A stretch of 60,422 nt of DNA, the filler included, from Globobulimina sp. (taxonomy: Eukaryota), in NCBI GenBank assembly GCA_003354225.1. It is 14 parts of 14 records of this genome, joined end to end, with 100 filler letters (N's around TTAATTAATTAA, not from the genome) between each part and the next. Parts side by side here need not be neighbours in the genome. Positions count along the whole stretch, not along the records: positions 47,566 to 51,785 come from PIVH01001453.1; positions 51,886 to 56,104 come from PIVH01001454.1; 12 more parts are not named here. One strand, written 5' to 3'. Positions 1-60,422 of this stretch are shown piece after piece (positions within the stretch are counted from its first letter, which is position 1; each line of letters begins with the position of its first letter). The notes beneath the pieces were generated by a model. It searched no databases. It was not told the DNA's origin and worked only from the letters and a program-made list of their open reading frames with translations. The position numbers were made by a program, and so were the translations under genes.

Positions 1-771
1 TGATAATTTTCATTCGTACTCTGATGATGTGTTGTTTCAATCAAATAAGTGTCATGCACGGAACTTGTTTGTTTTACATGAATACATCCGTTTTTCTGAC
101 AATTTTAGAGATTGAAACAACATAAAAAAATAAAAATACCTTAAAATATAACCAAGAGAACCAAGTGAATTTGGTATTGCTTTGAATAAATCGGAATATT
201 TATTACTTGGGTTGTTGTTGCATGTTATTATATTTCCATTTGCCGACAACACATCACATTCAATCATGCTTTCATGCACCAATCCATATTTAAATGAGGA
301 CGATTCGATCCCGCCACCAACAATCGCACCGCCAACAGTAATACTTTTCAGTTCAGGCACAACAGTTGGAATGTATCCATATTTTAATAATTGACAAGCA
401 AATGTATCAAAAGTGGCAGACCCTTCAACGTCTGCATAATTTGCATCAATATTTATACAAATCATATTTTTGAGTGTGTTAAAATTTAAACGATTTTTCT
501 TATTTATTTCTTTGCTGCGATATGTATTGGTATTTCGTTTATACATTCTGATTTCTGCTTGCTTTGATTTTAAACATAAATCGTCACATTTTGCTTTATA
601 ATTTAGCCATTGCTTTGATGCATTATATTTTGATACATCATCATTTATATCAATTATATAAGGTTGTTGACCACCAAAATTTGGTATTGTTTTCGCATAT
701 TCAATCAGCAAAAATCGCAATACAAATAGTAAAATTACTATTGCGATTACTAACCATACCAACCAATGCAT
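1..771 (-). CDS. DHCR24: Delta24-sterol reductase (DHCR24/DIMINUTO)-like FAD-linked oxidoreductase, 3'-truncated by the window edge; intron 21-139
   Basis: N-terminal TM anchor; VVPELKSITVGGAIVGGGIESSSFKYG motif of the FAD_binding_4/DHCR24 family. Splicing GT(139)..AG(21) restores YILR-VRMKII. Confidence 0.8.
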
Positions 772-816
772 GCTAAAACTAGTAAAAATAATTAAGTAAA
801 ACTGATTAACTGAATC

Positions 817-1897
817 ATGTCAACTGCCATTAATCAATTACAAGCGATTGGTTCAAATGTATTGGTGCCATTCACCAACCAAATAGCTCAAGTTCTAGCT
901 GATATGCAATCAAATATCGATTCATTAACCAAACGAATTGAAACATTAGAATCAAAAAACAAAATTAATATGAATACCACCTCAACAAAAGTAACAATAA
1001 TCAAACTCCCCAAATCTACAAAAACATCCAAATCAGCGCCTGTCTCCCCTAACTTAACAAGTGTAAACAAATCAAAACACAAAAAAATATCAGATTATAA
1101 AAAAAAGGCTAGAAAAAACGCAAAAAAAGAACCAGAAACACAAACGGAAACTGAACAAAAAGAAGAAAGCAAAGAAACAGAAGAAACAGAACCAACATTA
1201 ACAGACAACATCGCAGTGATCCCACCAGTAATTGCAAAGGAACGCGGTCCGAAAAAGAATATAAAATTCTCCTTTCAGAATAACCATAATACCATAAAGC
1301 AAACAGACAATGGTTCAGCTGCAATAAAACCGAAATTCAAGCCAGGCAGTATCCGTTTGGGCAAATATATTTCAAAAGCAGATGGCGATTATGCTGCGTA
1401 CAAATTTACGTTTGATACGAAAGGAATGGGGCCGACACCCTCAGGCTATGCATTTGGACTGGTCACCAAAGGTATTATTGTACTGTGAGGAAATTAAACT
1501 ATGAGCTAACATATACAGATATATTTCTATAGGATTTAATGATTATTCATCGAGCAATTTTGGACAGAATGGATCGGTGATGATTAAAGGGAATGGACAG
1601 TATATCACAACGGATGGAACGTTTATCAATGAAGATAGGGCCAATTATGTGCATAAACAAATAATACCAATGTTTAAAGATGGCGGCATGCTGCATGGCG
1701 GAGATGTTATTGTTATGGAAGTTGATTTGCAGGATTCATTGATGAAGATATGGAATGAGACAAGGAATGATGGCAAAATATTCAGAGTTTCCATTCCAAA
1801 TAAACCGGTCTGTCCAATGGTTTATATGGGCGGCAGTGCCAAGAGAAAAATTGTTGTCTCACAGCAATGTGCTTTTAAATATAAAGATGAAGAATAA
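817..1897 (+). CDS. Two-exon protein with N-terminal coiled coil, K/E-rich linker and C-terminal SPRY/B30.2-like beta domain; intron 1472-1532
   Basis: AAAG|GTATT...TATAG|GATTT joins ORF 817 to ORF 1577 in frame (VTKGFNDYSS...GSVMIKGNG). The YAFGLV and GDVIVMEVDL motifs are SPRY-like. Confidence 0.6.
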
Positions 1898-2153
1898 TGT
1901 GTATTTCTATTAAGCAATGATCTGTGTGTAATTATTTAATGGTCATTGTTAATCGGCTTTTTTTCTGTTTACAATATTTGTTTTGTGTGTTTTTTTTGGT
2001 GTTTATATATATGTTTTTTGCTGGTATATATGCATAAATCCGTCATGTGATCTATATTCTATATCACTGACAAAAACGTGACGTTCCTTTTGAGTGCAAG
2101 GATCTGACCGAAGTTGACGCCGTTTTCACTCAAAAAATTCTATAGTGTTGCGA

Positions 2154-3662
2154 ATGAATCAATTTATTTCTTGCCTGGATCGAGATTTATTGAGTGTTTC
2201 GATAACTACAAATAACAATGTGGCTAGCAAGATTATAATTATTTTCAAAACCGCGTTTGCAGTGAATACGCACGACTTATTCTTATGTGACAGTCCGGAA
2301 AATGAATCTCCTCAACAATTGCTTAAAAATATTAATAATAAAATTGTAAATGATTTTATCGAAGAAAGAAAAATGATTTTAAGCGAGCTATATCCCGACA
2401 TTTATTTTCCACCAAATTTTTGGAGTTCCATTTATATGGATTTTGAGTTTGGTGATGTGTATTATCGCGTTGTGATGCATTATTTTGAATGGATTGCTTA
2501 TCAGTTAAAATACAAAAAATTTGTAATTGCATTCATGTGCAGTTATATTGAGTCATTCCTTTGGTGCTATTTAATTTTAATTGGGTTCAAAGTGATTGAT
2601 TATGAAACCAAGCAAATTATTGATATTGCATCGTTATTATGTATTATTTACACATTCCATTTGTTTTCAATTTATATCTCATTAACTTATATCTTTAGTA
2701 TTTTACCAACATTTAATGCATTCAATCAATATCTAAGAAATCATTTAAATTTAAACAGAAACTGGAATTGGAATTGGATTGTTTCAATATCAGTGTCGAA
2801 ATGGTGTTGTTTATGCTACACATTGTCACCAATTGAAATAAGGAATAATTTGCATGATTATTTGTCATATTTTGTAAACAATAACAATTCAATTGTTCCA
2901 TTAACGAATAAATACATATTATTTATGTGTTTTTTCAAATATATATTTGGTTTAATTATCTCATTAATGATATTAAATAATTCTTATTTTTTTTGTGGAG
3001 AATTGCAAAACTTGCAAGAAAAAGAAAATTATTTTTATTCTTTATTAAACATTGTGTATTTTTCAGTGTTTATAGTTCTTCAAATGATGATATTTGGGGT
3101 TATTATGGTGACAAATTATGAGATTCCACCAATGACTGCGCTGACTATATTGTTGATGACTGTGTCGTGTTCATTATTAATTTATGGAATAATTATAATT
3201 ATTTTATATTTTGCAGATAGAAAAGTATTGGAACAAACTGTAAACAGCAATGGCAATAATTGGTTATCAAATATTATGATACCAACAATATTCTTTTTTT
3301 GTTGGTTACTGACCGTGTTTAAGACCTATAAAAATTGGAATAAATATCATCAATGGACGTGGCTATTTGCTTCGTTTGGTTGTTTATATGAAATATTTGC
3401 CATTTCAGGACCGTTGTTTTGGAATGATTTATTCAATAAAGATATTATTTGTTGTTTTTTATTTATGATATTAATTAGTACATTGCATATTGACTATCAA
3501 CATAGATTACACCACGCATTCACTGCTTTGAAACGCCATCAATACATTAACAAATATATTACGCGGGTGTGGAATAAAAATTGTGTTTTGAACTTCTTAT
3601 TTGGACAATTGTTTATTGTTCATCATGACATTAAACTTGATATAATTCAACAAACGGTCTAG
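2154..3662 (+). CDS. Hypothetical multi-pass membrane protein
   Basis: About 500-codon ORF with many hydrophobic segments; first ATG at 2154; no family recognised. Confidence 0.55.
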   Translation: MNQFISCLDRDLLSVSITTNNNVASKIIIIFKTAFAVNTHDLFLCDSPENESPQQLLKNINNKIVNDFIEERKMILSELYPDIYFPPNFWSSIYMDFEFGDVYYRVVMHYFEWIAYQLKYKKFVIAFMCSYIESFLWCYLILIGFKVIDYETKQIIDIASLLCIIYTFHLFSIYISLTYIFSILPTFNAFNQYLRNHLNLNRNWNWNWIVSISVSKWCCLCYTLSPIEIRNNLHDYLSYFVNNNNSIVPLTNKYILFMCFFKYIFGLIISLMILNNSYFFCGELQNLQEKENYFYSLLNIVYFSVFIVLQMMIFGVIMVTNYEIPPMTALTILLMTVSCSLLIYGIIIIILYFADRKVLEQTVNSNGNNWLSNIMIPTIFFFCWLLTVFKTYKNWNKYHQWTWLFASFGCLYEIFAISGPLFWNDLFNKDIICCFLFMILISTLHIDYQHRLHHAFTALKRHQYINKYITRVWNKNCVLNFLFGQLFIVHHDIKLDIIQQTV

Positions 3663-4079
3663 ATTCTAGAATTGTATGTTTCCATAAATAGTCGTTCATT
3701 TCCTGGCCTTTTGTGTATACCATAATTTCAAATAGCACTATAGAATTATAATATAACGCAACATACATCATACAATATAATTTTGCATGATATCTTTGCA
3801 TGTTATTTGAAATTATGGTATACACAAAAAGCAGGAAATTAATGAACGATTATTTATGGAAAGGTTCGATCTAGATATAAAAAAGAAATCTAACGAGTGG
3901 AGGTTTATGACCAAACTCATAACATATAGTTAGTTAGACAACATCAGAGCGAAAATAGCATCTACATCACCTCATCATAAACAACCAGATAGAATAACAG
4001 AACTGGAGTACCGGGTTTCGAACCAACATCATCATCTTCTTCTTCCCATCTTCTTTACCTTTCTCAGAAACATAACAAA

Positions 4080-4228
4080 ATGAGCAACGAAAATAGTTAC
4101 GAAATGAATCTATATTCAGCAGATAGCCATTCCAGGCAACAAACAACAATCGTGATCAGTCCCATGCCACATCAACATCAACAACCAAGTGAGCCCACAT
4201 CAGAAGAAAGCAGTGATGTTATTAATGA
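4080..4228 (+). CDS. Hypothetical protein, 5' fragment running into the gap
   Basis: ATG-initiated ORF open to the contig end. Confidence 0.35.
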
Positions 4229-4328
4229 NNNNNNNNNNNNNNNNNNNNNNNNNNNNNNNNNNNNNNNNNNNNTTAATTAATTAANNNNNNNNNNNNNNNN
4301 NNNNNNNNNNNNNNNNNNNNNNNNNNNN
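4229..4328. other. Artificial 100-bp contig spacer N44-TTAATTAATTAA-N44; repeated at 8555, 12881, 17206, 21530, 25854, 30177, 34500, 38823, 43146, 47466, 51786 and 56105
   Basis: Identical spacer 13 times, with stops in all six frames; intervening contig lengths never increase along the window. Confidence 0.98.
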
Positions 4329-4330
4329 TA

Positions 4331-4870
4331 ATGGAAAAAGCTGTGGATAGCATTGCTGATTTAAATGCAAAATACAATACAAATATGAATAACAATGTTG
4401 CGGATACTGTGGTTGCTGAAGTTGGTGATGTTGACAATCCAAATTTAATTAAGCAGCAATCATTGGAACTTTGTGGTGATGGATTTGTTAATTTTATAGA
4501 TAAGAAATTAAAGAAAATAATAGATAAACTATGGATTAATTTAGATCGTGAGGAACGTGGTTATATTGAGAGTATGACTGATATTGCAGATGGAATTGGA
4601 TTTGTTGCCATTTTATATCGACGACATTTGTATAACAAAAGTGGTGGAGAGACTGCACACTCACAAGCTTTCAATATGGAACTAGAAAAACAACAGATAC
4701 AGTTACAAGCAAATCGCATAGCGAGATGGGTGGGCAGTTCATATGGAGAGTTGGCAAAAAATAAGGAATCGGATGTTATGGAATATAAATGCCGTGTTAC
4801 AAAACGTGAGTTTGGCAGTTATTTAGCAGAGTGGATCAGGGAATATGCAAAAGCAGAAGGAACTACTTGA
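4331..4870 (+). CDS. Hypothetical protein, probably 5'-partial
   Basis: 179-aa ORF starting at the contig edge. Confidence 0.5.
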   Translation: MEKAVDSIADLNAKYNTNMNNNVADTVVAEVGDVDNPNLIKQQSLELCGDGFVNFIDKKLKKIIDKLWINLDREERGYIESMTDIADGIGFVAILYRRHLYNKSGGETAHSQAFNMELEKQQIQLQANRIARWVGSSYGELAKNKESDVMEYKCRVTKREFGSYLAEWIREYAKAEGTT

Positions 4871-5243
4871 TTTTGTATATTTGTTTTGGGATATTTTTTG
4901 TGTACATGTTGCTTATTTCTAATGTCGAATGGCAAATAATTGTTGAAATTTACTTGAATTGTCTTGAAAAGGGTGGATCCCGATAAGTTTTGAACTTTTG
5001 AAGATCCAAATTATGTGTGAAAAACTATTATTTAATTTTGACAGAAAACCGTGATTTTGGCAGAAAACTATTATTTTGCTGCCCATTGTTGCAGCTGTAA
5101 CTTCGGCGGTGCGTGTAATTATTATGAATACGATAAATCGCACTTTTGAAAAACGGACATTTTGAAAATTTCGATTCACCGCTTCTTCGATTAACAGAAG
5201 TAACAACACAAACAAAAGACAACTGGACAACAAATCAAATAAT

Positions 5244-6245
5244 ATGTCACAAGGCACTATTGATGGTTCAGCCACAGTGGCAGAAGCAACAAAAGTACAA
5301 CCGACACATAATGAGAACAATGAGGATAACGAAGAAAATGCATCAAAAATTGATTGGAGAGAAAAAAGTCAAAAAGTATGCACTTTCGTAACATCGTCAT
5401 TCACCGTATCTGAGTGGAATGGAATTAGTATTAAATTGCATGGTTTCTTAATTGCAGCGATTATTGTTTCTGTAGCATTTGAGGGCTTTGCTTTGTCTCT
5501 TTGCAGGGGCGAACGATCAATTTTTAAATGGATACCATACATTTTAATTGTAAATGTTATGTTATGTGGTGTTGTTTTATTATGTTGTTATCTCCGAATA
5601 AAACTATTCATTGGACGTAAACAAGCATCATTCTCAGCTGACGCAGAAGACGAAGAAAAGGCAGCAGATAATTCTGAGATGGAAACAGTGGAAGATTCTG
5701 ATTCGGGAGACATTGAATTTAAATCTGTGATTATTAGTTATTTGGGTGGTATCATAACGTTACAATCGATGAGTAATCAAAGATTAAAACAAATTCAATA
5801 TTTTGGATTTCCTGTCTTTTTTCATGGTTTGGTTGTAATTTTATGCTTTATTTTTGGTTTGATGGCCGCTGATAAATATGATGAAAATGTAATTAATGCA
5901 AAACATTTCTGGTATTGGTTAAGTTGGGCAAATTTATTTTGTGTCATCTGGTGTTTATTACCGGTTCCTGGTTTTGATGGAGGTGCATTGTTAACAATTT
6001 ATTTAAAGGACAGGGGGTGGAATAAATTTAGTATCACAATGTGTTTGATATTTACATCTGCGGTCATTACAGTTTCTTGTGGTTTAATTGGTATTATTAA
6101 CGTGAATGTCATTGCATTGTATCTTTGTGTTTATTGTGGATTAAAATTGGTTCAATATGTTTTCAATCCAAATGATAACAATATGAAAGTTTTAAGAGCA
6201 ATGGCAAAGACAACAAAGAAAATATCTGAAACTGATTTTGTTTAA
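5244..6245 (+). CDS. Peptidase M50 (site-2 protease/SpoIVFB)-like membrane protein lacking HExxH
   Basis: GISIKLHGFL, IISYLGG and NLF...LLPVPGFDGG occur in M50 order; VLLCCYLR sits where VLLHExGH is expected. Confidence 0.6.
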   Translation: MSQGTIDGSATVAEATKVQPTHNENNEDNEENASKIDWREKSQKVCTFVTSSFTVSEWNGISIKLHGFLIAAIIVSVAFEGFALSLCRGERSIFKWIPYILIVNVMLCGVVLLCCYLRIKLFIGRKQASFSADAEDEEKAADNSEMETVEDSDSGDIEFKSVIISYLGGIITLQSMSNQRLKQIQYFGFPVFFHGLVVILCFIFGLMAADKYDENVINAKHFWYWLSWANLFCVIWCLLPVPGFDGGALLTIYLKDRGWNKFSITMCLIFTSAVITVSCGLIGIINVNVIALYLCVYCGLKLVQYVFNPNDNNMKVLRAMAKTTKKISETDFV

Positions 6246-6610
6246 TTTAAATTATGATCATGAACAGAACCATTTGATTCTTTTTTGATTTTTTTAGTAT
6301 AAAAGTACACACAATCACAATTTGATTGGTTTGATTACAACTGTTTGCGCATTTTCTTTCGCGATGATAATGCATATTCAAACGATGAATATAAATATCA
6401 CATCTCTTTTACAATGGTTTTGCTTGATAAACCATGATTAAGTACGTTTTTTACTCCAACCAAAAAACTTCAAAAAGCCAATCTCTTGTGCTCTCTACGT
6501 ATGTTCTGATATATCAAAATCTGTTTTGAACTCTGTTCAGTAATTCATCTACCTTTACATAGCACAGTACTCAAATAACAGCCATCAAAATCAATTTTAG
6601 ATTGCAAAAA

Positions 6611-7747
6611 ATGGGTAATGAACAAACATATTATCCACACGTGAACCAACTCAATAATCGGCAGATAAGTTATAACCAACCAATACAAAATCAAATAATA
6701 ACATTACAATCCCTTTCTGTCCCTGTCAATGCCCATGCTTTTATGAATAACAACAATAATAATCATTATCTAAACAATCCACAACCAGCAAACAACAATA
6801 TTTCCGTAGTTAACACCATACAGTTACAGGTACATGATATATATATATGTATGCTACTTTGCATGTCCATTCATGTACATATAAAATATGTACGTCATGT
6901 TACATAGAACCCTGTCATAAATAATCAGTCATTAGCTCCATATCAGTCTGTAACATCTGTAGTGCCAATACAAACAATTGCATACGTTCCACCAACATTA
7001 TTCATTAACAATCCACCACTACAAACAATTAACAATGGCTATATGCATATGCCAGCAGCACGGATTAATTATAACCAGGTACAAACAATACAGACAACAG
7101 CCATGCAACCGGCACCAACAACAGCTGCCATTTGCAACAATACAAACAACGTTACTTCCGAAACACGGAAAACATTTCAACAAACAACCAACAGTCAGAT
7201 GGCGAAACCAGATCAACAAACAACGAAATTAGAACAATTAAAAGAAGAAAGAAAGTTTGTATGTGAAATATGTGGTAAACAATATAAATATTTATGTAAT
7301 TTGAAGTCACATCAAAAAATACATACTGATGATTGCTATAAATGTGAGTATTGTGGCAAGAAATTTGGGAGAAAATCTAATTACAAAGAACATGTTCGAG
7401 TACATACAGGTGAATGTCCATTTAAATGTACATTTTGTAATAAAAGATTTAAGCAAAGACATGGGTACATATATATATATATATATATATACATAAATAG
7501 TTACATATTTCTTCTTAATTAATAACATGTATACGTATACAGATGGAAAGACCATTTACGTGTCCATACAGGTGAGAAACCATATGAATGTAATATTTGC
7601 CAAAAAAGATTTAGTGTTGGACATAATTTAAATGTACATAAACGTATACATTCTGGTGAAAAACCATTTAAATGTGATTTATGTATCAAAACGTTCCGAC
7701 AAAAGTCTGCTTTGGATTTCCATACTAAATCAGCTCATAAACAATGA
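6611..7747 (+). CDS. C2H2 zinc-finger transcription factor, 3 exons (introns 6830-6907, 7465-7542), five fingers
   Basis: CxxC...HxxxH repeats with HTGECPF/HTGEKPY/HSGEKPF linkers; GT-AG splicing keeps frame; Q/N-rich N-terminus. Confidence 0.88.
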
Positions 7748-8275
7748 TATATTCTTTTGTGATTTTCCCTTTACTTTTTTTTTTAGTAATTTAGTAAAAT
7801 TTTTCTGTACATTTTTTTTTGTGTGTTGCTTGTTTTGATATAAATAATATTATAACTAACATTTACTGCGTTTAAAAGCATGCGCAAATATAGCAGTTAT
7901 ATGAATATCTCCGACGTGTCGCTTTATACACGAGTGAGTGTGTAGGTAATCTGTTGATGATATTTAAAAGAATTGTTCATAATATGTTCATGCTGTCTTT
8001 TATTATTTGTGGTCGTAAGGTGTGCCTTTCAGGAACAAACTATTTTATATTTGTTTGTTTGCAAATCACATTTTTTAATTGTTTTTGATTGGCTCACTTC
8101 AACGGATGACTTCAATATCTAAGATCTCACGAGTTAGAGTTGAAATAAAAAATGAAATTATTCTTAACACCAATCTGGTACATAATATAACATTCAGGAG
8201 GATATTATTTTTTATTTGAAGTTTTCTTGAAAGAATTAATACGTATTTTTTCATCAAGCTAAGGACTAAAGTGGC

Positions 8276-8554
8276 ATGGCACAATTACGTGTGTGTGTAA
8301 AATGCAAAAAACCAGTAATTAAAAATCAAAAAGCATTTAAGCAAGATGATGGTTCAATAATCCATGGTGATTGTTACAACTGTGATCAATGTGGTGCAAA
8401 TATGGTGGGTAAAAAGGTAGGCAGTGTCCCTAAAGAAGATGGTAAAGAATACATGAAAGTATGCTGGGAGTGTATGAAGAAACATCCTCATTATAGCATT
8501 TTATTCAGTGGGCAATCAGGTGACGCTCAGCCGCAAGCCGTAAATAAGATAGAT
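8276..8554 (+). CDS. LIM-domain protein, 3'-partial
   Basis: CVKC...HGDCYNCDQC...CWEC matches LIM zinc-ligand spacing. Confidence 0.75.
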
Positions 8555-8654
8555 NNNNNNNNNNNNNNNNNNNNNNNNNNNNNNNNNNNNNNNNNNNNTT
8601 AATTAATTAANNNNNNNNNNNNNNNNNNNNNNNNNNNNNNNNNNNNNNNNNNNN

Positions 8655-11600
8655 ATTGTTCCATACTCCCCACCTTTACTAATAAATTCTGACGTTATTA
8701 ACATAAAACATTCCATCACAGTGAATGCAGACATATATGGTGCAACATAGGCGATTGTGTTGCTAAATGATGCAAATTGTTTGAAACAGGTTTGCGTTTC
8801 TTCTGTTTCTTCCGCTTTATTGTCCTTTTTTTTACAACAACAACAACCTTTCTTTTGTGGCAATTGCTCTTCATCAGCACCAGTATCGCCATTTCCATCT
8901 GGCTGTGCTTCTTCAATCTCAATATCTTCCTGAAACATAGGGGCTATCATCACACAAATTGGTATATAATATCCCAATAAAATCAATGCTAAACATGCAT
9001 ATAATTTATGTTCATTTTGCCAACATTTTCTATTCAGATCAATACGTAAAAACTGCTGTTCATCACAAGCCAATATCAAAATAACTTTTTGACAAATGCC
9101 CAAAAAAAATGAATCTGCCAATAATGATATTATTTTTGCATTCCATTTATTGACATTTTTTAATTTGCCATGACCGTAAATGATAGTTCCGACAAAAGAA
9201 TGAAACCATATTTGTCTTGCTTTAGTCGCATTTGATTCCTTCCACTTTAATCGTCCATAAATGCGCAGTTCATAAATAAATCTATAAACAAAAAATAATA
9301 TTAATAAACCAACAAATGCAACAGAAAAAAAGAAATAATATTCGAGGATATTATCGTCCAAAAAATCCAATGACAGATAACAAACTCCAACCAACCAATT
9401 AGTAAATTTGAGTATTTTTTTTGAATCAATAAAAGTTAACGAATCTGCAGAAAATGAGGTTTCTTCATCCATCGATATCTCCCCACCATCAGTGGTTGTT
9501 TGATAGGCAAATATTGAAAGTTGAAATACCTCATAGAATAATAATAAAATAGCAATAATCGATCCTAAATTCCATACAAAACGTTGTGGTTTATATCTCT
9601 CCTCATTTGGTTTCAACTTTTTTCTTTCTTCAAAGGATTTAACACCACGCCATGTACCAAATATTTGTAGTAATAATATCAAAAATAAATATGAAGAGAT
9701 TGACCATGTGATGGCTGAATCATTTCCATCGCCAAAATAAGGAATAATGACATAAATAATAACAATCGGATAAATTACTAAAAATAAAAACATCACCGAA
9801 GATCGCAACATTTGATTCAATATTCGCACAAATCGCTGACATTTTGTTTCTAGTTCTAACTGTTTTTCTCGTTTGTGGACTTTTTCTATTTTGGTTTCAA
9901 TTTTATTCATTCGGACAATTAATAAAAAGAAACATGACGGCAATATAATAAATATAGCCACGATAATAACTAATAAATAAACAAATGGCGTTGACAATAT
10001 TTTGAATATATTTATAAAAATAATCTTGCATTTTTCCATTTTATTATATTCTGAATTTATTTGCTCGATTTCATCTGAATTTATTTGCTCTTTTTCTTTG
10101 TTTAATGATTCTGTTTGAATGATAACCAATAATTGAGATAATAAATAAAACATATTTTCTAAATCGGCAAAAACATTATCAATTAATTTCCTCGCTGCTT
10201 TCCATTCTGCTATTTTCTTTCTCAATGATTTCATCACAATTGCTGTTTTTATTAATATGCTTGCTTTTTTCTTCTTTTTTTCTATTACTTGTTCAAATTC
10301 CTCTTCTTCTAATTCTTGCTCAGCATAAACTACTTTCTTTTCTTCTTCTTTTTTTTCATCATCTTCTGTCTTTTTTTCTTGTATTTTTTCATCATCTTTT
10401 TCTTTTTTTTCATCAATATCAATATCCATTTTGCCACTGTCACTGCTACTTTCTTCCTCATCTTCCTCCTCAGAATCAGAATCACTGCGAATACTGCTAC
10501 TTTCATCAGATATATCACTGTCATCATCATCAACCATGGCCATTGCAGATATTTGGGGAACCAGTTGTTGTTGTTGTTGCTGTTGCTGTTGTTGCAGTAA
10601 CATTGCGTACGGCTTTGGTGGTGCTGGCTGCATTGGAATTGGTGCTGCCATTGGAATTGGCATTGGTGGTGATGGCTGCATTAGCATTGAAGGCTGTGCT
10701 ATTTGTGGTATTTGAGGAATAAATTGTCGTCGCTGTGCTATTTGTGGTGGCTGTGGCTGTGGCTGTGCTATTTGTGGTATCTGATTAATCTGAGGAATAA
10801 ACTGTCGTCGCTGTGCTATTTGTGGTGCGGGCTGCATTGGCATTGGTGGTGATGGCTGCATTGACATTGAAGGCTGTGCTATTTGCGATATTTGTGGTAT
10901 CTGAGGAACAAATTGTCGTCGCTGTGCTATTTGTGGTGGCTGTGGCTGTGGCTGGGGCTGTAAATCTTTTTCTTCTTCAATAATTTCAGTTAATTGCACC
11001 ATTACTGGCGCACTTTTTGGTTTTTTGCGTATCTTTAATTTAATGGGCGGTGCGCCCAATAAACCATTTCTTTGCAATGATTGATTAACAATAACATGTT
11101 GAACATCGCTAAATACCCGTTCTACATTCATTTTATCCGTTGCTGTTGTAATATGTGAATATATTTGTCTGTTGCTTGAATTTTCATTTTTTGAGAGGAA
11201 TTGTTCTCTGATAAACCTTGTCACCGAATTAAAATCATATTCATCAACATCAGTCTCACCACAATTAAATGCTATGTCCTTTGTCAAATTTTCTTCAAAA
11301 ATATCTCTTTTGTTAAGGAACAGTAAACACGAAGTTTTTCTAAACCATCGGTGATTACATATTTCATCGAATAAAGCCAATGTAGGTTGCAATGAGTGTA
11401 TTGAAGTATGATTGAATGAGGCAACAAATATCACAGCACTGACAGAGTCAAAACAATTGATCCATTTCTTACTCTCTGTCTCAGTTAACATATTGGATGG
11501 AATTTTAGTAATTATAAATTTGTGATCATACAACTCAAAACTAAATGTTTCCAGAACACTTGCATTTGGACCATATTTAGCCAGAATAATATCTCTATCC

Positions 11601-12709
11601 GTTGGCATATATTCAGCTTTGCGAATACGATGTAATTCATTCCAGAAATACACACTCGAACTATATAACAGACCATCATCATAGGTTTCCATCATTTCAA
11701 TTTCGGCTCGGAAACGTTCATTTTTCCATAATATTTCAATGGCTGCGGCAATATCTTGTGACCAAATTGACTCATCATCGAATTGTATATTTTCAATGAC
11801 TGATATTGCGGCAGAAACAGTATCATCATATAATTGATTCAATTCATCAATCACTATCTGCATTTGTTCAATTATTTGCCATCGAATGTGTTTAATAAAT
11901 TGCCTCCGATGCTGCTCTGTGTATCCCTCGCCATAAATCATTCGCAATTGTTTAAGTATGGTGTTTTTACCGCTGTTTGCTGGTCCGACTATTAACATAG
12001 TTTTAGTTTGTCTGTTTTTGCTGCCATTGACACGAAGCTGTTGTGTAATGTGTCTATCTTTGTTTTGACTGCGTCTCTCTGGATTTGTGAGTCTACATTT
12101 TAACAAACAATATGATTTTTGAAATTTGCTAAATAAGTTGAAAAAAATGGTTTTGCAGCGAATTCTCAAAATATACATTGGCATTTCATTGATGTTTTCA
12201 TCGTCTTTGGAATCGTAATCTTCAGCGTAATCTGTGAATGTTAAAGGAATTCTTTCTACAAATTGCATGGAGATCAATGTGATTTTTTCTGTAAATTCAC
12301 ACATTGTTTCTTGTCGGTGATAATAGATTTGCATCGGTACACTGCATATAATACCGACACTTAATTTTGATTTTGTATCTTGAGTATAAATGAAAAGCCA
12401 TCGAGTTTTTTGTCTGTTTCGTGGGTTAAATTGTAAATGTATCGTCTTGCTGGTGTTAGTATTTTGTTTGTCCATATAATGTGCAAGGAATAGCGCTTCC
12501 TGTTGTGTGGTATGCGCAATTGTTTCCACATTATCATCCATATTGATGTTGATGCCTTTATATTTTCCTTTTTTTAGCTCCTTGTTTTGATCGTTTAATA
12601 ATTCAACATCGCCCGTTGATATCATAAGTCCATCTGGAAACTTATTAGGTTGATGATAATAAACTATATAATTATCTAAGGTGATAATGCAACCTTCCAT
12701 TTCCGCCAT
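8655..12709 (-). CDS. Fusion of an N-terminal domain, a degenerate G-protein alpha domain, Q/P repeats, an acidic linker and a multi-pass TM domain; 3'-partial
   Basis: GPANSGKNTILKQLRMI, KWINCFDSVSAVIFVA, LLFLNKRD and YSHITTATD are G-alpha motifs. About 8-9 TM helices follow, including a C...CW...H extracellular loop. One uninterrupted ORF of >1300 aa. Confidence 0.8.
10560..10960 (-). repeat. Coding tandem repeats (QPQPPQIAQRRQFIPQIPQIAQPSMxMQPSPPMP) plus poly-Q
   Basis: Three IAQRRQF(V/I)PQI units and two QPSMxMQPSPPMP units visible in protein and DNA. Confidence 0.85.
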
Positions 12710-12752
12710 GATTAGAAGAGTAGTTACTACACTCAATTCTCAGATTAATTGA

Positions 12753-12880
12753 TATTTCACAGTCCGAAACGCAAATATTATCAGCCAACATAAAACAGGA
12801 AGAATATGCACAGTGAAAGAGTGCAGCGGTGATTTATTAGATACAATTGTTAATTTTGGAGAGTCACTACCAGCGCATGA
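12753..12880 (+). CDS. Internal fragment of a SIRT6/SIRT7-class sirtuin
   Basis: Translates YFTVRNANIISQHKTGRICTVKECSGDLLDTIVNFGESLPAH; not in the ORF track. Confidence 0.65.
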
Positions 12881-13936
12881 NNNNNNNNNNNNNNNNNNNN
12901 NNNNNNNNNNNNNNNNNNNNNNNNTTAATTAATTAANNNNNNNNNNNNNNNNNNNNNNNNNNNNNNNNNNNNNNNNNNNNTATTTATATTTGTTGTTACT
13001 GCCTTTGTTATTGGTATGGTTGGGCTGTTATTACTTTTTAGTTGGTTGCGAATGTGCGTATTCGTCAACTTATTATTATTTAAAATAGCTGAATTCTGCG
13101 TCTTCGATATCGTTTGATTGGGATCTATCAATGTATGCATTCCATTGTGCTTTGGTTTGTTCATCGCTGTCAATCCAATCTGTCCACATCGAATACGATC
13201 GTTCTTCTTCGCTATTATATGTTGTTGGATTTGCGTATTTAAATATATCTTCTTCATGCTTTAAGACTGCTGGATTGCAATCAGATAAATATGTATATAT
13301 ATTAATTGCTATGCTCTTCGGTAACTTTCCAATGTCGATTAATATCGAGATTTCGTGTGAATGAAAGTGTAAATAATACTCGCTTTGTGAATAAGTCAAT
13401 GTGTTTAACAGTGCCAGTTTGTGTCGCGAAAAAAATGCGAGAGTATGGCTTTAGTGAAAAGTTAGTGAAAAGTTAGAAGGTACACAGTAATATGATACAT
13501 TAATATTAGAGATATGACATATATAAACGGCAGCAACACTCACCACTAATTACCGAACTACCTTAACTAATTTGTAACATATAATTTCTAGTAAATAATT
13601 AATAGATTCTCGCTTTTTTTTTATGCATTAATGTGTGCAGCGTGATTCTCCTTCAATTTTGTTATTTTTTTTTTGTTTCATTTTTATATAATCGATCTGG
13701 TTTTTTTAGTACTAGTTCAGTTTGTTTCTTATTCATTTTCTCGTTGTTTTTCTTTTTTCTTCTACACGTATCAGTTTTTATAATTATCTCTAGTTTTTAT
13801 AATAGTATTAATTCCACCCGCAATAGTCAAATGTTTCGAAATCCGCAATATACAATTTAACACGTTGTGTCGATAGACCCTCATCGCAGTTTTGTGAGCC
13901 TAAACTATACTAAATATTAAAATTAAAAGTTAAGCA

Positions 13937-16753
13937 TTACAATTCTGACTTGACATCATTTGCCTCTTTTTGCGATGCAAATTCAATTTCGAATGGTTGA
14001 TCTATCTTTAATTTTAAGTGTTGTATCTTTAATACATTGAATTTCGAATCATAAACAATATCTACATATTGTTCATCATTTATATTAACAACGATATTTC
14101 CATTTCCATTTTCTTTTTGCATTCCAAATATTACAATTTCGTCCAATAAACCATTATTAAGATTTGTATTATCAAATAAATTATGGTTTACATTATTTCT
14201 TAATGTACAATTACGCATATCTTTTGATATAAAATTAAATTCAATAAAATCAAATATTTGCTTCTTTTTATAGTTATGTGAAATACCATCATCAATAAAT
14301 ATATCACCTTTTGCATTGTACTCCAAATCTAAAGCAACTAATAATTTATATGGTTTTTGTCGGGCATCATACGTCGTCAATGAACCATTTAACGCATTCT
14401 GTAAAACAATAATAGAACCACCACGTATATGAATATTTGTGTTTTCTAATGGCGTATAAATATTATTCCAACCATTATTTACAATTTCTTTTCCATTTTC
14501 AAGCTGAAACCATCTTTCCTTCATATTTGATTTCGGATTTATTGCTGGAAAATATGCATTGACATTTTGCTGTCCTTTATATAAAGCGGGCGAAAATAAT
14601 AAACTCTCACTCCATAAATATTGTTCATTGATATCATAAGTATTATTGTCGTCGTACCATATCATAAATAGTCCGTTTATTACATTGCCACCAAATTGAG
14701 TTGCTTTATAAAATAAAGTATATAAATGAGGCAGTAATTGATATCGAAGGGTTAAATATTTGCGATGAATAAACACAACGGTTTGCCCCAAAGATGGTGG
14801 ATCCTGATCTCGTGTACTAAATTCACTGCGAATCGCATTGTGATTCCTAGCAAATGGATAAAATGCACCAACTTCAATCCATCGACTGCATAATTCAACG
14901 GTCGTATTCCCCAAAAATCCGCAAATATCGGCTCCATTCATTGGCATTGCGAACATGGAAAACATTATCATTCCGCTGATGGATTGTTTTAAATGTTGGT
15001 AATCTGCATGATTGTCACCATGCCAATGACCACCATATTTACCGGCGGATGTATAGGTTGACCGGGAGATTATGAATGGTCTCTCATTCTCATTTATGGC
15101 CAATAATGCTTTATATGTTGCAGCCATCATCGAATAGCCATATAAAGAATGAACGTTATAATGTTTGGTATAACCATTGTCATTGCCATATTTCTGTTGC
15201 GTATTCATGCAAATGGTATGTTGGCCATTAGCAAATGGATCCGGATCATCCATGTCTTGGCTATTAATATACGATTTTAATTGCATTGGAAAATATGGTG
15301 GCGAATCATATTTATTTTGAGTGCATGTATCACCGCCAAAATTCGATGGTTCATTCATATCAATCCAAATGCCATCAAATTTAATCATATCATGCCATTG
15401 TTTGGTTTGATTGGTCCACCAATTTATTGTATCCTCATTAAAAAAATCAGGAAATACTGTACCGCCGGGCCAAACTGCTCCGATATATGCTGTTCCATTT
15501 TCATTTGAAATAAATACATTATTTGCCATTCCATCGTCATATGTATGATATGGACGATTTGCTGACGAATTGGTTGAAATGCCACAATCAATGATTTGTA
15601 TAAATCGCATATGATATTGTTTATGCAATACATTGTCAATAAATTGTGGTAAATGTTCGAATTCATTGGTATTATATGTAAATATCTTATAATCATCCAT
15701 GTAATCAATATCTAGCCATTGTGTATCATACGGAATCATTTCAGCGCGCATTGACTCAACAATTTGTTTTGTTGCATTCAGATTTAAATATCCCCAGCGA
15801 CATAAATGAAAACCAAACGACCAATAAGGTGGAAAAAATGGGAAACCCACAACTGAATAAAATTGATACAACACATCTAATGGTTTTGGACCGAAAAAGA
15901 TGTAAAAATCTAAGATGCCGCCAATTGTTCGGAATTGTAATATTGGATTTGGTCCGTTTGGATGGGTCAAAACAATTTGCATTGCATTGCTATTTATAAA
16001 TAATAATCCAAAAGAATCGCCAGAATGGCCATTCATAAATAAACCAAATGGATGGACACCATAACCACTGCTGAATGATGGGTATTTATTCCAAATGTCT
16101 CGTGAAAATAAAGAGATTGTTGTATTTAATGGAATTAATATGTCACTAAATCTCTCTCCAAAGCCATAGACTTTGCTATAATTTGTAATTGACATTGAAA
16201 ATTGAATAAATTGATCGCTATAAATAAAGCCTGGTACGGCTGTATTAATTATTGCTGATAAGTCATGATCGGACATTCGATAAATTTGCATTCCAAACAT
16301 ATTATTTTCAGCGTTGTTGAAATTTATTCCATATTTTGGATTTGCTGCAGATATGGAGGGAATTGGTGGTAAATCAATGGGTACTTCATAGCGATTGTTT
16401 TTATTCTCTTCATCCCTAAATTTAATATGTAACCGAGATTCTGTTTCTTGATAAATATCGACTCTCACTGAAGGTATCGAATCAGTATCATAATAGGTTG
16501 GGTAACGTTGACTTATTAATGCTGTATATCCGTTTGCTGTTGGTTCAATACTTCCATTTACAAAATAACCATAATCTGATGGATAATAACAATTTGGAGT
16601 TGTTGTCTCATGCCATAAACATCTTCTTTCTTCACAACTCGTTTTTGATATATTTATTCCTTCTGGAAAACAATCTAATTGAGGAATAGATGATGAATAA
16701 CCTGCATGTACATTACATGTTAAATACAACAAAACAAACAGCAGATGTGTCAT
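13937..16753 (-). CDS. GH31 alpha-glucosidase (lysosomal acid glucosidase/maltase type) with signal peptide and trefoil domain
   Basis: WIDMNE nucleophile motif, HWHGDN acid/base, GADICGF, FYPFARNHN; N-terminal Cys-rich trefoil-like segment. Confidence 0.95.
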   Translation of the reverse strand: MTHLLFVLLYLTCNVHAGYSSSIPQLDCFPEGINISKTSCEERRCLWHETTTPNCYYPSDYGYFVNGSIEPTANGYTALISQRYPTYYDTDSIPSVRVDIYQETESRLHIKFRDEENKNNRYEVPIDLPPIPSISAANPKYGINFNNAENNMFGMQIYRMSDHDLSAIINTAVPGFIYSDQFIQFSMSITNYSKVYGFGERFSDILIPLNTTISLFSRDIWNKYPSFSSGYGVHPFGLFMNGHSGDSFGLLFINSNAMQIVLTHPNGPNPILQFRTIGGILDFYIFFGPKPLDVLYQFYSVVGFPFFPPYWSFGFHLCRWGYLNLNATKQIVESMRAEMIPYDTQWLDIDYMDDYKIFTYNTNEFEHLPQFIDNVLHKQYHMRFIQIIDCGISTNSSANRPYHTYDDGMANNVFISNENGTAYIGAVWPGGTVFPDFFNEDTINWWTNQTKQWHDMIKFDGIWIDMNEPSNFGGDTCTQNKYDSPPYFPMQLKSYINSQDMDDPDPFANGQHTICMNTQQKYGNDNGYTKHYNVHSLYGYSMMAATYKALLAINENERPFIISRSTYTSAGKYGGHWHGDNHADYQHLKQSISGMIMFSMFAMPMNGADICGFLGNTTVELCSRWIEVGAFYPFARNHNAIRSEFSTRDQDPPSLGQTVVFIHRKYLTLRYQLLPHLYTLFYKATQFGGNVINGLFMIWYDDNNTYDINEQYLWSESLLFSPALYKGQQNVNAYFPAINPKSNMKERWFQLENGKEIVNNGWNNIYTPLENTNIHIRGGSIIVLQNALNGSLTTYDARQKPYKLLVALDLEYNAKGDIFIDDGISHNYKKKQIFDFIEFNFISKDMRNCTLRNNVNHNLFDNTNLNNGLLDEIVIFGMQKENGNGNIVVNINDEQYVDIVYDSKFNVLKIQHLKLKIDQPFEIEFASQKEANDVKSEL

Positions 16754-16944
16754 TGTACGCAAGCAAGTTTTTTGCTTTTTTTAAGATAATACAAATTTAT
16801 ACGCTCGTTACAAACAAATGCAAATATCAGTTTGTACTTTGCCCCGTTCTTATCGTCAGAGGGTACTGTTTCTGAACAAAAATATAAAATAAATTAAATC
16901 ACAAAAAAACAACATTCAATCACAAAATTAAAACATATTCATTT

Positions 16945-17205
16945 TCATTCTTCTTTTTTTGTATTTTTTTGTTTAAATCCATATGGATTTTTTAATTGCC
17001 AATTCCACGCATCTTTGCATGCAGCATTTATATCAAACCGTGGGATCCATTTAATAGCTTTTTTAGCAAAAGAACAGTCAGCATACACTTTGTCAACATC
17101 GCCACGTCTTCGATTTTTAATAATATGTGGAATATTGAAGCCACATGCTTTTTCCATACATTTCTTTAATTCTAAAACAGAAGTTCCTTGCCCTGTACCT
17201 AAATT
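16945..17205 (-). CDS. GALE: UDP-glucose 4-epimerase, C-terminal fragment
   Basis: NLGTGQGTSVLEL...RRRGDV...DAWNWQLKNPYGF. Confidence 0.88.
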   Translation of the reverse strand, partial: NLGTGQGTSVLELKKCMEKACGFNIPHIIKNRRRGDVDKVYADCSFAKKAIKWIPRFDINAACKDAWNWQLKNPYGFKQKNTKKEE

Positions 17206-17450
17206 NNNNNNNNNNNNNNNNNNNNNNNNNNNNNNNNNNNNNNNNNNNNTTAATTAATTAANNNNNNNNNNNNNNNNNNNNNNNNNNNNNNNNNNNNNNN
17301 NNNNNTTGAAAATTTTGAGAATAATACTGAAATTGAAATCCACGAAGACAATAGTTATTTAATTGAAGATAGTGATACTGAATCTGAAATTGATTTTTTG
17401 ATGACTCTTGCCTAATTATTTTTTTTAAAAACAATCTTTAATAATGGACT

Positions 17451-17489
17451 TATTTTATCCAGTTTTTAACAAAAAAAATGGATAAAATA
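17451..17489. terminator. AT-rich hairpin between convergent genes
   Basis: TATTTTATCCA (17451-61) pairs perfectly with TGGATAAAATA (17479-89); lies between stops at 17415(+) and 17503(-). Confidence 0.6.
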
Positions 17490-17502
17490 TTTCAAAATTA
17501 AT

Positions 17503-18894
17503 TTATATAGTATTCATTTTTCTAATAACAACCTCCAATACTTCAGTTGTATCTTCTTCTTTATAATCTTTCATAACTCCAGTTCTAACAATCTCGCCAT
17601 TCTCGTCAACTTTTACCTCACGATTACCCCATTTTCTATTATCTAATGAAAATATAGCCCATAACTTTAATAAAGCACCAAAATATGTTGATAAAATGAA
17701 AATAGGAATATATACGATAAATCTATAATTGTATTCAAAACTTGGTCTAAAATAAGTAAAATAAGGTAACATTTTGATCGTTCTTAATACAAAAATATAT
17801 AATAGAGTAATATAAAACAGTTCAAGACTACCAGAAAATAAAGCAATTCCTAATCCAATAAACATGGTAAAAGGTGTTATAAATCTATCAACCATTACAA
17901 TTGCTAAAAATGGATATTTGTACCAGACATTTCTTTCTACACATATTAACTTAAAATCACTTCGGATTGTATTTCTTCCCCATCTTAATAATTGGTAAAA
18001 TAATACTGGTGGATCTTCAAATCTTGTAGAAACATAACAATTACTATTAATTTGATGATACATACAATAGTCTTTTGAATTAATACATAAACGAGTTAAA
18101 AATTTATCATCACCTGATAATTGTTGTTTACCCATAAATTTTTCATTTAAGAAATTTTCTACAAAATCACCTTCATCAAGTAAACTTTTTCTCCAAGCCA
18201 TAGTTCTTCCAGCAACACAAGGAGCACCACCACCAAAAAGTGTTGTTGCTTTAATTTCTAAATATCTTTGAAATAACCTCATATCCATTAAAACTTCATA
18301 AACATTATGACGTTTACCTTTTGACCTACATATTTGTCCTGGTCCAACACCACCAATATTTCTTTTCTTATCATTAAATGGAATTATTAAATTTTCCAAC
18401 ATAGTATCACAGTGCCAAACATCATCATCAATGAACATTATAATATCTGTAGTAGTATTTAAGTATCCAGTTGCTAATGCTCTTCTTTTACCAGGTCTAT
18501 GTTCTGGAATAATTTTAATTACGGGAATATCTAAATCCTTATTTTCTTCTAATACTTCATTCTTTATTGCTAAAACTTCATTTTTACAAGTAATGTCTGG
18601 AACTAAAATAATTTCTTTTGGTTTATTTTTAATCCAAGATACTAAACATATTTTAAAATCTTCTTCTGGCATATAAATTGGTATTATATAAGTTACATCT
18701 TCTTTTGTAAAATTATTATTATTATCATCAAGAATATGTTTAGTTTTATATGGTTTATAAAAAAGACTTGGTAATAATCTTAAAAAAAAGTATACTAATA
18801 TTCTGAAAGTTCCTAATGCTAATGGAAATATAATAAAAATCCCTGCCTCTTTGATGTATGTAAGTGCTGTTTCTAATAATAAAATAGTATCCAT
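17503..18894 (-). CDS. Processive GT2 glycosyltransferase (hyaluronan synthase/NodC/Cps1-like polysaccharide synthase)
   Basis: GKRRAL, FIDDD, SGDDKFLT and QLLRW motifs; N- and C-terminal TM helices; intronless and very AT-rich; likely start MDTILL. Confidence 0.88.
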   Translation of the reverse strand: MDTILLLETALTYIKEAGIFIIFPLALGTFRILVYFFLRLLPSLFYKPYKTKHILDDNNNNFTKEDVTYIIPIYMPEEDFKICLVSWIKNKPKEIILVPDITCKNEVLAIKNEVLEENKDLDIPVIKIIPEHRPGKRRALATGYLNTTTDIIMFIDDDVWHCDTMLENLIIPFNDKKRNIGGVGPGQICRSKGKRHNVYEVLMDMRLFQRYLEIKATTLFGGGAPCVAGRTMAWRKSLLDEGDFVENFLNEKFMGKQQLSGDDKFLTRLCINSKDYCMYHQINSNCYVSTRFEDPPVLFYQLLRWGRNTIRSDFKLICVERNVWYKYPFLAIVMVDRFITPFTMFIGLGIALFSGSLELFYITLLYIFVLRTIKMLPYFTYFRPSFEYNYRFIVYIPIFILSTYFGALLKLWAIFSLDNRKWGNREVKVDENGEIVRTGVMKDYKEEDTTEVLEVVIRKMNTI

Positions 18895-18960
18895 ATATAT
18901 ATATATTATAATATTCAAAATCATTTTTAATATTATAATTTTTTATTTTTATTTATTTAA

Positions 18961-19920
18961 TTATTTTTTTAAATCACTAAAAGTCATTAAATTTGGACTT
19001 TCATCCATTTTAATTTGTATTTCTTTATTTTCTGTAATCCATTTATTTACTTCTTCTGTTCCATTCAAAAAATCTGTAATACGAGCATCTACTTTATATT
19101 CAACAGCCATGTTAATTAATTCAGGACAATCTTTTGGTAAGCAAACACCACCATAAGGAGCTCCGACTCTAATACCATATTGTGGATTAAGGAATGATTC
19201 AGCAGTACAAGAAACATTATTTAAAACGTGTTGAGGACAAATATTAAAATCATGTTTTTTATTTATATTATTTATTAATCCATAAATAGAATTCGCAAAT
19301 GAAATTCTTAAACCATTCGCATAATTATGAATACATTTATGTATTTCAGCTTCTTCTAAACTCATAATTCTTAAATGTTTTTCATTATTATTAACAAATT
19401 TCAATAACATATTACTCATTCTTTTTTTTACGTCAGTGTCTTCTTTTTTATAACCGAATAAAACTTTCCAAGGGTGTAAAGCATCTTGTTCCGCAGTAAC
19501 TGCTCTTAAAAACTCGGGTTGAAATGCGATATTAAACTTTTTATCTGTGTATTTTTGTAAAAGTTTTTCATATTCTCTTGTTAATCCTGGGTAAACAGTA
19601 CTTCTCATTACTACAATTATTTCTTTTTTTGAAATTTCAATTAATTTTGCGACGGTATTAATTGTGCTCCAAACATAATCCATTGATAAACGTTTCTTCT
19701 CTTTATTTAATGGAGTAGGAACTGAAATTAAAATAATACTAATATCAACTAAATCATTTAGATTATCATTTATATGCCTACATTCAATTCCTTCACTATT
19801 TACATTTTTAATAATTTCTGGTATAACATCTAAAGCAATTACTGGGAATCCGTGATATTTATATCCTTTGATATTTGCTTTACCAACAACACCTGTTCCG
19901 ATTTGTAAGATATGTTCCAT
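18961..19920 (-). CDS. ugd: UDP-glucose/GDP-mannose 6-dehydrogenase family, short form without the C-terminal domain
   Basis: IGTGVVG, SVPTP, RSTVYPG, PEFLR and YGGVCLPKD (catalytic Cys). Confidence 0.88.
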   Translation of the reverse strand: MEHILQIGTGVVGKANIKGYKYHGFPVIALDVIPEIIKNVNSEGIECRHINDNLNDLVDISIILISVPTPLNKEKKRLSMDYVWSTINTVAKLIEISKKEIIVVMRSTVYPGLTREYEKLLQKYTDKKFNIAFQPEFLRAVTAEQDALHPWKVLFGYKKEDTDVKKRMSNMLLKFVNNNEKHLRIMSLEEAEIHKCIHNYANGLRISFANSIYGLINNINKKHDFNICPQHVLNNVSCTAESFLNPQYGIRVGAPYGGVCLPKDCPELINMAVEYKVDARITDFLNGTEEVNKWITENKEIQIKMDESPNLMTFSDLKK

Positions 19921-19954
19921 TGTTTTATATATAATGCATATATAAAAAATTTAA

Positions 19955-20177
19955 CTTAATTAAATTTAATTCATTTGATAAATGGAATGATTTTGTGTAT
20001 ATATAAAAAAAATTTAACTTAATTAAATTTAATTCATTTGATAAATGGAATGATTTTGTGTATATATATATATATTAAACGATCTATATTGTTATAATAC
20101 TTAATTTAATTTAATTCATTTGATAAATAGAATGATTTGTGTATATATATATTAAACGATCTATATTGTTATAATAC
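19955..20177. repeat. Three imperfect tandem copies of a ~50-bp intergenic unit; one duplication includes the stop codon of the upstream gene
   Basis: CTTAATTAAATTTAATTCATTTGATAAATGGAATGATTTTGTGTATATATA-like units start at 19955, 20018 and 20100; TATATTAAACGATCTATATTGTTATAATAC occurs at 20071 and 20148. Confidence 0.9.
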
Positions 20178-21529
20178 AAGGAGGTTGATTCGTATCACAA
20201 CTAATTCCAGATTTAATAATATTTCCACCACAACAACCATCACTACCACCTGGTAATAAACCACAATCTGTTCCTCCACATCGTTTATTTCCATTAACAT
20301 CAACACAAGTTGATAAACAACATTTATTCCAACTTTTAATTCCATTAATACAATTGGGGTCACCAATGATAGGTGATTGTGTAGGATAATACGTAGGAGT
20401 TTGATATATAGTAGGTTGTAATGTAGGTTGTAATGTAGGTTCTAATGTAGGTTCTAATATTGTAGGGGGTATTGTAGGTTCTAATGTAGGAGATAATGTA
20501 GGAATTGTCTCAGATAATGGTAAACTTAATATACATTTTTCTTTATTTATAATTTCATAATAATCTTTAGAAATATAATTATATTCACATTTCGGTGATA
20601 AGGAATGATATTGATCTGTATCTGTATATATTCTAAACTTATCTAAATATAATTTATTTTTTCCATTATAATAATCTCCATTTTCTATAGTAAGATTATG
20701 AACACCTGGGTGTAATGATAAAACATCAACATAATATGTAGAATAAACGATGGTTCCAACATCATATATCTGTTCACCATTATAAATTGTTTCTTTAATA
20801 CCATCTATATATACTGAAAAATCAAGACTGTGTTCATTATAAATAATCATTTCAATTGAAAAATGTCCTAATTTTTTTGTTATAAATTGTGATGATATTG
20901 AATCAAATGAGTATGACAATCTTAAATAACCATAACTTGTACTTGACGCAAGTTCTGTTCTTTTAATATCTATATTTTCGGTTATTGTATTCTCTATAAT
21001 ATAATTTTCTTCAAATTGCCACCAACCTGTCCAATCTAATACGTTATAATTATCTATTAAATTAACTGAATCATAATACCACATATGTTGTTTATAATCA
21101 TCATCATATTTTATTGTTTGTGTTCTTACATCTGAACCGAATTCTTCTGAATGTTTATTTATAGCTCTTCCATATTGAAAATATTCTTTTACAATTGATA
21201 GTGTATCTATATTATAATTACCATATGGATACGCAAATGTTTTGACAACACAACCAGTTATAGTTGATTCTAATACTTCTTTTGCTCCTATAATTTCATC
21301 ATATTGTTCATCATAAGTTAATGTTGTTAAATCTACGTGAGTTTTTGTATGAGAACCAAGTTCGTGCCCTTCGTCGTATAGATATTGGATTTCTTCCCAA
21401 TTCATATTATAAACTAATGATCCAACCCAATCAGTATTTATATACCAAGTCCCTTTAATGCCATATTTTTCAAGATATGGTAAAATAAAATCAAATTGTG
21501 ATTGTATACTATCATCTATTGTTATTACA
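20161..21529 (-). CDS. CE4/NodB polysaccharide deacetylase with beta-rich middle region, PT linker and Cys-rich C-terminal module; 5'-partial
   Basis: Frame stays open to the contig end and gives ITIDD; also HELGSHTKTH and FAYPYG; (EPTL/QPTL)n linker. Confidence 0.88.
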
Positions 21530-22346
21530 NNNNNNNNNNNNNNNNNNNNNNNNNNNNNNNNNNNNNNNNNNNNTTAATTAATTAANNNNNNNNNNNNNNN
21601 NNNNNNNNNNNNNNNNNNNNNNNNNNNNNATTGAGGCCATTCAAACAAAAAATTATTGACGATGTTGATTTTTTTTTTGTTTGAAGCTCCTTAATTGTGT
21701 TTTGTTATATTATTCTGTTGTTTGTTTTGTTTGTTTTTATTATTTTGTGTTGAATTTTTTTAAATATTTGCATGACCTTTTGCTGGGTTGTGGTGTGGGT
21801 TTTTGTTAGTGCGAGGATAATATAAAGATGCTTTGATTATTCAGCAAATAATCTGATTATTCAGCTAATAAGTGAAATTCTAAACTTTTACCGTCTGAGA
21901 ATTTGAACGTCAGAATCAGACTCAAAGTTATTTTTCAAACACAAATCTGGACTGCTACTCGCTCAAACTAAACAAAATGATTGATTGCTACCTCACTTGA
22001 TAGAAAACTTAGATCATGAACGATAGAAAACTTAGATCTGAAGATTCTAAATCTGAGATTTGAGATTCTGAATAAAATATACTTACTTACTTACTTACTT
22101 ACATGCGTTCTTGTTTTTGCTCACTTTTTTTATTTATTTACTTATTCGCTCCTTTATCTATTCATCTTATTTGCTCTAGAAACCGCTCAAGTGTATCACG
22201 CCTCCAATTGGTGATACTCTGTGATTTTTATATAGACACATTTATTGCTGTTATTGCACTCTCTTTAAACCTTCATATTATTCACAACCAATTAATTATA
22301 TTAAATTTGCTTTTATATTTTATTCATTTTAAATATTTTGCATAAA

Positions 22347-25300
22347 ATGAATATCCCTGTGGATCCAATAACTGGTAGAATTATGCGAAGACCTTTTTGT
22401 GAAATATGCACAAAAAATTATACTGGTGACTTAAGTACGACGGATATGACTTGGACCTGTGATGCGTGCAATGTATCCTATCCATTTGAATATCAACAAC
22501 GTACATCTAACAAACAACAGAAACGGAAACACGATAACACCATACAAAACATTGGAAAACACACTCGCGAATTCGTAAGTTGCTTAGCTTTGGATATCGT
22601 GATGTTAATATCCATAGTAATCCCTATGATCCGTCTGATACGTATTTGATATTTAAAAGTTGGTGTCATCCCAATAAAATGTTTGAAGAGGAGTTAATGG
22701 ATCTTTTTATATCTATTTACTGTATAAATAGGGAGATTGTCTTAAGTTTGCGTATGATGCATGATGGTGTAAAGGATGACAGCCTTCGCGATCGGTATAA
22801 AGAAGTATGTCCTTTCACCAATCCATGGCGTGACTCTGTAGATAATGTCCCAATAATTATTCGTCCGTCGCCTATAAATTGCTGGAATGGTATATTAGCA
22901 TTGGGAGACTCATTCCGCTTCAGAGTTGTTGGTATTTGCCATGAAACCCTATATATTAAAGGTTTGCCGCCGAGTTTGATGAATTCCGAGGAGAATATCG
23001 AACGAATTTTGTTTTTAATGAGTTTGATTACCCGCAAATCGTTCACGTCGCAAGATCTTATGTTGCTGACTGGAAACTGGTTTAATAAAAATGAAAAAAT
23101 GTGTATATATACTCCGGGTGATACTGCATTGATCCTTTATCGCTATGTCTATAATGAAGAATTGATACTTTGTTGGAATCGCAGAGCAAATCTCTTTGTG
23201 GAGACCACCGGGATTGAAATATCTGTCGCCAATTATCGTGTTATTGTTGTTGAGGGTGAGATAAAGCGTTATATCCCAAACAATGAGCCCCCAATGGGTG
23301 ATAAAACCAGATTGTATGCTCCGAATGATATTGTATTTGCACACAATAATAAGTATACAATCAATCGTATGCATAGTTCTGCTGTCCATAAATCTGTTAT
23401 TAATCAAACAAAGGACCGCTCCCTGTATCATGTTGACAGTTTGGAGCTTAATTACTGTATAGCTTCGAAATTTGAAATCGCAGCCCATCCGCATTTCGTT
23501 TTTAGTCCGACAGTCACAGTGCGTACGTATGTAAACGCTGCGTGGCATCCTGCTCAGATTAAAATATTCCGATCAGAGATTGAGAGCAATGGGACATTAC
23601 TCTATGATATTGATATATGGACAAGTACTTTGGTGACGGCGGAGATTGGGAGATTTAAATCTGTTGATCAATGGTGCGGCACAGCCATAATGATGTTTGA
23701 TAGACACTTGCCGCGCAATTTAGATGTATTGCAGCATTATATACCGTCAGATCACCGCTATATACAAGTATATGACAATAAAAATACTAATTACCTCGCA
23801 AAGATTGCTGGATTGGATGGTGGTTTGGCAAACATTGATAAAAATATTCGTTCGATTGGCTTAGACGAACAATTAAGTAATGCCAATGTTATTAAATCTC
23901 TCCCCCGCAGACGACGACGATTTGGTACACGAAATCGTAAGTTACCAAGTCGCAAATTTGTATCTTCGAAATTGCAGCATATACAAAGTAATATGCACTC
24001 TCATTATTCGCAGTTTCGACACGATGCGCCGGCTTCAAATACATTATCAAATCGTGTAAACGCACCACAGAGTACACATAATGTCAACCAATCACATGTC
24101 TCGCTGCCGGCTGGCGTACCGGTCCCATCGTATAAATCTGTGTTTGTTGGAGATAATGAACATCGCGTTCCGCATAATAATGATTCAAATCGTGCTACCT
24201 CTATGCCTTTGGACGGGATTTCCGGACTTTCGCAAACTGTGCCAAAACCTGCCTCTGCTTTGCAAGTAAATAGCTCACGTTTTGCGCGTGGCCCTCCTGT
24301 TGGTCCTCGGAAGAAAGTTGCAAATCCTGCGAAAACTGGTGATATTTTAAATTATGTACAAGCTGCGCCAAAGACTGCGTTGAATGTCGATACTGACATT
24401 TTTAACCATTCTCCGATCAATCCTCGCACGAATGACTATGTTGTGTTTGATGATTTGTATAAACATAAAGGTAAACCTGTGGATAATGGCGATGTTTATT
24501 ACACAGCGATGCTCATTCAACATTTCTTTGCTGTACGTAATTTTATGAATGGTTATAATCGAATGGAAGTATTTTGGCGACGAATGCATCAAAACCCGCT
24601 TAAAGCAATAACAAATATTTTGGATATACAACAGCTTGGCATTCCCTTTACGAATGTCTTTATAATTGATAATTTTGGCTATAATTTGTGGCCCACAGAC
24701 TATCCAGTTCTGGATTGGACAAAGTTGATCTCTCCGGCTCTTAAACGACAATATACTGCGGATTTGTATATCAACCGCGATTTTATACCAGCTGCACTAC
24801 ATAGTTCTGCATTTGCACACTATGCAGACTCATTACGTCCTGACACATCCATTGAAATTGATGAAAAGGCTGTGATGAATGATATTGATATACCATTGAT
24901 TTCTAAGACTGGCGGAGTGGGCTCGTTTTTATCTGATGATAATGACATAAATAATGGTGATATTACCGATACAAAGCAGACTGATGATGTTGATACAAGT
25001 AATTCATTGGCAAATACGTATAATGATTCGGATAACGTTATGCATGATTTCTCGCTACACAGCGTTTTTTGTAATATTTGCGGACATTCCCAGCGCATTA
25101 AATCAACGCAGACGACTTGGATTTGTACCGGCTGTACGTACGAGAATACAGATAATGATAATAATGGCTCTAATGTTTATGATAAAGTAAAATTGAATGT
25201 TAATGCAGCGGCTTTTATACCTGCAAAATCCGATAGATTTGCGACTGATAAACATGAATTAGATTTATCTGAGACTGATGATACTGTGGGAAAGGCTGCT

Positions 25301-25853
25301 GTTGTCTCGTTGGAATCCACTTTGATGGACTCATTACAGTCTACTTTATTGGATACTGTGTCCATTCATGATGATAATGATCAAAATCATATGCAGGCAC
25401 TCTCTAATAATGATGCACAGATTATTGCGGGTAATAAAAATAAAAATGATGTGTTTGATGGTGGCAATGAGCTTTCTTTATCTTTAGATTTGGCATTGAC
25501 GGCAAATGAACGTGAATCGAAAGTGGATGCGCCTCAATTACGATCAGTGCATATACATAATACGGCAGCTGATGATAGCGTGGCACCATCGATTGACAGT
25601 GATTTGCATATATTGGTAACTAAGATGAATGCAATGGATGTGGATGACGTGGATAATGCGACACAGAATGATACGACACAGACTTTGATTGATACGCAAT
25701 TTACACCATCGCAATCTGCACACCCTTTATTAGAGAGCCCTGTTGGTGATGAGAAGCAAGTTTTTGATGAAAGTAATTTGCAGAGTGAAGAAAAACAGTT
25801 TCACGCTCGAGAACAGCAACGGCAAAGGAAATATTTATCATATCCTGATCCAA
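22347..25853 (+). CDS. Large hypothetical protein split into two overlapping frames (overlap 22538-22649), with two C4 zinc ribbons and a PAM2-like motif; 3'-partial
   Basis: CEIC...WTCDAC in the first ORF; CNIC...WICTGC and KLNVNAAAFIP in the ~1090-codon second ORF. Confidence 0.55.
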
Positions 25854-25953
25854 NNNNNNNNNNNNNNNNNNNNNNNNNNNNNNNNNNNNNNNNNNNNTTA
25901 ATTAATTAANNNNNNNNNNNNNNNNNNNNNNNNNNNNNNNNNNNNNNNNNNNN

Positions 25954-27377
25954 CGCCGCGTGTTGCTCGTCGTGAGATAGGCCGTGTATTACGAGAAGAA
26001 CAACGCGAACAGCAAAAGAAACAGAAATTATGCGAGAAACAGCAGCGATTAGCTCTAAAAAAGGCTTTATTGCAACACCGCAAACTGGCCAAAGAAGAAG
26101 AAAAACTCAAACGATTAGCATTGAAAGAGAGCCGTTGTAAACAACAAAAATATGAGAAATTGCGGCGGCTTCGATTGAAGGAATTAAATCAATTCCGAGC
26201 CATCTCACAGACTCAAAGTGAAATATTCACAGTGAATAAGAACTGGTATCCACTCAAATTTATATTAAATACGCAAACACAAATAAACAGTGAGGAATAC
26301 GAAACCTATTCGGATTTGATACAAATTATCGAATTGATTGTAACCAAAAAATATCAAATACATCCATTGTTTATCGAATGTATATTCAACCACAATCACA
26401 ACGATAACAATGAAATATTGCCCTCAGAACATCACTGCATTGTATATATTTATTATAATTGGCGTTCAGTGTTGAATATAAAATACCAATCCATCAATTT
26501 AGGTCTGAGTGACAATTATATCACAAAAGTAAATGTTTTTAGAATGCCGCCATGGATAAACATGAAGCGAGAGCTCAAAAATGAGGATGCCAATAATGAC
26601 GAAGTGCAAATGGATGAGGTAAATCCGAACGATATTTACGACAAATATTTAGAATGTGAGATGGCAAAATGTCGGTTAAGTCACAAGAGAAAATCGCCGT
26701 TATCGTTGTTTAAATTTAAAAATAAGAATAAAGACAAAGAAAATGCCAAGCCATCGCTCGCTTCGCTGTTGCCCGAAAATTGTGAGAAGACACCGAATTT
26801 CCGATGGAAATTTGATTTGACTCAAGATTATTTACCGTTTGATCCGTTGTTGAATGACAATCTATTATGTGAAGCCATGCATGAATACGAGATATATTTT
26901 GTGCAAATAAGATGCGAAGCGGTGGCGAGTGAATTGCCGCGTTTATATGACATATTTGTGGTTTATTTAAATTGTTGCAATGTGCGCGATGATGAGAGTG
27001 TTAATAATTTATTTTGTAATATGGGCAAGAAAGGTATTATAAGTGGAGAAAAAACAGAGTTAGAAATATTTTTATTGAGCTGTTTGAATGATAAACAAGA
27101 AATTGTGGAGGAAATATTAAGTTATTTGTCCTATGGTCGATGTTATGGTTTTGTTACAGTTGCAAAGAATACATGTCCAGACTCACAAAATCCAATCACT
27201 GAACAAGTTACATTTCATTATGGATCTATTGCGGATTGGATAAAATGTGCTATTGTCGGTGAAAAAGATTTTGAATATGATTTAAAACAATTGCAAAAAT
27301 ATGCAAAATGGAATAATAAACAACATATCTCATTAATTGCATTCTTAAATAGTATACAAACTACCTATACAATGTAG
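25954..27377 (+). CDS. Hypothetical protein with N-terminal charged coiled coil, 5'-partial
   Basis: 435-aa ORF that appears to extend to the contig edge. Confidence 0.55.
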
Positions 27378-27571
27378 CATGCTTTAATTTTTTTCCATCT
27401 TATTTTTTTTTTAATTTAGTGTTTTTAATGTTTTTGTGTGTTGATAAATTTAAGGAGAGATAGTCTTAATTAATTATACCAATACACGGCAAGTCAGCCA
27501 CCAATTATATTTTTCAATTTTTGAATTTGATTTAAACATTCTGCACAGTTCACATTCTTCACAAACTGAAC

Positions 27572-29110
27572 ATGGATACGGTGTTAGACGCTGATGAAAT
27601 AAAAGAAGAAATAAGCGAAAAGAAACCATATAAGAGTCGCAACAACACATTGAAACATTCATTTTCTGAACCAACTCTTTCTTCATTGAATCCTGAATCA
27701 GGCAGCAAATATTCTACAGTTTCTGTCGAATATCGCTATCAACATTTACTACGTGATATAATCAAAGCAGATGTTCCATTTTTACCTAAATCATTCACAT
27801 TATGCCCAGTTAATTTTATTTATAATTTTATTTTATTTTATTCAGCATGCACGTTTTGTTTCTAATATGTAGCACAAACATCACTGTCTCCAAAATGCAA
27901 TCATGAAAGGTTTTTTCCGCACCTTCAGCGCAGCGTTTATCTTTAAAACATCTGTCAAATTTTTTACAAGATTACTTGTCGGGAAATTGTCATTAAATAC
28001 TATAAAAAAAATCTATCTCGATGAAGATTCTATTTTGTTTGGCTTATTTGTTGGTTTAATGTCGTTTACATACAAAGCTATATTATGCACATTACGTAGA
28101 TTACGGCACAAAGATCCAGTTTATCATAAAACAATTGCTGGTTTTTTGTGTGGAATATGGATAATGATTGATAACAAAAGTCGGAGAAAAGAAATTGCAT
28201 TGTATTGCATTGTTCGAGCGATATCGGACATTATCAAATTATGCGTTCACTATAAAAAATTACCAGTTATCCCACACACAGAGATTGCCGTTTTTACCTT
28301 TTCGCAGTTATTCGTAATGCATGGTTTAGTGCACGCGCCGCAAGCATTGGATAAAAGATACTATAAATGGATAAAAAATATGGGCAATTTGACTGAAAAG
28401 CAATGTCAATTGACATTTCGGAGCAGAATAAATGATAAGTTACAATATCGTTTACCATCCGAGGAATGGAAGAAATGCTATCCATTGTTCCACGAAGATC
28501 ACTCATGTTTAAGGTATGTATATTGCATTTTATTTTATTCAGACAATGGTGATGACGTATTAATATATTGAGGCATAACGGCATCGATTGGTTTTATGGC
28601 TTAATTCGAGCAGCCCGAATATATTTACCTGTGCATTTTTTGCCAACAATTTTATTTCAACCAAAACGTATTTTGGCGGAGCCGATGTCATTTGTTAAAC
28701 GGAAAACATATAATTTAATTGTATCGTCTGTTTTTTTAACAACATATCAATTTAATATGAAAATGACTCTTTGTGCGTTGCGTAATCTATTTAAAGCAGA
28801 CGATGCATGGCATGGTGTAGTTGGTGGATTTTTTACAGGATTGCCATTAATGATTGAAAATCAATATAGGAGACATGAATTAATGCTGTATTGTATACCA
28901 AGAGCAATGGAAGTCGCATTTCGATTAATACCAAAGAAAAATAATTTTATTTATGTGTATAATGCATTAAGATGGCCCTATTTGCCTGCGTTTTCATTTC
29001 AAATTGCGATGAGTTTATGGATGTCAGTTATTGCAATACCAAAAGGTAAAGAGACTTCAAATAGTATTAATATGACTGTGTTGAAGATTATCTTTGGCTC
29101 AAAACATTAA
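27572..29110 (+). CDS. TMEM135: TMEM135/PMP52-like membrane protein, 3 exons (introns 27809-27872, 28514-28572)
   Basis: YKAILCTLRR, SRRKEIALYCIVRA, YLPVHFLP and RRHELMLYCIPRA; GT-AG splices join three ORFs in frame. Confidence 0.85.
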
Positions 29111-29362
29111 TGGAATGACCATCGATCATTCAGATTTGACAACGTTTACATTTTAAAAATTATTTAATCTGTTTCATAACGCATTGCGTCATTTGCGTGG
29201 CTGCGTTCATCTGTAAACTCAAATAGAAATAAAGAAAATTAGGATAATATTTACGATTCAGATCTCAAAATAATATCAGTAATAAGGAATATACAAAATA
29301 TGCATGTCATATCATGTCAATACATGAATTAAAAAATAAAAGTTAGTGAGTTTTGTATTTAT

Positions 29363-30176
29363 TTATCCAACCCAATGACGAATGACATCCAATATCTCTT
29401 CCGGTTGATCATACGGCACAAGATGTCCACTATCAGCAACAACAAAATACTAAAGCCGTTTATCAGCAGACTCCTTCATATATCCCACACATAATTTATT
29501 CAAAAAATATGGAGATCTATGCAATTTATTCCATGTGCCTTTATAATTGAACTGCGCTAAACATTGCTGATTGCCATAATTATTACAAATACTTCCATCA
29601 AATTGTCCATTATAAAATAATATCCTGGTCCCACTGGCTAACGCCTGCGGTATTATACTCGCTGAATTATTGAGCACAATATCATAATTCAATGCATTTG
29701 CTACAGGATTTGGCGCAGATGTTCCATCACTTGATTTCCACGGAACACCTTCACTGTGAATCTCATTCACAACACTTTGTTCACGTAAATAATGTTCGAT
29801 GTTATCCGTAATTGTATCAAATACCGCTTCATCATTCTCCCTGATATCATATTGGAATATATTGCCACCATATTCTGCATACACTGCATTGGTGGCATTC
29901 AAACAAATCTTGGCTGACTCATTCAATGCTGTAACATCCATCGTTTTTGCTGCCACGGCTGCATCGGCCATACATCGTGACACTGTCCCACTTATTTCCA
30001 TATATTCTGCTTCATCGATGATGCCATTGGTAAACGCATAAAATGGCGACGATGCAAACTGTATGAAAGGGTCATAAATGCCGTTACCAATGGCTAAGCC
30101 AACAAGAATATGCTTATAAGTCGGATAAATATGTTTGTACACGAATGGAATATATTTGCCAGCATAGGATTCGCCG
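29363..30176 (-). pseudogene. Serine carboxypeptidase S10, 5'-partial, with an in-frame TAG at 29450-29452 before the catalytic His
   Basis: GESYAGKYIP, LAIGNG, YNGQFD; after the TAG the frame continues YFVVADSGHLVPYDQP...WVG*. Confidence 0.75.
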
Positions 30177-30362
30177 NNNNNNNNNNNNNNNNNNNNNNNN
30201 NNNNNNNNNNNNNNNNNNNNTTAATTAATTAANNNNNNNNNNNNNNNNNNNNNNNNNNNNNNNNNNNNNNNNNNNNAATTAATAATTGAACCATATCCTA
30301 GATACCTCCCCAGTATCTAGGCTCATCAGAGAAACAGCTCCATGCTAAAAAACTGATGAGTA

Positions 30363-30659
30363 TCAAGACCAAAACCCCTCCATCATTTTATGAGCTGCTA
30401 TGATGTGTTTACACTGGAATGGTAAGGGATTTGTTTTTACAAAGTTTTCATTATTTCCATGTGTAAAAGAATGACAAGTACAAGAATCATCCAGGTTATC
30501 TTTTGAAATTGTGCCGATGTACTTTACTTTCTCTTTAAGATCATTAGTATAAACATCAAAATTAAATCCCTTAGTTGTAGCTGATGTTAGTCTAGTAATT
30601 ACATCCTTTGCTCTTTCCTCTCGCTTCTCTTTTTCTAAGATTTGCTTTGAGGTTTCCAA
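30363..30659 (-). CDS. SWIM zinc-finger protein
   Basis: SCTCHSF...QCKHIIA fits the CxC-xn-CxH pattern. Confidence 0.75.
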   Translation of the reverse strand: METSKQILEKEKREERAKDVITRLTSATTKGFNFDVYTNDLKEKVKYIGTISKDNLDDSCTCHSFTHGNNENFVKTNPLPFQCKHIIAAHKMMEGFWS

Positions 30660-30661
30660 AG

Positions 30662-30883
30662 TTAATCATCCTCTTTGAAAATTTCTTTAGGTGTGAAAGT
30701 TTTTTGAGATTCAATATTGATAACTTTTTTTACACTGGAACGATAAACTGGATTTTTAAAATCTTCATCACAAATAGCAAAAACTGATCCATCTGAATAA
30801 ATAAATATCCAGACTGGATCAGCGACACAACACTGCATTGGAGTTTGTGAACATCTTTGAACGGACTCTGTTGAGGAAATCAT
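30662..30883 (-). CDS. Small Cys-containing hypothetical viral protein
   Basis: 73 aa; ATG overlaps the upstream TGA (ATGA). Confidence 0.6.
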   Translation of the reverse strand: MISSTESVQRCSQTPMQCCVADPVWIFIYSDGSVFAICDEDFKNPVYRSSVKKVINIESQKTFTPKEIFKEDD

Positions 30884-31143
30884 TTAGCTATAATCTTCTC
30901 CCCAACAATGTTTTTGAGGAAAACAGCAAAAGCTTGATCATCACTAGAAGCGATAATCATACTTTGGATGTTTTCCTTTGTTGGAGGATTTGACAGTAAT
31001 TGACAAATGGCTAATCTCATAAGGGTAGAACCCTCAGTAACATCTATGCCATATAACGACTCAAGATCTAGTAGTTTTTCTTTAGATACTTTATGGACAA
31101 GATCTAAAGTACTATCAGAAATTCGTAGCCCAATCGTTTTTAT
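30880..31143 (-). CDS. Ribbon-helix-helix-like DNA-binding protein with a putative ATA start (87 aa)
   Basis: (I/M)KTIGLRISDSTLDLVHKVSKEK...STLMRLAICQLL; GAGGAG 7 nt upstream of ATA; in-frame TAA 7 codons upstream; stop overlaps the next ATG. Confidence 0.6.
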   Translation of the reverse strand: MKTIGLRISDSTLDLVHKVSKEKLLDLESLYGIDVTEGSTLMRLAICQLLSNPPTKENIQSMIIASSDDQAFAVFLKNIVGEKIIAK

Positions 31144-31516
31144 GATTTGTCTCCTCGCTTTTTACTAAACATTTTGAACGACTAATCTAGGATAGTATAT
31201 TATTTATAAATTATTGTTTGTTATTGCTACACTTGAGGCTAACATAAGCACTACTTAATATATTAACTTTAATTAATTATAATTAACAAATGTTAATAGA
31301 TAAATAGCCAGTTAGTTAATACTAAGATGGCAGACACGCAACTCGCTTTAAACATTTTGAACGATATTTTCTGCAAAGAAGTGTGTCTGCTTTCTATCTT
31401 CAATGCCAAACAGTTTGAACGGACAGAATCTACTACGTGAATAATGCTAATAAAGATGATCGTGGCTTTTTTAATAATGACAACTTTTTTTGGCTAAAGA
31501 TATTTATAATTAAATT

Positions 31517-32617
31517 TTAGGCGTTAAGATTTTGCAATATTTGTAAAATCAATTGTTTTGTATCTTCATTTGGATTGACTTTCTGTAAATTCCTGATCTG
31601 ACTATGTAATAATTCCTGGTTAGATTCTAAATCATCAATACGTTTTTCCTTTTCTTCTAGCTCTGTGATTTCTTTTTGTTGTTTTTCAATCAGTAATCTC
31701 TGGCGTTCTGTAGGATCTACAGTAAGCTCAGTAATTGACTTTACAAATTCTGTAAAACATTCCTCCCTGGTTGGTTGAAGATAAACACCATCAAGGCCCC
31801 TTTTGTGAGCCATTAATTTTTCTGCAATATTGGAATTAATGTCATTGTCAATTTTCAAAATCGTATTGAATCTTTTCCTAAATCCATAGAATAATGCCTT
31901 GTCAAATCTGTGGCCTACCTTAGTTCTTACAATACCAGAATTTTCTACTACTGTTTCCATTAATTTTCTAACAGCTCTATATGGAATCGGTTTTCCTTTT
32001 GATATGAATAATGGTGAGTCATTTGTTAGAAATTCGCCATTTTCTTTTCTATCTTTGATATAGTCATCAAATGCCTCTACACATTCAGGAGTCCAAAAGG
32101 TCCAATATTCCTCTTTAGATCCTTTGTAGATTAGAACAGCTTTGCAGCCATGTTGCATATCTACAATATCACCCAATGTCAGTATTGGATCATGTAAGGC
32201 ATTAGGCCTGCCACCAGTTGATACAAAGAGATGGATCAAAAATTTTGTCTTAAGGTTGGTAGTGGATTTTAACATTTTTAGGATTTCTTCAGTAGTGTAT
32301 GGCTTGTTTCCCCCTGCTTTTTTGTTGTTAGCTGGTAGCATACGCCTGATAATCTTCTTTGGATATAGAATCTCATTCATATCCAGGAATAGCTCTATGG
32401 CTGAAAGATAGCTGTTACAACTAGGATAAGTCAAATGATTAATTGATTGCACGTATTTTGCGAGTAAATCCTTGATTTCTTCATAAGTCATTTTCTTAAA
32501 CTCATTGTATTCTGTTACACCTGAAAATTCTCTAAATTTTTCAAGAGCTCGGGTATAGTTTATTTTAGTGGCATCTGTCTTTATTGCAGCTAGAAAGTTA
32601 TCATAACAAGTTTCCAT
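31517..32617 (-). CDS. int: Tyrosine recombinase/integrase with C-terminal coiled coil
   Basis: STGGRPNAL (R), YKGSK (K), YGFRKRF (HxxR with H to Y), LMAH...LDGVY (H, Y); N-terminal SAM-like core-binding region. Confidence 0.9.
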   Translation of the reverse strand: METCYDNFLAAIKTDATKINYTRALEKFREFSGVTEYNEFKKMTYEEIKDLLAKYVQSINHLTYPSCNSYLSAIELFLDMNEILYPKKIIRRMLPANNKKAGGNKPYTTEEILKMLKSTTNLKTKFLIHLFVSTGGRPNALHDPILTLGDIVDMQHGCKAVLIYKGSKEEYWTFWTPECVEAFDDYIKDRKENGEFLTNDSPLFISKGKPIPYRAVRKLMETVVENSGIVRTKVGHRFDKALFYGFRKRFNTILKIDNDINSNIAEKLMAHKRGLDGVYLQPTREECFTEFVKSITELTVDPTERQRLLIEKQQKEITELEEKEKRIDDLESNQELLHSQIRNLQKVNPNEDTKQLILQILQNLNA

Positions 32618-32644
32618 GGTATTCTATTATTTTACTTACTATTA

Positions 32645-32704
32645 TTATTACCCACTATTAAGGGCGTATAACTTAAATTAAATGCCCTTGAAAATGGGTA
32701 ATAA
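32645..32704. promoter_or_regulatory. Nested inverted repeat upstream of the integrase
   Basis: TTATTACCCA...TGGGTAATAA encloses AAGGGCGT...ATGCCCTT. Confidence 0.55.
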
Positions 32705-32728
32705 CACTTTTTCTTTATTAATATAAAA

Positions 32729-32748
32729 TGGCGCAGAGAGGCAGATTT
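32729..32748 (-). other. Putative att core matching a tRNA 3' end (tRNA-Ser-like)
   Basis: Minus strand reads AAATCTGCC-TCTCTGC-G-CCA: T-arm end, acceptor strand, G73 and CCA; about 110 bp from the int start; no tRNA 5' half present. Confidence 0.6.
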
Positions 32749-32833
32749 TACTCCACCAAACTAAGAAACCATGGTGCTCCAAAGTTCCCTAGACAGCTGC
32801 AATTCTCATATAACACACTTTCTTATTAATTTT

Positions 32834-33094
32834 TTAATCTGATTTCATAAGATCTTTAAAGATATCATCCAGATCTGCCAGATCATGTTTATCCCCATGT
32901 AACCTTTGGGTATCTTTAGCTATAATTTTCAAGGTGTAAATCATGGCTTTTTTCATCAGGGCGAGGTCGTTTCTTTGTCTGTGAACACATCGGATCAAAA
33001 CAAAGAATGCAGTTGCAGCCCCAATGATGGAAGCAACTATAAGGCCAGAGAGTATCTGGATTAAAAAATCATCAAAGATCACGTCGAGTCCCAT
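32834..33094 (-). CDS. Small single-TM viral protein
   Basis: 86 aa with one N-terminal hydrophobic helix followed by a helical tail. Confidence 0.6.
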   Translation of the reverse strand: MGLDVIFDDFLIQILSGLIVASIIGAATAFFVLIRCVHRQRNDLALMKKAMIYTLKIIAKDTQRLHGDKHDLADLDDIFKDLMKSD

Positions 33095-33258
33095 GTGCTA
33101 ACCAATTTGTATCTAATAAGTTAGCAGATAAGCTTTGATATTTTTTTATTAATTTTTAATTATCAAAATTAAACGGTTCATCAGAGAAATTCAATTCTTT
33201 TGATCCATTAACTGGTACAAGTTCAAACCTCAAGTCAATGACAGGAAGTGAAAATGTT

Positions 33259-33870
33259 TTAGTTATTTCTAATGATTCCATTCCATAACTCCACGATATA
33301 ATCACCATTTAATTTATTAATAAAGTTTCCAAATTCTTCAGATTTATTGAATTGACCAGATATTACACAACTAGCAAATTTAGGGGATTTTAGTTGAAAC
33401 ATCATTTCAAAATTACAATTGTCGCCTCTGCCTTGGAGTTTAAGTCCACCTAGAATAACTTCCTTAACATTGAATTTTTGAGCCATAATGTCAGTGTTGA
33501 TGTTTTCCAGTATTTTTTGGATAGTTGGAAATTCATCAGTGATATCAATAATACCATTCCACTCTATACCCAAGGTTCTATTGCCAGAAGAAATAAACTG
33601 TAATTTTGTCATAATTTGTTTAATATCCTCCAGGTACTCTTTACAGGAATCTTTTCCTAAAATCTCAAAAGTTATAGTTTGAGCTTGAGGTATTATGTAA
33701 AAGTAAAATGAAATGTTGGAATATACTGTAATAGGTCCAAACTGTGTCTGTCTTTGAGTAGATTGTAATTTAAATTCCTCAACTACACTTTGTAAAAGTG
33801 CAGGAGTACTAGTGATTAGTCCTACCTGGTATGTTAATTTGATAACAGTTTGTGATGGATCTATCTTCAT
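33259..33870 (-). CDS. Hypothetical protein
   Basis: 203-aa ORF, co-oriented with neighbours. Confidence 0.6.
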   Translation of the reverse strand: MKIDPSQTVIKLTYQVGLITSTPALLQSVVEEFKLQSTQRQTQFGPITVYSNISFYFYIIPQAQTITFEILGKDSCKEYLEDIKQIMTKLQFISSGNRTLGIEWNGIIDITDEFPTIQKILENINTDIMAQKFNVKEVILGGLKLQGRGDNCNFEMMFQLKSPKFASCVISGQFNKSEEFGNFINKLNGDYIVELWNGIIRNN

Positions 33871-33913
33871 ATCATTAATTATAATTAACCTTATTTAAAA
33901 TATTCAGTTGTTG

Positions 33914-34225
33914 TTATGACCAATCAGGATTAATGGTTATATCGCCAACTGTTATGTTATTAATATTAAATGTAAAATTGTCTTTTTCTGGTACATCAAA
34001 TGTAATACCACCATCTGAAAATGTAGCAACAGAAAGTGGTGTTGCCCATGGCGTTGCATTAAATTCCTGCCATACACCATCTTTGAAAAATTTTGATATT
34101 CTTGTATTAGGATTATGATAGGCATCCCCCTCTTTAGGATTCTTTGGATCAGTTGTAGAATTCTTTTTCCAGTTTACACCAGAAATTTTTTTCTTTTTAT
34201 CTTTCTTCAAATTATTCACCAACAA
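33914..34225 (-). CDS. Hypothetical protein, possibly virion-associated
   Basis: PKNPKEGDAYHN...FFKDGVWQ resembles short beta-repeat modules of viral fibre proteins. Confidence 0.5.
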   Translation of the reverse strand: MLVNNLKKDKKKKISGVNWKKNSTTDPKNPKEGDAYHNPNTRISKFFKDGVWQEFNATPWATPLSVATFSDGGITFDVPEKDNFTFNINNITVGDITINPDWS

Positions 34226-34499
34226 TTAAGAATTTGTCAGTGTAAGATCCACCCATCATAGTATCGTTATCGAAATACCAAATAATTAGCGTATATTCTC
34301 CAGGAGGTAAATAATCCTCAGTTCCTGCACCTTTTACTTTCATATTGAAATTTACAGTTTCTGCGTTGTTATCCTCATCATTTGCATGAGATTGATCAAT
34401 TAAACATACTTGACCATTTTTGTATCTAAGCTGGCCAGTTACAGATTCAGCTCCTACAATTTTTACAATTAATTCTTCTTTGTATTTGATACCATTACC
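34212..34499 (-). CDS. Hypothetical beta-rich protein, 5'-partial (not in the ORF track)
   Basis: Open from the contig edge: GNGIKYKEEL...LPPGEYTLIIWYFD...KFLIVGE*. Confidence 0.55.
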   Translation of the reverse strand, partial: GNGIKYKEELIVKIVGAESVTGQLRYKNGQVCLIDQSHANDEDNNAETVNFNMKVKGAGTEDYLPPGEYTLIIWYFDNDTMMGGSYTDKFLIVGE

Positions 34500-35115
34500 N
34501 NNNNNNNNNNNNNNNNNNNNNNNNNNNNNNNNNNNNNNNNNNNTTAATTAATTAANNNNNNNNNNNNNNNNNNNNNNNNNNNNNNNNNNNNNNNNNNNNT
34601 CTGGCTCCCCCTTTTACCGCCGATGACGAGCCCACACGCTGGCTATTCAGCCTGAATCCTGAATTTCAGGAGTGACATGCTGTATACATGTGCACTGTTA
34701 AAATGTGCATCTCACCAGCTTAGTCTAGACATTTCTAAAGGTAAAGGTGGAGGTTTATAGTCTGGTATCGAGCTGGCGCTGCTCATCTGCAGCTAGCACT
34801 ATTCGCCTGACTTCACACAATTACCCCCTGGTCTTCGGACCTGTTCATTCTAGAGCCATTTCAACTCCCCAGGGAGCAGTTCTAGACAGTTCAGATATTC
34901 CTCAGGTTCAAATATGTAATCTGGTCTGCATTAAACTAAAAGTATGTGCAGTAATGTGCACACAAAAAGCCACGAAACGAGGGATTATTTATGGAAGGGT
35001 TCATTTGGAATGCCATCAAAATGATGAAGCAGAAAAGTAACTTACGTTTATATGATAATTCATGATTATACGTCAATAAAATAGAATTTGTAGTTTCGAA
35101 CTTTCAATAAGAACA

Positions 35116-36573
35116 ATGAATGAGTCATTCGACAAATTACAAGCCATAAACAATGAATCAACAACATCCAATTGCAGCGCTCCACGGAGACGCAGCAGGA
35201 TAAAAGTGGAAATCATGGATTTTTTAGCAACCAAGACACAAAAACAAAAAAAGAGAAAATATTCAATGAAAACGCGTGCAGACTCCAATTACTCCGCTTT
35301 CGTGCAAGGCATAGTACAGACTGCTCCATCCATCTCTTCTTCAATGAGTTCAATCTCAAATGATCCTGAAACCGACCACGAGTACAATGAGCAACAAACC
35401 TTCCAAAACAAAATAAAATATTTATCCTCAATTTGGAGCAACAATTCATCGACAAATGGCGGTAAGGTTGATTTATCAAATCACAAATTACGATCTAATC
35501 AGTTTCAAATCATATTACTATTACCACACCCAACAAAAATAGTGCATCTTGATTTGTCTTCAAATTATTTGACAACAATCGAATCTGGATATTTGTTGGA
35601 ATTAAGCAACTTAAAATCAATCAACATCATAGATAATAAAGTCAAATCTATCCACGATATCCAAGACATTGTTATAATGTCAGCAATCATGCGATTGCAC
35701 AAAATCGATCTCACTGGAAACTGCATCACCGATATCAGCGCACATTTTGGTGTTATGAGCAATCTGACCATCTTCAATTGCGATGACAATTTAGTGACAG
35801 ACGTCAATGGCAAAGGTCTCAATAATTGCCATAAATTGAAGATACTCTCATTATCAAGAAATAAAATTGAAATCTTCCCCAAATTAAAACTATTGCAATT
35901 GATATATTTGGATTTATCGTTTAATTTCATAGAATCATTAAACGAAAACGTTTTCGAATGTTTGCCCGAATTAAGACATTTGAATTTATCCAATAACGCA
36001 CTCAGATCCATACCAATTTCAATTATTCATTGCAAAGAATTGTTAAACCTATTCATTAATTTCAATTGTATTGAGGATACAAATCGTGTATTGACGGTAT
36101 TGAAGTGTCTGGAAAATATAGAAAATCTAGCTTTGCAACATAATCAATTAGACATCAAAATGTTGAAACATGCCATATTAAATCTAAACAAACTGAAAAA
36201 ATTGGAAATCTACGATAACTCCATTCGAATACCGCTTTCCATCCGAGATAAAGAGGGTACATTGGATAAATTGCTTGATTTTTTAAGAAATGTTCAAATA
36301 GAATCAGCTGACACTAACAGCCTTATAAATGCATGCAAATCATTTGGCTCAATCAGCAGTTTCAATACAATGTCGAGCGAATTCTTCAATGACGAGATCA
36401 ATAGCCAACAACGGGTACACTCAATCAGTACTGATATAGATACAAACAGCAGTATCATTGGTCTGCAGCAGCTGGGACTCAACACAAGTTTTGCTCGGAA
36501 TAAAACGTATGATTCCGGCGCAGTTGATCTCAAATTATGTAGTGAAATTGACGAGATATTGATGTACACCTAA
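35116..36573 (+). CDS. Leucine-rich repeat protein
   Basis: Ten or more LxxLxLxxNxI repeats (LDLSSNYL, LSLSRNKI, LDLSFNFI, LNLSNNAL). Confidence 0.9.
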   Translation: MNESFDKLQAINNESTTSNCSAPRRRSRIKVEIMDFLATKTQKQKKRKYSMKTRADSNYSAFVQGIVQTAPSISSSMSSISNDPETDHEYNEQQTFQNKIKYLSSIWSNNSSTNGGKVDLSNHKLRSNQFQIILLLPHPTKIVHLDLSSNYLTTIESGYLLELSNLKSINIIDNKVKSIHDIQDIVIMSAIMRLHKIDLTGNCITDISAHFGVMSNLTIFNCDDNLVTDVNGKGLNNCHKLKILSLSRNKIEIFPKLKLLQLIYLDLSFNFIESLNENVFECLPELRHLNLSNNALRSIPISIIHCKELLNLFINFNCIEDTNRVLTVLKCLENIENLALQHNQLDIKMLKHAILNLNKLKKLEIYDNSIRIPLSIRDKEGTLDKLLDFLRNVQIESADTNSLINACKSFGSISSFNTMSSEFFNDEINSQQRVHSISTDIDTNSSIIGLQQLGLNTSFARNKTYDSGAVDLKLCSEIDEILMYT

Positions 36574-36713
36574 TCAAAAATAACAACTGCAACTAGTTCA
36601 AAAATAACAACTAGTTCACAGAGTTTGCAAAACATTGACTGAAATCTTGTTAAATAATATTTAAAGAATCTTATTAAATTACTGTAGCATATATGACAAA
36701 TAAAAACAAAACA

Positions 36714-37955
36714 TTAATTTATCCATTGGATACAATTTGTTTGTGTTTGCATCCAATATTCAAATACACATTGTTTAAACAAAAAGTTTACATTCATTGG
36801 TGATTTTGAACTTGTCTCAATGTACGGAATGTTGATATCTCTGCAAAGTCGCATTGCAGACATATAGTTTTTCGTAATTTCCATATTCATATTGTTATAA
36901 TCTGTTGCATTTTTCTCCTGTCTTAAATCCACTTTACATCCAACCAATATCAGCGCACAGGGACCAATATGATTCGTTTTATCCATTGTATATTGACTCA
37001 CTTCATTCTGACATTTTTCTTCAAAATGTTGTTGAATACGAGGTATAATATATGATTTAAGATATTTTAATGTTAATCCCCGACTAACATCAAAACACAA
37101 CAAAAACACTTGGCCATTCTCAATCCATTCATCAATGCTCCCGGCCATACACATAACATCTCCTCCTGCTGTATCCAATATGTTTTGTTCCATTTCATTT
37201 GTATCAAAATCAAATGAGTTCGAATCAGTCTTTGTTTCCTCAAATTCATACATTGCATCAATAAGTGGAACAGTTTTCGTATAACAATCTACGATTGTTG
37301 GCGTATAACTGTCTAAAAATTCATCATTTAGATATCTATGGATCAATGTTGATTTACCAACACCCACATCGCCTAACACTGTAATCTGAACTGTTTTTTT
37401 CTTTTTGCCATAGTCTCTGTCATCATATTCATCGAAACTTAACGACGATTTCATCCAAGTAAAGCATGGAGCTTTGTTCCTATTATACAATGAAATATAT
37501 CCATGGAAATAGGCATGAACTGGTGTTTCTGAGTTGGATGTGTTAAATGAAGATGATGACACATTAATATCCGGCACGTAATACGGTACAGAGAGAGATC
37601 TGTGTTCTCGTCCTAATGGTTGAAATGGTGGTGGTTTACAGAACTGCCCTTTGGGTGTGGTCGATCCTTGTAATTGCGATTTTTTTTTAGGTAAAAAATT
37701 GGAAATTATTGGTATTATTCCACCCAAATCCAATGGTAATAACAGATTATATAATTCTATTTCATGCGCGCTTGTAAATATCCATTCTGTCTGCAAGACA
37801 TCGACAAAGTCACACGCATTGAATATCGTTTTAAAACATGTATTATAGCAACAATGACGATACTGTTTGTAGGACCAACACTCTTTGCAATGCTTATATG
37901 AATGCGCTGAATGACGTTTGGTACCTCTTGAATTCTTTGAGTGTTTATTGCCCAT
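36714..37955 (-). CDS. Ras-family small GTPase with a long N-terminal extension
   Basis: GDVGVGKS, YTPTIVDCY, ILDTAGG, VGCKVD, ETSSK; MGNKHS N-terminus; no CaaX. Confidence 0.85.
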   Translation of the reverse strand: MGNKHSKNSRGTKRHSAHSYKHCKECWSYKQYRHCCYNTCFKTIFNACDFVDVLQTEWIFTSAHEIELYNLLLPLDLGGIIPIISNFLPKKKSQLQGSTTPKGQFCKPPPFQPLGREHRSLSVPYYVPDINVSSSSFNTSNSETPVHAYFHGYISLYNRNKAPCFTWMKSSLSFDEYDDRDYGKKKKTVQITVLGDVGVGKSTLIHRYLNDEFLDSYTPTIVDCYTKTVPLIDAMYEFEETKTDSNSFDFDTNEMEQNILDTAGGDVMCMAGSIDEWIENGQVFLLCFDVSRGLTLKYLKSYIIPRIQQHFEEKCQNEVSQYTMDKTNHIGPCALILVGCKVDLRQEKNATDYNNMNMEITKNYMSAMRLCRDINIPYIETSSKSPMNVNFLFKQCVFEYWMQTQTNCIQWIN

Positions 37956-37980
37956 TCTCTCAACACAAGTTAGACGACAT

Positions 37981-38822
37981 TCAAAACGACCTAAAGGAAA
38001 AACGATTACTTTGGATCATGCCATATCCTTTTAGATCTATTTTATTTTTATAAAAGTCAACTGTCGCAAAACAATTCGCATCTTCGACTGCTTCAACAGC
38101 TCCTTCAAATGTCACAAAATAAACTCCATTTTTATCTCTATACAAATCACCGATATGATCATGTCCGGCAAACATCATTTTAACACAGGAATATTTATCA
38201 ATCAATGCAATGAGTTCCTTATAATCCCATTGTAATATATCATAATCCCGATTTAAATTGGTATATATTGGCACATGAGAGAACAAAATGACATTATCCT
38301 TTCTTTGTTGTGCAATTTGTAATTTTGATTGCAACCATAACAATTGCTTTTGTCCAAAGGAGCCATTAAATGCTCTAAACCTTCGGTCGTATCCTTGTGT
38401 TGGTACTGGAACATGTTTGTCCTCGTTTGGATTATATTTATTTAATAACGAATCTGCTGCACTGTAATGTTTATGTATGTTGTTACAATATTTATATCCT
38501 AAAATACTGATATCGTAGGAATCCAACATAATAAATACAAATCCTGGGAATGGTGTAAATGCATAATAAAATATAATATCACCTTCTTCTTTTCTGCCAT
38601 GCATATATTTCAATAATTCTTTACGATCAAAATTATATAATTCATGATTGCCCAGCAAATTATGAAAGAATGGATATCTGGGAATCCACTCACAATCACA
38701 ATCCTTTTTTTCCTCATCTTGCTCTACATTTTCCTCATTGTCTTGTGAGTCTTCCTCATGCTTTATTTCAGTATAAATCTTTGATCCAATTTCTATATTT
38801 TTTATGAGTGTTTTTGTGTTTG
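37981..38822 (-). CDS. ADPRM: Mn-dependent ADP-ribose/CDP-alcohol diphosphatase, 5'-partial
   Basis: LGNHELYNF, LDSYDIS, FNG...QLLWL, SHVP, AGHDH. Confidence 0.85.
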
Positions 38823-39291
38823 NNNNNNNNNNNNNNNNNNNNNNNNNNNNNNNNNNNNNNNNNNNNTTAATTAATTAANNNNNNNNNNNNNNNNNNNNNN
38901 NNNNNNNNNNNNNNNNNNNNNNGCACATAAATCATTAAGAAAAAGATTTAAACAATTTATTATTGTACGACCTCAATTATTAAATACTGATTGTATTCAA
39001 AATGTAATTGAAAAATATAATAAATTATTTATTCAAATTGGTTGGCAATTAAAGCAAATTACATATAAAAATATGGCAAGACCAGGTAAAGCAGTAAATG
39101 ATACATTAAGTATTCAAAAAGAATTATAAATATATAATAAAATCATGTGGGACTGTGTTATTGTATTGCATTGTACAGTTGTACTTTTTTTCTTTTCCTA
39201 TTTTTGATGTTGAGTTTTTGTAAAATATATAATCTAAATTGTTAGCAAGTTTTTTTCAAGAAAATCTTTGTTAGTTAGTAACATAAACATA

Positions 39292-42200
39292 ATGGGCAAA
39301 GGCCGTTTTACAGCATTGGATGTTTCAGCAATGACAACATCATTACAAGAAATATTAATTGGCACACGAGTCGCAAATATTTATGATTTAAATTCACGAA
39401 CATATTTAATTAAATTCTCAGGAAAAGACAAACGCTTATTTTTAATCATTGAGAGTGGAATAAGATTCCATTGTACCTCATTTATGCGCGACAGAGTACC
39501 ATCAATGCCCAATCATTTTTGTTCAAAATTGCGAAAATATTTAAAATCTAAAAAATTATCCGCCATTCAACAATGTGGCAGAGACAGAATTGTCATATTT
39601 ACGTTTGGCGTACAAGAAACACACAAATTTTACTTAATATTAGAATTATTTGCTGGGGGAAATATTATTTTATGTGACTATGAACATAACATTGTAATAT
39701 GTCTCAGAGTCCATCAAAATGTAAAACACGGAGATAAGTATCCATTGACAAAGGATAAAAATAGCAATATCCCCACTGATAACACTCAACAAATTCAACA
39801 AAAATTAAAAAAATGCATTGCCCGTTTACTTAAACAACAGTCTGACCGCAATCAACCAAAAAAACTGAGCAACCGTCAAAAGAAAAAGCAAAGAATGAAT
39901 CAGAAAATGGAAACAGTCAAAGATTTTATGATGAAAAGCATGTCCGCTTCGCCGCTCATTATAAACTCAATCATGAACAAATACAAAATTAAAACCAATG
40001 AATCATTGTTGCAGTACGTATTGAAGCCTTATCCCATTCTCAAACCCGACAACAAACCACAACCAGACTCGCAACAAAGTGAGCAAACTGACTCCGACGA
40101 GTCTGATCAATCCGATAATGAGCCACACGAAGACGCGATGTATTCAAATATGAGCCAAGAACAGAAAATCAACGCCATGCTGCTGAACAGTGATAAATTT
40201 GAGATCTTAATGCAGTGTTTTGTCGAATACGAGAAACTGCTCCAATCCTTACACTCGCACGTTTGCCGAGGTTTTATTGTCTCGAAACGTATCTCGTTAT
40301 TACCACTGAAAAAAGTGAGCATTTTTGTCAAGAAACAGCGCAGAAAACAAGTGCAACCAACCATTAATTTACACGACGATGAAGACCACAACGACCAAGA
40401 AACTAAAGACAACACAGCAGCACAGCAACAAAACAAGCAACAAGAAGCAAAATTCATTTACGACGAATTCATTCCTTTTCAACTCGCCGCCGACGACCAC
40501 TTACATAATGATGAAAACATTCGTATTGAGAGTTGGCAGACATTCAATGAGTGTGTGGATGAGTTTTTTTCTTCCAACGAAGCCGTCAAAAGTGACCTGA
40601 AACAGTCACGAGCGGAACTTTTGGCGTTTAAAAAGTTGGAAACTGCCAAAGGCCAACACACGAATCGTATCCATAAATTGCAGCAAGAAGCCCAACAAAA
40701 AGCGTTCTATGCCACGGTGATTGAGGAGAACTTGGAGTTGGTGGATAAGGCCATCAGCGGAGTCAACACGTTATTGTCGCAAGGCATTGATTGGAACGAT
40801 TTGGGCAATCGCATCCGGGAAGAAACGCAGTTTGGAAACCCCATTGCTTCCATTATTTCGATGCTAAAACTGCACGAAGGGAGCATTACGTTGAAGTTAC
40901 GGCATCAAATTGAAATTTATCCACATGACACTTCAGCTGACGCGGAGACGGCGGACAGTGTCGAAAGCGATGTCGACTCCGATATTTCAGACATGTTTGC
41001 TGACGATGGGCCTGAACAGAAAGTCAATTTGCAATTGGAAGAACCGCAGCAGATTAAAATCGAACATTACAACATCAGCGTCGAGCTGCGGCTGTCGGCG
41101 TGGAACAATGCGCGGAAATACTATGCGCTGAAGAAGCAGCTGTTGGATAAACGGGAGAAGACTTTGGAAGCCACCAACAAAGCAATCAAAGCGGCGGAGA
41201 ATAAGACCAAAGTGGCTCTGAAAGAGGCGAAGCAAACTGCGCAGATCCAGAAGCTGCGCAAAACATATTGGTTCGAGAAGTTTTATTGGTTCATTTCGTG
41301 CGATAACTTCTTAGTGATCGCGGGGAGAGACGCGCAGCAAAACGAGCTCATTGTGAAGAAGTATATGGATAAACAGCGCGACGTCTATGTGCATGCGCTG
41401 ATCCATGGCGCGTCGTCGGTGGTTATCAAAAACCCAAAGGGCTTGAAAGCAATACCTCCGCGCACCCTCAATGGAGCTGGTTCGATGTGTGTGTGCCGGT
41501 CGCGAGCGTGGAGCAACAATGTTTCTACGGAGGCTTATTGGGTCCATGGCTACCAAGTGTCTAAAACGCCGCAAAGTGGGCAATATCTGCCAACTGGTAT
41601 GCGTGTACATAGTTGTTTGGCACTAATGATGTTTTTTGTTTTGGTGCAGGTTCGTTTGTGATACGCGGGAAACGGAACTTTATTCAACAACAACCGTTGC
41701 AAATGGCCATTGTGTTGTTGTTTAAAATCGATTCGAAATCGTATGAGTTGAATCATAGGAATGAAAGGAAAATGAATTACTTTGCAAATGATGGCGACGA
41801 TGGCGATGATGATGGGATGTTGGACAAGAATGAAAAAAGTGCAGTTGGGGATGTTACGCAGCAATTTATATTGGATGATATTGCCAATGCTGCGGAGGAT
41901 AAATTGAAGCAAAATGGAGATAAATCGATGAAGAAACGAGGAAAAAACGAAGAGAATGCGATATATATTACGCGTACAATGGTTCATAGCAATGCGAGAC
42001 AGAAAAAAGAATTCGAAGAGGAACGAAGGAGACAAAACTCACAAACCGTAAAAAAGAAAGAAGAAAGCAACGATATTGAGAAGAATGAGAAAAAGGTTAA
42101 ACAAAGTATTCGAGATAAAAAGTTAGCAAAGTATGGATTTGAAAATACGAAAAACACCAAAATGCTAAGTAAGAGAGAGAAAAATAAGCGCAAAAAAAGA

Positions 42201-42947
42201 GGAAAATATAATAGAATGTATGACGAATCTGATCGCAAATTAGTTCAACAATTATTAGGTCTCCAACCAAAGGATTTGAAAAACAAAAAGAAGGACAATG
42301 ATGAAGAAATTGAGCAGAAAAAACAGGAGGAAATAAAGAAAAATGAACCCAAAGAAGGGTATGAATTGAATGCAAATCCAATGAATTTGAATAGGAATCA
42401 ACAAGCAAATGAAGAGCATGAAGAAGAGGCAGAAGAGGCAGAAGAAGACAAATATGAAAATCAAAGAAGGTTTGCATTGACAAATAGATTGGAGGACGAA
42501 TTGAAATTATTGACAGGGAAATTATATGAGAATGATACGATTTTATATTGTATGACAATGTGTGCGCCGTATTGCACAGTGTCGAATTCCGATGATTATG
42601 GATTTAAAATAAAGATTCAACCTGGAACTACGAAGCGAGGTAAAGCAGTGAAATATGTTTATGAATTGTTTCAAAATATGTGTAAATCATCAGTTTTGAA
42701 TGAGGCATTGAATATTTTATCGATGTGTAAAGCCATAAAAGACACGGAAATAAATCATATATTTTTATCAAATGTTAAGATTTCTGGAGCTGGCATGAAG
42801 TCATTGCAACTCCAACATAAAAAGCAACAAAAAAAATTACAAAAAGAAAAATGGAATGAAAAACAAAAACAATTTAAAAAACAACAAAAGCAAAATAAAC
42901 AACATAATGTTTCTGCAAATCCGAAAAAAAGAAAAAAACGCAAGTGA
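39292..42947 (+). CDS. NEMF: Ribosome quality-control subunit NEMF/Rqc2; intron 41597-41649
   Basis: RFTALDV, RVANIYD, IESGIRFH, KLRKYLK, WFEKFYWFIS, GRDAQQNE; the splice restores YLPTGSFVIRGKRNF; C-terminal CAPY...KIKIQPG...KRGKA. Confidence 0.95.
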
Positions 42948-43245
42948 TATGACATAAGTGTGACTTGTTTTGTTCGTTTACAATTAAGGTATTATTCAGT
43001 AGGTAATCTAAATTAGTGTATATAATAAGTATCTTTTTGCTGATCACATAATGGGCTGTTGTTTGGACGGTAACAGTCATGGTGTAAACTGGGGGAAAGT
43101 ATGCAGATGATATCGATAATAAATCAAATGATTCGTTACAACCTTNNNNNNNNNNNNNNNNNNNNNNNNNNNNNNNNNNNNNNNNNNNNTTAATTAATTA
43201 ANNNNNNNNNNNNNNNNNNNNNNNNNNNNNNNNNNNNNNNNNNNN

Positions 43246-45854
43246 TTCTTTTTTATCTTTCTTGCCACCACCCGATGCGTTTTGTTTACTGCTTAATTGT
43301 TTGGTTTGTTTGGCATCCAATGAGGTCATAGTCGCAGACATTACGCGCGAGGATAAACCAAACATTCCTTGCGATCTCTCTCGGAACTTCTGGTCCATCA
43401 TATCCATCACATGTAAGCGCAAATCATTCTCAATTGCTGTACATAAAGGATTTATAATCTCCGCATTCAACATTACTAAAATATCTTCTTTGTACACTTG
43501 GAATATTCGATTCGAATCTGCTTCGTGTTTGTTGGATTTCAACATAGGGACAACGTCATTTAAGTAGGCAAATATGCTCGACAGCCGGTATGCTTGCGTC
43601 GGATTGTCGTAGATATCTCGCAAGATCAGCGGGATAAAATCAATGGACCAATAAAAAAATGAAGTATCCGTAGTACGGCAGAGATATTTTTGCCACGAAC
43701 TGACCACATCTAATTTCCATAGTCTATAGCGTACCTCATCAATATCTTGATCGCTCATCATTCCTTTCAAAGTGGCCACCGATGACGCTACATTTATAAC
43801 CACCACACGCGATAATGTCGGAGCAGTGTTCAATAATTCGACACAAAGCGTTAACGCAGCTAAACAATCTAATTTAGCAGAAGTGGGACGCGGTTCAGAA
43901 TCAATTCTCTTTCGTAACGGTTCAAAGATATGCTGCAAACTAAAAGCAATCACAGTTAACATATACGACACGTCGGCCGATAACCGTTTGGATCGCCGAT
44001 GAAAAGCGTCTTCAATCGATTTCAATAACTCTGCCAATGTAGTCAGTGAGCGTAGATTGGATTTCTTGAAATTTATTCCCAAATCTAAATGTAGCCATAA
44101 CGTGGTAGTCAGTAAGTTATGTATTTGCGTGGCCAAAATCAAGCCATCAATCAATAAACGCGTTTGAAATTTAAGCGTGGTTTGAATATCACGAATTTTT
44201 GATTTTATTTCCGCATCCCATTTAATTAGCCATTGACACATTTTCATGTACAAAGTTTGCACGGTTGCGTTGAATTTTTTGTCTAAGTTTAATAAGTATA
44301 TACGTCGGCTAGTATCAATTTTGTGATAGGGCGGATCTAAGGTTTTGCCCGAATAGGGAATATGTTCACGCATAAAATCAGCCAAATACCAGACTGCGCG
44401 ACCGGTTAAATGGACTAAGGGTATTTCGTGCTGTACGCTCCAGACCGATTTATAAAAAGTCTTGTCCTGCGCTGCAGAGTAAGTGAATATTTTATTGGTT
44501 AAGCCATACAAACTGAATAAATCCACCACTGAGTGTCGATGATGAATCTCTTTGCCTTTTAACTCAGATTTTAATCGGCGTTGAATATATTTTAAATATC
44601 GATCAATCTCTTCAAATAATGCACGATTAGCAGACACCACACGCATTTGTTGAATCATTGCCTTGCTCATTTTTAATGCTTCTTCCTTGACTTGATTCTC
44701 TTGTAATATTTGTTCGTATTGATGGGATAAATGGGAAGGCACTTTACTAAAAACGCCAAATTTCTGCGTGATGCAATTTGCATACATCTTACTGTTTAAT
44801 ATTACGTCTTCTAACTGCATTATTTGGTGTTGAAAATCATTTAGGTCGTCTGCATTAAATCCCATACTGTATATTATATATATAATATAATATGTATTAT
44901 TCATATATTATGCGATTATGCGTTCATACCTATCAGGGGTAGTCCTCATATATCCAATCATTTTTTTATAATTTTCCCAGCCATCCTTTAATTCCTCATT
45001 TTCCCTGACAATAATATCTAGTGTCACCAATATAGTGAGTGTTTGTGATAAGCGATCTAATAAATAGTCCATACTCACATTCTTATAGGTTGATATATAT
45101 AATTTCTGTTTTGGGTGATATAAATATGCCAACTGTTCTATTGTGTTCTTTACGACGGCATTCACTCTCAACAGGAAATTACATAATTCCTGTAAAAATG
45201 GTAAAAACCTTGCTATTTGCATCTCCATTGTATTGTCATTATCCATGTTGTCGGTATTACCATTGTTATCTATGTCTGTGTCTGTGTCTGTGGATATAGC
45301 TCCATTTGCATGCGTATCACCGTTGCCGTAGGCATCCGTTCGTTCCTTTTCATCGTTTGTTTGTGTGGATGTATCATTTGGTATTATACCAAACATATTT
45401 AGTGGATGATAATATTTGCTTCTTGCAATAACTTGTAATTGTATCATTTCTTGGCATAATGCACTAAAGACAGTGGTTATTTTATTAAATACAGGATTAT
45501 CTGTTCTGTCTTCCACTAAAAATACTGGATTTAATACGTTTTCATATGGTGCTACATCTAATGATAAGAAGTCGTCGCGTGAGTCCCATGTGTCTGTCAT
45601 GTTGCGTTCACTGAATTTCTCTTCAAGTTGGTGCAAATTGGAGCAATGTTCCTCTATAAATGATTCCATTCGGTTCAATAGATCATCGCTTGGATTTTCT
45701 ATGTAATTGTTTAGTTTTTTATTTAGACAAGAAAATGTATTATATATTTGTTTCAACCTTTAAGATCTCCTCCAAAAAAGTCATTCAATTTTTGTTGGCT
45801 TTGATCTACTGGAAGAAAATTGGACGGTGGATCGCCTGGCGCTTCTGCTGCCAT
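43246..45854 (-). CDS. WASHC4: WASH complex subunit 4 (SWIP/KIAA1033), 3'-partial; introns 45699-45757 and 44867-44929
   Basis: FNKITTVFSALCQE, QIARFLPFLQEL, LVTLDII, PLCTAIENDLRLH; GT-AG splices give a continuous frame from ATG 45854. Confidence 0.88.
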
Positions 45855-45882
45855 GGTTCAAACAATAATAGTAAATAGTTTT

Positions 45883-45890
45883 AAAAAAAA
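45883..45890 (-). terminator. RNA polymerase III terminator (T8)
   Basis: First run of four or more T downstream of the tRNA-like unit, 15 nt after the discriminator. Confidence 0.7.
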
Positions 45891-45904
45891 TCATCTGCCA
45901 GTTA

Positions 45905-46172
45905 TGCCTCGGGAAGGATTCGAACCTTCATCAATCAGGATTGTGGTGACCAATAAGTGGCCGGATTGATTACAAGTTGTAATTCAAGTGTTTCAAGAAA
46001 TTATGCAGGCTGTATTCTCAAGAGAGATTTCCAGTATCTGTAGGTGCTAAATGAGTTAACACACTCAGATCTTGATGCTTTCACACCAACTCCTGCCAGG
46101 TAAGTTAAAGTGTTTTGGGTGCAATACAAAGATTGCAGACTGATGCTCTATCCAATATTGAGCTACCGAGAC
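45905..46172 (-). tRNA. tRNA-like gene with a ~192-nt insertion in the anticodon loop; nominal anticodon GCA but body resembles elongator tRNA-Met
   Basis: Acceptor GTCTCGG/CCGAGGC-A; D arm GCTC/GAGC; anticodon stem TCAG/CTGA; T arm GAAGG-TTCGAAT-CCTTC. Confidence 0.85.
45966..46106 (-). ncRNA. RNU1: U1 spliceosomal snRNA (divergent), nested inside the tRNA-like gene
   Basis: 5' AACTTACCTG; helix H GCAGG/CCTGC closes three stem-loops; Sm site ATAATTTCTTG; 3' stem-loop TTGAATTACA-ACT-TGTAATCAA. Confidence 0.85.
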
Positions 46173-46398
46173 GACATACTGTTTGCTCTTTGCTCTTGAC
46201 AACACACATAAACAGCTCAAATTATGTATGATGGTAATTATGGGATAAAAAAATCAAAATCCTAAAAAACGTTTTCTTTAAAAAGTCATTTTGCAGTTTT
46301 TAAACTTACTTAATTCCTAAGTTCCTAAAGTATCAAAAAACTGTCAGGAATTCATAAAAAACTACACCTACTTATTGAAAAACGAATTACCATTCCAG

Positions 46399-47436
46399 AT
46401 GATCAGACGAAGACCTCTTATGGCAGCTGCTGTGATCGGTGGAGCGTATGTGTTTTATAAATTACATCAAAAAAATATGACTATGCACTGGCAACACGCA
46501 GGCGGAGACCTGTTATGGCCGCAGCAGTTATTGGTGGAGGCAGAAGACGCAGAAGAAGGCGTGTAATTGCAACAGCAGGTGAGTGAGGCATCTATTATAC
46601 GAATTAGCTGTGAGATTTCAAACGTTAACACTTTAACAAACAGCAATAGCATCTTCAGTCGCACGATCTCGAGCAGAAGAACAACATCGACAACAGCAAC
46701 AACAACAACAAATGCAACAACAACAGTATGAAATTGAAAGACTTAAAGCCGAACAAAGAGCAAAAGAGAAAGCTGAGGCAAACCAACCAAGAATAATCTA
46801 TGTTCAAGCGCCACCCGTCGGACATACTGCGCAATGTGTTCAAAAACTAGCTGGTGTTAAGTAAAGTCACTACTATAAATTAATAATAAATTAATTACGA
46901 ATTACTTATAGAAATGATTTGAATTAATTACAAATTAATTAGGAATTAATTTATAAGTATTAAACCATTAAATTCTCTTTAATATATAGCATCAACAAAT
47001 TGAATATGTACCAAGCAATCAAGCACCACAAGTGCAGCAAGTGCAGGCTGTGCAGCAAGCAACACAACTACAGCAAGTGCAGCAAGCGCAGCAAGTTCAG
47101 CAAGTTCAGCAAGCGCAGCAAGTGCAGGCTGTACAGCAAATACAACCAATTGAACCAAAACCAAAAATAGTGTATGTACAGCAAGCAGCACCACCACCAC
47201 AAGTCGTGCCTGTGATGCAGGCACAGGCACAGCAGGCTGCAGCTGGTCAAGCACTAAGTACAGAGCAAAAGGATTATGTGCAACCAGAAGTAAAACCTAA
47301 GATAGTGTATATAGAAAAACAGGTGGAAAAAATAGTGTATGTGGATAGACCGCAGGAAACAGAAGCATTAATTGAAAAGCAAGAGGAAGCGCCTCCTCCT
47401 CCTCAAGAGAGCGATGGTTGTTGTATTGTGTTATAG
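46399..47436 (+). CDS. Four-exon Q/V/A-rich protein with KIVY repeats and C-terminal CCIVL prenylation signal
   Basis: GT-AG introns (about 46446-46501, 46579-46643, 46817-46989) link MIRRRPLMAAAVIGG to the QQVQ repeats and GCCIVL*. Confidence 0.6.
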
Positions 47437-47565
47437 TTATTTTATAAATCAAATCATTATTCTATNNNNNNNNNNNNNNNNNNNNNNNNNNNNNNNNNNN
47501 NNNNNNNNNTTAATTAATTAANNNNNNNNNNNNNNNNNNNNNNNNNNNNNNNNNNNNNNNNNNNN

Positions 47566-47899
47566 AAGACACCAAAATAGCTGTCCCGGACCATATTGTA
47601 ACGCCAATGGACAATCCGATGTATTTCATTGTTGCAAATAGTGTAACAGCTGAGATTGCTAAAAGGAAGCCACTGATAACACCTAAATAAGTAAATGTGA
47701 TGACCCATCCGGCCGCAATTGTTATTATATAGGTTAACATGGATGATATAATTACACCTAATATAAAATATAAATTGAATATCTGAGGATTTATGTTTGC
47801 TGCTTCAACTCGCGCTAATTTATTTAATGAAGAAAATGATCCATTGCATATCATTGATACTAATGATAATATTAAACCCCACCCAAAACTGACTGCCAT
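47566..47899 (-). CDS. TMEM144-like (DMT superfamily) transporter, 3'-partial
   Basis: SMICNGSF and KYIGLSIGVTIWSG motifs with several TM helices. Confidence 0.6.
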
Positions 47900-47958
47900 G
47901 TCACATAAGATTTTGATGCAGAACTTTTTGGTGAAGTCAGCAAAACAGAGAGATAATT

Positions 47959-48501
47959 ATGGCTGCTCCAAACGCAAACGTCGAGAACGCAATATGTGAG
48001 GAACGATCATCGTCGACTGTAGATGATCAAATATACTTAGATTATTTAGCAGCTATACAATGTGAACAACAAGAAATATTAAATGTATTCGGTGATTCAG
48101 AGGTAATAAATCGAATACAAATGGAACCCTTATTAACCGACACAGAAATAATGTCATTATTTGACAGTGGATATGATGTTGCTATGATTATTAAGGCTTA
48201 TCCTGAGTTTAAAATAGAAAAAATTAAACAATTAAAACGAAGCTGGTCTGATAAAAATCATAATCATAAAAAAAAGAAAAAAAAACAACACCACTACACT
48301 CACATGGAAGAAAAGGCAAATACAGAAACACAACAAACAAACACATTGACAGACATCAAAAATAAACAGAAACATACAAATTTGCATGAGATGGGCAATA
48401 ATGTTCAATGTGAATTGTGTTTGAAATGTTTTAAATCAGAACAGGGACTTAATGCTCATTTCCAAGCGAATGTAAACAATGTAATGCATGGTGCTATTTA
48501 G
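47959..48501 (+). CDS. Hypothetical protein with a C-terminal C2H2-like finger
   Basis: VQCELCLKCFKSEQGLNAH. Confidence 0.55.
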   Translation: MAAPNANVENAICEERSSSTVDDQIYLDYLAAIQCEQQEILNVFGDSEVINRIQMEPLLTDTEIMSLFDSGYDVAMIIKAYPEFKIEKIKQLKRSWSDKNHNHKKKKKKQHHYTHMEEKANTETQQTNTLTDIKNKQKHTNLHEMGNNVQCELCLKCFKSEQGLNAHFQANVNNVMHGAI

Positions 48502-48858
48502 AATATTGTTTTTAAATGCAAATGCAATCTAAATTTGTCATTATTAATTTTGTAAACACTTATGTTTAATTTCCGTTGTATATATTTTCGCTCGTCAATG
48601 ACAGCACTGTTTCCATCAAACAGTGTCTGAATTTAAAGTTATTTATCGTTCGGATTTCTTAGTAGTGCACGTACTATCATCGGATTTATATCGTTAATCG
48701 ATTTGATAAAAAAAAGTTAAATTTATACTAAAAAAAAAATAAATCAAAAAAAAAACGAACAAGCACACAAAATAAAATAATAAACGAAAATTAAAATTAA
48801 AAAAAAATTAAGAAAAAAAATATTAATAATTAATTTCCACAAATGATAGCCATTTATT

Positions 48859-50720
48859 CTACACACAAATGCCTTCACCGGGCGCAGCAAACACACACAT
48901 CTTTGAACAACAATCCGTTGCCGCCGCACAAGCATCATACGCCATCATACAAGTTGGGGGCGAGGGCAAACACTGCGTAATATCCCATCTACAGCGGCCC
49001 TGTTCTCCCAAACACCCGACTTCATTTGTCCACAGCCAACAGGTTCCTTGCCATTGTTGAAAATTTGGCAAACTCGTCACACAACAAAAATTTGCGCCGG
49101 ATGGATAACTTGGATATTGCGGCTGCGTCGCAACGGGCGGACTGGGACTTGGATGAACCACCACGGGTCCATTTGGAGCCTGAACCGGAGGAAGATAACC
49201 TTGAACATTACTGCATAAAAAGCGTTTTTAGCGCTATAAAATATACCAAAATCAAAGCAAGACCTAACTTAAACGCCTGTGGTGTAGACGGCGGACAACC
49301 ACTTCCAATGCATTCGAATGCCATTCCAGGAGTAATTTCAGCATTCGCTAATAAAAAAAACTGAGCACCACCATTACACGCATCCGGTTGACCATTGCAC
49401 TCCAGTCTGCCGACACCATTTCCATACTTAAATACTGGATTACCTTTACATGCTTCCATCCCATTACAAATCACCGTCATATCCGTTCCAGATTGTCCAT
49501 TGAATCCAACTTCGCCCTCACACGCTTTAGCACCGTTGCAATGCACCGTTAACGAGGAACCCGTTGGGCCCACCACAGACGCCCCACCACTGCACGCCTC
49601 CTCTGCAGTGCATGTAACAGTGCATGGAAAGCCGGGATTGTTACATTCAATGATCCCGTCTTTGCAAGCATCAGCTCCACCGTCGCAACTAAAACACGTA
49701 TAAGTTATATAAACCTCAACAAATACACATATTAAAGTAACTCAACATAATATTACATGCACCCTTAGTGCCCGCAGGACATCCACAGTTTCCAGGATCG
49801 GAACAAGTTCTCGTGACCGGACCAGCAGCGTTGTTGCTGTACATATGTTAATTTTTATGGTTTGCAAACACTGTTTTGTATGCTTGTAAACCCATAAATA
49901 CCTGAATGGTGTTTGGGCAGTTTGAGGAATATCAGGCGGACAGAAGGCGCCCATACAACTGATCGGTGTATTTGGGTACAAATTGAGCGAAGCTCCTTGA
50001 CAGGATTCGGGATCGCCAGTACACGAAATTACGCCGCGACCATATCCGAAAAAAAAAACCCCTTCGGCGCAGGACACAGGCCCTTGGCAGGAGACTTGTA
50101 AATCTTTTCCAAAGAGGCCATTGAAAGTCGTACCACCTTCGCATGAAAACTCGCCAATGCAATTGACAGTCAATGAGCCATCCATTGGGCCATTGATAAC
50201 AGTGGCACCTTCGCAGGCGGTCTCCGATACGCAGTCTACGGTACAGTCGAATCCATTGTTGTTGCAATTAATCGTTTGTTCCACGCAGGCGTCGACTCCA
50301 TCGCAACTATTTTTTTTTTCCGTGGTGTGTACATGTTGTATTGTTTGTGTACACGTAGGGTTTTGTTGTGCGCATTGAACACTTAACGTTATTATGCATG
50401 GTCCTTGATGTCCTGTGGGACATTGACATGGTTCAGGTCCTGAACAGGTCACCACTGCGGTGTTGGGTGCGTTTGGTGTGGGCGGAGTGAATGTGTTTGT
50501 GTGTGGCGCCTTTGTTGTGGTGGTGGTGGTCGGTGCCGTATTGATAGGAGCATAACACGCACAATTACCAGATTGAGTGACTGGGTCATAATTAAGGACA
50601 TAGGGTGCTGGACATGATACGTATGGATTGCAGGCACAATTACAGCCTCCGACAAAGTAACCACTTGCGTCTAATACCGCATTCATTCGAACTTGTCCAA
50701 TTTCGGGACATGATTTATAC
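48859..50720 (-). CDS. Multi-exon cysteine-rich extracellular protein with CxGxxAC repeats; 5' end unresolved
   Basis: Repeated VxCxGxxACxG units across ORFs 49742-50686 and 49208-49576, ending in the Cys-rich ORF 48859-49164; exons separated by short AT-rich introns; T/P linker. Confidence 0.65.
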
Positions 50721-52184
50721 TGAATATGATATGATATTATATTAAGTTTATATACATAATTATTTTGATGAAAGGTTTGTCATTTTTTTTGCAGAATATA
50801 GCAAATTAGATATCATAGATATTTACTAAACAAAACATCCTTCGCCTGTTTGGGCGTCCAATGTATTGAATAAAACAAATGATAGTATGGATAAACATGT
50901 GATTTGAGAACCCATGTATGTCTGCTTTGTGTTTTGATTGTTTTTGAGTGGGAAGTAAAGGTTGCACTGAAACAAATGATATTTGTGAAAAATAGCCATT
51001 GAAATAATACATTAAAAACAAAAATGCCCAGAATCGAATTAAGTTTATTCTGTCATTACAACAACGCGGTGCTTTATTCTTTGTAATGTATAAATATCCA
51101 ACAAACATTGAATGAATAGCAACAAATACACCTCTTCCAATTAAATATTCCCGACCAAGAAATACATCCACTTTGAAGAATCGTCCATTTTTGTACGTGA
51201 ACAAAATAAATGACAACCAATGCACAGGAAATGTATCACCACAACAAATACCATTACAAATGGTAGTACCCCATCAATACCAACATGTCATGTGCATGCA
51301 AATCAAACTCAGCTTCTTCGTCTGTTCAGTCCGGCAGTAGGGATGACCACACTGACAGTTTCGTCATTTTTATGATAATAAACTCAATTTTGATAATTGA
51401 CATTCTTTGCATGTAAACAAATTTTGATGGCGGTAAACAATAAGTATAAATCCGGTGTTATTGCGCTAATAATAATATGTGATGATAGCTTAAAGAAAGC
51501 AGCTTATGAACATGATTTGGGTTCAAATCCCAATCATCACTTTTATTATTTTTATTTTTATTTTATTCTAAAGCAGTTGATAAAAACAACAAAAATTCAA
51601 ATGTCACTTTTTTTTTTTTATCTTCATTTAAATTTTACAAATTATTATTCGTGTTTCGTTCCATCCAGGATACATTTCAAGAATTTCTTCATCCGTATCA
51701 AAATAATTTGAATTAAATAATAATGGTTCCTCAATATTTGATGGCGGATTGGCATCACGAACATGTAAACATTGATTATATTCATNNNNNNNNNNNNNNN
51801 NNNNNNNNNNNNNNNNNNNNNNNNNNNNNTTAATTAATTAANNNNNNNNNNNNNNNNNNNNNNNNNNNNNNNNNNNNNNNNNNNNGGTTTAAAAGCAATC
51901 TCAAAAACAACAGGCGATTTTAGACAAAAAAGCAAAAAAAAAGCAAACAGAAATCACAGATATAGCCATTGGACGTCGTGTGGAGCATATTGGGATTGAT
52001 TAAAATTGGATTTAAAATTAAAAAAATCAACATTCACCTCAAAACCATTGCAATCACCATTAATAATCCTAACAATAAAATCAAAACGTATATTCATTAT
52101 TATATTTCCATTTTAGTGTTACTCTTAAAGTTTTTGATTTTTATAATCAAAACTTCAAGCTTTTTCTTTTCGCCTTTACAATAA

Positions 52185-52223
52185 AAGTGTGAATCAGTCC
52201 AAATTGGACGAAACTAGTCACTT
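52185..52223 (+). ncRNA. Minimal type I hammerhead ribozyme candidate with variant core
   Basis: AAGT-GTGAATCA-GTCCA(AAT)TGGAC-GAA-ACTAGT-C-ACTT gives stem I, core, stem II, GAAA, palindromic stem III and a GUC cleavage triplet. Confidence 0.65.
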
Positions 52224-52467
52224 ATTTAATAAATTTAATTGTTTTATTATTCCGTTGCTGAGTGATATCTCGTAGCCAAACTTGATCCCTACTTTCGTAT
52301 ATCTACCCGTGTTGGTTTACGCCTCCCCTCTTATCCATTCGTTGGAAATTACCTCAACAATTACTATTTGGAATTTACATTTCAAATTACCTGAATCATC
52401 AAAGATTTAACCATCAAATTAACTACCTTTGAATTTTAAACATTTTTAAATTTCATTGTCATCAAAC

Positions 52468-53733
52468 ATGTACAAAATACAATTTAATCAAAACAGAAAT
52501 AACAACAACAACAACAACAAAAATAATAATAATGATAATGAGCAAATTCAAGAAATTGATATTTTACGTGAATTGCCACGAAAACGTTCGAGGCAAACAT
52601 TTGCATCAAATCAAATTCATACAAATCCGGCTCAGTTATCCAATGAAAATACAATTATTATTGATAAATTCAAGCAATTTTTAGAGCGCGATATTGTTAT
52701 TAATGACAAATTAATCGACAACAAATTGCATCCAATTTTACAAGTCGCCATGAAATATATTTCGAAATTTCAAGCTAAGCGCGTAGCCGCCGTCAAATAT
52801 GTCGATAAAATATCAAATGCCCTCAATACGCATACTGTGGAAAATGCGTTTAAAGGCAAATACGATAAATATCCATACTGGACAAGCTTTAAAAACAACA
52901 GATTCCAATTATCGCATCCTTTGATACAAGAAAAATTGAACAAGGCATTACATAAAATGAACTATGATCAAAATATCGAAGTATTAAAAGTTGTGCAATC
53001 TCATTTATTCGAAATTAATACCGTTTATATGGGAGATTTAAAAGTAATTATAAATCACGCCATTAATGAGCTGAAAAAATGGTGTTGGTTACAATGCGAA
53101 TTCTCGACACAGAAAAAAACGCATAATTACTCTATTAATGTCTCCTTAGACGATGACGATCAGTCAATCATTGATAATCATATGAAAAATAAATATGGTG
53201 ATACTTATCAATTGAATCAAAAGCGTATGTTTTTAGAGAATGTAAGCAATAATATTCAATTTCATATGAATAAAAACAGTGATATTTACATTAATCCTTC
53301 GATTGACCCAATTTACATTAAAGGCGCAAACAATTTAATTAAATTCAAAAATAATAACAATAAAAAAGATCCTCTCAAAAAACATCCAGTCAAAAACCGT
53401 AAACCGAAGAAAAACAAATACAAAAACAACCAGAATTATAATAATAAAAATAATAAATTTGGTAAAAACACAAAAAACATTTTTACTAAAAATTTCAAAA
53501 ACGGTAAAAATGGTAAAAACGGCAGAAACGGTAAAAACGGTAAAAACAAGAAATCATTCAAAAATAAAAAACATTTCAGTGAATTGTCCGACAAACAGAA
53601 ATTCGGAAATTATAACATGGATTTTATTAATTTAGCACCGTCATTACGTCCATTAGGCATTCGCTTAAATGATAACTCCGAAAATGTAATCATTGAATCG
53701 CAATCCGATGATGATATGTCGAACAATCCATGA
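52468..53733 (+). CDS. Retroelement ORF1 with a helical region and a K/N-rich basic tail with (NGK)n repeats
   Basis: 421-aa ORF from the first ATG; same frame as the RT, separated by one TGA. Confidence 0.7.
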   Translation: MYKIQFNQNRNNNNNNNKNNNNDNEQIQEIDILRELPRKRSRQTFASNQIHTNPAQLSNENTIIIDKFKQFLERDIVINDKLIDNKLHPILQVAMKYISKFQAKRVAAVKYVDKISNALNTHTVENAFKGKYDKYPYWTSFKNNRFQLSHPLIQEKLNKALHKMNYDQNIEVLKVVQSHLFEINTVYMGDLKVIINHAINELKKWCWLQCEFSTQKKTHNYSINVSLDDDDQSIIDNHMKNKYGDTYQLNQKRMFLENVSNNIQFHMNKNSDIYINPSIDPIYIKGANNLIKFKNNNNKKDPLKKHPVKNRKPKKNKYKNNQNYNNKNNKFGKNTKNIFTKNFKNGKNGKNGRNGKNGKNKKSFKNKKHFSELSDKQKFGNYNMDFINLAPSLRPLGIRLNDNSENVIIESQSDDDMSNNP

Positions 53734-55809
53734 CAATCAAACCATGTTCGTTTGTCAAGATCCGGATTATATAAATCACGGACTCCTCCTCCTCAATCTC
53801 GTAATAAATACAAGGAATACAGAAAAATGAAGCGCGTGTTTCCTAAATCTGTATTTAACAAAACCGAGTATCAAACAATTCCGTACATTGTAAAGGTTAT
53901 AGCTCACAAAGGCCGTGGATACACATTAGATAATCCATGCATTGGTACTTGGGCTAAAAACCTAAAACGCTCAAAAACAAGTTTCAAAGCGAGATTAACC
54001 AAATCATTTAACACAATTTATGATAATAAGAGAAACGCTTTGGATGAACTAAAAAATGCATATAATTTTTTAGACATCAAACTAAAATCACATATTTTTA
54101 ACAAAAAAGCCAAATGGTTTTTTAATAAGAATTATTATGTGATTCGTCAAAATACCACCATCGCAGTACGCGGCTTATTATTTCAGTTAAAAAAGAATAA
54201 ATTTACATTGATTGAATCAGATAAAAAGATGGGAAGTATTTATATCGATATCTGTGTGGTCGATGACGACGTATTAAAGTTTTTAAACAGTAAACAATTT
54301 GTACCAATTTATGCAACGGAACAAGCAATATCTAAACAAATAGCTATTTCGTCAAAATCGCTCATAAATGATCATTATAATCATTTTAAGCATAAATGGA
54401 ACAATGACAGAGTTTTTAATGTCTGGCGCAAAATGTATGACAGTGACAAAGTATTAAATTTGCCGAAAATCCGTCCTATGATGAAACTGCATAAACCGGG
54501 CTGGCGTTTTATTTTTAATCCCGGCAATTTTTATACATTATTTATGTCGTTCGAAGCAGGAAATATTTGCGAAGATATTTTATTACTATTTCAAGAAAAA
54601 AACAATTTGCATATTGTCCTAAATAACTCATTTGAACTCATGAGCTGTTACAAGAAAATCAATAATCAAAATGATAAATTTTTGAATACCGATCGATTTT
54701 TCTATGATTCTGATGTTGTATCAATGTACGATTCAATGATTATTGATCAATGCATTGAAATATTGAATTATATACAAACAAAATTAGATTATAATCAATT
54801 TAAATTTGATTTTTTGATTGACACATTATTCTATTTTAGAGACAATACATACATTAAATACAAAGATTGGATCAGAAAAATGGTGATAGGTTTAGGAACT
54901 GGGAATTCTCATTCCGGTCCTTTAGCAAATCTATGTTTATACGGATATGAAGTTAAGAATTTAAGCGTGTTTTTGCACGCAATCAACGCCGAAACATTTT
55001 GTGATATTACTTTACGTAAACGGTACATCGATGATAAAAAAACTATTATCGATGTCGATGATGATCAATTTGCAGACGACGTTGTAAAATTAGATTATTT
55101 AAACAAAATATCCATTGCTTTAAATGACATATATCCCATTAACTTAGTATTAAAAACCAAATTTGCAAAACGTGCTATTTATTTAGATACATATTCAATT
55201 ATTTGCCATCAAACAAATCGAATCGTATCATTTATGCATGAAAAGCCATTAAATTTGCATATTAATCTACATTTTCATTCAAATAATCCATTTAATCAAA
55301 AAGAAAGTATTTTTTACTCATTTTTATTCAGAAGTATCTGTTTAAATGATAGCGTCGTAAAACATAAAGGTTTTACGAAAAAATTGATAAAAAGAATGAA
55401 AAATAGAGATTTTCCACCTGCCGTTATCAGGAAAATACTCTCAAATCGAAAATTGCCTCAATATATAAATAGAGATAAATACTTAGAAAAATTAGAAAAG
55501 AATAGACTGGAAAAGTATTATCGCAAATTATTAAAAGTATACAATGAAAATATTTGGGGCCAAGAATCTAAGTTTATTAACAACGAAAAATTAGAATATA
55601 TCAACAATTTATACATTGATAATGAAGAAATAGATGACGTAAAAACGGTATATTTTAAAAAAGTATACCAACAGTTATTTGATGACGACAATCGATACAG
55701 AGAAATATTAAAACAATTTAAAGAATATTTGCCATCAGATTTCGCAGAAAATATTAAGTTATCTATCTGCAATCAAACAGGAGATAAATTAATGAGATAT
55801 TTAAACTAA
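53734..55809 (+). CDS. Penelope-like reverse transcriptase
   Basis: ESDKKMG, MKLHKPG, DVVSMYD (A), GLGTGNSHSGPLANL (B), RYIDD (C), YLD, and EKPLN...LHFHSNNP...KESI...R (PLE thumb). Confidence 0.9.
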   Translation, partial: QSNHVRLSRSGLYKSRTPPPQSRNKYKEYRKMKRVFPKSVFNKTEYQTIPYIVKVIAHKGRGYTLDNPCIGTWAKNLKRSKTSFKARLTKSFNTIYDNKRNALDELKNAYNFLDIKLKSHIFNKKAKWFFNKNYYVIRQNTTIAVRGLLFQLKKNKFTLIESDKKMGSIYIDICVVDDDVLKFLNSKQFVPIYATEQAISKQIAISSKSLINDHYNHFKHKWNNDRVFNVWRKMYDSDKVLNLPKIRPMMKLHKPGWRFIFNPGNFYTLFMSFEAGNICEDILLLFQEKNNLHIVLNNSFELMSCYKKINNQNDKFLNTDRFFYDSDVVSMYDSMIIDQCIEILNYIQTKLDYNQFKFDFLIDTLFYFRDNTYIKYKDWIRKMVIGLGTGNSHSGPLANLCLYGYEVKNLSVFLHAINAETFCDITLRKRYIDDKKTIIDVDDDQFADDVVKLDYLNKISIALNDIYPINLVLKTKFAKRAIYLDTYSIICHQTNRIVSFMHEKPLNLHINLHFHSNNPFNQKESIFYSFLFRSICLNDSVVKHKGFTKKLIKRMKNRDFPPAVIRKILSNRKLPQYINRDKYLEKLEKNRLEKYYRKLLKVYNENIWGQESKFINNEKLEYINNLYIDNEEIDDVKTVYFKKVYQQLFDDDNRYREILKQFKEYLPSDFAENIKLSICNQTGDKLMRYLN

Positions 55810-56453
55810 GTTTTTATTTTTTCATTTCTATCTTTATTCTTTTACCTTTTTACTTTCAATTTTGTCTTTTTGACACATTATAAAATTCACTTTTTGTGTC
55901 TTTTTATTTTATAATGAATTGATTAACGAATACCTTTTTTGTTTACAATTTTTATTTATATATTTTTTAATTTGTTTTATAATATATACATAGCAAAAAT
56001 ATCTTTCGTTATTATAAATATTATCAATCATAGTTTTATTATATTTTTATTTTTGTGTTTTGTTTTGATTGGTTATATTTTTTCTTTTATGTTTCCATTT
56101 TAGTNNNNNNNNNNNNNNNNNNNNNNNNNNNNNNNNNNNNNNNNNNNNTTAATTAATTAANNNNNNNNNNNNNNNNNNNNNNNNNNNNNNNNNNNNNNNN
56201 NNNNAAATACAAAGCAAATATATTTTTGCAAGTGACAAAAAAAATATGTAATAAAGCATATTATTTGTATGGATCGATTTTATATTTTTAATTATTAATA
56301 TATAGCGCCGCCATACCAATATTATAAAACTGCAAGTGGTTATCCACCCAGTTACCCATCACCATATTATACATTCTATGAGGTTCAGTATCCATTTTTT
56401 ATACAGTATATAATTACAATTAATTATGTTTCATTGTTTGTAAATATTATAAG

Positions 56454-57389
56454 CCAACACCAAGTCCAACACAAAATCCTATTCCAGCACCAACAAAAAA
56501 TCCCATTCCAGCAACAAAAAATCCTACGCCAGCACCAACACAAAATCCCATTCCAGCACCAACAAAAAATCCTACTCCAGCACCAACATTAACCCCTTCA
56601 TTTGCTCCATCATTATCTCCATCATTATCACCTACTTTGGCTCCCAGTAATGCCCCATCATTATCTCCGCATTCTACACCCACCAATGTACCGAGTATGC
56701 CACCTACAACTCCATCACTCATAAATACGCTCTATTTCCCCACACAAACCCTTGTCGTGACTGCAGCAAATGATATTGCTGTTGATGATGATATTACAAC
56801 TTCGAATTCAGAAAACATGGATCATGTGGAAGGAGATGCATATGGCAATGTTTTGGAAGACTGGATGTTTATTGGCGGTGGAGGACTGTTTGCAATGTTT
56901 TGTCTGTGCTGTATTCTGATTCTCTTGTTTTGTGTGTGTAGGCGTGTAATGTGGAAGAAAAAAATGTCAAAAATTAAGGATTCATATAATGAGACTACGG
57001 AAATGACGAAAGTAGCTTCCATTTCTAATCAAGCCATTCCAGTGCAGAATAATATTGTCAGTGCCTCCCGATCGGCTGAGGGGAACTCGAATGGCACAAT
57101 GAATATAAGCATGGAGGGGGAAGCTGTCAAAAGTATGAATTCCAATCATGTCTCACCCAAATCGAATGATATATTGATGATGCATGTCATGTCAGGATTG
57201 TCAGCGTTGACTCCAATGGGGGTTGATGTATATGACAATGATGGCAATGCCATAACGCATATGGCATCACAGAATACTGATAGTGTGATTGTGGACAAAT
57301 TTCATGATGGGATTAATGATATGATCATAGAATCAAGTGACGAGAATATAGGTTGTGGCGAAGTTACAATTGGTAAAAAACCGCAATGA
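56454..57389 (+). CDS. Type I membrane protein with mucin-like PT/PS stalk, last exon (5' exons upstream)
   Basis: (PAPTKNP)n and (APSLSP)n repeats, a single TM helix followed by RRVMWKKK, and a cytoplasmic tail. Confidence 0.7.
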   Translation, partial: PTPSPTQNPIPAPTKNPIPATKNPTPAPTQNPIPAPTKNPTPAPTLTPSFAPSLSPSLSPTLAPSNAPSLSPHSTPTNVPSMPPTTPSLINTLYFPTQTLVVTAANDIAVDDDITTSNSENMDHVEGDAYGNVLEDWMFIGGGGLFAMFCLCCILILLFCVCRRVMWKKKMSKIKDSYNETTEMTKVASISNQAIPVQNNIVSASRSAEGNSNGTMNISMEGEAVKSMNSNHVSPKSNDILMMHVMSGLSALTPMGVDVYDNDGNAITHMASQNTDSVIVDKFHDGINDMIIESSDENIGCGEVTIGKKPQ

Positions 57390-57780
57390 ACTTTGGGAAA
57401 TGATGAGGATTATGTTTCTTCTTAAAACTCTAGCTTCGTTGATAAGGTTTCATAAACATTGTAATTATTACGTATATACAAACAATGTCATTCTTGTAAA
57501 TTTGTTTTTCCCAAAACTGTTTCAGACAGCATGTCGTAACATTGCTTGTACCACCAACATTGTCAAGATATGCAAGGATTGTTGATCACATGCCATACAA
57601 TTCTTTGTTTATCATTTTACAACGCAGCCAACGCATATCCTAACAGTTTCGTTTTTGTATATTCATTTTTTTATAATTAATATTTAATTTATTATACACT
57701 AACCAGCATGTTATGATATTTGGGGAGAATTAAACCATAATTTAACCGCAACCGAAATATTTGCAATTAAGAGTAGTATT

Positions 57781-60422
57781 TATACATTAAATAATAATTT
57801 CACTGTCCGCTGCGCCTTCATTGATTTAGGGGACGGCACCGCATTCATTGGCGCATTGAGCGAATACGTAGCATTAAACAATTCGCAATATCCCACAGCA
57901 CCAATATCATCGTGTGCTCTTTTCAAAGACTGTCCGTTCCACGAAAATGACTTACAAACAGGAGAGTCAATATTATTGTACAGATGGTCAAAAAGCAGGA
58001 TTATGGAATACCGCAACCTTTCATTATCACAATCATTTGATAGCAATTCCTATTTATTAGTGACATGCAATAAAAACTTAACTTTGACTGAGGACTATTT
58101 ATTATTGCCATTTAATGACGATTTTGTTAGCCAGAGTTTTGAAGCACATGTCAGCGGCGGCTGTTATCACGTAAAACATGCAAATATTCGAGGCTATGAA
58201 TGCAAGAATGAAAAGGCGAATTTTTGGAATAGCAATCAACATCATTTTCATTTAGATTCTAGCACTTGTTTTTGTGGTGGATGTTGTTCCTGGAACACTG
58301 ATTCTGTTGCATCCGAAGATAATTTTGGATTTTATTGGGTTGCACAGACTAACCCTTTATTTTCATGTACTTCTACACTGACTTCAACCACAGAGTTAAG
58401 TACATAATTAACACATTCTCTTTGTGTGTACAGTATATATTTATCGATTAAGTTATTGGATCGGAAGCATAATAACATTGCAATTGCTTGACATTGCCGG
58501 AATATGTGAGGTATTACCAACCAAATGGTTCACTGCAAACTCATTAAGTTCACCAACGGAATGGATAGATATTATAAATAATAGCGCAGCAATTGGCAGT
58601 GGCTTAAAGCAGGGGAATAAAGATGGCAATGCCTACGTGTACGGCGGCACAGATTCAACATTAAGTTTACCAGTTTCATTAACAACATTTCCAGGCTATA
58701 CTTTGATCCATGTCTGCAAATATAATGGAGCTGCACAAGGAAGAATACTGGAGGCAACTTCTGTGAATTGGCTGTCTGGTTTCCATGTTGAGGGAATAGG
58801 GTTGGCTTTCCACCAAACCACAGCCACTGACTTGTATCACGATGGCTGGTTGGCATGGCACAATGCATCCGACTACAATGTGGACGAATGGCTGATCAGC
58901 ACTGATCAAATTAATATATATCGCGCCAATTTTGAAGTCATTCCGCCACATTGCTGTCCCGCTGGCAATCCGCCATTCGATAAGATATTATATCCGTTCG
59001 CTGATCCGGGACAGATAACAATTAATAACGGATTGCGAGCGAATTTTGGTGAAACATCTGACTGGGCCTGCAGCGAAATCATAATATTTGAAGATATGGA
59101 GCTTGCCACCAATGAGATACAATGTATTGAGGTGTTATTAGCCGAGAAATATGCATCTAATGTCATACCGAGTGTATGCAATGGTTGTTGGAGTGATTAT
59201 TATGATAATGCGGTCTGGTGTGCTGCGAATAGTTTTGGTTGCCATCCCAATGCGTTATTAGATGGTGATTTAAGTACTGCGTGGAATGCGTGTTGGGGCG
59301 CTGGTTGTTGTCTGTATGAAATTGATTGGGTCGTTTTTGATTTTGGCCAGGCGATAAAATTAAAATTATTTGGTTTGTATGCTTACGGCGATGTTACTCA
59401 TGACATTAAAACATTTGAATTGCAGTACAATAGCAACGGATTAGATTCTTTGTCGTGGATTGCACTCAAACAATGGACTGCTGCGAGTGGTGGAGTCGGA
59501 TGGCAGTATTTTGATATTAATATTACTCAACAAACGAATTATTATCAATATTGGAGATTATATATTACCGAAAGATATTCTAAATACCAAACATATTTAA
59601 ATGAGGTTCATTTTCTCACTGAGAATACAACAAATATCATGCCACAGACTTTATGCCCAACATCAGCACCAACCATAGCACCTTCATTAATGCCTTCGTT
59701 GGCTCCTTCTTTAACTCCTTCAATCGCCCCATCATTAGCACCGAGTATTGCTCCCAGCGTAGCTCCCTCATTAACTCCATCCATTGCTCCTTCGTTGACA
59801 CCTACTTTATCGCCATCATTAGCACCATCCAAAGCACCTTCAATTGCACCGTCATTAACTCCTACGCTGTCTCCTTCGTTGGCACCATCTGTATCTCCAA
59901 CCATCAGTCCAAGTTTTGCCCCATCATTGTCACCAAGTATAGCTCCCAGCGTAGCACCATCATTAAGACCAAGTAGTGCACCAACTTTAGCCCCATCATC
60001 AAATCCTAGTTTATCTCCAAGTATTGCACCCAGTTCAGCTCCCACTATCAGTCCAACTTTAGCGCCATCATTATCACCAAGTATAGCTCCCAGCGTAGCA
60101 CCAACATTAGTACCAACCATTGCGCCTTCATTACCTCCATCATTAGCTCCTACACTGTCACCCTCATTGACACCCACTTTAGCTCCAAGTTTAGCTCCCT
60201 CATCAAATCCTACTTTGTCTCCGAGTATCAGTCCAAGTTTAGCACCATCTGTATCACCTACTTTACCACCAACTGCTGCCCCAATTATCGCACCATCAGC
60301 AGCCCCGTCTTTAGCTACAAACACTCCTTCCAATACACCTTCATTTGCTCCGTCTTTAGCACCAAGTATCGCACCATCATCATTAGCACCTTCGTCGGCT
60401 CCTTCTTTCCCCCCAACCACCG
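57781..60422 (+). CDS. Large cell-surface protein with a Cys-containing module, a ConA/LamG-like lectin, an F5/8C discoidin-like domain and an APSLTP mucin stalk; intron 58395-58452; ends unresolved
   Basis: Splice gives STTDYWIG; frame 58454-60422 is open (YTLIHVCKYNG...NWLSGFH; DGDLSTAWN...WVVFDFG...YWRLYI); absent from the ORF track because it has no stop in the window. Confidence 0.7.
59650..60422 (+). repeat. Coding tetrapeptide repeat array [A/T/S]-P-[S/T]-[L/I/V]
   Basis: 12-bp periodicity (GCNCCNTCNTTA-like) over about 770 bp. Confidence 0.9.

Follow-up and report, generated by a model that had tools for sequence, protein, structure and literature searches.

A tRNA-shaped gene with a U1-type insert

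The window, that is, the whole 60,422-nt stretch of DNA analysed here, contains a single tRNA, a tRNA-Cys(GCA) on the minus strand at 45905-46172, which comprises 76 nt of tRNA and a 192-nt insert in the anticodon loop (Table 1). It was recovered with ARAGORN when introns were allowed; with introns off, the default ARAGORN search returned no tRNA genes across the 60,422 nt. The ARAGORN model bears out the proposal of a first-pass annotation of this DNA that the two tRNA halves form a 76-nt cloverleaf once about 192 nt are removed, and the individual features listed there (the tRNA halves, the helix, the Sm site, the terminal hairpin, the B box and the T8 run) could all be located on the minus strand of the sequence as it had described them.

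Table 1. Features of the tRNA-shaped unit and its insert, in the order of transcription of the minus strand.
Feature	Position	Strand	Basis
tRNA-shaped 5' half: acceptor strand GUCUCGG, D arm, anticodon stem strand	46133-46172	-	ARAGORN -i, sequence
A box, in D arm of 5' half	about 46165-46152	-	
Anticodon GCA (A37 at 46133)	46136-46134	-	
Insert leader; AUUGCA (46125-46120) pairs with anticodon-loop UGCAAU (46137-46132)	46107-46132	-	Pair probabilities
U1 5' arm ACUUACCUG, predicted 5' splice-site recognition sequence	46097-46105	-	Sequence, fold
U1 four-way junction: helix H closing three hairpins	46005-46096	-	MFE fold, RF00003 alignment
Helix H, GCAGG/CCTGC	46096-46092 with 46009-46005	-	
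Sm-type site AUAAUUUCUUG (putative)	45994-46004	-	Sequence, fold
Terminal hairpin (stem-loop 4)	45966-45987	-	Fold
Insert trailer, small hairpin GGCCA/UGGUC (45962-45948), ending in single-stranded ACCACAA at the 3' border	45941-45965	-	Folds
tRNA-shaped 3' half: anticodon stem strand, variable loop, T arm, acceptor strand	45905-45940	-	ARAGORN -i
B box GGTTCGAATCC, in T arm of 3' half	45926-45916	-	B-box scan
Discriminator A (A73)	45905	-	ARAGORN -i
3' trailer of 14 nt, then T8 (45890-45883), Pol III-type terminator	45883-45904	-	Sequence

The unit has the hallmarks of a nuclear tRNA gene, namely a cloverleaf in which the acceptor, D, anticodon and T arms are all present, together with A and B boxes and a T-run. 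ARAGORN sets the insert at 38/39 of the tRNA; because a 5-nt repeat, CAATC, is present at both insert borders (46135-46131 and 45943-45939), the canonical 37/38 intron position is equally valid and yields the same product. One further B-box-like sequence, GGTTCGAAACC, at position 4024 of the minus strand, stands without a surrounding tRNA. The first-pass annotation had also taken the lack of any run of four T residues in the 268-nt unit as an argument for a Pol III transcript. The A and B boxes and T8 are compatible with Pol III, but the lack of TTTT is statistically uninformative, as TTTT is likewise absent from 7,146 of 55,384 minus-strand windows (13%) and from 22% of shuffled versions of the unit.

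Several details set the tRNA part apart from a standard tRNA-Cys. The main identity element recognized by cysteinyl-tRNA synthetase (CysRS) is the discriminator U73, and the unit carries an A at this position. The ARAGORN model includes a U31.C39 mismatch in the anticodon stem, and in the spliced form an alternative 7-bp stem register is predicted at -26.6 kcal/mol versus -21.9 kcal/mol for the canonical stem. In view of A73, the mismatch and the competing register, the tRNA part looks doubtful as a decoder and would fit the role of a frame better than that of a working tRNA-Cys with an intron.

Identity and predicted fold of the insert

The Rfam model of U1 (RF00003) aligned over model positions 1-166 with the minus strand at 45963-46107, with a score of 23.3 bits and E-values of 0.0012 in a 901-nt scan and 0.078 in a scan of the whole window. 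In the covariance-model check suggested by the first-pass annotation, the insert aligns with the model over its full length, but the score lies below the RF00003 gathering score of 69.5, and Rfam at gathering scores gave no matches in the window. The sequence ACTTACCTG, at 46105-46097 of the minus strand, has a single copy in the window (0.20 expected by chance), and the combined motif, consisting of ACTTACCTGGCAGG, 82 nt and CCTGCATAATTT, occurs once in the window and in none of 100 shuffles.

In the minimum free energy (MFE) structure of 46107-45963, helix H closes three hairpins, the 5' arm and the Sm site are free, and a terminal hairpin follows. The z-scores of the MFE were -2.6 for the U1 part alone and -3.3 for the 268-nt unit, and none of 200 shuffles folded equally well. 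Within the full 268-nt RNA, the 5' arm and the Sm-type site have mean probabilities of being unpaired of 0.90 and 0.82, respectively, helix H has pair probabilities of 0.96-0.97, and the pairing between the leader and the anticodon loop has probabilities of 0.78-0.99. Taken together, the RF00003 alignment, the ARAGORN model and the MFE fold support the assignment of the insert, as originally proposed, to a U1-type RNA located in the canonical intron position of a tRNA-shaped gene.

Binding sites for U1-specific proteins are less evident. The insert contains AUCAAGA and UUAGCAC, which we take to resemble the loop motifs of stem-loops 1 and 2 bound by U1-70K and U1A, respectively. Both are paired in the MFE structure, and UUAGCAC is altered in two environmental relatives (X3 and X5, see below); no clear U1-70K or U1A loop was found in the insert hairpins of the MFE fold.

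The unit is represented in RNA as an unspliced chimera

Transcription was assessed using assembled contigs from 3 RNA runs, a type of evidence that carries neither read ends nor strand information. Run X2 represents RNA of a near-identical organism, and X3 and X5 are marine-sediment metatranscriptomes from different studies. In X2, the neighbouring mRNA is present in spliced form (59 nt skipped, GT..AG on the gene strand), and a 149-nt piece (46162-46014) extends from the tRNA 5' half into U1, with 45879-46002 uncovered; the depth in X2 is 0 at the flanks 46189-46374 and 45848-45878, which is a weak hint at the limits of the RNA. The two metatranscriptomes provide longer sequences, contig 7 of X3 (289 nt, covering 46155-45910) and contig 11 of X5 (243 nt, covering 46150-45911), each of which crosses both borders between the tRNA and the insert. 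Both contigs lie wholly inside the unit, the flanks being uncovered in X3 and X5, and the contigs of a DNA-like run, X1, continue beyond the same ends, a weak hint that the stops inside the tRNA ends correspond to RNA ends.

All 3 RNA contigs that join the U1 body with tRNA sequence are unspliced, contigs 7 and 11 at both borders and contig 5 at the 5' border. Neither a joint skipping the 192 nt (spliced tRNA) nor a back-joint (circle) was reported among the contigs of the 4 runs used (X1, X2, X3 and X5, out of X1 to X9), from which minor forms can be dropped. In the Logan assemblies used here, 31-mers seen once are discarded (a floor of 2) and abundance is given as a mean. With the mean abundance of 2.8 of the X3 contig, simple arithmetic limits words found only in the insert to at most about 1.5 times those containing exon sequence, so that a large surplus of excised U1 in X3 is not to be expected; the corresponding bound for X5 is loose, allowing an insert-only excess of up to about 3.3-fold. 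Mature tRNAs are poorly captured in libraries, and RNAs shorter than 200 nt are often lost during library preparation, which would hide an excised U1 of 145-190 nt.

The RNA libraries thus contain a tRNA-U1 chimera of about 270 nt that is unspliced and has its limits close to the tRNA ends, and this RNA assembles from a sediment metatranscriptome of 28 million letters. The first-pass annotation had envisaged release of the snRNA by tRNA-processing enzymes, but no such release was seen in the contigs: 3 of 3 informative ones are unspliced, and no joint indicative of splicing or circularization was reported. The unit is thus found in RNA libraries, and relatives (X2, X3 and X5) retain it.

Copy number and conservation in relatives

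In the DNA-like run X1, the depth over the unit (5.3-5.4) equals the flank depth on the same contigs, so the unit is neither a repeat nor a SINE, and a Blast search found no second copy in the window, with chance matches of at most 15 nt. A tRNA-derived SINE or retrocopy was considered as an identity for the unit and rejected, based on the single-copy depth, the splitting of the tRNA halves around the insert, and the lack of an A-rich or simple-repeat tail. A scan of metagenome DNA for a tRNA-Cys anticodon arm followed by a gap and ACTTACCTG yielded 10 loci, all 10 of which were, on inspection, chance matches in unrelated DNA. Scans of viral and prokaryotic genomes with a shorter pattern yielded 4 and 65 loci, respectively, and none of these 69 was followed by a B box or by the closing motif.

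The X3 and X5 versions are 93-97% identical to the locus, and at least 3 distinguishable environmental variants keep the arrangement, namely contig 7 of X3 and contigs 11 and 12 of X5. The last of these contains the tRNA 5' half and the leader, followed by a diverged U1 start that still reads ACTTACCTG. Two other contigs of X5, 8 and 10, have only the tRNA 3' half in common with the locus.

The differences are unevenly distributed along the unit. The covered parts of the tRNA halves (54 nt; 46133-46155 and 45910-45940) show no differences in X2, X3 or contig 11 of X5, and the 5' arm is identical in X2, X3 and X5. Helix H and the Sm site together show one difference, a G>A change (RNA sense) at 46096, in the first pair of helix H, in X2 and X3; the Sm-type site itself has no differences in X3 or X5. 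The sole change in the leader, A>G at 46120, keeps the pair as G-U, and the trailer (45941-45965) has one change, at 45952, which is common to X3 and X5. Hairpins 2 and 3 (46068-46021) account for 10 of the 13 listed X3 substitutions and a 1-nt deletion, and stem-loop 4 is variable, with 56 nt in place of 15 in X3, and two small insertions and one substitution in X5. Differences in X1 at 45882 and 45891 place a T at both flanks of the T8 run, extending it to T10. When mapped onto the MFE structure from the difference table of the 3 runs, rather than from full sequences, 22 changes were distributed as follows: 4 affect unpaired positions, 2 constitute one double-sided pair change (C-G to A-U), 4 are one-sided and keep the pair, and 12 break MFE pairs.

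A tRNA-framed U1-type gene and its alternatives

The explanation we favour, while giving it only about an even chance, is that the locus represents a genuine gene, both expressed and conserved, whose tRNA-Cys-shaped body holds a U1-type RNA at 37/38 of the anticodon loop, with the chimera of about 270 nt as its main form. The single protein of the organism that was examined has a foraminifer as its nearest relative. Points against this reading include the RF00003 score far below gathering, the lack of a clear U1-70K or U1A loop, and the mixed pattern of changes in relatives, 12 of which break MFE pairs. In the mechanism that we infer, which comprises transcription by Pol III, processing of the ends, binding of Sm proteins and participation in splicing, the tRNA frame would substitute for the Pol II promoter, the cap and the 3' box of a stand-alone U1 gene. 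The A and B boxes would recruit Pol III and T8 would end the transcript, and the acceptor/T-arm module would allow RNase P and RNase Z to make the ends and would lock both of them into a helix, the unspliced chimera being the main stable form. Given that the ACUUACCUG arm and the Sm site are predicted to be single-stranded within the chimera, the chimera itself may work as U1, although we know of no precedent for a working U1 with 65 extra nucleotides before the 5' arm. The 5-nt CAATC repeat at both borders suggests that the gene probably arose by insertion into an intronless copy of tRNA-Cys.

The eukaryotic splicing endonuclease normally accepts a canonical tRNA body as its substrate, and excision is the default expectation. 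The chimera could be only a precursor, a pre-tRNA from which the tRNA splicing endonuclease excises a 192-nt intron, the freed intron, either linear and trimmed or circularized by an RtcB-type ligase, being the working U1. We consider this scenario rather unlikely, despite several features that would suit it: the cloverleaf has all its arms and holds the insert at the canonical 37/38 site, the pairing of the anticodon with the leader matches that of eukaryotic pre-tRNAs, the 3' border falls in a single-stranded stretch, and a product of about 150-190 nt could be hidden by library size selection. The eukaryotic enzyme, moreover, measures from the mature domain and tolerates foreign inserts. Reports on reporters for tRNA intronic circular RNAs (tricRNAs) are consistent with an endonuclease that accepts such inserts (PMC4536317, PMC6614914). 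Against excision speak the lack of skip-192 joints and back-joints in the contigs of the 4 runs, the roughly 1.5-fold limit on insert-only words in X3, and the two metatranscriptome contigs that are unbroken across both borders, as a co-abundant spliced or circular form would be expected to break the assembly there. The pre-tRNA substrate generally follows a rule whereby tRNA position 32 pairs with the -3 base of the intron (the A-I pair); in this unit, position 32 shows no pairing with the corresponding base of the insert, so that an A-I pair is lacking. After excision, a 5' end at ACUUACCUG would have nothing to define it, and, judging by A73 and the U.C mismatch, ligation of the exons would not give a useful tRNA-Cys. 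Some molecules may nevertheless be cut by the tRNA splicing endonuclease.

It is improbable, in our judgement, that the locus is a functionless relic, in which a spare tRNA-Cys copy received a piece of a U1 gene in its anticodon loop and is transcribed through the surviving A and B boxes, the real U1 being encoded elsewhere. The CAATC repeat resembles a target-site duplication or a microhomology join, the U1 score of 23.3 bits is low, and many changes in relatives break predicted pairs, all as might be expected of a relic. However, the arrangement is kept in the at least 3 distinguishable variants described above, and the changes avoid the tRNA halves, the leader helix, the 5' arm and the Sm site, with 46096 as the exception, and instead hit hairpins 2-4. 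The RNA is also abundant enough to assemble from a metatranscriptome of the size given above, and the T-run is kept or lengthened in X1. Finally, the idea that the product is an ordinary tRNA-Cys, with a U1-like intron serving the tRNA (e.g., as a processing or regulatory element or a decoy for U1 proteins), can draw on the complete set of cloverleaf, A and B boxes and T-run and on the tRNA halves being the most conserved part, but is highly improbable in the face of a discriminator A where CysRS needs U73, the U31.C39 mismatch, the lack of ligated tRNA in the RNA contigs, and a full U1 layout with an exposed Sm site and 5' arm, which would be needless in a mere spacer.

Returning to the tRNA-framed gene, a further and more tentative proposal, which is possible but which we would not expect to hold, is that this foraminifer-like lineage uses as its working U1 a Pol III transcript that has no cap and remains attached to a tRNA body. 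The route based on Pol II, SNAPc, Integrator, the cap and PHAX would then be replaced with one based on TFIIIC, RNase P and RNase Z, and possibly on CCA addition and exportin-t. Other snRNAs of the lineage may be framed likewise, as hinted by X5 contigs 8 and 10, which match the locus only in the tRNA 3' half.

Comparison with known systems

No paper in the searchable literature, outside of which lie subscription journals and supplements, was found to describe a tRNA gene or intron that houses a spliceosomal snRNA, in agreement with the first-pass annotation, which knew of none. U1 is among the most conserved eukaryotic RNAs. Outside trypanosomatids, it is made by Pol II from stand-alone genes that have a PSE upstream and a 3' box, and it carries a trimethylguanosine cap that drives export, Sm assembly and re-import. 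The insert resembles canonical U1 (RF00003) in having the 5' arm ACUUACCUG followed by GCAGG, helix H with three hairpins, and a CCUGC-AUAAUUU Sm region followed by a terminal hairpin. It differs in being flanked by the two halves of a tRNA-shaped gene that has A and B boxes and a T-run, in the internal position of the 5' arm in the observed transcript, in a score below gathering, and in hairpins 1 and 2, which are devoid of recognizable protein-binding loops. Standard annotation misses both parts of the gene, as neither Rfam at gathering scores nor tRNA finders that do not allow long introns recover them, and similar genes may therefore hide in other protist genomes.

A parallel in gene expression is offered by trypanosomatids, whose U1 is much reduced, in contrast to the full four-way junction predicted here. 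Pol III transcribes the trypanosomatid snRNA genes with help from A and B boxes that belong to a tRNA or tRNA-like gene nearby (PMC4950102). The snRNA depends in trypanosomatids, and would depend here, on tRNA-type internal boxes and Pol III; in trypanosomatids, however, the tRNA or tRNA-like gene is separate, upstream and outside the snRNA transcript, whereas here the A box lies 5' and the B box 3' of U1 within one unit that the acceptor strands delimit. If our reading is true, the locus would mark a second occasion, independent of the first, on which a spliceosomal snRNA has left the Pol II pathway, and the first one to have the tRNA within the snRNA transcript. If, in addition, the chimera is the working form, U1 would recognize 5' splice sites by means of an internal arm and in the absence of a cap, and the assembly of an Sm-class RNP without cap-dependent export would become testable.

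Functional small RNAs are also found in introns of archaeal tRNA genes, the intron of tRNA-Trp containing a box C/D guide RNA for methylation of its own tRNA and being removed at a bulge-helix-bulge (BHB) splice motif. The present locus shares with it the location of the small RNA, but differs in the eukaryotic host, the spliceosomal nature of the RNA, the lack of an evident BHB and the lack of splicing in the contigs. Physical linkage of tRNA genes with small nuclear or nucleolar RNAs is known from other settings as well: in the dicistronic tRNA-snoRNA genes of plants, the snoRNA lies downstream of the tRNA and RNase Z sets it free, and SINEU is an snRNA-related mobile element, SINEs being multicopy. 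Dada transposons target tRNA and U1 genes (PMC3706591). The CAATC repeat makes an insertion origin plausible for our locus too, although, unlike Dada elements, which span multiple kilobases and encode a transposase, and unlike SINEs, it has single-copy depth and contains neither a transposase nor a tail.

As regards the form of the product, the tricRNA reports describe stable metazoan RNAs derived from tRNA introns and the expression by Pol III of foreign modules placed in a tRNA intron (PMC4536317, PMC6614914). TricRNAs are excised circles with no known snRNA identity, whereas at this locus the unspliced form was found and no back-joint was reported. Another analogue is the engineered "tRNA scaffold" that Ponchon and Dardel reportedly introduced in 2007, in which a recombinant RNA is placed in the anticodon arm and the tRNA body serves to process and protect it. 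In the explanation proposed here, the U1-type RNA would likewise replace the anticodon loop and the chimera would be the stable product; the scaffold is a laboratory design, and if the chimera is the working form, its principle would have a natural counterpart, carrying an essential cellular RNA.

A U1-like RNA within a tRNA-shaped gene

With introns allowed, ARAGORN calls a single tRNA in the 60,422-nt window, a 76-nt tRNA-Cys(GCA) with a 192-nt intron at c[45905,46172], which confirms the tRNA halves and the insert described in the first-pass annotation; by default, without introns, the program reports zero tRNAs in the window. An A box, a B box, and a T-run are all present. The U1 5′ arm, ACUUACCUG, occurs once in the window against a chance expectation of 0.20, and AUUGCA in the insert leader pairs with UGCAAU of the anticodon loop (predicted pair probabilities 0.78–0.99). 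The unit is indeed free of TTTT, as had been noted in favor of Pol III, but this is uninformative, since TTTT is also missing from 13% of the 268-nt windows on the minus strand and from 22% of shuffles.

Features of the tRNA-framed unit and of other loci discussed
Feature	Coordinates	Strand	Basis
tRNA 5′ half	46172-46133	-	sequence, ARAGORN
192-nt insert	46132-45941	-	sequence, ARAGORN
Insert leader, 26 nt	start of insert	-	sequence
ACUUACCUG (U1 5′ arm)	46105-46097	-	sequence
GCAGG (helix H, 5′ strand)	46096-46092	-	sequence
82 nt folding as three hairpins	between GCAGG and CCUGC	-	sequence and fold
CCUGC (helix H, 3′ strand)	46009-46005	-	sequence
AUAAUUUCUUG (Sm site)	46004-45994	-	sequence
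Terminal hairpin	45987-45966	-	sequence and fold
Insert trailer, 25 nt, small hairpin within	after terminal hairpin	-	
tRNA 3′ half	45940-45905	-	sequence, ARAGORN
14-nt trailer, then T8	T8 at 45890-45883	-	sequence
WASH-complex subunit 4/7 homologue (downstream neighbor)	43198-45854	-	
Low-GC stretch, three adjoining genes	17503-21573	-	
Tyrosine recombinase ORF	31517-32623	-	Phage_integrase domain, E 1.2e-10
691-aa ORF	53734-55809	+	no Pfam match
63-nt tRNA-like gene	51479-51541	+	Rfam tRNA, 42.7 bits

The T8 run ends 28 nt ahead of the ATG (45854) of the WASH-complex subunit 4/7 homologue, in which the 5′ splice site of a 59-nt GT-AG intron (45757-45699), AAG/GUUGAA, partly matches the U1 arm. 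For the one protein compared, an NEMF/Rqc2 homologue, the closest sequence is from the foraminifer Nonionella stella (67% identity), the next match reaching 51% and the best named non-foraminiferal matches at most 41%. Taken with the presence of related RNAs in marine-sediment metatranscriptomes, this tentatively places the organism among foraminifera or their close rhizarian relatives. The three genes of the low-GC stretch (25–28%), which encode a family-2 glycosyltransferase, a UDP-glucose/GDP-mannose dehydrogenase, and a polysaccharide deacetylase whose tail is Cys-rich, form a polysaccharide-synthesis cluster that is possibly foreign in origin, and the recombinase and 691-aa ORFs are probably parts of mobile elements. 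Between 4229 and 56204 lie 26 N runs, with 44-N pairs 12 nt apart every ~4,326 nt; they interrupt several ORFs and are regular masking, not assembly gaps.

The insert is homologous to U1

The insert is homologous to U1 snRNA. The alignment to RF00003 is full-length, spanning all 166 model positions. At 23.3 bits (E 0.0012 when 901 nt were scanned with all 4,227 families, and 0.078 when the entire window was scanned), the match lies well under the gathering score of 69.5, at which the standard Rfam scan gives no match in the window. The combined motif ACTTACCTGGCAGG, 82 nt, then CCTGCATAATTT was recovered in 0 of 100 shuffles. The unconstrained minimum free energy (MFE) structure of 46107-45963 has the textbook U1 layout (z-score −2.6), with the 5′ arm free, helix H (GCAGG/CCUGC) around three hairpins, the Sm site free, and a terminal hairpin, and the 268-nt unit as a whole forms the U1 module together with acceptor, D, and T arms (z-score −3.3; none of 200 shuffles as stable). 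Neither the U1-70K nor the U1A loop motif has a convincing instance in the insert.

Relatives of the unit occur in two marine-sediment metatranscriptomes of different studies, X3 and X5. The X3 contig (289 nt, covering 46155-45910) carries 16 substitutions, one 1-nt gap, and 56 nt in place of 15 nt of the terminal hairpin, and X5 contig 11 (243 nt, covering 46150-45911) carries 7 substitutions and 3 gaps. In X5 contig 12, the tRNA 5′ half and leader are retained, and the start of U1, although more diverged, still contains ACTTACCTG. The covered tRNA halves (54 nt) and the 5′ arm are unchanged in the relatives, and the leader has a single A>G change that keeps its pairing. The sole change in helix H and the Sm site, 46096 G>A (RNA sense; in X3 and the transcriptome run X2), turns the first G-C pair of the helix into A.C and may reflect strain variation, allelic variation, or editing. 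Remaining differences are concentrated in hairpins 2–3 and the terminal hairpin; counted from the difference table only, one pair is altered on both sides, 4 one-sided changes keep a pair, and 12 break MFE pairs. X5 contigs 8–10 (250, 151, and 272 nt) match the unit only in the tRNA 3′ half (region 45905-45947), at contig ends, and differ upstream; contig 9, whose loose end resembles the trailer hairpin of the unit, probably represents a U1 unit that has diverged further, and contigs 8 and 10 may hold different RNAs framed by a tRNA in a similar way.

A single-copy, transcribed locus

Independent contigs in four runs confirm the unit. X1 reads through the intron of the neighboring gene and all flanks and thus behaves as DNA; its two contigs over the unit extend into the flanks at depths of 5.3 and 5.4, which indicates a single-copy locus, and no second copy was found in the window. 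A SINE interpretation was ruled out by this depth.

X2, labeled as another organism, is at least 99% identical across three compared pieces and carries the downstream mRNA minus its 59-nt GT-AG intron, and is therefore an RNA library. Its 149-nt piece 46162-46014 joins tRNA 5′ half, leader, and part of U1, and depth is 0 over 46189-46374 and 45848-45878. The X3 contig and X5 contig 11 lie wholly within the unit, cross both tRNA/insert borders, and stop 5–22 nt from the tRNA ends, where the DNA-like X1 runs on, a weak hint that these stops mark RNA ends.

Chimera versus excision

With middling confidence, we propose that the unit is a Pol III-transcribed, tRNA-framed U1 gene, the main stable and working form of which is a chimera, a ~270-nt RNA with the U1 insert still joined to the tRNA halves. 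The A and B boxes would drive transcription, the T-run would terminate it, and RNase P and RNase Z would make the RNA ends near the tRNA ends. The chimera is present across both borders in two metatranscriptome contigs and across the 5′ border in one transcriptome contig and may be the main stable form; its 5′ arm and Sm site are predicted to be exposed, and it would assemble with Sm and U1 proteins and work in splicing.

Excision of the U1 insert by tRNA splicing, akin to the release by tRNA-processing enzymes first envisaged, is unlikely, if still the nearest competitor. Eukaryotic tRNA endonuclease follows a rule for 3′ cleavage, base pairing between position 32 and the insert −3 base, and no such pairing was seen in the unit. 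Neither a joint skipping the 192 nt (ligated tRNA) nor a back-joint (circularized insert) is reported in the contigs of the four runs; contigs drop minor forms, however, and library preparation often fails to retain RNAs <200 nt. According to the preprint (bioRxiv 10.1101/2024.07.30.605881), Logan drops 31-mers seen once and gives the mean word abundance per contig. The X3 contig has a mean abundance of 2.8, and exon letters occur in ~57 of its 259 words, every one of which was seen two or more times; by arithmetic, insert-only words average at most ~3.0, that is, at most 1.5-fold the exon-containing words, so the unspliced chimera makes up most sequenced molecules in the X3 library. X5, with a mean of 5.5, gives a loose bound of at most ~3.3-fold. 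That the unit is a functionless relic we consider distinctly improbable.

The tRNA part as a proposed frame

The tRNA core is canonical (U8, A14, G18, G19, TTCGAAT loop; acceptor/D/T stems of 7/4/5 bp), its discriminator is A, and position 31-39 is U.C. U73 is the main CysRS identity element. To our knowledge, it is found in all known tRNA-Cys. An alternative 7-bp register, in which the variable loop is lost, is predicted to be favored over the canonical 4-bp stem, with canonical pair probabilities of ~0.01 in the precursor fold and −26.6 versus −21.9 kcal/mol in the spliced form. The discriminator, the U.C mismatch, and the alternative register count against the tRNA part being a functional decoder. 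That the unit is an ordinary tRNA-Cys gene whose intron resembles U1 is scarcely credible. Together with the lack of 32/−3 pairing, these features fit a tRNA-shaped frame for transcription and end processing.

A 63-nt tRNA-like gene elsewhere in the window, reported by Rfam in evalue mode only, although its score exceeds the gathering score of 29, and overlooked by ARAGORN with or without introns, has intact acceptor, D, and T arms, an anticodon arm shrunk to ~10 unpaired nt, and T-runs directly after; a second tRNA-shaped frame and a promoter element resembling a tRNA are both possible readings.

The 5-nt direct repeat CAATC at both insert borders (46135-46131 and 45943-45939, minus strand) has the look of a target-site duplication or of a join at microhomology, and it suggests insertion of a fragment bearing U1 into the anticodon loop of a tRNA-Cys copy that had no intron. 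Because of this repeat, the ARAGORN 38/39 and canonical 37/38 borders yield the same product.

Comparison with known systems

Trypanosomatids lack canonical RPB1 C-terminal domain heptads. All their snRNAs are described as Pol III transcripts (PMC4950102), and alterations of the RPB1 C-terminal domain are suspected in foraminifera (PMC3079666); the parallel is a lead, not evidence. In full-text searches of the openly accessible literature, supplements aside, and in passages of rhizarian genome papers, we found no description of such a gene. Among the closest known systems, canonical U1 genes, trypanosomatid tRNA-dependent Pol III snRNA genes, tricRNAs, plant tRNA-snoRNA dicistrons, and engineered tRNA scaffolds all differ from the unit in that none places a spliceosomal snRNA within a tRNA, and whereas the archaeal tRNA-Trp intron carries a C/D RNA, the insert described here carries a spliceosomal snRNA instead.

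Follow-up and report, generated by a model that had tools for sequence, protein, structure and literature searches.

Few RNA sequences are as strongly conserved as the hammerhead core, and searches for hammerheads are built on CUGANGA. For Penelope-like elements (PLEs), minimal type I hammerheads located in the pseudo-LTRs were reportedly described by Lunse, Weinberg and Breaker in 2017, and laboratory C3G/G8C double mutants are said to have been described by Martick and Scott in 2006. The question raised by the present locus is whether a 39-base motif in the leader of a foraminiferan PLE, with G3, C8 and one base too many in its core, is a working hammerhead, a retired one or a look-alike. 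The answer bears on whether PLE hammerheads are required for transposition or ride along with it.

Contig and element layout

The window, that is, the whole stretch of 60,422 bases analysed, consists of 14 unrelated contigs of ~4.2 kb each, and its 26 N-runs of 44 make up 13 joiners. That the window is a string of separate contigs had been overlooked in the sequence-only reading of this DNA. The contig with the motif is flanked by such joiners, and the adjacent DNA in the window is therefore unrelated to it. The GC content of this contig was 0.277, and the element on it was laid out as follows.

51886..56104, + strand: contig carrying the element, 4219 bp, with N44-TTAATTAATTAA-N44 joiners on both sides.
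52105..52117, + strand: 13-nt string that recurs as the final 13 nt of the contig, likely start of a pseudo-LTR with the motif inside.
52468..53733, + strand: ORF1, 421 aa, intact, with a Lys/Asn/Gly-rich basic tail.
53731..53733, + strand: single in-frame TGA (then C) between ORF1 and the frame of ORF2.
53827..55809, + strand: ORF2, 660 aa, intact, Penelope-like reverse transcriptase (RT) with DKKMG and YIDD and without GIY-YIG.
56092..56104, + strand: contig end, second copy of the 13-nt string.

No Pfam family was found in ORF1, and all 31 codons from the TGA to the ATG of ORF2 were open. At 28% GC the probability that a random codon is a stop is 0.085, and open frames of 421 and 660 codons therefore speak against a long-dead copy and argue that the element belongs to a live lineage. 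One DNA sequencing run contained 0.88 of the sampled words.

Because the last 13 nt of the contig equal 52105-52117, the motif lies probably inside a pseudo-LTR, the part repeated at both ends of the element; the repeat is read from this 13-nt identity, and the 3' copy would lie beyond the contig. When contigs were simulated for comparison, a suffix match of 13 nt or more was obtained in 0 of 3000, the largest being 12 nt.

Reverse transcriptase and element identity

Judged from its sequence, ORF2 encodes a PLE-type RT and the element is a nuclease-less PLE. Relatives of ORF2 at E<=1e-3 numbered 93 (best 4.7e-126), the closest named ones being foraminiferal, with protein-level relatives in Nonionella and Bolivina, and among the 24 of these 93 that were scanned RVT_1 was found in 11 and GIY-YIG in 3. 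A BLASTP alignment of ORF2 with a protein containing both RT and GIY-YIG covered 438 residues at 25% identity (E 3e-9); DKKMG stood opposite DKNLG in it, and YIDD opposite YIDD. A profile-profile comparison gave a probability of ~100% (E 2e-38, 410 columns). DKKMG represents the N-terminal DKG-type motif of PLE RT, so named in PMC8557442. GIY-YIG was found neither in ORF2 by Pfam at E<=1 nor in the 7 closest relatives scanned, on which ground the element is termed nuclease-less, a feature that the sequence-only reading had missed.

The single-sequence AlphaFold model of ORF2 was uninformative (pLDDT 31.8), sequence searches of the PDB returned nothing relevant, and the ESM Atlas provided leads only, namely rotifer clusters with HTH_animal and RVT_1. 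No other copy of ORF1 or ORF2 was found in the window, where tblastn matched only the two frames themselves, and a word-based protein search for relatives yielded 0 of 6933 candidates at E<=1e-3. For related loci, no pattern match was obtained in viral contigs, and none was confirmed among 97 and then 248 pattern matches in metagenome contigs or among 185 in prokaryote contigs.

Anatomy of the motif

The motif (52185-52223, + strand) lies on the sense strand of the PLE leader, and the ATG of ORF1 (52468) is 245 nt downstream of it, in agreement with the earlier placement of the site about 250 nt upstream of ORF1. Its parts, in hammerhead numbering, were as follows.

52185..52188, + strand: 5' strand of stem I, AAGU, 4 bp with 52220..52223.
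52189..52196, + strand: 5' core strand GUGAAUCA, comprising G3 U4 G5 A6, an extra base (52193 or 52194), N7, C8 and A9.
52197..52209, + strand: stem-loop II, GUCCA / AAU / UGGAC, 5 bp with loop 52202-52204, in which G10.1-C11.1 closes the core.
52197..52201 and 52205..52209, + strand: strands of stem II, GUCCA pairing with UGGAC.
52210..52212, + strand: 3' core strand, G12 A13 A14.
52213..52218, + strand: ACUAGU, perfect 6-nt palindrome from A15.1 to U16.1, able to form helix III only between two copies.
52219, + strand: C17, with the predicted cut on its 3' side, between 52219 and 52220.
52220..52223, + strand: 3' strand of stem I, ACUU, would-be 5' end of the processed RNA.

The hammerhead layout reported previously (both stems, GAAA, the ACUAGU palindrome and the C at 52219) could thus be read directly from the + strand, and the departure of the core from CUGANGA (G3, C8 and one extra base) stood at 52189-52196 exactly as it had been described. 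Invariant U4 G5 A6 (52190-52192), A9 (52196), G12 A13 A14 and H17 are all present and stems I and II are in place; among the invariant letters only C3 and G8 depart. The G at 52189 and the C at 52195 could still form a Watson-Crick pair, and the 5' core strand has 8 nt versus the 7 nt of CUGANGA. The position of the cut is predicted from hammerhead numbering. There is no hairpin for helix III at the motif, and a palindrome stands in its place, so that a dimer would be needed.

The further claim that all elements of the minimal PLE hammerheads were present held for the stems, GAAA and the palindrome, and failed for the unpaired base between 9 and 10.1, which is a conserved trait of these hammerheads (Cervera and de la Pena 2014; PMC4209133): here G10.1 (52197) comes immediately after A9 (52196). 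A register with the PLE-typical bulge at A52196 after position 9 was rejected because it requires U8 and C9, two further breaks in the core. A long helix III built with downstream sequence, which would make the hammerhead monomeric, was likewise discarded, as only a 5-bp UCACU/AGUGA helix was seen by eye, with no stem I after it.

On the contig no CUGANGA site occurs on either strand, and the motif is the sole arrangement of core, stem II and GAAA with a paired 3:8; it is the only hammerhead candidate there.

If the extra base were an assembly error, with one A too many called in the AA of UGAAUC, the true core would be the 7-nt GUGAUCA with a plain G3:C8 swap. In favour of this, the base belongs to a run of two, and the assembly is still a draft in many fragments. 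Against such an error, 0 frame breaks were found in the 3249 coding bases of the two ORFs, which include 650 runs of two or more and 17 runs of six or more bases; indel errors are thus rare in this contig, and an overcall at this site is considered very improbable.

Descriptor search and chance expectation

A relaxed descriptor of the minimal hammerhead was composed after the motif had been seen. It required a stem I of 4 bp, then N3-UGA-N1-2-N8-A in which 3:8 is Watson-Crick, a bulge of 0-1 nt, a stem II of 4-8 bp, a loop of 3-8 nt, GAAA, a palindrome of 4, 6 or 8 nt and H17. A relaxed-core search of this kind had been proposed together with the sequence-only reading; run over the window of 60,422 bases in both orientations, the descriptor returned a single match, the motif site. 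Under each of two first-order Markov models, 0 matches were obtained per 8 million simulated positions. The rate was estimated in factors, from 42 matches in 24 million positions without stem I, multiplied by 0.0078 for the four pairs of this stem, and came to ~1.4e-8 per base per strand. This rate corresponds to a chance expectation of 5.7e-5 matches for the contig strand, 8e-6 for the 582-nt leader and 1.6e-3 for the entire window.

That standard descriptors would miss the motif was borne out, since Rfam gave 0 matches at gathering score and, at E<=10 on 51000-53500, 4 matches of which none was a hammerhead. With lax filters, RF00163 (Hammerhead_1) scored 14.2 bits (E 0.55) on a 91-nt stretch, versus a gathering score of 34, in an alignment that omitted the 5' core as deleted. 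Stem-loop II matched the RF00163 consensus almost letter for letter and the GAAAC..GUC stretch matched too, so that the 3' two-thirds of the motif agrees with the Rfam type I hammerhead consensus.

These results bear on whether the motif arose by chance in AT-rich non-coding DNA and has no hammerhead ancestry. Such an origin is favoured by the late composition of the descriptor and by the size of the space that could be searched, as at the estimated rate ~250,000 windows of 60 kb would contain some hundreds of matches if their composition were alike. The 8-nt core with GUCC...GGAC was also matched 4 times in prokaryote contigs, about the number expected by chance, and all four matches looked like chance, lying in long open frames and showing neither three helices (0/4) nor an Rfam match (0/4); in viral contigs the same pattern had 0 matches. 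A chance origin is opposed by the very low expectation for the contig strand and the leader, by the sense-strand site in a PLE leader, a known location of hammerheads (PMC4209133), by a perfect 6-nt palindrome exactly at helix III, and by the agreement of stem-loop II and GAAAC..GUC with RF00163. It is considered very improbable. The motif itself, its low chance expectation, the PLE-type RT and the contig-end repeat together make a hammerhead-derived motif of a nuclease-less PLE well supported. The motif is probably a real variant of the known ribozyme, with cutting as a prediction.

RNA folding

RNA folding recovered stem I and stem II at -9.3 kcal/mol (z -2.08), and 10 of 200 shuffles folded as well as the motif; the closing pair of stem II had a probability of 0.998. 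In the minimum-energy fold G3 was paired with C17, the cut-site base (P 0.90), and this fold had -9.3 kcal/mol versus -5.8 for the hammerhead-competent structure. The ability of G3 to pair with C17 had escaped the sequence-only reading. Cofolding does not cover the topology of a helix III formed by two copies; its minimum had stem II as an intermolecular duplex, which any hairpin would yield, and this reading was set aside as uninformative on function.

Comparison with described hammerheads

Minimal hammerheads whose helix III is palindromic and which work as dimers occur in the pseudo-LTRs of PLEs and are weak in vitro (PMC4209133). The present motif is like them in its location on the sense strand upstream of an ORF, its short open stem I, G10.1-C11.1, the palindrome in place of a helix III hairpin with the consequent need of a dimer, and its low expected activity. 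It differs in having G3...C8 on an 8-nt strand with A9 next to G10.1, whereas the described ones have C3...G8, a 7-nt strand and the 9/10.1 unpaired base. Its host is moreover a foraminiferan and its element has no nuclease; for protist nuclease-less PLEs, hammerheads with a long helix III have been described (PMC4209133), and the helix III of the motif is not long.

Natural covariation of 3:8 to U3-A8 is described in PMC4209133 and by Perreault et al. 2011 (PMC3088659), and includes the Cercyon PLEs of Schistosoma (PMC4209133). In these covariants, some of which belong to PLEs, the Watson-Crick 3:8 is preserved although both partners have changed, as in the motif. They retain pyrimidine-3/purine-8, whereas the motif is inverted to purine-3/pyrimidine-8, and through this inversion the G3-C17 competitor arises. 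The same letters as in the motif are present in the C3G/G8C double mutant of the PAc PLE hammerhead, in which cutting is partly regained relative to the single mutants (Frangieh et al. 2024; PMC11167929), the mutant being engineered in a 7-nt core, whereas the letters of the motif are natural and accompanied by an extra base. The rate falls 1e5-fold in the single mutant G8C and is recovered only in part when C3G is added (PMC8495972); one laboratory reports, with data not shown, that a G3-C8 variant has lower activity when the natural C17 is present than when G17 is (PMC3884650). A natural hammerhead with an insertion after A6 ("A6a") shares with the motif one extra base between A6 and position 8; it kept C3-G8, had low activity when measured, and came from a source and context unlike those of the motif (PMC3088659).

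In the literature consulted no natural G3-C8 core was found, G3-C8 appearing only as a laboratory variant, and the alignments in the supplement of PMC4209133 may show further core variants. Among the matches listed, literature on PLEs and Reticulomyxa included no hammerhead work, and literature on hammerhead and foraminifer concerned sharks or reviews only.

With Athena/Coprina and Terminons (PMC8557442, PMC6431247) the element shares an RT lacking GIY-YIG, an upstream ORF1 and a probable hammerhead terminal fold. In those elements short reverse-complement telomeric repeats come right after the hammerhead, whereas no short C-rich repeat is visible after 52223 here, on a contig of only 4.2 kb.

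Cutting or retirement of the motif

The explanation tentatively preferred, at somewhat short of an even chance, is that the motif is the hammerhead-derived fold of a foraminiferan nuclease-less PLE, located in its pseudo-LTR and cutting as a dimer after C52219. With a pseudo-LTR at both ends, a read-through transcript would contain one copy of the motif before ORF1 and one after the 3' UTR. The two copies would pair through the ACUAGU palindrome and thereby form helix III, G3 would pair with C8 in replacement of the usual C3-G8, and the extra base beside position 7 would bulge out. The RNA would then cut itself after C52219 and release a unit RNA of ~3987 nt, starting at A52220 and with the hammerhead fold at its end. 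Cutting would be slow and would probably need the dimer and/or the protein of the element, as published for other PLE hammerheads; that of PAc needs the element's protein (PMC11167929).

Several observations count against this explanation. No second copy was found in the window and no related DNA in the viral, metagenome and prokaryote collections; the core is off the family consensus in both letters (G3, C8) and length (8 nt), with an Rfam score below the gathering score; and to these are added G3-C17 pairing, the low activity of an A6 insertion (PMC3088659) and the only partial rescue of G8C by C3G (PMC8495972). The sequence-only reading had taken the inversion to G3:C8 for a compensatory change; a single sequence cannot show covariation, and after random change at both sites ~1 in 3 outcomes would still be Watson-Crick.

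Much of this would also fit a PLE hammerhead that has retired and no longer cuts, carried as the passenger of an active element or kept as a structure, for example as a 3'-terminal fold recognised by the RT. The strand of the core under the tightest constraint is the one that holds all three departures; C17 would sequester G3, in keeping with the lower activity given for G3-C8 with C17 (PMC3884650); and the natural insertion after A6 is poorly active. An active element may well carry a dead ribozyme, since PLE insertion in vitro proceeds without hammerhead cutting (PMC11167929) and whole PLE clades thrive without hammerheads, Naiad and Chlamys proliferating without canonical ones (PMC8557442). 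A role other than cutting is also on record, as the hammerhead of nuclease-less PLEs has been described as a fold at the 3' terminus that takes part in end attachment (PMC6431247). Retirement is opposed by the intactness of all else, namely both stems, G10.1-C11.1, UGA, A9, GAAA, the palindrome and H17, and by the changed letters 3 and 8 being still Watson-Crick, which is predicted by selection on an active core and not by a mere structural role. Since published minimal PLE hammerheads are weak in vitro anyway (PMC4209133), a weak core is no proof of death. Retirement is regarded as quite possible, and the motif would in that case be an ordinary decaying ribozyme in a retroelement. The evidence comes from one copy, by which the weight of the finding is limited.

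Range of the core variant

The dimer-cutting hammerhead preferred above might be widened to the claim that G3:C8 with an 8-base core is the working ribozyme of a whole foraminiferan family of nuclease-less PLEs, cutting as a dimer or with protein; this is considered unlikely. If the variant is natural and selected, a G3:C8 core with an extra base would broaden the natural sequence space of the ribozyme and would let the part played by the 3:8 pair and by the backbone near position 7 be examined in a natural variant, and Foraminifera would join the hosts of hammerhead-bearing PLEs. On the wider, family-level claim, a natural class of hammerheads would have been missed by searches based on CUGANGA, and cores of this kind may be present in PLE lineages scored as "lacking canonical hammerheads". 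A further count against the preferred explanation comes from viral contigs, where the two cores were compared with a single stem II sequence, that of the motif: the 7-nt G3:C8 core had 6 matches, of which none was a full three-helix hammerhead, versus at least 132 matches at 130 or more loci for the canonical core, of which 126 of the 132 listed were full hammerheads.

Structure of the hammerhead-like motif

Rather than continuous genomic DNA, the window comprises 14 contigs of 4218-4228 bases that were strung together artificially, longest first, with N44-TTAATTAATTAA-N44 spacers between them (26 runs of 44 N, paired around TTAATTAATTAA); therefore, features on neighbouring contigs were not treated as context for the motif. 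The contig in question (51886-56104) has a GC content of 27.7%, the second lowest of the 14. The sequence-only reading had described a minimal hammerhead here, and this observation was confirmed base for base on the + strand. The following parts were read from the sequence:

52185-52188 and 52220-52223, +: stem I, the two segments pairing with each other
52189-52196, +: 5' core strand of eight bases, GUGAAUCA
52197-52209, +: stem-loop II, five pairs with an innermost G-C and a three-base loop
52210-52212, +: G12 A13 A14
52213-52218, +: ACUAGU, a perfect six-base palindrome
52219, +: C, predicted cut-site base (C17)

All required letters are present (U4 G5 A6, A9, G12 A13 A14, A15.1, U16.1 and H17 in hammerhead numbering), and the motif is intact apart from three departures in the core, namely G at position 3 and C at position 8, two changed letters that can still pair, and one additional base between A6 and C8. 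The extra base could be 52193 ('A6a') or 52194, the single sequence fitting either. That it is an assembly error is unlikely, because 650 homopolymer runs in 3249 coding bases of the contig were passed without a frame break. Stems I and II were recovered by single-strand folding (-9.3 kcal/mol, z -2.08), with 10 of 200 shuffles equally good.

Because stem-loop II is close to a palindrome in its own right, two RNAs can pair there too, and the cofold minimum of two RNAs was a duplex through stem-loop II, not helix III. Such a duplex could be either a competitor of or an aid to dimer formation.

Identity of the element

Two intact open reading frames follow the motif on a contig where the stop chance per random codon is p 0.085:

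52468-53733, +: ORF1, 421 aa
53827-55809, +: ORF2, 660 aa

No Pfam family was assigned to either. An exhaustive phmmer search with ORF2 gave 93 relatives at E<=1e-3 (best 4.7e-126, 40% identity), and among the 10 closest, every named one (three) was from the foraminifer Nonionella stella. When 24 of the 93 were scanned with Pfam, the 7 closest were without a family, 11 more distant ones carried RVT_1 and 3 carried GIY-YIG. A pairwise alignment of ORF2 to one RT+GIY-YIG protein spanned 438 residues (25% identity, E 3e-9), pairing DKKMG with DKNLG and keeping YIDD and the other RT motifs in register; it stops short of that protein's nuclease domain. Comparison of the ORF2-family profile with a profile of ten such proteins (RVT_1 in 9 of 10, GIY-YIG in 3) gave a probability of ~100% and E 2e-38 over 410 columns. 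Based on these relatives' domains, the pairwise alignment and the profile comparison, ORF2 is assigned by sequence as a Penelope-like element (PLE)-type RT with the endonuclease absent. Judged by its ORFs, the element is alive.

ORF1 and ORF2 share a frame. Their junction (53731-53826) consists of a single TGA, followed by C, and 31 codons that are open up to the ATG of ORF2 (p ~0.064 by chance). This junction looks like a gag-pol-style stop-codon read-through that would yield an ORF1-RT fusion.

Proposed repeat structure and unit RNA

The contig ends (56092-56104) in the same 13 bases as are found at 52105-52117, 68 bases ahead of stem I; a terminal match of at least 13 was found in 0 of 3000 simulated contigs (longest, 12). 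In a comparison within the contig, no resemblance was found between the sequence upstream of 52105 and the 3' UTR. Most simply read, a second copy of the leader (the stretch 5' of ORF1) would start where the contig breaks off, an arrangement that matches the pseudo-LTRs of PLEs, whose hammerhead is reported to lie within the repeat present at both element ends (PMC4209133; PMC8557442). The unit would then be 52105-56091 (3987 bases), and cuts at both motif copies would release an RNA starting at 52220 and carrying the hammerhead fold at its end. Such an RNA would agree with nuclease-less PLEs, for which the hammerhead is described as a '3'-terminal fold' (PMC6431247). Short reverse-complement telomeric repeats, reported directly after the hammerhead in those elements, are not visible here 3' of 52223.

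Chance expectation and detection by standard tools

A relaxed minimal-hammerhead descriptor was composed post hoc, once the motif was known. Any Watson-Crick pair was permitted at 3:8, 1-2 bases could stand at position 7 and a bulge could follow A9; stem II could have 4-8 pairs, its loop 3-8 bases and the palindrome a length of 4, 6 or 8, with a four-pair stem I obligatory. Across the whole window, both strands included, the motif was the descriptor's sole match, and simulations of 8 million positions for each of two first-order Markov models yielded none. Without stem I, 42 matches were obtained in 24 million positions, which, multiplied by 0.0078 (the chance of four pairs), corresponds to ~1.4e-8 per base per strand. 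The number of matches expected by chance is then 1.6e-3 for the window as a whole, 5.7e-5 for the motif's contig strand and 8e-6 for the leader of 582 bases. Even so, scanning roughly 250,000 windows should return hundreds of chance matches, and the main weight against chance is the location on the sense strand of a PLE leader.

The claim that standard descriptors miss the motif was borne out: Rfam was silent at the gathering score, and no hammerhead was reported at E<=10 in 2.5 kb. With lax filters and 91 bases, RF00163 (Hammerhead_1, the type I hammerhead) scored 14.2 bits (E 0.55) against a gathering score of 34, in an alignment where the 5' core was deleted and stem-loop II and GAAAC..GUC followed the consensus nearly letter for letter.

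In all likelihood, the motif descends from a PLE hammerhead. By analogy, its workings are likened to those of minimal dimer-type PLE hammerheads, from which it very probably derives. The earlier PLE interpretation is borne out in part. The motif departs from the family core consensus in two tested respects and is therefore kept as a candidate variant rather than counted as a member. How much the finding is worth hinges on comparison with further copies and on cleavage behaviour.

Comparable cores and prospects of cleavage

That C3-G8 can covary naturally to U3-A8 has been reported both for bacteria and phages (PMC3088659) and for the Cercyon PLEs of Schistosoma (PMC4209133). No natural G3:C8 core or foraminiferal hammerhead was found in the literature searched; Lunse et al. 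2017 and the supplement of PMC4209133, outside that search, may hold variants. In a narrow test on viral contigs with the single stem II sequence of the motif, all three helices were present in 0 of 6 G3:C8-core matches versus 126 of 132 canonical-core matches among those listed. The G3:C8 arrangement is rare at best.

In four prokaryote MAG contigs (L001-L004), the letters of the 8-base core precede a GUCC...GGAC hairpin and GAAAC, with U at the free position in three. Each of the four sites falls within a long open frame, and for none were helices I and III or an Rfam match obtained; they were judged to be chance occurrences, at about the expected number.

On the bench, the rate was reported to be ~1e5-fold lower with G8C and partly regained with C3G (PMC8495972). 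For an Anolis PLE hammerhead, which cleaves only with the element's protein, either single mutant abolishes cutting and the double mutant partly rescues it; insertion in vitro is reported not to require cutting (PMC11167929). Measured activity was poor in a natural hammerhead carrying an insertion behind A6, the reason given there being that the A6-N7 phosphate contacts U4 (PMC3088659). According to one laboratory, replacing the natural C17 by G17 makes a G3-C8 variant function better (PMC3884650).

Several points favour cutting: outside its three core departures the motif is intact, its two changed letters can still pair, the ORFs indicate a live element, an assembly error is an unlikely source of the extra base, and CUGANGA is absent from both strands of the contig, leaving the motif as the element's only hammerhead candidate. 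Against cutting, covariation cannot be shown from one copy, inversion of the pair and insertion of a base both reduce activity in the hammerheads where this was measured, and hammerheads are reported to be dispensable for PLEs (PMC8557442). In the fold ensemble, G3 pairs with the cut-site base C17 with a probability of 0.90, and the hammerhead-competent fold is 3.5 kcal/mol less favourable than the one containing this pair. In vivo cutting by the motif is given at best an even prospect, and perhaps one well short of it.

Observations on other contigs of the window

A 63-base tRNA-like sequence lies at 51479-51541 (+; Rfam tRNA 42.7 bits, E 4e-7), with a shortened D region, no ARAGORN call and no hit in the Rfam gathering-mode scan. 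A 368-aa open frame at 31517-32623 (-) encodes a tyrosine recombinase domain (Phage_integrase, E 1.2e-10) and may represent a DIRS/Crypton-like element or bacterial DNA within the assembly. A GH31 alpha-glucosidase with a trefoil domain is encoded at 13937-16780 (-; 947 aa, uninterrupted), showing 60% identity to a Nonionella stella protein, with a Bolivina protein also ranking high; together with the Nonionella relatives of ORF2, this assigns the host to the Foraminifera. At 59096-60421 (+) and 56447-56722 there is extended repeat coding sequence rich in Ser, Pro and Ala (units APSLAPSIAPS..., with periods of 12-36 bases); a Gly/Ala/Asp-rich frame on the opposite strand is equally open.
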